A DNA stretch of 59,206 nucleotides, the filler included, from Squatina squatina (lineage: Eukaryota), in the NCBI GenBank assembly GCA_031763465.1. It is 4 parts of 4 records of this genome, joined end to end, with 100 filler letters (N's around TTAATTAATTAA, not from the genome) between each part and the next. Parts side by side here need not be neighbours in the genome. Positions count along the whole stretch, not along the records: positions 1 to 13,190 come from JARFOE010000219.1; 3 more parts are not named here. One strand, given 5' to 3'. A program made the position numbers and the translations under genes. This document shows positions 1 through 59,206 of the stretch, one piece after another. Numbering within the stretch: the stretch's first letter is position 1; every line of letters begins with the position of its first letter. The notes beneath the pieces were generated by a model. That model made no database searches. It worked only from the letters and a program-made list of their open reading frames with translations, and was not told where the DNA came from.

Positions 1-930
1 TTTTTTTAATGTAAAAATAAATGTCTCTGGCCACAGAAGCACAGTCAGTCTTAAAGGAGCTAAATGTTCAGTTAAACAAGCAGCATCTGTATCTTTGGAA
101 CAGAAAAGGGACAAAGTATAGGATCTGGCCTGGCCAAGTAGATCTGCTTACAAAGCTCTTACCCCAGATACTCTTTTCCTGGAAATGTTGTACATTCGTG
201 TACTAAATTCAGTTTATATTTGGGAGTGAATTAAATGCACCAGATTCCTTTCAGTGAGGAATCTGTACTGTGGTAAGACTCTTATTTCAATCTTTGTTTC
301 TTATAAAGGGGCAGTGGCTTTTTTTTTTGGCTCTGAGGCACACCGCATAAACAATATTTCCTTTTTTTATGGTAAGTTATTTTCTGAATGATTTGAAATA
401 ACTGAAACAGCAAGAAATTTTATTTCCTAAAGTTGCGGCACTTCTTGCTTCAAAACTTTGGGTGGCATGAAAGGAAGACAGCCAAGGAGGTTAAAGGGGA
501 GGGAGTTAATGCCAAAGGAAAAATAAATAACGGTGGAATAATATCCAGAGAAAAGTTTTATCTTTGGGATCGTTCTGTTTCGTTAAACTGTTTGCAGAGT
601 CTCACCTCAGGGTGGGTCGGAGAAGATTAATTTTATAAGTGATATTTTTATCCACACTATCTATTAATTGTTTACAAGACAAGTCATAACCAACACAAAA
701 TCATATCAGGTCAGGTTTTGGTGTGGGAACACGAAGAGTTCATTCTCTGGAACCTTCCATCACATGTGCCAATCTGTAATCCCCTGGGTCCAAGCTTTTA
801 TTAATATATCTGCAGCCAGATGTCTTGTGTCAGCTGCAACATCGCTGTGTAAATGTAAACAAATCCTCTTTATCAGTTAAAACCAATGCACTAATATATA
901 TTAATAAGTATATGTGTGAAAAGAAAAAAA

Positions 931-1045
931 CAAACTTGCATTTATATAGCGCCTTTCACAACCTCAGGATGTCCCAAAGTGCTTTACAGCCAATGAAGTA
1001 CTTTTTTGGAGTGTAGTCTCTGTTGTGACGTAGGAAATGCGGCAG
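931..1045 (-). mobile_element. DeuSINE (SacSINE1-like) 3' end
   Basis: Reverse complement ends GTGAAAGGCGCTATATAAATGCAAGTT; highly similar to 14591-14705. Confidence 0.75.
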
Positions 1046-2469
1046 NNNNNNNNNNNNNNNNNNNNNNNNNNNNNNNNNNNNNNNNNNNNNNNNNNNNNNN
1101 NNNNNNNNNNNNNNNNNNNNNNNNNNNNNNNNNNNNNNNNNNNNNAGCGATTTTGCATTAACAGTTGTTGAATTCTGAAGTAAATTTACCATTTTTATGC
1201 CAATAAAAATATTTGTGTCTTTCCATGTATAAAGCGCCACAAGTGACTATCTACTGTTTACTTCCCAACTCTCCACCCACACATTGGCAGCTATTGAGCC
1301 ATTTTATCTCCAGGCTTGCCTAAAAAGGCTATTTGTATGTTTGTGTGAGTAATTTTGAATAGAGCACTGTGCAGACACTGAGCTATAGCCAGAAGTTTAC
1401 AAAAGTTCAGCTCTTTTCAGCCACACTGAGCACTCGTCTCAAAGCAATTGTGGAACAGTTACTTTATGTATTCTGGACCCCTTCCTGTTTGACTCTTGTT
1501 GCTATTTGCGGCACATCTTGTAGACACAAAGTTTTCTTCTGTGAAGTATCCAGGGTTAGTGGCCAATTTAGGCCCCCTTTATATCACAGCTCTTCCATGA
1601 TTGGCAGCCCCTATTACTGCAGCAATATTAAGGGACGGCTGGCTGAGTAGAGACACGCCTCAAGAGGCCGTGTTTACTTGCGCTTCTCTGCTGACAGGAG
1701 TGTAAATTGCTGCTGTCGGCAGCACTGGCGACCATTTGTTTTCTGACCTTTAGTGACCTGAAAACTCAGCCTGCCCAATCAGGACAGCCGTGCAGTTTTC
1801 ACATTTATGCAAATTTATGCAAAACCATTGGGGATTGTTACTTTTCAATAACTGCATGTGTGCAATGTATTTTCTCCACTGGTACTGTGCATCCGGCCTT
1901 GTAAATAAAGCCAGCTCCATTTGCAGCAGGTGCTCCAGCACAGTGNNNNNNNNNNNNNNNNNNNNNNNNNNNNNNNNNNNNNNNNNNNNNNNNNNNNNNN
2001 NNNNNNNNNNNNNNNNNNNNNNNNNNNNNNNNNNNNNNNNNNNNNTACAACCGCCCCTCTTGCCTGGTTTAGCACTCCAAGAGATGTCGTATCACTTGAT
2101 TTCACACGACACTTCCCTCCTGGAGTGCGAAACTGGAAGTTCACGTACGCTGGAAACGGGTAGCACTCCCGCAAAAGTTATCACCCCAAAGGGGGCGCTA
2201 TGCAATTTCTAGCCCTAAATGTCCATTGCACTGCCACCTACAGGTGTAACAGGTACTGCAGGTGCATGTTAACACTCTTAAAATGGGTTTTCACATTAGC
2301 AAAAGTCTGACATGAGAGTTTTCAATGCATTTAAGCTGGTACACATATATAACGAGATTTGCAAGTTCCACCCCAAGAAGACACAAAAAACAGTGGAAAG
2401 CTTTATACTCTTTCAGCAAATGGGTGCCAAACGTGAATAAATGTAATAGATTTCACCAAAACATGCACC

Positions 2470-2621
2470 GGGGCTGAAATTCCCCTACTTTCTCGCCCCG
2501 TCTCACTCCTGCCACCGTATCACGAATACCACGGCAGGTGCTCAGTTCCGGGAGCTGGCACAAAAAATACCGGCCCCGGAGCTTTACCACCCCATGGACA
2601 CCCCGGAGGAATTTCACCCCC
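2470..2621. mobile_element. Short MITE, probably PIF/Harbinger-type
   Basis: TIRs GGGGCTGAAATTCC...GGAATTTCACCCCC (13 of 14); flanks acc/atc. Confidence 0.7.
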
Positions 2622-2819
2622 ATCATATTTAAAATAAAAGCAAATTATCATTAGACTGAAAGGGAATGCAATATTAAAAGCAGATAACAATTTCAGGTTG
2701 TACAGCAGCTGCTGTACCACTGTACTCTAAACATTAAGATTTGAGTAAGCCATATTTTTTATTAATCGGTTTACTTACTAATATGGGAACATAACTCCTA
2801 TGAACTTTTTCCTTTGCAG

Positions 2820-2987
2820 GATCATGCTTTCCCTCTTTGAGACCAACAGACACAGTTTTCAAAGTAATATTTTGGATGGGTTACTCTAACAGTTGTGTAA
2901 ACCCCATTATTTACTCTTGCTCCAGTAAAGATTGCTTGGCAGGAATTTCTCCAACTCCATAAAATTAAAGGCCACAAAAATCCATAG
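2820..2987 (+). pseudogene. Alpha-1 adrenergic receptor (ADRA1-like) last coding exon, frameshifted; antisense within the CSGALNACT1 intron
   Basis: Acceptor tttttcctttgcAG (2818-2819), then phase-1 (G)GA: [38 protein letters not shown], versus recalled ADRA1D [38 protein letters not shown]. Contains the NPxxY motif and starts at the conserved alpha-1 intron position after TM6. In-frame stop TAA at 2960-2962; the +1 frame from 2937 gives helix-8-like [16 protein letters not shown] (TAG 2985-2987). Confidence 0.85.
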
Positions 2988-3783
2988 TGGGTGCATCCCA
3001 ATAAAACTACGAAGATATGCCTGCTAGGAACTCCACTGCTGACCCTGATGCAGTTTCTGGCCTCAGTAGGAAGTTGTCTCATTAGCCAGTCAATGACTGG
3101 GGCTCATCTAAAATAGCTGCCTGTCAAACACGACAGAAAGCCTAGCTAAAGATTACCCAGGCTGGGGGAGATTCTGGTTTCCTCAGAAAGAAGAAGGAGT
3201 GCGGGAATCCCGCCAGGTAAAAGGAGGCGAATATGGCCGGATCCATGAGGTAAGTGCATTTACAGCACTGCTGTGGGCCAGGCCCAATAAACCCACAAAA
3301 TCGGAGCCCCACCCTCCAATGGTCTCTGATCCCCACCACCCTCGAAGCCTCCGATTCCCCCACCCGACCCATGAGGCCTCCGATCCACCCTCCAATCTTC
3401 GGCCCTGGCCTCGATCCTCCCTCCGGTCCCCTGCCTTCCCCCCCACCCCCCATCTCCCCCAGCCTCCGACACCCGCTCTGGCCCCCTGACCACCACTCCA
3501 GCCATCCTCCTTCGGGCCTCCAATCCCAACTCCAGCCCCTGACCATTCCTCCAGCCACCTATATTATTTGGACTTTTTTGTAGCTTTAAGTAGTGTTATA
3601 AATGATCAGTTTTTATGAGACAAACTATTGGGGTCAATAAACTACATAACCCTGGAAACTGCACATTGTGTTGTCATAAAAACATATTCCTCTCTGCTAT
3701 TTTAATGGGGGCATTAAACAGTTTATTTTAAATAAGTTAGTGCCCTTTTAAAACAACAAAGTCATTTGAGCTGAAGACTTTAA

Positions 3784-4525
3784 GGTGCCCCAATTAGTGT
3801 GCACCAGAATCGCGGGCTGCATTGGTCAGTCTTTTTGCGCCGGCCCCGGAGCAGTGTCTTCTGACCCTCAATTGGGGTCTTTGTGTGGTTTCTAGCTCAG
3901 TGCAACATGGCAGTGCTAACGAAGCGCTGACCTGGCGAGTGCGGCCTAGCGTCAGCAACATGTCTAGCGCCATGTTGCCAAAGCCAGCGCGCTTGCGTCG
4001 GCAGCGGCCCCACCGCCTGCATTAAAGGGGAGGGCCACTGGCTGAGGCAATGGAGCCATGGGGTCCACCACTTGGTCACCAAGGAGCCGGGTGGTAGGGA
4101 CGGGGGTGCAAAAGGCTGCCACGCCAGAGGCGCTGGGGGCCAATTGGCCGTCATACATCGTCCGATATGGAAGTCGGCCGATGTAAAAAAAAACAAAAGC
4201 TGGCTGACTGCATTAGCACCTCCCCTTTAACAACGGCAACGTTGGCAACGGCAGGTTGAACCTGTCACTGCCAACGATGTGGGCCTCGCCGGTGAATCGC
4301 GGACCAATTCTGGCCTTGGCTTGCCAGCGACGCATATGGGGTCGGCGGGCGACTTGATGACAGTGCGCGCCGTACCCCGGTGCCAGTGGCATCCCCGATG
4401 ATGAGGCCTTTGCGCTGCCGTGGTGCCATCACAAATCCAGGGGGACAGGAAAAATTTCCCCTAACGCTGCTTTAGCGCCCAGCTAGCACCATTTTATGGC
4501 ACTAAAATAGACCAATTGGGTGGCC
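3784..4525. mobile_element. GC-rich non-autonomous DNA element, PIF/Harbinger-like
   Basis: Ends GGTGCCCCAATT...AATTGGGTGGCC; CpG-rich relative to the flanks; similar termini near 19001, 42298 and 52310. Confidence 0.55.
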
Positions 4526-4665
4526 TTTGTGCTTTATTTGGTAATCAAAGATTTTGAACAGTGTTGGTTTCTGCCCTAAAATATTGGCCTTGTAACGGTT
4601 GACTGATGCTTAACATCTATGTTGTACTGTGTATCTGTAATTATAATTATTTCTTCCTTCTGCAG

Positions 4666-4799
4666 AGATAGAATTCATTGAGGATGTTGTGCCAGAACAT
4701 GACCTGTGCCCTGAGATCTCTGGCTGTAATCTGCTAAATAGGCAGTGCGTCTGTGAAATCGTACACTCCTGTGTCAACCTGTTCACGTATCCTGATCTG
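4666..4799 (+). CDS. CRIM1 (cysteine-rich motor neuron 1)-like exon, homologous to the post-IGFBP exon 2; 3' end lost in a gap; coding status uncertain
   Basis: Acceptor atttcttccttctgcAG (4664-4665), phase 1, open to the gap: (E)IEFIEDVVPEHDLCPEISGCNLLNRQCVCEIVHSCVNLFTYPDL. Same spacing GC-x6-C-x-C-x5-C-x-N-x-F-x-[FY]-P as recalled CRIM1 AGCNIINGKCECNTIRTCSNPFEFP. Confidence 0.7.
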
Positions 4800-4899
4800 N
4801 NNNNNNNNNNNNNNNNNNNNNNNNNNNNNNNNNNNNNNNNNNNNNNNNNNNNNNNNNNNNNNNNNNNNNNNNNNNNNNNNNNNNNNNNNNNNNNNNNNN

Positions 4900-5577
4900 C
4901 TCGCAGCATGAATCCACGATCTCATCTCCCTCATTTGGGAGGAGAAGAGCATGCCAGGAGATCTCAGAGATGCTATAATCGTGACCATCTTTAAGAAAGG
5001 AGACAAGTCCAATTGTGGAAACTACAGAGGGGTCTCCCTGCTGTCCGCCACAGGGAAGGTCATCACATGAATCCTCCTCAATCGTCTCCTGCCAGTGGCT
5101 GAAGAGCTCCTCCCCGAGTCGCAATGCGGTTTCCGCCCCTCCAGGGGTAAACAGACATGATTTTCAGCACACGCCAAATCCAAGAAAAGTGCAGGGTGCA
5201 ACATCAACCTCTGTACATGGCCTTCTTCGACCTTACGACGGTCTGCGAATCTGTCAACCGGGAGGGATTATGGAGTGTTTTCCTCNNNNNNNNNNTCAAG
5301 GAAGGCTGTGTCATTGCACCGACGCTTTTCTCCATCTTCCTCGCTGCAACACTCCATCCCGTCTCTATGAAGCTCCCCATTGAAGTCGAGCTAATCTTCA
5401 GAACAAGTGGGAAACTCTTCAACCTCCAGTCTAAATCCAAGGTCACCCCAACCACCGTCACCCAGCTGCAATATGCAAATGACATATGCGTACACTCGGA
5501 GGCTGAGCTCCAATCCACCGTCGACATATTCACTGAGGCATATGAGAGAATGGGCCTCACACTGAACATCCGCAAGA
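4900..5577 (+). mobile_element. RTE-clade non-LTR retrotransposon, reverse transcriptase fragment (decayed)
   Basis: Frames give DAIIVTIFKKGDKSNCGNYRGVSLLS, EELLPESQCGFRPSRG, DMIFSTRQIQEKCRVQHQPLYMAFFDL, KEGCVIAPTLFSIF and LQYAND (YADD-like), with frameshifts. Confidence 0.88.
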
Positions 5578-5677
5578 NNNNNNNNNNNNNNNNNNNNNNN
5601 NNNNNNNNNNNNNNNNNNNNNNNNNNNNNNNNNNNNNNNNNNNNNNNNNNNNNNNNNNNNNNNNNNNNNNNNNNNNN

Positions 5678-5935
5678 CACAAACAGCAATGAGATAAATG
5701 ACTGGTGATGTTGGTTGAGGGATAATTATTGGCCAGGATATCAGGAAGAACTCCCCTTCTCTTTGAATAGTGCCATGTGTTCTTTTACATCCACTTTGGG
5801 GGGTAGACGGAGAACCTCCAAATGTACTACACTGAGGTGTCCGCCTAGATAATGTGCTCAATTCTTTTGAGTGGTACTTGAACCCACAACTTCTGACTCA
5901 GGGGTGAGCATGCTACCATGGAGCCACGACTGACA
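5678..5935 (-). mobile_element. DeuSINE (SacSINE1-like) 5' part
   Basis: tRNA-like head (reverse complement GGTTCAAGTACCAC) and Deu-like core (reverse complement GGATGTAAAAGAACACATGGCAC); matches the 14591 and 23463 copies. Confidence 0.75.
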
Positions 5936-8204
5936 GTTAGTTAATAAATGATACCAAAGTCAAGGGTTTCAGGACTTAGCTGATTACAGCTGTGAATTAG
6001 AGCTGTTAACTTTGAAAACTAAATTCTGTTTCCCATTATATAGGCAATTCATTATCCAATTTACTACTTCCTCCTTGATCCCAAGAGCTTTCCCTTCAAC
6101 CAGAAGTCTCATTAATGCTTAATTATTCAAATAATTAAATATCTCAAAAATACATCGATTATATGCTATGATATTTGAATTCTAAAATTCAACTATTTCA
6201 TGAAGGTGTAGTTAATTTTGTGCAAGTTGGATTCACAACAGAACTGCTGTTTTTATTAAGTATAAATTTTATAGACACATGAGGCACTTAGCTATTTTAC
6301 ATTACAAGGCTGTAAAATCTATGCTAAGTGCCTCAGCTGCCTTCAAATTATGGTCAAAGTCACAGACTAAGACAAAGACCAGGAAAGGTATTACAACACA
6401 TTATTGGAACAAAATGAGAAACTGTTTTGTTTAAATGGTTAAAAAAATCTACAGGCAAACAGTCAAAAGCAATTAAAATGTAGTTATTACATCATATGTC
6501 TGCCCATGAATTTAGTTTAAAATGTTGCTACATACTGGAGTCCCAAGTTATTTACTGGTGTTTTTAGGGAGAGTGGGAATGGTCTGCTTTCTTGGAACTA
6601 ACCATCAAAATGGAAAGTTGTGACTCACCCTTGTAGTTACAATAGAATTCTTCATAGTCTCTAAAATTTGTGTGGAGTTTATTTATATTACACAATCTCT
6701 TGCTGAAGTTAAGTTTTTTTTAGTGCTAATGTTAGAAAAATCTGGTTGATTTATCTTGCTATTATGCATCTGACATTCTTTTGAAACTGTTATAACCATT
6801 GTAATTTCCTAAATAGAGCACAATTCTGTTGGACTGCACTGTTAATAACTGTTGAACTATGTTTGAGTAAGGGACCCAAAACCCATCCCGGTTTCTTATG
6901 TAAACCACCTGAGTGGTGAGAAGTGCCAGCATTTCTGTTGACAATGCTTCTTCAGGGACCAGCAGNNNNNNNNNNNNNNNNNNNNNNNNNNNNNNNNNNN
7001 NNNNNNNNNNNNNNNNNNNNNNNNNNNNNNNNNNNNNNNNNNNNNNNNNNNNNNNNNNNNNNNNNTTCTAGCCTTGAGAGTTTGTTTAAAATCTGCATGG
7101 ACAGGCACCATTGGGAAAAAGTCCTGACGTAGTCTTGAATATGGATTTGGCATAGTCCCAATCAATCATACAAACCATGAAATGTTTATCTGTATGCAAC
7201 AAATCTGCTGGAAAATAGTGAAATTGCACAATGCCAAATATCACTGGCTTCTGGGGGACATGGCCCAGCAACCCCCATCCCCATTTTAAATAAGAACCTT
7301 ATGCATTTGGCACTCTCATCTCCTTTATTCATCCCCCAATCTGCCTCTGCATAAATACATGCGGGGGGTGGGGGTGGTCTGTGTGTGTGTGTAAAAATGC
7401 ATTTTTGTTTTGCAGGCTTCAGAGTGAAACCAGCTCTCCATTTCTGGATCATATAGTAGGTTGAGAAGACCTTTGTAATCTCAGCATTAAAAATGAGAGA
7501 ATATGTGTTATGCTATGGATGCTCTTTATGTATGCGAACTGTGAGACAGAGTGTCTCGAATATTTGTTTTGCTGCTGTTTTCTTTTCTATTGGTACGTCT
7601 CGATGCTAAGAGTTTAGAATCAACCCTTCATCCTAAAATGTCTTTATAGTCTGAACTTTTACAAGCATAACATTGAATAGAATTGTGTTATAACTTATCA
7701 TTGGCAGTCATTCAATTTGGAATGACTTACATGAGAATTAGCTCTGAGATCCCTATGTGTACTGACCATATAATACCAGAGGAGTTACCAAACCACAGGG
7801 AATGGCAGCACTGAAGCTGCTTTGTTCTTTGCTGATCTTGTTCCAAAGGCAGTTAGTGAACAGAACGTACATTGTATGGTTTCTTGTAGAAGGGTAAACC
7901 TGAATTGACAGTGTGTCCTCTCAGACCACCAGACAGTGGGTAACAGCACAGCTCTTCAGTTGCAGATTGTATGCCTAATAGACCATGGGCTTAATAAATC
8001 TGAGTGCAAGGAAGATCTTTTTAAACTGCTGTCACTTGTCCTTCCATTTTATAGTGATGACAAAAATTGCTGCTGCACATATGGAGCAAATATTCATTTA
8101 NNNNNNNNNNNNNNNNNNNNNNNNNNNNNNNNNNNNNNNNNNNNNNNNNNNNNNNNNNNNNNNNNNNNNNNNNNNNNNNNNNNNNNNNNNNNNNNNNNNN
8201 AAAG

Positions 8205-8536
8205 TAGATTATCTTTGTGATGGAAGCTCAGCTCGGGGTCAAATAGAATATTGAGGTTGCAGACGATCTGGTTCAACAAGAGACTGTGACTGGGGAGGGG
8301 AACTGAGTTTGGGGCAGGGGCTGAAGACCATGGCTTCATTCTTCCACAAAATTTGTGGCTTCTCCAAGGCTGGATGTCTGATGAGCAGTCTGACAGCATA
8401 GAGACAGTGGAGTGATTGAAAGTAGTGTTGGAAAGGTAGAGCTAGAGGTAATTAGAGATAGGGAGGGGCAAGGCCTTGCACAGATTTAAAGATGAGGACA
8501 AGGTGTCTGTGGATGATGTTGCCAAGGGGAAGCACT
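8205..8536 (-). mobile_element. L2 LINE ORF2 fragment (internally deleted)
   Basis: Minus-strand translation SVPLPSHSLLLNQIVCNLNILFDPELSF and LSDCSSDIQPW, typical of the L2 post-RT region. Confidence 0.7.
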
Positions 8537-11524
8537 GACTAGGAAGATTTGATCATCATCCCTTATTTAGACAAGCATGTCCAGATCAATAATGAACATA
8601 TCCCACTGAATGGGTTTTCTTCCCCATTTCTTCCCTCATGGTCTGAAAGTGCAAACTGGCATGTGCTTGCTGCCCTTTCATACCTCACCAGGTGGCTAGT
8701 CTTCATAAATTAACTTTGATAGTGACAGTTGGTGGGCTTTTTGACAGATTAACGCAGCTGAAAATGATTCTATCCTCTTTTAAAACACATACACTTCTGA
8801 CAAAGGACACTCAAGTAATGGCCCATCACAATTCCAATTGAGATCAGCTAACTTCACGCAGATCAGAGATAGAACTTTGGACCCTCCTCACCATTGTGGC
8901 AGAGTACCATGCTGTGAATTTACCAACTGAAGTATTTAGAAGCCTCTTTATTATGTATTTTTTATACTATTGTTCAGTTGTATACAAACTTCAATCTCAT
9001 TTATGTTTTATTACAGCTGTTGTCAAAGGGTTAACTGTTATCTTTGGTATATTGTTCCAGAAATACTTGAAAAATGGCCCTTTCTAAACCTTCAGGGCCA
9101 CAAAATTTAAGCTGGTTAAACGCAGCAAATAATTAGCACAAATCGGACTCGGTTACTTGGGCTTCAGTGGACAGATTGCCAGGGCTTGGGAGCCACAGTT
9201 TGAACATACTTGCTTTATAGCACCCACTGCTGAGATGTTGTCCAGCGGCCTAATGGAAACTTAAGTCGCTCTCCTAAATTCATGTGGAGTATAATCACAT
9301 TTTTAACAGGGCAGTCGATTTTCATTGTTTCTTCGAAATCCCCTTCTTTCTTCCCCATTTTATGGGTGAAGACAATAGCCAAACATTTTTTTTTAATTAA
9401 GTGTTTAAGAAATGGAAGTGGTGCCAATTCTCAAAGCCAGCACTTACCCTGTATAACTGCTAAAATTGTAGTAAGTTCATGTCCCTTTAATATATTACTG
9501 AAGCTGCAGATTGTTACAGTGCCCCTGGGAATTCAATTTATGAATACTTTGAATCTGGTTTGGGTGATGACCAGCTCAGTAAGGAAAGCAAGGTCTGCTT
9601 TGGCCAAGGTTCAGTACAGATGCTTTACACATTCAAGCATAATGTTAGTCAAAGCAGGGGAATCAATGGGCACATTGTATGGCATATGCAAGCTTTAATC
9701 CTCTATTTACATCACACCATCCTTTGCAATTCTGTGAGGATGTTATCGACTATTTTTTGAATATGTTCAGAAGGCTTCTGTTGATGTGAGTGGCCCTCTT
9801 CCCCCAAGTTGTAGAACATTTTCTAGTTCCAACCAAAGTCAACTAGATCTGCAACATTTTAACTTGTTCTCGAATTGAAGTATGTATCTAAACCACTTTT
9901 ACAAAACTGTAAATCTCTACCTCCTTCAATCTTCCCTTTGAACTTTCTTCTCTTCTTCCTCCTAAAATCCAATTACCCCATCCTACTCGCTCTTCCTCCT
10001 TCCTGCAACACCATCTCCTTCCCTAACATTCATACAATGAATGATACAGCACAGGAGGCCATTCAGCCCATCGTGCCTGTGCCAGCTCTTTGGTAGAGNN
10101 NNNNNNNNNNNNNNNNNNNNNNNNNNNNNNNNNNNNNNNNNNNNNNNNNNNNNNNNNNNNNNNNNNNNNNNNNNNNNNNNNNNNNNNNNNNNNNNNNNTT
10201 GCAAAATAGATGCATACAAAATTACTTTAAGAAACATCGGCTTTTGAACTTAATTTTGTATCACAAAGAGGAGTGCCAACTTTTTTTTTTAAACGATAGG
10301 TAAATATATACATGGGCTGGTAAAGTGGGAATGATTTCCAGTTTGATCAGCTCGAGCATTTACTCTGAGGAGAAATGGCCTTTGGAGTGGAAAGGGAGAT
10401 GGTTTACAATTACCAAGCACATTAGATAAATGTCTTGTATTTGAATTGGCCAGTTGCTGGAACCATACCTGACAGTGTCACTTTAAATATGTGTGCATTG
10501 CCATAAAAGATTGCTTATCCAAACTGACCACATAGCTAGAGAAAATGTTTTGTTAGTAGACAAAGACATGTGGGATCCTACTGCATTTTTGAATTGTTTC
10601 AAGTAGAGAAATTAATAGACGTGCTACATATTTTAACAAACTACCCTACATTTCATTACAAAATTTAGAACAGCTTCTAAGTAATCCAATAAAAAAGACC
10701 TTTATAATGAATCAGAAAATGGTTGGCAACCAACACAGTATTAATGCAGAGCGATTTAAGAACGAAATGACTTTGTACAGTTTTGTCCCTGAATATTCAT
10801 CTGTAAGGTTAGTTTTGTTCTTGGTAAAGTTAATTGAACTGGGCTGAATTAGTCGACACAAACCCCATTCCCAGACATACTGAAAATTTTTGTGTTGATA
10901 AATAGTTCCTTTTTTTTTAACGTAAATATTCCTTGGTAAATGGCTAATATACCACTGCTCCATGTAATTTGCTTTCAGTTAGCAGTTCAGTATGTAATTT
11001 AATGGGAGCACTTTATACCTCCATACCTAATACGTTCAAATAATTGGGAACTGCAAAGATATATAGGCGTAGCATGTGATTAGCAGCTGATGTGGAAGAT
11101 GAGCTGGGAGCTTGGGAGAGGGGGGAAAAAGCAGCAGGACTCTGAAAGCAGCTTCACAGGGGCACTTCATCCAAGCTGAAATTGATAAAGGGAGAGAAAA
11201 ACCCTTTTATTTCCCAAAACTTGTCAAATGATCATGAAAACTACAAAACTATTTAGTGCACTGGCACCAGACATCTTGTTGCTATGCCGCACCTGCCAGA
11301 GGAATTTGACAGTCCTAAAGAAATTGCCTTGTGTATATGTAAGGCCCTATACTCCATACACCACAAATAAATAGTGTGATCTTCTCTGAATGTAGGTTAA
11401 ATTCTCATGACCTACCTTTTGAACCTTTTGTCACTTTTCCATTTTCCAAACCCACATCTGTTTGGCTCTAGAATTCCAACTTAACCATATCCAACTGAAA
11501 TGCCACATGGACAGATGCCAAATA

Positions 11525-23462: not shown

Positions 23463-23761
23463 CTAGATAATCTGTTTTAGTGATCTTGATGGAGGGATAA
23501 ATATTGTCCAGGACACTTGGGAGAACTCCCCCTCTGTTCTTCGAATAGTGCCTTGGGATCTTTTACATTCACTTGACAGGGCAGACAGGCCTGCGGTTAA
23601 ACTTCTCATCTGAAAGACGGCACCTCCGACAGTGCAGCACTCCCTTAGCACTGCACTGGAGGGTCAGCCTAGATTTATGTGCTCAAGTTCCTGAGCAGGA
23701 CTGGAACCCACAACCTTCTGACTCAGAGACGAGTGTGCTACCCACTGAGCCAAAGCTGACA
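23463..23761 (-). mobile_element. DeuSINE (SacSINE1-like) 5' two-thirds
   Basis: Same head and Deu core (gtgccttgggatcttttacattcac) as the 14591 copy. Confidence 0.8.
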
Positions 23762-24474
23762 TAGAAATCAGGCACTCATTGCCCATGAGTCTGCACTGTC
23801 TCGCCTGCATGTATCACACTCTCCTTCGCCAACATGGAAAATCCCAGCACAGCAATCCAATTTTCACCGAGATGAGTTCTGAATTCTGTGACTGATTCAA
23901 TTTTCTCGCTCCTAATAAGTGTCACAAGAGAGGCAGGAGATTTGACCAGTGCTTGGAAACGCATGAAGATATCATTTCATTTATGAGAGATTTCATGGTT
24001 CCTTTCTCAGCAGTGTAGTAACAAAAAATTGTTCAAACAAGTCACCTCCCCCACCCCCTCATAAATATTAGCAGAAATTGAGGCAGATGCATGTGATTTT
24101 CTAACAGCAAGCCACACAGCAGAAACTCAACCTGTCGGGGACACTAAATCATTCAGCCTACAACAGAACAGATTTGCGCCTAGTCAGAAAAACACAACCT
24201 TTCAAATCCCTCAGCAACTCCTCTTATATTTCATGGTACTTAAGTGCAATCCAGGGACAGTGATGCTCCTGTAGATTGTGGTAAAGTCTTCACAAGACAG
24301 GTAGCTACACTGAAAGCAGAATGACAAAATAGATAAGAAACTAATAAAATACCACAAATGATGTGCTCCAAGCAAATACATTAAAACATCTGGAACAGAG
24401 CCTGCACCAGACGTCCCATGAGCTCGTTGCAGACAGTGAAGAGGTTTGCATTGTACAAAATGTGTGGCCGGGAA

Positions 24475-24572
24475 AAGGGGCTCCGGGGACTAATTGGATT
24501 GCTCTTTGAAAGAGCCGGCACAGACCCAATGGGCTGAATGGCCTCCTTCTGCGCTGTCCTATGAGTCTATGA
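24475..24572 (+). mobile_element. CR1 (HER1-like)/HE1-type 3' tail
   Basis: ATGGGCTGAATGGCCTCCTTCTGCGCTGT followed by a short CTATGA repeat. An inverse copy lies at about 10045-10098 and a tail microsatellite at 59175-59206. Confidence 0.65.
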
Positions 24573-26599
24573 GTACCTGGTGGGCCGGGAGGTACGGAGA
24601 CTCGCGATCCCCAGCCTCTCCATATACCCGCGGGAAGAGGCCCACATATCTCAGGAGCACAAGAGGTTTGCAAGTGGCCCTGGGATCACGTGGGCCGGCC
24701 CAATGAAAGCCAGAAGGGGATCCCCATTCATGCTTATTTGAAAAATAAATTGACATGTTTTACAGGGGCTGGAAACAAATTTATTTTATGTCACAGGTTT
24801 TTAAATGTATAAATTATTGATAACATTTTATTTTTGTTTTTTAAAAAAAAAACTCTTGCGCTTTTACCAGGCGAAAGAATTTCACGGGCGAATTGTCCAA
24901 CTCTCCAACTCTCCGCCCGCGAATGACCTTTTCCCGAGGATGCGCCGGATTGGTCAAGACAATACTTGACAGATCCCAAGATCCGGGTTTTCGCGTATGC
25001 CTAAACCCGGAACCTGGACGGCTCCCATGGGCGCATGCGCATCTCGTACACGCCCGTAGGGGCCCACAAACTAGGGCCCCGCCTTTTCTGGCCCAGCATT
25101 CAACCCAGATGTTTACCCACCACCTTGAAACTCNNNNNNNNNNNNNNNNNNNNNNNNNNNNNNNNNNNNNNNNNNNNNNNNNNNNNNNNNNNNNNNNNNN
25201 NNNNNNNNNNNNNNNNNNNNNNNNNNNNNNNNNATAAATAATTACAGAGCAGACCTTCTTCAAGGCAAAGTTCAAGTGCGATTGCTTCACATGCTCACAG
25301 TGCCTTCCTGCACGCTATTGTTACGCAGACATTAGCCCATGTAAAATGAATGCCTGCATTTTAAAAAAAAAGGAGCACGCAGGAATGTGGCACAACCACA
25401 TTAACCGCTCATACGTGAACCTCATCGGTCTGAAGTTTTACCCTTGTATTTGGTTTGAGCTCAAATTACACAGTAAGTTTAAAGCAAATCCACAGACTGC
25501 CGCGACAAAGAGAATTTTACATTTGGTGCCTCTGACATCTCCCAGGTGGCATCCAGGACCAGAATAGATCCTGCAGGTAGATATTAGAGAGCTGAATCAA
25601 TGCACAGTTCATTGTTTGAAGTCATTAAACACAGCAGACTTGTACACCATCTGAAATATTGTGGATGACAGGGAGAAATTACCTCATGCTTTCTACAAAG
25701 TTTAAAGGGACCCTTCTCTACACCATTTCTCTCTCAGTTAGTAACCTAAAATGATGCTTATAAGTATAACACTATTCCAAATAGACAGGTACCAGTGTCT
25801 AAATCAGCAGCAGTGGCAGAGGAGAATTCAGAGAAGATAAGTGTAGGAGGAAGTGCTTCCAATACAAATTACTCTTACTCCCAATCTCAACAGATCATAA
25901 ACGATAGTTTAGAAAGTTCCCGACCTTGTATAAGAGATTCACCTCCATCCTGGGGATGCATAATATTGCGTCTTCGATTCAGCAAGGAGCAGATTAGCCG
26001 TTGTCAATCACAGGATGCAACAGAGAGNNNNNNNNNNNNNNNNNNNNNNNNNNNNNNNNNNNNNNNNNNNNTTAATTAATTAANNNNNNNNNNNNNNNNN
26101 NNNNNNNNNNNNNNNNNNNNNNNNNNNCAGCGATTCTAATACATCACATGATCCAGGGCAAGGAAGAACCTCCAGAACCACTGGCGTCCCCTGCGTCATC
26201 GCCGCTGTATGCTGTGCACAGAGATTAATGGTCTCTTAACACTGAGAGTGCTGTCAATCACTACACAGGGACTTTTATCTTATGGCGAAGGGAGGTTGTT
26301 GTTACCCTGCTGCTGCTGTAAGTGCAATCTTTCCTTAATCCATGTTAAGAAGGATTTGGAGGAAGGTACTCTGAAATGGAAGGTACTGAGAAAAACAATA
26401 ATTTAATGTGTTGAACAGAAGGTAGCTGAAGGGGGAGAGGAGGGGAGCAGAGGTGAACTAAAATGCCTAAAACACAACTTAAGATAACTAACTGCAAAAA
26501 TGAAGCTTGAGTGATTTTCAAACATCACCTACAGTCAGCGATTATTTGAATTTCTGCCCCGTGCTCTTCTCCAGATATGTTATTTCATAGAATATACAA

Positions 26600-26803
26600 T
26601 CTTTTCCCACAGTGGCTAGTGGAAATCTGGAACTTTCTCCCCCAAAAAGCCAATTGAAATTTTCACAATTGAGATTGACAAATTTTTGTTCAGTAAATGA
26701 TACGGAGTTAGGTCACAGATCAGCCATGATCCAATTAAATGGCAGAACAAGCTCGAGGGGCTGAATGCCTCCCTCCTGTTCCTGTTCCTATCCTCTTATG
26801 TTC
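26600..26803 (+). mobile_element. CR1 LINE 3' end
   Basis: TGGAACTTTCTCCCCCAAAAAGC...GAGATTGACAAATTTTTG...CAGATCAGCCATGATC...GCTCGAGGGGCTGAATG..TCC...CTTATGTTC tail. Confidence 0.75.
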
Positions 26804-29446
26804 CTGTGGCTGTTTTAACATAGTTGTAGAATNNNNNNNNNNNNNNNNNNNNNNNNNNNNNNNNNNNNNNNNNNNNNNNNNNNNNNNNNNNNNNNNNNNN
26901 NNNNNNNNNNNNNNNNNNNNNNNNNNNNNNNNGTTCCTGAATCCTCAGGAGTTTGCACTGGGTAAATGCATCATCAAGGACACACTGCAGCAAATATCTG
27001 ATTGGTGGGAATTGATCTGTGGGCTGACTAAAATATATTCTTGAAGTAACATGAGGGAATCAACTGGGGGGTAAAAATCTCCTGGAAATAAGTGCTTTGT
27101 GGAAATAACCAAATTTAACAAAATAGATATAATGGAGGAGAGATCAGTCTTTCGGGACACATTCTCACTATGGGCTATGATCAAGTGGGAGATGATAGAG
27201 TAAAAATTCTGGTGCGACATTGCTAAGCTGCTTCGAGCCTGCCATGAGCCAGTCCAAAATCTTGGAGACGACAATATTACCATAAAAGGGGGGTGAGGGT
27301 GGGTGTTGCCTGCAGGTTGGCTTTGAGGAGATAGAGTTCTGGAAATAGAGGTCTTTCTGGGGGTGAATTCCATAGCTGAGGGCTGAGGCAGATGAAGGCG
27401 CGACCATTTTTGGTGGGTCAATTAAAATCCTGGATATTCAAGAGGCCTTAATTGGAGGAGTGCAGAGCTCTCGGAAGTTTGTAGGACTGGAGGAGGTTAC
27501 AGAAATAAGGAGGGGTGAGGGATTTGAACACAAGGCGTTACTGGACCGGGAGCCAATGTAGATCTAACACTTCCCCAGTTCTCTCAATCTGCAAAACCAT
27601 TAATACCTCTTTATTCTTCCACCATTTGGGTGAGCAGCTTGGCTGCCCATGTGCAGCATGGAGGTCCAGGATGCTTGATGGCCTGCTCTAAGATTATTTT
27701 CATGGGGTGCTGTGTATATTCTGANNNNNNNNNNNNNNNNNNNNNNNNNNNNNNNNNNNNNNNNNNNNNNNNNNNNNNNNNNNNNNNNNNNNNNNNNNNN
27801 NNNNNNNNNNNNNNNNNNNNNNNNGGTAGTGGGTTTGATTGACAGCTATGCATGGGGTGAAGACATGGTTCCACGCTGTGTGGGAGCAAGGCCAATGATC
27901 CATTATCGTCCATTTGATGGACAACTTTGTGGCCAGATGTTTATGATTATGGTCTTATATTAGGCTGCGTGAAACAGTCAGTTAGTCTAAAGCCAGCAGA
28001 GAGAGAGGCTGAGTTAAGCTGGCTCTATGGTAGCATTTATCATCTAAGGAGTGAACAAGGATCAATATTCTGTTGAGAGGTAGAGCAAGAGAAGAGTATT
28101 TTGTTTTGACATTTTGAGGAGAAAAGTAAAGGTTGTAACTACTGTAAATATACTATGTACTGAATTATTGTTTCTTCTTGATGTTCAATAATTTGCCTGC
28201 TGGCCTACAAGTTGAACCTTGGTCTGATGGAGCAAATTCTCATCCACCGACCAAAGATGAGGCGATCACGTGATATATTCCCGTAAAGTGAAATGCAATG
28301 GTAGAGGTTTTCCATTTGATACATTTACCGAGATATTGGGCACTTAGGGAATGTAAAATGCATTTTACGGGAGTGTTCATTGATGCGGAACCCAAAGAGC
28401 ATATCTAGCATAAAAACCTAAAAGTGACCTTATGACTAATGGCTCTGGAATGTTTTATTAACTAGTAGTAAACAGGTACATTCTACTTCGATAAAATATT
28501 GGGTGAATTTAACGATTGTAATTTATATTAACAGGTGTTGAATTTATTAAAGTCACATGACCACCTTGATCCCCACCTCTTCCCCTCGCCCCATGGTTAT
28601 AAGTGGTTTCATATTGGAACACATGCTCGAAAAGGACAAGCGTGAAATGTTGACAGTGTGATGATTTGTGCTCCGTAGATTTTCAGATCTCATCTCCTGA
28701 GGCCTACACATATGAGGTTCTTAAAAGAAAGTATTTACAAGACTGAGTGATTCCTCTTCAAGCAGGAAAAAGGTTACAGTTCTTGAACAGAATACAGAAC
28801 AGCTGCATATTTGCTGCCTCATAAATATGAATAATATGGTGATTGAAGTTCGATTTTACTGAGAAGGGTGACTGCGGATGTAGATGGAGATTTACTGTAT
28901 TACCTGAAGTACATTCAGCTGTTGTGTGAGTTTTATAGAATTCACTCATGCTTGTAGCAGTCGATGGAGTTCATTATTTTAATATGTTGTTTCAGAAGCG
29001 AATACTGTCTGTTTTAAACAATGCAGTTGACTAGCTTACTCAGGAACGCAACATTCTACCATTTGCCTGCTATGTTGTGAAGCAATCCAGCTTATAACAT
29101 CATATTTTATTCATCAAAAGTGTAACTCCTTCCTGTGTTGCATTCTGGCTAGGATGCAATCATCGTGCTCTAGCTGTGCGCATGCCCACAGAATTTCAGC
29201 TTTTAAAATTAAAAGGTTTGTTCTGCACCAAGGGCAAATTATTATAGGTGAAAAATAGAACCAGACCACAGTGGAAGACATTCTGTCAAGAGCACTTGAC
29301 TGAAAATAATGTTAATAATGGTGAAAAACCGATGACTTCCTCTAGTTTTCAAAGAGTATTAGTCCAGTATTCTGTGGTGAATTATCTAACATCATGTTCT
29401 GCTAGTGGAAAATAATTCCGACTAACAAAGGATATAGGCATCCAGT

Positions 29447-29951
29447 CATACAATAGGAACAAAGGGACAAGAGTGGGCCACTCAGCCCCTTGAGCCTGTT
29501 CTGCCATTCTATTAGAGCCTGGCTGATTTGTATCTTAACTCCATTTAGCCGCCTTGGTTCCGTTGCTCTTCATACTCGAGCCGAACAATAATCTGTCCAT
29601 CTCAGGTTTAAAATTTTCAATTGACTGAGACTCAACAGCTTTTTCAGGAAAGAGTTCCAGATTTCCACTTCCCTTTGTGTGGAGAAGTTTCTGACATCAT
29701 CCCTGAATGGCCAAGCTCTAAATTTAAAGTTCTGAGCTCTCCCACCAGAGGAAATAGTTTCTGTCTCTATCTACCCTATCAAATCTTTCATTCATAAACA
29801 CTTCAGTTTGTCAACCCTTAATCTTCTATTGTCAAGGGAATGCAAACCTAGTCGATGTAACCCGCCCTCAAAATTTAACCCTTTAAGCCCTGGTGTCATG
29901 CAGGTGAATCTGTGCTGCACCCCCACGGAGGCCAATAAATCCTTCCTGAGG
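29447..29951 (-). mobile_element. CR1 LINE 3' end (ORF2 C-terminus and 3'UTR)
   Basis: LASVGVQHRFTCMTPGLKGLNFEGGLHRLGLHSLDNRRLRVD, plus the 3'UTR hairpin and tail. Confidence 0.85.
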
Positions 29952-32903
29952 NNNNNNNNNNNNNNNNNNNNNNNNNNNNNNNNNNNNNNNNNNNNNNNNN
30001 NNNNNNNNNNNNNNNNNNNNNNNNNNNNNNNNNNNNNNNNNNNNNNNNNNNCGGGCAATATTCAGTGCTTCCTCCACATCAACAAATCCAGAGATGCTGG
30101 TATGTGGGATACTTCTTAACAAAAGTGGATTCTGCAGTGTTCTATGCTGCTCTAGTTCCAGCTGTGCTTCACTGGTTCCTACGCAATCATCTGAAAGAAG
30201 AGCAGAAGGTATATTTACAAATGCATTCATACATTTGCCAATTCACCTTTGAAAGTAATGATGTGGAAAAATGATGCTCTCAGTGTAAGAACATTGAGCT
30301 GTTCACGTTAACTGCTCCACAAATCAGGAGATGGTAGCATGTGTTTGGAATACGCTAGCTTATGCAAGTCTGTCTCCCATCTCCTTAACAGGAGTGTCTT
30401 ACACTGCCTTTATATTGATGGAGATCAGCATTGTTTGTTCAAATCTTCAGGAGCTTCATTCTGCTTCTGTCCCATTGATACGACTGCAGATTCTGTTTTT
30501 TGCACACCATCTTTTCCATAACAGTAACATGAGTAAGCATTATTGGCAACGCCCATTCAGTAAGCTGCAAGTATTGCTGCATTAGCTCTCCTGTTGTGTG
30601 AGAAAAAAAATGTAGGCCCAGATTTTCCATTCACATTGCATAAGTCCCACTTGTATTACTCAAACGGTAAAAATGTTTTTGGGAGTCACTCTACTCTCTA
30701 CTAGTTCACCACTGCCATTTCTGACATTTTCCACCAAAGGTGACATTAGGGGTCTAATGCAAATGAGAGGAATATGTTATACGACATACTTGCCATTATT
30801 TGTGTCTTAGCAACACTGAGCACAAGGGACACCTGTGCTGATATTTAATGTTGCTAGGGGCTTTAGATGGATATAAAATTTAGAAGGCCACTTTTAGCGG
30901 CGCAATCAAAAGCAGCTTTAGAAAGAACTGGCAATTTAAATAAATCTTTCCTTTGTCTCCTTTCTCTTAATCCATCTTTCTTTCTCTGTGGATTTCAGCT
31001 GGCGTGTAGAGCCAGGCGCCTCTCGGCCCCCAATCAAGGCCATTGTCCTCAGGATTAAATAGGCCAGTGTCCGGGGGGCATTGAAACTTCCGTCAGCACC
31101 TCTGGGCAGGGAAAGGGGCCTATAAAATCCAGGCTCGCTGCTGCGGAGTGATGGCCAGTGCTTCCCCTGCTGGGAGTTGTGTGCGTGTCAGGTTAGGGCA
31201 GCAAGCTCAACCGTGAGAACCCCATGGTTGAATATCCGACCAACACACACTGTCTAGAAGAAATGGCGACGTGGGTGAGATACAGAAAGCGCAAGAACCT
31301 CATCCCAGCCTGAGTTGCTGTCTTCGGGAGAGGGCGGTGAAAACTGGGAGAGATTTGATACACAACATCCCACTGATTAATAGTTAAACAGGAATTCTGC
31401 TCAATAATTGAAGACTCCTTTGAATGATTAAAGTTACTGGATTAAAGGCAGCTCACATCAAACTAAGCATTGCTTTACATGCTCGTGTTTTATTACGCAG
31501 CTGCACTTGCTTCCCACTTACCTCTGCATGGGTTNNNNNNNNNNNNNNNNNNNNNNNNNNNNNNNNNNNNNNNNNNNNNNNNNNNNNNNNNNNNNNNNNN
31601 NNNNNNNNNNNNNNNNNNNNNNNNNNNNNNNNNNNNNNNNNNNNNNNNNNNNNNNNNNNNNNNNNNNNNNNNNNNNNNNNNNNNNNNNNNNNNNNNNNNN
31701 NNNNNNNNNNNNNNNNNNNNNNNNNNNNNNNNNNNNNNNNNNNNNNNNNNNNNNNNNNNNNNNNNNNNNNNNNNNNNNNNNNNNNNNNNNNNNNNNNNNN
31801 NNNNNNNNNNNNNNNNNNNNNNNNNNNNNNNNNNNNNNNNNNNNNNNNNNNNNNNNNNNNNNNNNNNNNNNNNNNNNNNNNNGTGTTATTGTGCTTTTGA
31901 GTAAACAAGTACAGCACCTTTAGTATTTTGTATCCATGACAACTGTGCCTGCTCACTTTGCCATGTGTTAATCTCTCACCCCAAACCAAGTGCTCTGGCT
32001 CCCTGTAATTAGAGTTGAACTTTACCACTGGAGAAATTAATTGGGATCAAGGTTTATCCACTTTACTGAGTGATTCCCTCCCTTGTGGAACCAAAGTGAC
32101 AAGCATATGACATAGATCAGAGCTCCTTGCTGCAATTGGTAATTCAAGGTTTCTGTTTCCATAATGTGTGAGAACAAAGAGGGCAAATGAGAGACCCGCA
32201 CACTCCTGATACGTCAGTATACATGATTGTAGTTTTGGGAGTGACTTTAGTCCTACCCACCCTGCGCAAACTGGTTATTTACCCAGGTTACATCCCCGAC
32301 TCGGAGCCAGCAGGTGTCGACCATTTGGAATTGTAACCTGCTCTACTAATCACGTGGCAAAGACACCCGCCCAAAGTCGGCAGGACCCTTCTTTACACAC
32401 GCACAGTGGGATTTAAATCGGGCACCGGGAGTTAAAATAACCTGGGGCTTTATTTCTGGAGCAGCGGGTAAGTTTCCAACTCTTACTGTTATTCACCCAT
32501 CAAAAACGGACCTCTAATTCTGCCAAACTTATTGGTTAAGTCTGCACTTTTGACTTTGATGTAAAAAGCATTGCAATATAAAAGAATCTTTGATAGTAAT
32601 CATTGAATTCTGCTGCAACTATTTTGAACTGATGTAGGTATTCTTCACAGATATCAATGATGTATCCCTGATTATTATGCTCATTAAGTACACCCAAAAT
32701 CAGTATAAAGTACTCTCAGATTAGGTATACAATTACTAATTGCTCCCACCATAACACCCTAACAAATCAGCAAATCAGATCAACACTTTAAAAAAAACCT
32801 TAAGTAGACAAAGAAAAACAGTAGTTCAGAATCAGCCCAAAAATCAAAGCCTATGACATGTGAAAACAAGTAAATGCATTGAATGTGCTGTGTGCATCAG
32901 GAT

Positions 32904-33073
32904 TAGGGCGACCAGATTTTAAATATTCAAAACCGGGACAAGTCAGGCCCCCGCCGGGACTGCGCCTGTGCAGTCGAGTGAGCACATAAAAAACCCGGCC
33001 ATTTGTGCAATTTGCAGCTACGTGTTGGGACACCGGGATGTTTTGTTAAAAACCGGGACATCTGGTCACCCTC
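32904..33073. mobile_element. hAT (Blackjack-like) MITE
   Basis: TIRs TAGGGCGACCAGAT...ATCTGGTCACCCTC; internal CCGGGAC repeats; degenerate 8-bp TSD. Confidence 0.8.
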
Positions 33074-34037
33074 ACGAGGGTGTAATTTACACTGTGGATA
33101 TACCCAATATTCTTTCACCAAGTTTATGAAAACCTGAAGAGAGATACAAATGTTGACGGCAGAATTTTGTATTCCTGAACGAGGGGGATTGGGGACATGT
33201 TTTTTGACTTCTCTCTGCCCCACCCCCTTGACATTGCTGCTCTGGCTATTCTCATCACCTCCACATTATCCAAGTGGACTGCTGGTCTTAGCTTCTTCTC
33301 TGCTTCGAACCTCCCCCACCCACTCCTGCCCAGTGCTGCAATTTGCTTCTCCTCTCTTTCTTTCCTCCCACTCCTGTTCTTTGTTTCAATTTTTTCTCCC
33401 CACCCAAATGCTATTCCTGGCTTTATCATTCTCTCCCCAAATGCTGCTGCCTTCCGAAACCAGCAGAACACTGTTAATTGTTTTCCCTAAAAAAAAGTCC
33501 CTGACCTACTGGTTGAAGAAAAACAGATTCTGACAGAGTCAAAAATATATATGTACTTTATTTTCTTGGTTTTGCTTCCCAATTAAATTTGCCCGATACT
33601 GACGAGTCAAGAGCTCCAGAGATTGATAGATTAGTATTACAATCCCCAGGGAAAGGTCCAGTTCATCGACCGTCAGTCTGGTAAGCAATCCAATTTTGCT
33701 GGTCAGTAAAAAATTTCAAACATTAGTCACAGTACAAACAGATCTCTGTATCCCTATTCCTTTTAATTAGGCCAGAAATAACACAACTAATGTATGCACT
33801 TTCAAGTAACTCCTTATTCGTACGTAAAGATGCAGCCTCTCTTGTTGCAGCTTGTACAGAATAGTCTACTAAATAAGAACAAGGGAATCGTTAGGAACTG
33901 GAAAAGACCAACAGGCTCTTTTGGATTGATTGTCAATTAGCCTCCATGTCTGTTCTTCAAATCCCTCAATCTCCTCTCCCTTTCCCTCTCTCTCTCTCTC
34001 TCTCCAGAAACACTTCAGTTATCTCCTGAACCTATTG

Positions 34038-34605
34038 GCCGGTATTTTCCAGGGCCTATGACTGCGTATGTTTCAGCTTGACAGACAGTATGAATCCAAA
34101 GGAAATGTACATACGCTGGTGCAGGGTTGGGTTATTTGCCCAACTACTACCCAGCGAATGCCCACGAAAACTCTTACGCCTGGTAAAAGCAGTGCAAGGA
34201 TTTAAATATTAAAATAAATTTTTAAAAATCATTTACACATTCAAAAACCTTTAAAATTAGTTCAGGTTATTATTGGCCCCTTTAAAAATATTTACATTTA
34301 CTTTTCAAAAAATTAAATATGTTTAAAACATTTAAAGAAATTGTCATTTAATTTTAAACGCAATTTATTTTTTAAATTTAGGCGGTGAGAAAATGCATTT
34401 TTTGTGTGATTCCTATTATCCTTATGGGGATTCCGTATGTAAATAGTATTCCCACAAGCATTATGGGAATCCCTCTTTTGATTGGTTGGGTTGGCCCACG
34501 TGATCCCAGGGACCTGGGGTACGTGGGCCTTTACACAGACGTATGCCTGCAGGCCCAGGATGAAGGCATTCGCCTGTGGGAAGCCTCCAACTGCAATTTC
34601 AGGTC
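34038..34605. mobile_element. Non-autonomous DNA element with AT-rich core; related copies at about 24580-25110 (inverted) and 54556-54937
   Basis: Shared blocks CGCCTGGTAAAAGC and GGCCCACGTGATCCCAGGG; termini GGCCGGTATTTTCC...GCAATTTCAGGTCC. Confidence 0.65.
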
Positions 34606-34846
34606 CATTGTATTCATTTGAATTCCTTTCCCGAACAACCTATTTCACAAATCTATTACTCTGTGTGTAATATTTTTGTAGTGCAGACTTTATTCCAAGA
34701 TAATCCTTTGGAGTTTATGGATATTCAGTTGACACTAAGCTGCCTGGCCTACCTTTTTGGGTTGAAGAATAGTGCATATGGACTCAAGGAAGCATACGTT
34801 GGAAAAGGTTTAATATAAATACAAAATACTACAACTTACAAGTTTG

Positions 34847-35265
34847 TGTCAGCTTGGTGCAAAGGTAGCATTCTCACCCAAGTTAGAAGGCAATTGGATG
34901 CAAGTCCCAGTCCAGGTCTTCAGCAGATAATCTACACTGACATTTTAACACAGCAGTGAGGCAGTACTGCATTGCTGGAGTTACCGCCTTTCAGGCGAGG
35001 CTTCAGCTCCATTTGTAAGTGGACCTAAAAGATCTCATGGCACGAGTCAAAGAGTTTTCCCAATGTACTGACCAACATTTATCCGTCAACCAAAGAATAA
35101 CTGGCCATTCGCATCTTTGCTGTTTGTAGGACTAAGCTGTGCTCAAATTAGCGATCATGTTTATTGACATTACGACAATGAGTACACTCCAAAAGTAATG
35201 CAATCGCTGTAAAATGCCTTGGGATATCCTGAGGATACAAAAGACGCTATATAAATCCAAGTTGT
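34847..35265 (+). mobile_element. Diverged full-length DeuSINE
   Basis: GTCAGCTTGGTGCAAAGGTAGCATTCTC head, GGACCTAAAAGATCTCATGGCAC core, AAAGACGCTATATAAATCCAAGTT tail. Confidence 0.75.
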
Positions 35266-38229
35266 TTCTCAACTTTAGCTGCGAAAAAAAACTTTGAAGT
35301 CTATGTCAATCATAAAAGTACACGTTTCCCCCCCCCTCTAATTTCCCNNNNNNNNNNNNNNNNNNNNNNNNNNNNNNNNNNNNNNNNNNNNNNNNNNNNN
35401 NNNNNNNNNNNNNNNNNNNNNNNNNNNNNNNNNNNNNNNNNNNNNNNGAGGCTTTTTAATACGTCTGGCGCGACAGTGAAAGGCCACAGAGCAGCCTGAT
35501 CCAATAGAGCAGGCGGCGCTCTTCAGGCGTATATTCGACTTCCACCATACTGGACCCTTAGGCGCCCATTTTATGCCTGTAAAACAGGCGCTGTGCAATT
35601 GAATTTCTCGGCCCTTGTATTTTGAATGATTTGAACGGTTGCGGTTACTTTGATATGTAAATAATTTAAAATCTTTATCACTCTTTGAATAGAGAAGTTC
35701 TTCCTGATATATTCAAAATTTACTTTTCACTAATGTCCCCGGTCCTGATTTCTTGGTGTACTTTGAAGTAATAATCTGAGTTTACCTTATCTGTACCATC
35801 TTATATACTTTGATAAGATCCTGCTTAACCGCCTGCTTTCTAGACTGTGAAGCTTAAGGTTTTCTGCTTTTTCTTTGTAGCTTATTTTAATTATTTTTGG
35901 GATTGGTCTTATTGCTCACCTTTGTAATGCAAATATATATTTTTAGTGCTGCCCTGAGCAAAACTGAACACAGCACTGCAAATATGGACTTCCTGGTGTA
36001 TTGTAAAGCTTTAAATTTCTACTGTTCTGATTTGTTCTATTTGTTTTTTAAGTTGCTTTGCCACATATTGACCTCAATANNNNNNNNNNNNNNNNNNNNN
36101 NNNNNNNNNNNNNNNNNNNNNNNNNNNNNNNNNNNNNNNNNNNNNNNNNNNNNNNNNNNNNNNNNNNNNNNNNNNNNNNCCTTTTTTTTTAGTGTGAGTC
36201 CCCATTTTTAGCAATGATTGTCCCCACTCTGTGTGCTGGGTGTTGCCTGTCTGTCCACCATTTCCAGCCTGACACAATGACTGACCTGCAGCTAGGCCTC
36301 GCTCTGTGCTACTCTTGATGAAGCCCCGAGGAGGTGCGTGAAGACGCATTGGATTGCCCATTCGTCTTCTGTCCTTCCATGTAGGGAAGCACTTAGCCGT
36401 TGCTCAGTTTAATGACATCCTGAGATTGGTAATTCTTAGAGTGGAGAATTGTGAGCATGAATCGCATTCTTCATGGCACTGCAAGCTGCAATGCACCAGT
36501 TTACGATTTGACCTTCCAACAGGAGCCTTAATGTAAAGGGTCAAAACTCGATAAATAATGAAAAAGTCTCATATTTTTAAATTGTAATATTAATCGGTTT
36601 AACACTCATGGGCTCTGTACTATTAAATGAAAACATTTTATTGATTACTTCCAAGCATTTACAAATGTTCATTTTGTGAGTACATATTTATTTTAATATC
36701 AGGTGACAAAACATCCATACAACAAACTTCAGAGAAATAGCAGAAAGCTTCACTTCAGCTTTGATAACCATAGAACCTCATTTTGACAGCCTCTAATGCT
36801 CGACGTTAGACAGAAGAAACAACTTTTTATGCACTTCAATAAGACCAGACTTGGTAGCTGTTTCCAAGGGAACATATGAAAAAAAACACACATGCAATTA
36901 CTTGCTATAAGTTTGTCTTAGTACAACTGATCAAGGCTGCATTTGGTACATGATGTTACTGAGCACTGTCAAATTATAAAGCACTGAACATTTTGTTTTT
37001 CCACAATCATTTTGAACCAATATCCAAAAGGAAAAACGATCTGGCTACTCTGTTGTCCATTAATAACAAATGTTTTGGTACTAAACTTTTAGTAAACTTT
37101 CTTTAATTCAGCATACGAGCAGCGCTTGCACCGTAGTTCTTCCAGATGGCATTTGTTACATTCAATGTATTATCACTTGATTAACAATAACTTATTAAAA
37201 CATATCAGTTGATCAAGTTTAACTATGCTATAAGCATAGCAGGAAATATAGAGTTGTTGCCACTTCATTATGATCTGCCTGAGACTTATCACTATTGCGA
37301 TATAAGGGCGACACTTTGCGGTGGGTATGGCGGCCTACTCTCAGAGTACGCCATCATACCTCCTTTGAAATCCACCGCAAGTTCTGCACGGCCGACAAGA
37401 AAGCAATTGCTGGCACAGAGTTGGGCTATTTGCCCACCAAAGGCTCAGCAATTGCATACGGAAATGTTACAGTTGATGCAAACAGTCACAGGGCCTGTTT
37501 GCATCAGCGTAAGGGGATAACTCAAAAGATCCAAAGCATCATTTGGCCTATTTTAACATTATTTAGCTACATAAAAATGAAATTGGAGCATTACAACAGA
37601 TGGAAGCACCTGAGTTCCATTTGAATAATTTAGCCGAGAGCTTCACAGAATTGCGTAAGAGCTTTTTTTTGCTGGTTTATTTTAGTGTCTGTGTGTTTCC
37701 GTTCAATAAAGTTGTCAGACCGGGTATTATTAAAGCAGTTTATCAATTGTTTCAATTTCGTTAAGGCACTCGCAATGCTTTGGCTCCCAGTCTTGACCAG
37801 AGGGGAAAAAGGGAAATGCAACACTGCCACTGAGGAAGAGATATATTTAGTTCTGAAGTTGTGCTACTATTACCTTGGGGAGATGGGAAATCTGTAGTAC
37901 CAGCTGTATCTTAAATAAAAACTGTAGCTGTTTANNNNNNNNNNNNNNNNNNNNNNNNNNNNNNNNNNNNNNNNNNNNNNNNNNNNNNNNNNNNNNNNNN
38001 NNNNNNNNNNNNNNNNNNNNNNNNNNNNNNNNNNCACTACAATATTAGGTGATGGCTCCCATGGTCACCAAGTCAAATTTTTAAAAGTCAAAAGTGGGCA
38101 GGAAAAGCCATTTATTCCGGTAAGGTAACCACTTTTACACTTTCAAACAATGCATACAACCCCATTTTGCCAAAAAAATCGCGATTGAATAAAAACTAAA
38201 GTTAACGCTAATTTTCTTAAAAATAGAAC

Positions 38230-38543
38230 TTAACCATCACTCCCCAGCGGGTGACAATGCCCAAAAAACTGGGCATTGTCACCGCTAGTTTTAAGGCTCA
38301 GCAGCCTTATCGAATTCTCCAGCGGGCAGCCATTTTTGGCATTGCGCCAAATAATGACGTCATTGAGACCCTCCAATGCTGAACTCTGCGTTTTCAGCCT
38401 TAAAGCATTAACGCCCATTTAGTGCCAGTGTTAAGGGGGGACGAATTTCCCATTGCTAAATTTAGCACCCAAAATCAGCCTTAAGCCCTTAACGCCGATT
38501 TAATGCTAGATTAGCGCCGAAAAAAAGGACGAATTGGGCGCCC
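38230..38543. mobile_element. PIF/Harbinger-like element, same family as 13031 and 41960-42298
   Basis: Ends GGACGAATTGGGCGCCC; internal GTCACCGCTAGTTTTAAGG...CGGGCAGCCATTTT block shared with 42011-42100. Confidence 0.7.
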
Positions 38544-41500
38544 GTGGAGTCCTTTAAGCACTTTCAGTTGTACCATTTTTAAAAAATTAACTAAATTAAT
38601 CCATATTTGGACTACTGAATGCCTTTCAGACACATGTTTTATGACTCTTGTGATTTGTCAGAAGGAAAAGGATATCTGTGGATTGTTAATGGTGATTGCT
38701 GTATAGTTGCATTGTGGAACTGCAGCTATTTACTTAATTTATAGTGAGCATTTGTCATAGAAAATGGCAGATTAGAACCTTACTTTGGTGCACAAATGTT
38801 GCTGCAATCCTCTGAGGGTTAACAGATATTCTGAGCTCATCACAGATATTATGTACATGTCACTTAGCTATGACTTATGGGAAAAGAAAGAGATCTGATG
38901 AGGTGTGATAAGTAATGTCCTTTAAGGAGTAATGTCCTAAATGATTTGAAAATGATTCACCCTCAAAGAATCATTTTCTAATCATGATATTATATAACAG
39001 GATAATTTCAANNNNNNNNNNNNNNNNNNNNNNNNNNNNNNNNNNNNNNNNNNNNTTAATTAATTAANNNNNNNNNNNNNNNNNNNNNNNNNNNNNNNNN
39101 NNNNNNNNNNNAAAGTCGTGACATGGAGCCAGGAGTGGGGTTTGAATCCACCCCCGACGCCACCTGCCTCTCTCCCACCTTGGTATGGGACATCGCGGCT
39201 GTTGTGTGCAAGGCGTGAGGTGTGTGGAAGTGAGCGTTGCCATGGTGCCCAGATCGAATTTCTCGGTCATTGTATCTGTAAATTGTTGTTCGACAATGTC
39301 ATGACAATTTTCTTATTAATACCATATGTTTTTTACTTAGTTTTTCTCAAATCAATTTTATTTCTATTAATTTATCCCACGTACAATATAAACTCAAACA
39401 GCACTTTAATTAAAATATGAACAATATATTTTCCTCCAGTAATTATAGGCAATAATTGCTGCTATGCCTCTGATATGTTAAAGATGAAAGTTTTAATTAT
39501 AGCCTCTCAGATTAGATTAGATATAAGGGCGCCTTATATAGGTAAAATTAATTATAACTGCTCCTCTATTGCCTTGCTTTGACAGGCTTTATTACATTTG
39601 GATTGTGTGGACTTAGGCTATGTGTGAGCCCATCATAGATGTACTGTTGAAGAAGTGTTTGGTTCCATGTGATTTTTTTGTACATTTAATGACGCAGTAT
39701 GGGTTGGATGGAAAGATTAATCATTATAAAACTGCATAGAGAATGTGCAGCTTAATCTTAAAATGTAATTTCAGTCATCGGGTGGTTTTAGCGGTAATAG
39801 ATTCTTCTTGCAATCAAAGTACTTGACGTTTAATTTCTATCCTTGACTACCATTCAAATTTGGCTTAGTGGGTGAACCTCACCAGTTATTGGCTAAGGGA
39901 ACAGGTAAAACATTCCCGGACCTGAGACACCGAGGTTAAGGGCCCAAATTATTGGCAACACCAAGTTTGAAATGAGTGGGAAGGACGATGAGGTAAATCA
40001 AGATGCAATGATTAGATGACATGAAGCTAGTTTTTGAAAGCTTGTAGAAGCATGGGCAGATTGAGGGAGGTAACAAGTTCCACAGTTTTGTGTTGCTGGC
40101 AAAGAATGACTTAAAAGTAGGAGACAGTAGTGCAGATTTACACAGTGAANNNNNNNNNNNNNNNNNNNNNNNNNNNNNNNNNNNNNNNNNNNNNNNNNNN
40201 NNNNNNNNNNNNNNNNNNNNNNNNNNNNNNNNNNNNNNNNNNNNNNNNNTTGCTGAGGGAAAATTAAAACATAAAACAAGTGAGTTTTTTAACCAGCTTA
40301 AGTCATGTGACCACTGTAACTCTACTTAAATTCAAATAAAGCCTAACATTGTCCTAATAGAAGATGTTACGGCTCAAGTTTCACCAGACGAATGTTTCCA
40401 TTATTCAGATTATTATCAAGCTTTTCCCTGTTATCAGTACATGAAGAGCAGACTGCTGTCACAAAGCCTAATGAAAGAAAAGATGCAAGATAGATAATAG
40501 ACAGATCCCACAGCTTGACCCTTTGACTTGACAGACAAGAAATGGACACTCATCAAAATTTCATCTTGAGACTTAAAAGTCATTTGGAGTTCATGAAATC
40601 AAATTACGTCTCGCGTTTCCTCTCTATCCAATTTAATACTTCCTCCTTATTCTTAGAAGGCTAATAAAACTGCTGCTGCCCAGCTTATCAAGTTACCCAT
40701 TGTCACACCTGTCTGTCGAGAAACATGCTTTAGGTAAACATCGCCACTTCAATTTGCAGATGTATGGGTCATGCATATCCCAATGACAAGGCCATCTGAA
40801 CTGTCAGATGACATGGCTGTCAGAGAAACTAGTCAGCGTTTGAATTGATGGTGCAAATATCCGGTCACCTGGTATTCGTGGTTCAATTTTACTCCAAAGA
40901 GCTGAGATCATTTATAGATATCTCTGAGTGCTTCAATGTTAAGGGGAGGGGGGAATAGTACAGCTGTCACTGGCTGTGATTCCTTTGTTCACAATTGTAC
41001 AGCACAAGGTGATTCGATTACCCTTCTTATTGAAATGCAAGGTTGCTCGATCAACAAATGATAGTATAATTAACATATCTCTCTTTGTAACCTGAATTTG
41101 TGAATCTCTAATGAATTTATAGTCTATTAGCTGTGACACAATTGGAAGTCAGCCATTAATGACTCCTTTACTGGGCACTATCATGTGAAAAAATAACTGA
41201 TGATGAAATGTACTTCAGTTAAGCCTACTTATTAATGGATATGGAGAATGCAACATTATATTAGCCACATGATAGTTTAAGTATGAATAGGATTAAATGA
41301 AGGATGTCTGTAAAGGTCCAATTCCACACTTGGTTTGAAGTGCACAGTCCCATAAATCTCTGTAGATGAAAGGCCATTTTGAACTGTAAAACTGTTCTGA
41401 CAGCAACACTTTTCTCTTTCCATTTAAGAACAAAAGGTATCTCCTAACATTTGTAAAATGGACATACATAAGAATGTTTTGTTTATACATATTTGGCTTG

Positions 41501-44500
41501 ATAGATGGAAATTACCCACAACATGTGAAGATTTTTGTATGTTTGCTAATCATGTAATGTACAGAGAGACATGTTTAAACTTTACAGATGGGATCAGNNN
41601 NNNNNNNNNNNNNNNNNNNNNNNNNNNNNNNNNNNNNNNNNNNNNNNNNNNNNNNNNNNNNNNNNNNNNNNNNNNNNNNNNNNNNNNNNNNNNNNNNCCT
41701 ACCCTCATTTTGCAGTGTCATCTCTCCCTGCTCCAAAATGAGCCGACGCCTGTGCCTGAGGTACCTCCTGTGGTGTCAGTGGAGTTCCCAGTCCACCGCT
41801 AGAGCAGCACCCATAGCCGATTGGACCAATCTGATGAACACTAAAATGCTCACCCAAAGGTAAAGTTTAGTGTGGGGAATGCACCTCTAGACTCACAGAC
41901 AATACCTCCAGTGCGATTGGAGTGGCAACAATGCGTTTCATGGAACCAACATGGCAAACCCAGCTAGCCCTTTAAATAGTGCCAAAAATCAATGGAAGGA
42001 GTGTATCACTGCCCGAAAAAATGGGCGGTGTCACTGCTAGTTTTAAAGGTTTACAACGGTAGTGAATTCCTTGTCGGGCGGCCATTTTGGGTGCTGCGCA
42101 TGTTGATGACGTCATTAACGTAATCCAACGCCCGATGCCAAGTTTCTAGCCCTCCTGGAACAGTGTCCATTTGGCTCAGGTGCTGCTCTTATTGCGACTT
42201 CAGCATTGGAGCCCCTTAGCACCCATAACAGGCGTTAGACCCCTAGCGCCCGCTTAGCGCTCATTCTGCGCTTGTGTTGGAAGACCAATTGAGCGCCCCA
42301 AGTTTTTGTCAGTTTTACTGAGTTCCCCGATTACACTGATTGTTGACTAGTGGAGGGTGGGATGGGAGTCTCAATGCAGCCTGTGTCAGAGCAGTGATTG
42401 ACTGACCACAAGTTTGGGATTTCCGCATTAGGGTACGCATGCACTAAATCCTGAAGATGCGTTCAGTTTCAAAGGGGTAATAGGAGCGAACGCTATTACT
42501 ACCCACTGCAAATGGTCAATATGCACCAGAGCGCCCCACAGTCCAAATTGTGAATGTTTACAAGGTACCAAAACTGTTCCATGAGTGAATAGAAGCCTTT
42601 CATATATTTTCAAATAAATAAAGGCCTCATTTTAATAAATGTAATATGGCAACAGCTTATTTATCTACATTTTCAGTTGTGGGGTAAAGCAATTTTCCTG
42701 CTGGAACACAATGAGACGCTGTGTTTATTCCACTCGTGAGACCTTCAAGCCCAATTCAACACTTGTGGTTTATTGTCCCTGTGGAGAAAATTGCATAACC
42801 CATTGCTCTTTTGTCCTTAAGTGGCTCTTTCTGTGTTGCTTCTCACTGGCTGTTTGTGGGAATATTACCCTCATGGACTGGCCAAGGTTTCCTGTAATAC
42901 TTACAATGACAATTATGCACATTCTGATGATTTAGTTTGAGATCAAATCAACAGAGCAGCATCTGGTCATTGTTAATGTCCAGGGAAATGCTCATGCTCT
43001 GTCTACTGAGGGTTTCTATTCCATACCAATACGGGTCAGCCAGAAGCACATCAGATTGTAAAGGCTGTCTGCTACTCGATGCCGTACAGTCAACCTACAA
43101 AGACTTCTTGCTTTTTTTTTAAACAATAAACCAGCTGCAGGAAAAGAAAAAAACATTTTGGATTCATTACTGTGCTCAGTATTGCACGGAACTCTGACAT
43201 TAGCCTAAAAATTGACTGGGGTCAAAAGTAAAATGTCTCATATAGGAAACGTATAACTACACATCTTTTATTTCAATTTATTTGCTATTTATTACAAAGC
43301 CTTTGCCCCTTGGGTGTAATGACTGCAAAGCAGCACCTGCAGTTTCTCAGTGTTTGATTTAGTGGTGTAAATGGGGCACCGAGAGTGGATTAAGCTGGAA
43401 TGTGATCAAACTTAATTTGCAATCTGATTAGACAAACTGCTGTCTGCAATGATCGGACTGAAGTGATCCCCAATAGAAATGTTACACTCACTTTAGCTAA
43501 AATTGATAAACATCAAGTGACCATATGTCAGCCTTGAATTTTCATTGTAATCCTTTATCAGCCTGTTGTGAATAGAATAATGCAATGTGTAAAAAGGAAT
43601 TAAAGACAAACATCGCAAGGCATCCAATTTGTAGTTTCGTTTTAATTGAAAAAAAGTATTATTATGTGTTAACATTACAGATGCTCCTAGCCAATGTAGG
43701 CAATGGTTAACCCTCTAATATAATTAGTATTCATGACATCAAAAGGAGTTGTAAAAATGAAGACACTTTTGGAGACAACCTATTTTATTTTCACTGGTTC
43801 TATTGTAAAATGAATCAATTGTGAATAACAAAATATCTATGTATGTGTGCATAAATGAGTGTGTTTAACATGACAGTGATTAATTTGGTACAACACGTGG
43901 AGTGCTGCAATGATTGCTGATGTACTAGTAAAAGCCTCAATATAGATAGGCCTTGCAGGTTATTATTGCTAATATATCACTTAGCAATGTTTGAAAAACA
44001 TGAGGAAGGGATGAAGACCATTGTAGTTAAACATCTGCTGACAAACAGGCTTTAGCTTTAGTGTGGCTCATTTGTTTGAAACCTGATCCATCTTAACTTT
44101 CACGGAAAGGACGTTTCCTAATGGATCCTGCACCACAAAGCCCTTTAGTAAGCATGTCATCCTTACAGCACCATTGCCCCTTACCCTTGTTTTTTTTTGT
44201 TGAAGAAGAAAAAGAAAAAAAGCATCATGTCAAACCAGATGTATTTCCTGTCCTGGCCTCTGATGACAGCTCGGTTTTTCATTGCTAATGTAAATTACCT
44301 CAGGCCCAAACAGAGAGAATTTGCCCTTTTCAAGAGTTTCTTTTCCCTCTATACCTTATAATTAAATTCACTTTTGAGTGACCCCTCACTGTAATGAATT
44401 TTAATTATTATTTCATTTTGAGTGGTATAGGAAGAGGATTATATTTTACAGCAATGGCAAGACCTATTTCAACTTGAGCAAATGATTAAAGATGGCATTT

Positions 44501-47500
44501 CTGTCTGTAACTCTAGTGCAAGTTGAGTTGTACCTTGAGTGCAGCACATTATGATCTTTGCTATTAAATTTTTTTCTCCAACGTGTAACTATAGGCAGCA
44601 CGATTGTTTGAAAAGCTTCTGTTTCAACTCCAGAGGATCCTTGCAATTTGTTTCTTTAACTAGAAACATATCTGAGGTACTACATGGTTGTTATTATTTT
44701 TAATTCTATACTCAGTTTTTTTCAAGAGGAGTAAGAGAATTAAATGATCGATGTCTGAATATGTGACNNNNNNNNNNNNNNNNNNNNNNNNNNNNNNNNN
44801 NNNNNNNNNNNNNNNNNNNNNNNNNNNNNNNNNNNNNNNNNNNNNNNNNNNNNNNNNNNNNNNNNNNTGTAAGGATGTTGCAAATCTTCCCCAGTGGATC
44901 ATTTGTGCCTTCTTTCTGCTCAATGAGAAAGCTGCTGCAATGAATAATTGTCGTATCTGACCCTAAGGTAATTCAAATATCTCACTAATCTGAATAAAAA
45001 TAAACTGGGCTGGATGGCTGAATTCAGCTAAAGGTGTTCATGATGAAGCTTCTTTGCAAAAATAAATTCAGACAGTCTAGAAATGACAAAGAATTGCAAA
45101 ACCCAAATAAACTGATTTAAAAAGTCAACAAGCTAATTAAAACAAAAATTCAAAGGATATTATGAAATAAAAGGATTTGAAACTTTGAAAACGAAACCTC
45201 AAGCTATAAGCCACTGGGAGGACAGGAAGATGATTATCAGTTGAAAGTCAGGTTTTCACATCCAATTTGATGCCACACATGAGCTTTAAATGCATTTATT
45301 CTTACAACCTATTGGACTGGACTCTTTCCTTCTTTCTGATAATATTTCACATGTATATAAAACTGTCAGAAAAATTAAGAGATTTTTGTTCCCTGAGATA
45401 GATATTCAGATGTTTTCAGGTGCTGTGAAACTGTAGTTAACTGTTTATCCCTGACGAGAAAAGCACATGATTGACAGCTGCAAGAAAGTTTCCATTGTAA
45501 GCTAAATGGGCAGAAAGCATGTTGCTGAAAGAATTTCAAGTCTTACAACCACGTTTAAAACCTAAATCAGGGAAAATAGATTCCNNNNNNNNNNNNNNNN
45601 NNNNNNNNNNNNNNNNNNNNNNNNNNNNNNNNNNNNNNNNNNNNNNNNNNNNNNNNNNNNNNNNNNNNNNNNNNNNNNNNNNNNTGATATAGCCATAATA
45701 TGATCTTGTTTTCTTTAAGCCATCCAGCTCAGTAAATGCAATCAAAGCTTAAGCCCAGCTCAGCGCAGCATACATTATTCTGTCTTGGAACAATACGTAG
45801 ACTGGCAAAATACCATGCAGGGAGTTATTTTTAGCACAATACTAATCTTAGCTGAATTGTCTTTGATATTTGTGAATATTGGAGTTACTAGCTTGTTTCT
45901 CTCCATTCCTTTGCTTTGTCTAATATATGTGTTTTTGCACAAAAGTGGGACATGCAAAAACAGCTGTATCCTTTTATTTTCTGCTTCTGTAAAATGTTGT
46001 TAAAGCTAAAAGCTATGGTAATCAAAGCTTGGAAAGCCCTGCTGGCAAAAGTGATTATGCTGGCAAGAATTGTGGACACAAGAGCTGGAAAATTGTAAAT
46101 TCCAAAACTTGCTGGTTTCCTGCTCATTTGAAGTTGCTGCAGGGTTTTTCAGCGAGTGGTGTGGTTACTCATGCAGAATGTGAATTTATTTTCTGCACCA
46201 ACTATCTCTATGGAATTGTGACAAACGTTGGAAAGTTCTGTGCTGTGGGACTGCACCAAACCTGTGTCACATGGGAGCATTATAGTTGGCGGAGGCGGAC
46301 AACTTTCAGCCCATTAGTCTGGACTTGATTCAGATGCAGTCCCGCAGGTGAGGGGACAACATGACTTACCCTGTGACGAGGTTTTAAGAAAAATAAATAA
46401 ATTAGGTTAACAATGCTTGTAATTGGGTCGGCCATCTTGGGATTTAGAAGACTGGGTGCAGAAACCAGACGGTCCCTCACACAGCCTTGCCTCCCAGCAT
46501 GCTCACTGCTCCACTGAAAGCAGCGAATAACGTGGTAAGTTAAAATCTCTCAAGCAAGCAAAGAAGTGTGCTACAGCCACTGTCAAACATGATGACCAGT
46601 AGACACAATCATATTTGTTGGTGCTCTGGAATTAATTTTTTTCTTAGTCTGTTCAAATACTGGGTGTCTCCTTTTTACCTATTAATAGAAGGGCAATGCT
46701 ATTATTGTTAACTGCTGCCTTAAAAGTATCCTTTATTTTTTTAAAAAGTGTGTGTCTGTTGCTCTACAACTTTATTTGATTTACCACATTTTTGTGCCAT
46801 GCTTTTGTATCTTTCTGGTTTAAGGTTTGTTAATTTTTTTTGGTAGAGCCTGGAAGCTATGTGAAAGATGGAAATGTTACACTACTGTTTGTTTTTATGT
46901 CAACTGCTTTTTGGGCCTGTCAGGCATATCAGCTACTTTGTGAAGTCTAAATTGCATCAGTAGAATGTTCTGGTGCTGTCACATCTGACATTAATAGTGT
47001 AATATGTGCTTTGGCCTTTGGAGCAAAATGTGAACTGCTTAGCTTCGGTAGAATAAAAAAGTNNNNNNNNNNNNNNNNNNNNNNNNNNNNNNNNNNNNNN
47101 NNNNNNNNNNNNNNNNNNNNNNNNNNNNNNNNNNNNNNNNNNNNNNNNNNNNNNNNNNNNNNNNNNNNNNNNNNNNNNNNNNNNNNNNNNNNNNNNNNNN
47201 NNNNNNNNNNNNNNNNNNNNNNNNNNNNNNNNNNNNNNNNNNNNNNNNNNNNNNNNNNNNNNNNNNNNNNNNNNNNNNNNNNNNNNNNNNNNNNNNNNNN
47301 NNNNNNNNNNNNNNNNNNNNNNNNNNNNNNNNNNNNNNNNNNNNNNNNNNNNNNNNNNNNNNNNNNNNNNNNNNNNNNNNNNNNNNNNNNNNNNNNNNNN
47401 NNNNNNNNNNNNNNNNNNNNNNNNNNNNNNNNNNNNNNNNNNNNNNNNNNNNNNNNNNNNNNNNNNNNNNNNNNNNNNNNNNNNNNNNNNNNNNNNNNNN

Positions 47501-50500
47501 NNNNNNNNNNNNNNNNNNNNNNNNNNNNNNNNNNNNNNNNNNNNNNNNNNNNNNNNNNNNNNNNNNNNNNNNNNNNNNNNNNNNNNNNNNNNNNNNNNNN
47601 NNNNNNNNNNNNNNNNNNNNNNNNNNNNNNNNNNNNNNNNNNNNNNNNNNNNNNNNNNNNNNNNNNNNNNNNNNNNNNNNNNNNNNNNNNNNNNNNNNNN
47701 NNNNNNNNNNNNNNNNNNNNNNNNNNNNNNNNNNNNNNNNNNNNNNNNNNNNNNNNNNNNNNNNNNNNNNNNNNNNNNNNNNNNNNNNNNNNNNNNNNNN
47801 NNNNNNNNNNNNNNNNNNNNNNNNNNNNNNNNNNNNNNNNNNNNNNNNNNNNNNNNNNNNNNNNNNNNNNNNNNNNNNNNNNNNNNNNNNNNNNNNNNNN
47901 NNNNNNNNNNNNNNNNNNNNNNNNNNNNNNNNNNNNNNNNNNNNNNNNNNNNNNNNNNNNNNNNNNNNNNNNNNNNNNNNNNNNNNNNNNNNNNNNNNNN
48001 NNNNNNNNNNNNNNNNNNNNNNNNNTCATTCATGTGCTAAACTGTTGCACTTAGTGCAGCAGGACTCTAAAATTGAAATGATTGAAGTGCACGTTTCAGC
48101 AGTAATTGCCAATATAAGTATTTTTTGATTTAATTTATTAGTACTAAATTTAAAAATGAGAGGTTCATGTAGGTGAAAGGTCATATTCTGTTTTGTGGGT
48201 GGAAAATGGGTTTGCAGCACTATTAAGGTAAGAGCTCATAACTGCTGTGGCCTTTATTTATAATGATGACTTTAGCTTGAGATGGTAGCCAGAAGTAATT
48301 TCACTATATTCTGTATAAGAATTGCATTATTTAAGTGTTTCAGAAGTGTGAATAGCTTGGGTAAGTGTTTATGTTAAACACAATTGGTTAGGAAAAACAC
48401 TTGACTTTCAAAATCAAGCCAATAAGCCATTTTATTTCTTTTAGGAAATTGGAGGTGTTTTTTGAAGAGGTGCTGTCATCATGAAAATCCTTTCTGTTTA
48501 TTTACAAACTGAAGGGCCGGAATTTTACCGGACCAAAGAGGGCGGGTTTGGAGGTGGATCAGCTGTCAAAATGGAAAATGATTGACAGCAGGTGGGCAAC
48601 CCACTGTCAATAATACAAACAAAAAATGCTNNNNNNNNNNNNNNNNNNNNNNNNNNNNNNNNNNNNNNNNNNNNNNNNNNNNNNNNNNNNNNNNNNNNNN
48701 NNNNNNNNNNNNNNNNNNNNNNNNNNNNNNAGGGTTTCCTGCACTATGCTATGAAGTCATTGGAAGAAAAGAAATGTAATAATGAACTGATAGTCACAGA
48801 CAAAAGCATGGTTTAATAGCAACAATCCAGTTGTGAGTAAAACTGGATATTCTAAGGAGACATTAACATAACCATACTCACAATATTTGCAGAGCAAAGT
48901 GCCTTTATTTGGCAGGTTATGATGCTTTAAGAGGTAGGAATTTGCCTTCAGTGCTGGTGGAAGCCATACCTCTGATGAAACACATATGTTCTCTTTTTAT
49001 GCCTAGTGGCACCACTTTCATCTGTCTTAACCACTATTCTAGAAGCTAACTATCTCTTTGAACCTTATCCCTGAATGTCAATCTCTCCCCTTTAATGCTC
49101 AGCCTCAGATGTATCTCTGACCTTGCAACCCATGATAAATTTTGTGTGCTGATATTTTGACCTGTAATACTAGAAAGTATCAAATTAAACATGAAATAAA
49201 AAATAATTGTGAACCTATACAGTATGGTGCCTTTCAAAATAGCTTGATATATTTCATATGCGTTAGTGTTTGAAATTTGCAAAATATTCCATATAAAGAA
49301 TTTAAAACCAGATAAGATTTATAATAAGTTATGAGATTCTGAAGGCTAATATGTTTTGAATTAGTTTCCAGCTAAACACAAGGAATAGATATGGATGCAA
49401 GAANNNNNNNNNNNNNNNNNNNNNNNNNNNNNNNNNNNNNNNNNNNNNNNNNNNNNNNNNNNNNNNNNNNNNNNNNNNNNNNNNNNNNNNNNNNNNNNNN
49501 NNNACACTGCTAATAACCGGCTACCAATAATTGGGCTTATTATTATTATTATTATCTTAGAGCTCAGTTGGTTCACTGGCACATCCTAGTTCATTTGTGG
49601 AGAGACAGAGAGTCGTCCACAGACAATTAAAGGAAATGTCCTCTTATCTTAATTTATTCAGATTTGCTCTACTACTTCTGATTTAAATTAAGGAGTATCT
49701 AGATTATTGTCACTCAGTGTACCTCCCTGTATATTGGATGTAGATTTTAAATTCAAAATTGGCAAATTACACTCATTTAAGATAAGAATCAGACACCGAA
49801 TCTATTTCTCCTAGACTTTTGGACTCCCAGTGCATACGTTAGACAGATACTCTGTTGTTGCCTTAAATTTATTCAGACGGACTATTTCAACAATTTTCTC
49901 ATTTGAAAAGCACTATGCACATTGGGTTTTGAAATTATTCTGATAAATCTAAGGATCTATGCACAATTGAATTCAAAACTGATTCAATCAGTGCATGTAA
50001 AAGCCTTAATTCCTCCAGCATGCAACATGAATTTGATTCAGGTTGTAAAGGAAGGCATTTGAGAGCAAAATCAATTCTATAACTCTGAGAATGTACATAT
50101 ATGGTGTAAATGATCTGTAGTAAAAGTCAGCACTGACATTGTGTTCAGTAAGAAGACCCTTTAGGAGTTAAACCAATTTAGATTCAGCCCTTGTCACAAT
50201 TTGATGGCAAACTCTATTTAGTTTTCTTGTTTTACATTTTGGAGTTGAGAGAAAAGTTCTTCCCATCTAAAGTTTTCAGTCAAGTTGAGCTATTACACCT
50301 TGTGTAATCAGACTTTTTGAAGCAGCTAAATCTATGGGCCTGAAATTGCGATCTCCCCGGGTGGGAACATCGTAAGCCCGCATAACCGACATTTGCGATC
50401 TGTCCAGAAACTTCTGGACAGATCCAACGCTGAGGCTGCGAAGCCCATCCCCAGCACTGAGCTTGTAATATTTTTGCAAAGCTTTCTGCTGGGGATCTCT

Positions 50501-50684
50501 TCAAATTTTTTATGCATGGTAAAACCTAACGTATCTGNNNNNNNNNNNNNNNNNNNNNNNNNNNNNNNNNNNNNNNNNNNNNNNNNNNNNNNNNNNNNNN
50601 NNNNNNNNNNNNNNNNNNNNNNNNNNNNNNNNNNNNNCCCCAAGGGTCAATGCCCCCTTTTCTTCTCTGTACTCTCTCGAAATT

Positions 50685-51180
50685 GAGTATTCAGTAGGCA
50701 CTATAAAGAGGAATATCGGGACCTACAAGTTAGAGGACGGGCACTAAAATTGTCCAATGCTCTGATCAGACCACGTCTTGAGTACTGTGTCCAGTTTTGA
50801 GCAATAACTCACAAGGTAGACACTCAAGCTCTGGAGGTGGTGCAGGGAAGAACCACAAGGATAATCCCCGCCGTAATGAGGAAACATGGGAGATTCTGGC
50901 TCCCAAGTAGATAACAAATAGAGGACGCCATATAGGCAATTAAAATAGTAAGATGTATAGGAAAGGTAGATCCAGAACATTACTTCTAGTTAAACTGTGA
51001 CAGTAGTACAAGGAGGCATCAGTTCAAAATGGCAAAAAGCCTAGTTAGGAATGATGTCAGGTGGTTCTGCTTCAAGCAAAGAGTGATGAACTCATGCAAT
51101 GGATTTCTGGATGTGGTAATGAAGGCAAAACCCCTGCACTCACTTGAGAAACAGTGAGCCACTGTGATGGGGAGGCCTGT
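50685..51180 (+). mobile_element. Old CR1 LINE ORF2 fragment
   Basis: ALIRPRLEYCVQF motif near 50759-50797 and downstream degenerate CR1 C-terminal sequence. Confidence 0.7.
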
Positions 51181-54100
51181 CTGGCCTGCTCTGTCTGTAT
51201 TCATCCTCTGATCTTTTGATGTTAGAGGGAAAAAATAGCAATAGATCCTGTTTTATTTGAAGTGTTTCATAAATAAAGTGAACAATTACCAAAAACACTG
51301 CTGTACGCCCTCTACTATTGCAGCAATTTTCCGTATCAATTACATTTATTGTTCATGTAAGCATGGAGTACAAAAAAGTGGTTGTAAGAAATCTGCCAAT
51401 TAAGGGCATGTTTTTAAAGCACTTTAGCTGCTAGGCAATCCATAACCAAGATTATTTTTTTTAAAGGTTAAGCACTATGCACTTCTAATGAATGCTGCAG
51501 AAACTTAACCCTGGAGAAGTCTCCCTCACTCTACATAATTGGACTGGATGTTTTCATGACTAGCTGGTAACTCAAGGCAAGTGCTGTGTGTTTGCTCTTC
51601 CTGTTATTTCAGATTCAAATTTACNNNNNNNNNNNNNNNNNNNNNNNNNNNNNNNNNNNNNNNNNNNNNNNNNNNNNNNNNNNNNNNNNNNNNNNNNNNN
51701 NNNNNNNNNNNNNNNNNNNNNNNNCCACCCTGAACCTTTAGATTATTTTTCTCCCCTGATGGAGTGAGCTGTTAAAAAGATGAAAGGAACCAAGTAGCTT
51801 TGTTTTAAGCAAAGGAAAAGTGGTATTAAAACTATTGTCAAGTAAAACAAATTAGCCTTAACATCATATAGAGAAAGCTGCTCATTTGTCAAGCGTGAGA
51901 AAGTTCACAGCAAAACACATGAAGGCATTGTTCTCCCTCTATTCATGTGATTGTTAGTACCCTCGGTATTATGTCGAAGAGATATAATAGCAAGTGCCTT
52001 AATAACAGCTTCCATCCACGTCCAGGGTTGCTGCAGCCGAGATTATTCCATAAAAAATGAGTAATTCAGCCCACTACTGGGCCCCTTGATAAGAAATACC
52101 AATAAATCTTTTTCCTAAATGGATCATTTTGACACCTACAATAAAGAAGTTTTGGTTGGTAGAGTCTATGAGTGACATTTTGGTAGCAAGCCATTGCTGC
52201 GTCCACTGGGTATGAATGTGCTTGCAATATTATCAATAATGACTTGTTTATCCACTCTTTAACCACTGGCTTTGGCTGTTACTGTCTTCCACAAATCTAA
52301 AGTACAAAGGTCGCCCCATTCGCGACTTTTGCGTTTCTAGCGCTAAGCGCCGAATTTAGTGCTGAAAGTCAGACTCTTAGAAAATTTTCAGTGATGCCCT
52401 CANNNNNNNNNNNNNNNNNNNNNNNNNNNNNNNNNNNNNNNNNNNNNNNNNNNNNNNNNNNNNNNNNNNNNNNNNNNNNNNNNNNNNNNNNNNNNNNNNN
52501 NNCCCTGTAATGGTCAGACACCAAAACTCTGAACAATTGCCAAACAAATAAGACATGACCCAGAGTACAGCAACATACTTTGACATACTAAAACCTTGTA
52601 GGGATGCACCCTCACAAGAGAAATGCACAAGGCGGCAGATCACCCCTCACTTCTACACCCTTTACTTTATATCCTTGAACAACACCATGGGAGATTAACT
52701 GGCATTACTAAAAGTGCATCTTGGTCCTTATGAGCTTGTGAGAATCTTGCAGCATATCACCATTGAATAGTCTATCAAAGACTGTGACCTAAGACCCTTT
52801 CTTCCATTCTATGCTTTCCTAGTATTCTCTTGGATCTCTCATTACCTATACAATTGATCGCCTTTCCTCAAGGACAATACACATCTTTATTGAAAATCTT
52901 TCATCTCTCCTCAGAAACCTCACAATCTGCATATTCTTAAGAGGATGAAAGTTGCAAAAATCTGCTTATTTTGATTTAAATATTAATGGAAATTATACGC
53001 TAAGTATCTTTTGAATAGACTAATCCTCGAGTCCAACAAATATATTCATCTGGAAATGAATATATAGCATCATTTATAATCTTTTAAAAATGCAGCAAAG
53101 CAGCACATATGCTGTCATTATGATTAAACACATTTAGAGAATATTCTAAAATATTGATGAAGGTCACCTCAGAGCACCAAAGTACAATAATTAAAACATT
53201 TTTCTTTGTAATTGGCTTGTGATTATGTTGTGCTGCCACCTGAATGCCAGTAATCTATGTCAGCAGCTCAAGGGTTAAATGAGCGCAGTGGGATTGAGTA
53301 ATTATATATATTGATTAGCTGTAGAAATCCGCTAGCTGACAGGATAAGAAGGGCTCACTTTTCTGGTAGCACGGTCATTTTATTTTGGTTAAGATGGATG
53401 AGTTAATAAACACAGAGCAAGCACTCCCATAAATTCAGCATCTGTAATATTTGTCACTTTCAAAATTACTTGCTTGAGAGCAACAATCCGTTATGTGATT
53501 TCACAGGAGAGACGCCAGCAGACCTGAAGCAAGGTTTTCACTTTTTGTGGTGATTAATATACTGTTGTTGTTTAGAAAGGCAGCATCATTAGGCAGAAGC
53601 TTAGCTCCAGTGCACTGAGGAAATGTTGCTGCATTGAGCCATATTGTGCTATTTAGGAGATCACTGATGTTTCATTAGTGGGGATCACTGTGAGTTTTTG
53701 CTGGCAGTTTTGTTGCCTTGGGCTGGATTTATGGAAACTTCAGGATCATTTTTAAAAGACATTTACAGTAGGTGGTTTAATGCCTACATGAACCTAGCCC
53801 CCCAGATAACTGGATTGCCACTAATATGTGATTAAAATGTATTGCAGCATTTCTAAAATGCAGTATTTTTTTTTCAATTTCATTTTTCCACTGGCATTAA
53901 AGAAAGTGAATTTGAGGTCATGTAAAATAATGAAAACAGTCATGTAAGATTAAAGCAAATTTATACATCATTGTCATCCAATTAAATAAACTATGTTTGT
54001 TCTGTATTTTACAGAGTCCATTTAGTATTCTTCGCAATAAAAGTGTGCGCATGTCTGTGTATAGTTGCAGTCATCAAAATGAGGGATGATAGAAGTAGGA

Positions 54101-54324
54101 AATGGAAGTTTTCTATTTCCACCTTGGAGCCAGGCAAGGCAGCAGACATCAATCCTTCAGATGCAATGCAGACCTCCCTCTCTGTTACCCAGACATTATT
54201 CCTGAACCCAGTGACAGCATCCGTGACTGCACTATTTTGTTTTCCATACTGTCTGTCTGCTCCTTTTTATAGAGCATGCATAGTTTGTTCTATTATTGAT
54301 TCAAGTCTGTCTATTTATTACACA

Positions 54325-54455
54325 TAATCAGTGAGTATCGTCAGATTGTAATGTAGAGGACGGTATTAAACAGGAAACTAGAGATGCATGTAACAAGGGT
54401 ACTACAGTAATCATGGGTGACTTTAATCTATATATAGACTGGCCAAACCAAATTA
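54325..54455 (+). mobile_element. CR1 endonuclease-domain fragment
   Basis: IKQETRDACNKGTTVIMGDFNLYIDW (APE GDFN motif). Confidence 0.75.
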
Positions 54456-55704
54456 NNNNNNNNNNNNNNNNNNNNNNNNNNNNNNNNNNNNNNNNNNNNN
54501 NNNNNNNNNNNNNNNNNNNNNNNNNNNNNNNNNNNNNNNNNNNNNNNNNNNNNNNTCAAAAAATTAACTTTGTATTTTAAATAAGTAATTAAATTCTATT
54601 TTCACTCATTTTAAATGTGTAAGTTTTAAAAAAAATTAGTGCTTGTGCATTTTTGGGGGTATCACCATTCATACTAATGCTGATTACGAATGTACATAAT
54701 CACCACTGGTAAGAATGGGAATAAACTTATCTGGATTGGCTGGGCCCGCCCACTTGATCCTATTTACGCCTGCGATCCGCATATGTGGCCAGGTTGCAAG
54801 GCCCACTACACAAGGGCAACCAGAGAGGCCCAGAAACCGAAGTCTCCGAACCTCTCGGGACCCAAGGTAAGTTCGTAGAAATCTTTCCAGTCGGAGGCCT
54901 CCGCGTGCAGAAAGCCTCCAACAGGAATTTCAGGGCCATTAATGTGGTTGGTTGATAATACTTACACACAAAACAGCAAAGTCACTCTAGACTACACAGA
55001 AGATGGGTGGACCCTGGACAAAAAAAAATATTCTTTTCAAAACTTTTTTTGATTCAATTTTCGAGGAGTACATCACCTGGGTATAAATTTGAGAGAAAAA
55101 GAAAAACTAGAAATGTTGAAAATCACAAATAGAAATAGCAAATGTTGAAATATACAGTAGAACAGTTAGAATCAGAAAAAAAAGGTTAGTGTTTTAGGTT
55201 GGATCATTCATCAGTACTGTAGGGCCTCATTACTTCCTTTTCCCATGTTTTGTGAAGTGTGATCAGTGAGAACACATTGCTCAATAGGAGACGATTTTGA
55301 ACATAAGAACACGATCATTAAACTGAGTAGGACAGAATGAAAAGATACACATTGAAATACTTTGAGAACATTTTTGACATTTTTAATGTCCTGGTGCAGA
55401 ACCGTTTCTGTACATTTTGCAACATATTTTATTCAGAGAGCATTAGTTCTGATGGTTGTTTAAAATGGTAAAGCACTTCAAATAACTCACAAGGTATTCA
55501 ATTTTTATTGTGTTTTTTTATTTTATTGGACCACTACATCTTTCATTACCAATATAGAGACATAAAAGTTATTTAATTCCACTGTTCAGCATCAAATAGA
55601 GCACCTTACATAGCAACATACTTTGCATTTGTACCGAGGCCAGGCTCTCGGATTTTCTTTAGACTTAGCTCCTTGTGAAGTTCACCAGATATGGTACGGT
55701 AGCA

Positions 55705-56061
55705 TAGACCTGGACTACTGATCCAGCAACATGAAATCAAATCCCACCACAGCAGTTGAGGAATTCAATTTCAATTAATTAAATCTGGAATACAAAAAAA
55801 AAAGCTAGTAATCAGTATTGGTGGCCATGAAACTACTGGATTGTTGTAAAAACACATCTAGTTCACTAATGTCTTTTAGGAAAAGAAATCTGCCACCCTT
55901 ACCCACAGCAATATGGCTGACTCTTAACTGTCTTCTGAAATACCCTAGCAAGTCATTTAGTTATATTCAAGAAGGCATCACCACCTTCTCAAGGGCAATT
56001 AGGGATGGGCAATAAATGCTGGTTTTGACAGCGACACCCACATCTGAGGACTGAATAAAAA
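55705..56061 (+). mobile_element. SINE of a second family with LINE-derived 3' tail
   Basis: Degenerate B-box-like TCAAATCCCACC, then CACCACCTTCTCAAGGGCAATTAGGGATGGGCAATAAATGCTGG...CACCCACATC...GAATAAAAA, recalled as a common shark retroposon tail. Confidence 0.6.
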
Positions 56062-57278
56062 CAAATCAAACCCACTGCACCTGATAGTCCCCTGTACAGT
56101 TTTTGTACTTATTGCCTGTGTGCAAAGTGTTTCTTGAGACAATGAATGCTGCTAAACTGACATTTCATTTTCACCAGTGTTGATTTGAGTTTAATCCTAC
56201 TGTCACATTCTTGTACTGTTGGCTGGGCTGCATGTCCTCTGTCAGGTGAGATGTGATCATCCATGTAGTATATTGAGTGGTAGGTGCTGTTTATAGACTT
56301 TGCAGGTGATAAAGAGATCACACTGTGGATTTTCCATACAGCAGATGCTGTTGATTTGATTTTTTCAAATGAATTGTGGGTTTACTCCCGAGTGAGTTTT
56401 TGTTTGCTGCTCTGTAGCGTAGTGTAAGAATTTCAGTCCATTGTCATCACTTACTATCAGCTTGGTTTAAATTGCGTTATTCTTGCCACCTCATATGTCA
56501 AAATGCAATCTCAGACTTAGCCACAGTATGTTGATTAATATCTGCTGTGGATGTTGTCCCAGATGATATGTTTTATAACAATATTCCCCCCTGTTAATAA
56601 GTTTGCTGTTTTGCCTTTCCTATGCCGTTTTAAATTAATTTTGATGTGCTTTTGGAGAGCAATCATTTATTATTTTTCAAATGTAATTCATAATGAAAGA
56701 GTTGTAAATGCTCCATTTTAGGTGTCAGATGATACTATCAGCTAGACACCCTAACAGCAATGGCTTGTCCTCTGCATCATCATATTTTCTGACATGACAA
56801 TAAATTTAATCAAGGCGTTATTTTATTCATTAGGTGGTATTGATTCTGCCAAGCTGCTGCTTTACAGCACAGGGTTGACGTGAGCTCCCTCGGTAAGGTT
56901 ATTTTGAGCGTTTACTTTGTATGGGATAACTTACACCTTCATCTGCAAAAAGAAAAGATGATTTGCTTTCTCGGACCCTCTAGCTCAGCTGGGACAACAG
57001 TGGGAATGCTCCAAATGGGAGTGGGAGCACTCCAATATTGCGTTTCCTGGATGGTTCAGGTTTTTTTTTTGCGCACGACCAAATGTTGGGATGATATTGA
57101 GTGGATTTATTTTTAATAGAAGTTTTTTATTGTGTTTATATTCCATAAAAATCTTTTTTTTTTTAAAATTTTTTCCAANNNNNNNNNNNNNNNNNNNNNN
57201 NNNNNNNNNNNNNNNNNNNNNNNNNNNNNNNNNNNNNNNNNNNNNNNNNNNNNNNNNNNNNNNNNNNNNNNNNNNNNN

Positions 57279-57357
57279 CAATACTCCAGGTGTGGTCTCA
57301 CCAAGGCCCTGTACAACTGCAGTAGAACCTCCCTGCTCCTATACTCAAATCCTCTGT
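57279..57357 (-). mobile_element. CR1 ORF2 fragment
   Basis: RGFEYRSREVLLQLYRALVRPHLEY. Confidence 0.85.
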
Positions 57358-58315
57358 ACCAGCTGTACAACATGCTTTACAATTGTTTATTAAACCAATT
57401 ACTGTTCATTATGTTAAGATAAATTGCAGAAATGTCTAATGCTGTTAGTTCAGATCCACTGCTTTCTTTCGTGACACTAATTTGAGAAAGCATTTGGCAG
57501 AAATCAATGCCTCTGACCAATTCTATATTAAATTATGCTTGTTCTATGATTAAATTGAATACAGTAAACAGTTTGTCAAGCAAATTGATCAACTGTTGCA
57601 AACAAGGCCAGACTGTCACATCAAACTATATTGGAGTTCAGACACTGTTAAACTGTAAAGCCTACATCCAGATTAAGTCTTATCAGCTTGGCAGTGAGCA
57701 TATACAAAAGCAGATTCTGTCATATTTTGTAGAATAAAATATACAGTGCATTCAAAAGTTATCAGATTGCCATCATTGTAAGAAGAGTAAAGATGTGCAT
57801 TTCAACTTTGCCTGTGCCTATTGTGAAAACAGTTTCAGGTTTTAAATTCACTTTACCTTACATTTAGCCCATTGGTAACACACTAGTGGAAAATTCCAAC
57901 AGATGCTACTTTAACACAGTTATGGACCTGTTTAATAATAATTTTGTTAATGTAGCACACAGGGGAGTTTTGCTTGAGCATGTTAACCAGTGTGCTTAAA
58001 AGCAGACTTGGCAGGAATTCTACCCATTTACCTCTTTGGCCCTGTGTGTCACATTTTACAAACTATTATGAAATATGAAACTTTTCTATTATGTAATGTT
58101 GCTAAAATTGCCTTAATAGTGTTACGAGAATGTAAAGTTTATTAAAAATTCTAAAAGATATTGGGGGCTAAATTGGATAGCCTTCGACAATGGGTGATGC
58201 GCGATTAACCCACACNNNNNNNNNNNNNNNNNNNNNNNNNNNNNNNNNNNNNNNNNNNNNNNNNNNNNNNNNNNNNNNNNNNNNNNNNNNNNNNNNNNNN
58301 NNNNNNNNNNNNNNN

Positions 58316-58522
58316 AATTCAAAAATCAACAATGCAACTCTAAAATCAGCAATAGAATGCTGAAATCAACAATGCAATTCTTAAATCAACAGTTGAATTC
58401 CAAAATCAACAATGTCATTATAAAATCAACAATAGAATTCTAAAATCAACAATGCAATTCTTAAATCAACAATACAATTCTAAATTCAACAATGGAATTC
58501 TAAAACAAAAAATGCCATTCTA
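58316..58522 (+). repeat. 20-bp minisatellite, about 10 copies, consensus AATTCTAAAATCAACAATGC
   Basis: Units read directly; the array begins at a gap and may be longer. Confidence 0.92.
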
Positions 58523-59206
58523 CCGGGTTAAAATACTTTTCTGCTAGCAGCGATTCACTACTGGGGCATCTCGCAACCCAGGCTTATGTATAATCAGCAT
58601 CACTTTCTTCATAGTATCTGCTTAAATACCTGTCTTCAATAAATCCTATTTAATTGTCATGGAAAAGCTCCTGTATGAACCTCTGTCCCAGATTTTGAAA
58701 TTCCAAGGGAAATGGGTCTGTAGCTTATACAGTTGAATGGGTCCTTCTCTGATTACATAGAAACCAATGCCGCTTCTTGAATTACCGTATGCACAGGTCC
58801 ACATTTTCTCAGACATGCCAGCTATCTGCTTTATAAGCCAANNNNNNNNNNTTCAACCTGATAATAAGCTTTTCAACCCGTATGTCAGCCTGTCAGCATT
58901 TTAAAAGAAAAATTAACTTTTTCCACTGGGATTAGAAGTTGGCAACACAAACTAATCAAATCAGTTGAAAGGCACAACTGCAGGCTGTCAGAACCAATCA
59001 GAAGAGTTGGAAAGAAAACTGAAGGTTGATAGAATGAATTCCTTCTTTCACTGTTAGCTGTACATACACTTGAGCCACATAGGTTTTACGATGACCTGAT
59101 TGTTTCTGAAAATCACAGCTGCCCATATTTTTATTTATTGTTTGTCTCCAAAGAACATAACAAATGAGCTGCTAAACATAGAACATAGAACATAGAAAAT
59201 ACAGCA

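Follow-up and report, generated by a model that had tools for sequence, protein, structure and literature searches.

Exon 2 of a CRIM1 paralog in the Squatina squatina genome assembly and its apparent position within CSGALNACT1

The window analysed here is a 59,206-nucleotide stretch of the Squatina squatina assembly which, according to its description, joins four records with 100-letter fillers between them, positions 1–13,190 being JARFOE010000219.1. A short cysteine-rich reading frame on its plus strand raised the question of whether it is a genuine exon, to which gene it belongs and whether that gene is really nested antisense in CSGALNACT1. The best reading of the whole, to which we assign a probability of about 0.85, is that it represents exon 2 of a full-length membrane-bound paralog of CRIM1, likely a growth-factor tether, on a contig misplaced next to a CSGALNACT1 exon.

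The exon and its surroundings

The exon is real. Its visible part (4666–4799, plus strand) is in phase 1 and, after two bases completing a split codon, contains 44 codons of a six-cysteine module without a stop (4668–4799). It is preceded by the 3' end of intron 1 (4565–4665, plus strand), whose pyrimidine tract at 4650–4665 ends in CAG with the acceptor AG at 4664–4665, and is directly followed by a 100-N placeholder gap (4800–4899, plus strand). All the elements reported in the first-pass annotation, i.e. the pyrimidine tract with AG, phase 1, the 44 open codons up to the gap and the quoted peptide, were reproduced in the sequence. Five of the six module cysteines are visible, the sixth falling inside the gap, which probably hides the remaining ~34 nt of the exon (11 codons, among them that of this cysteine) together with the donor, since the orthologous proteins run 11 residues further up to the site at which shorter isoforms leave out the following exon. 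A six-frame scan with the cysteine pattern taken from the family alignment produced a single match in the window and none in 30 base shuffles. A tblastn search of the window with 120 family proteins likewise produced a single locus at E ≤ 0.05 and no second exon of the CRIM1 paralog, in agreement with the earlier statement that no further exon of the CRIM1-like gene is present.

Four of 21 sequencing runs, all from other organisms, were compared with positions 2046–8100; 15 of the 21 are RNA by guess, none being recorded as RNA. Two of the RNA-by-guess contigs, X1 (3943 nt) and X5 (2732 nt), which came from two studies and two other organisms, matched exclusively positions 4664–4799 with one difference each in 136 nt. 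In X1 the match was preceded by 421 nt and followed by 3386 nt; the 421-nt lead fits exon 1 with a short UTR, and a spliced full-length mRNA would give such a layout. In the large runs of two relatives, X16 and X17 aligned unbroken over 4565–4799 with 5 and 4 differences, so that the native intron flank is kept and the exon is not a retrocopy. These observations support a live and spliced exon in the relatives, from which splicing in Squatina squatina itself may be expected.

A repeat origin, which the first-pass annotation had named, in the form of a match to a repeat consensus, among the outcomes that would discredit the exon, was ruled out: the depth in the large runs of the relatives was unique-like over the exon (~10–20, versus 10^4–10^5 on the neighbouring LINE/SINE sequences), and the exon matches a conserved protein. 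Such repeats were found just past the gap, where 4900–5577 and 5678–5890 contain LINE reverse-transcriptase fragments (RVT_1 with E 2e-4 at 5298–5576) together with a very high-copy short repeat. Upstream of the exon, the region 3100–4480 is GC- and CpG-rich with short imperfect repeats, and positions 4066–4469 had zero cover in the four runs compared, possibly being a lineage-specific insertion. Further downstream, a decayed transposase fragment of the Tc5/pogo type is located at 11640–12340 (HTH_Tnp_Tc5 with E 1.9e-13 at 11852–12079).

The exon-bearing contigs of the relatives extended ~985 nt beyond 4799 with no listed piece of them in 4900–8100, and a 5840-nt contig of a relative matching 7080–8100 extended 3673 nt to the left without covering either 6490–6893 or the exon. 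Because the contigs of the relatives skip neighbouring pieces of the window in this way, the gap lengths should be regarded as placeholders.

Identity of the gene and architecture of its product

A search with the 44-residue peptide against proteins of at least 78 residues, as had been proposed initially, resulted in seven candidates, of which five were named CRIM1-family proteins (best E 3.4e-20). These five, all chondrichthyan and named cysteine-rich motor neuron 1 protein or the same with '-like', were 98, 93, 84, 77 and 73% identical to the peptide. Identity reached 43 of 44 residues in three shark orthologs, including those of Cetorhinus (basking shark) and Carcharodon (white shark), and was 34–43/44 with 12 chondrichthyan paralog proteins versus 12–13/44 with three true CRIM1 proteins. 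The peptide corresponds to residues 117–161 of the orthologs, directly after the IGFBP domain, and a ray exon-1 read-through (P0270) stops at the same junction, which bears out the proposed assignment to a CRIM1-family exon following that domain. With the coelacanth paralog only 12 of 44 residues were identical in an ungapped alignment, indicating that the exon belongs to a fast-changing part of the gene. No Pfam family was assigned to the 44-mer at E ≤ 10, and a HMMER search with it against 1.84 billion representatives was uninformative: of its six hits, all weak, three were teleost orthologs read through from a single exon and the other three repeat proteins without relation to the family. 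Overall, the stretch represents the second exon of a full-length paralog of CRIM1 common to cartilaginous and bony fishes.

That the peptide is too divergent for the CRIM1 ortholog had been suspected from the beginning, and the 12–13/44 identity to true CRIM1 together with a separate clade in the trees upheld this judgement. The opposite reading, in which the exon is CRIM1 itself evolving fast in Squatina squatina, can draw on the RefSeq records of Cetorhinus and Callorhinchus, named without '-like', but is refuted by the presence of a separate CRIM1 of ~1035 residues in sharks, located on another chromosome-scale sequence, by the exon identity of 12–13/44 to this shark CRIM1 and by the trees placing the paralog apart; its probability is practically negligible.

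A word-index search with the Heptranchias protein resulted in 299 matches at E ≤ 1e-30. Among the 120 matches listed, 96 were, judged by best BLASTP score, on the paralog side and 24 on the CRIM1 side. In a quick tree of 43 rows, with one row per chosen taxon and 77 of the listed rows left out, two clades were recovered with an SH-aLRT of 100, each including cartilaginous and bony fishes. In a careful 16-row tree the paralog did not group with vertebrate CRIM1, forming a separate clade (100/100). Forcing all seven chondrichthyan rows of this tree together cost 313 log-likelihood units (p-AU 2.06e-7), and a shark-only duplication was rejected on this basis. Rooting was by midpoint, with no invertebrate or lamprey outgroup. 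The paralog clade contained sharks, rays, chimaera, coelacanth and ray-finned fishes. Since both fish groups hold both clades and given the AU test, the duplication, as judged from these trees, predates the split between chondrichthyans and osteichthyans; a genome duplication is its likely origin. Both genes are annotated in Cetorhinus, Carcharodon, Heptranchias, Heterodontus, Hypanus, Erpetoichthys and others, and they were found on different sequences in the listed chondrichthyans and bichirs. Unlike in sharks and bichirs, CRIM1 and the paralog of Anguilla anguilla (P0116 and P0441) were on sequences of equal length (88,055,840).

Among the 120 listed matches of 299, all 14 tetrapod rows grouped with CRIM1 and none with the paralog, which suggests a likely loss of the paralog in tetrapods. 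A single apparent exception, P0010 (CAI5696847.1), was a tilapia protein carrying a second, ferret label in nr; this record could pass for a mammalian copy of the CRIM1 paralog. In spiny-rayed fishes, several records that bear the name crim1 or 'cysteine rich transmembrane BMP regulator 1' were observed in the paralog clade (P0011, P0013, P0014, P0030, P0037, P0064, P0072, P0091 and the cluster of P0016). No true CRIM1 of spiny-rayed fishes was present among the 24 CRIM1-side rows of the 120 matches listed of 299, the paralog being the query. With the search started from the paralog and 179 of its hits unlisted, a loss of true CRIM1 in spiny-rayed fishes is only a lead, and either hidden paralogy or reciprocal loss is possible in this group.

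The paralog orthologs are ~890–900 residues long, with the domain order IGFBP, six-cysteine module, one cysteine-rich linker, five VWC domains with four antistasin repeats, a transmembrane helix and a tail of ~75 residues. The IGFBP domain was recognised above the cut-off in the Carcharodon ortholog (PF00219, E 3.2e-9); the corresponding exon 1 is absent from the window. Five VWC, four antistasin and one IGFBP domain were found in the Carcharodon and Latimeria paralogs (P0252 and P0301), and six VWC, four antistasin and one IGFBP domain in Carcharodon and Loxodonta CRIM1; six VWC repeats are also given for CRIM1 in two papers (PMC4725338, PMC3299674). A single hydropathy peak predicted a transmembrane helix at 796–814, present as a helix at 786–818 in the structure model, and the CRIM1_C family matched above the cut-off in P0252 (PF19442, E 5.4e-15) and below it in Latimeria. 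The model of the whole protein was poor (mean pLDDT 50.7, pTM 0.20), and fold searches with it matched VWC/FnI domains and the helix, adding nothing beyond Pfam. A sequence search of the PDB returned VWC, IGFBP7, antistasin and chordin entries but no structure of a CRIM protein.

The proposal that the exon comes from a short secreted IGFBP-CRIM protein failed at this point, since the orthologs have ~890–900 residues and a transmembrane helix. Although annotated shorter isoforms of 740–845 residues skip internal exons, the RNA-by-guess contig X1 continues for 3386 nt beyond the exon match, and the short database entries encountered are single-exon read-throughs or fragments; judged on proteins of at least 78 residues, we regard a short secreted product as hardly tenable.

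The second linker repeat, carrying the RGD site of CRIM1, was absent in all 11 paralog rows aligned, and the sixth VWC domain was also absent from the paralog in the alignment. Among the matches listed, RGD occurred in one of the 96 paralog-side rows, within the IGFBP domain, and the CRIM1-site motif in none of them, while 16 of the 24 CRIM1-side rows contained RGD. In chondrichthyan CRIM1 (P0039, P0048, P0327–P0354), all 17 records checked had PGD in place of the RGD of bony vertebrates. For this reason the absence of RGD fails to separate the two genes within sharks, and RGD may be a feature of bony vertebrates.

CRIM1 is reported to bind cystine-knot growth factors on co-expression (PMC4731764). 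In Carcharodon the VWC blocks were the best kept parts between paralog and CRIM1, with 90/132 and 128/220 identical residues. By analogy with CRIM1, the predicted single-pass membrane protein would hold growth factors of the BMP/TGF-beta/VEGF/PDGF type at the producing cell. The lack of the RGD linker and of the sixth VWC domain and the tail identity of 25/67 suggest that ligand tethering would be kept and RGD-dependent FAK activation is not to be expected; a role as a growth-factor tether without RGD signalling is, in our view, fairly probable.

The exon-2 module itself has eight positions (C14, G19, C20, C27, C29, C35, F39 and C47) invariant across 55 rows. Its model (56 residues, from the 55-row alignment) had a mean pLDDT of 79 and ~90 in the core, with a twisted hairpin at 16–33 and a C-terminal helix at 44–50 predicted. 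A structure search against 48,161 chains gave 21 matches at Z ≥ 2, all 21 Kunitz-type as judged by their titles; the best had a Z of 3.2, far below the level of a trusted match, with an rmsd of 2.4 over 41 residues. Foldseek gave no hit for the module model at E ≤ 0.001 (E ≥ 3). The hairpin and C-terminal helix of the model may resemble the Kunitz/BPTI fold. No sequence-profile match was obtained either in the module (the 44-mer being without a Pfam family at E ≤ 10) or in four full-length proteins, where the Kunitz profile was absent at E ≤ 0.01. The cysteine spacing of the module differs from the Kunitz pattern. The modelled arrangement might be shared with the Kunitz fold, a weak and consistent hint that implies neither membership nor an inhibitor function. 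The module pattern occurred twice, as tandem copies, in 18 of 23 ray-finned rows (e.g. P0008, P0009 and P0324), and some isoforms of the ray-finned paralog were without the second copy.

A wider picture, combining an unnamed second CRIM gene, reciprocal losses (tetrapods with CRIM1 only, spiny-rayed fishes maybe with the paralog only) and a Kunitz-like module that is doubled in ray-finned fishes and also present in human-type CRIM1, is tentative and on present evidence rather doubtful. If it were true, the other gene would lie behind many of the records labelled 'crim1' in medaka, tilapia, fugu and their relatives.

The question of nesting in CSGALNACT1

On the minus strand the window contains the first coding exon of CSGALNACT1 (20345–19703; 214 codons and 1 nt, with the donor GT at 19702–19701), which is 88% identical to Callorhinchus CSGALNACT1 and identical in 209 of 214 residues to that of Heptranchias, the closest. 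No later CSGALNACT1 coding exon was found in the window, leaving a single host exon on one side of the CRIM1-paralog exon. Between the two exons lies an artificial spacer (13191–13290, unstranded) that consists of 44 N, TTAATTAATTAA and again 44 N; identical spacers are present at 13191–13290, 26028–26127 and 39012–39111, i.e. ~12.9 kb apart. The same 12-base core is described in PMC3019230, where it separates concatenated scaffolds by providing stops in all six frames. The window as a whole consists of 42 pieces with a median of 1034 bp, 31 of its 41 N-runs are exactly 100 long, and the exon of the CRIM1 paralog is separated from that of CSGALNACT1 by 11 N-runs and one spacer.

In all 24 other species in which a chromosome-scale sequence was available for both proteins, the paralog and CSGALNACT1 were on chromosome-scale sequences of different length, the comparison being based on the length of the longest sequence bearing each protein and not on coordinates. 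This set included 11 sharks, 9 rays, Callorhinchus, Latimeria and two bichirs, i.e. 21 chondrichthyans, with one squalomorph shark. The lengths for the paralog and CSGALNACT1 sequences were, for example, 102.3 versus 250.2 Mb in Cetorhinus, 87.3 versus 198.6 in Heptranchias, 24.0 versus 139.2 in Callorhinchus and 69.2 versus 432.1 in Latimeria. Rhincodon (with CSGALNACT1 on a 25-kb scaffold), Pristiophorus (with no contig given), and the sturgeons, paddlefish and teleosts with extra duplications were left out of the set; the lengths seen in the latter fishes also differed.

Given the separate chromosome-scale sequences of the two genes in all 24 species and a fragmented assembly, in which gaps and a spacer part the exons, the nesting is very probably a misplacement, in which the 2.7-kb contig with the CRIM1-paralog exon would have been set mistakenly beside the CSGALNACT1 exon during scaffolding. 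The original claim of antisense nesting was therefore correct as to the CSGALNACT1 label, which holds for one minus-strand exon, and most likely wrong as to the nesting: with one host exon and 24 of 24 species contradicting it, a position inside CSGALNACT1 is the mere order of pieces in the assembly.

Two other explanations of this order were considered. In the first, a lineage-specific duplicate of the exon with its intron flank would reside in a CSGALNACT1 intron as an orphan or pseudo-exon, the working gene being elsewhere. It would account for the presence of a single exon of the CRIM1 paralog across 59 kb, for the homology to the contigs of the relatives ending at 4565 and being patchy over 2920–3753, and for the GC-rich repeat-like sequence and the LINE fragment at the flanks. 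However, there is no decay in the exon, whose acceptor is intact and frame open, with 43/44 identity to three shark orthologs and one difference in 136 nt to the RNA-by-guess contigs of the relatives, and the patchiness is equally explained by repeat insertions in the flank and the fragmented assembly; we consider such a displaced duplicate unlikely. In the second, the CRIM1 paralog and CSGALNACT1 would be truly interleaved on opposite strands after a translocation. This agrees with the order and strands in the window, and large introns could push the other exons beyond its 59 kb; but the two genes occupy separate chromosome-scale sequences in every one of the 24 species (including 21 chondrichthyans), the artificial spacer and 11 gaps lie between the two exons, and there would be no simple route by which two intact multi-exon genes from different chromosomes could become interleaved, making this explanation highly improbable. 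A misplaced contig remains the preferred reading. The scaffold being pieced together, gene-order claims from the Squatina squatina genome need care.

Relation to known genes

RefSeq already lists the gene, automatically named, in dozens of fishes, and it is apparently unstudied. No paper on the CRIM1 paralog was found by title and abstract, subscription papers and supplements (including ohnolog tables that may list the gene) being outside this search. The suggestion of a little-described CRIM1 paralog is thus matched by automatic RefSeq names and no paper found on the gene. It is a conserved relative of a key BMP/VEGF regulator and could buffer the loss of crim1 in fish models. With no second linker, no sixth VWC domain and another tail, it also provides a natural deletion series for mapping the parts of CRIM1. 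Fish records named crim1 inside the paralog clade would mislead orthology-based work.

The closest known counterparts are the fish genes named 'cysteine-rich motor neuron 1 protein-like' in RefSeq (XP_041070890.1 in Carcharodon, XP_067847413.1 in Heptranchias, XP_064421074.1 in Latimeria and XP_015206403.1 in Lepisosteus), which are the same gene, the exon being identical in 43/44 residues to that of Carcharodon and equal in position and phase. They differ in not being located on the CSGALNACT1 chromosome and are known by automatic annotation only. The Kazald quartet (PMC12955574) represents a similar case of an unnamed vertebrate paralog recognised by phylogeny, with lineage-specific losses, in a different gene family. 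In common with CRIM1, the paralog has a type I membrane topology, IGFBP, VWC and antistasin domains, a CRIM1_C match and the conserved cysteines, G and F of the module. In contrast, it is shorter (~895 versus ~1035 residues), with five VWC domains versus six and one linker of ~80 residues without the RGD site versus two, evolves faster in bony fishes and, in Carcharodon, shares with CRIM1 49% identity overall, 15/56 residues in the exon-2 module and 25/67 in the tail.
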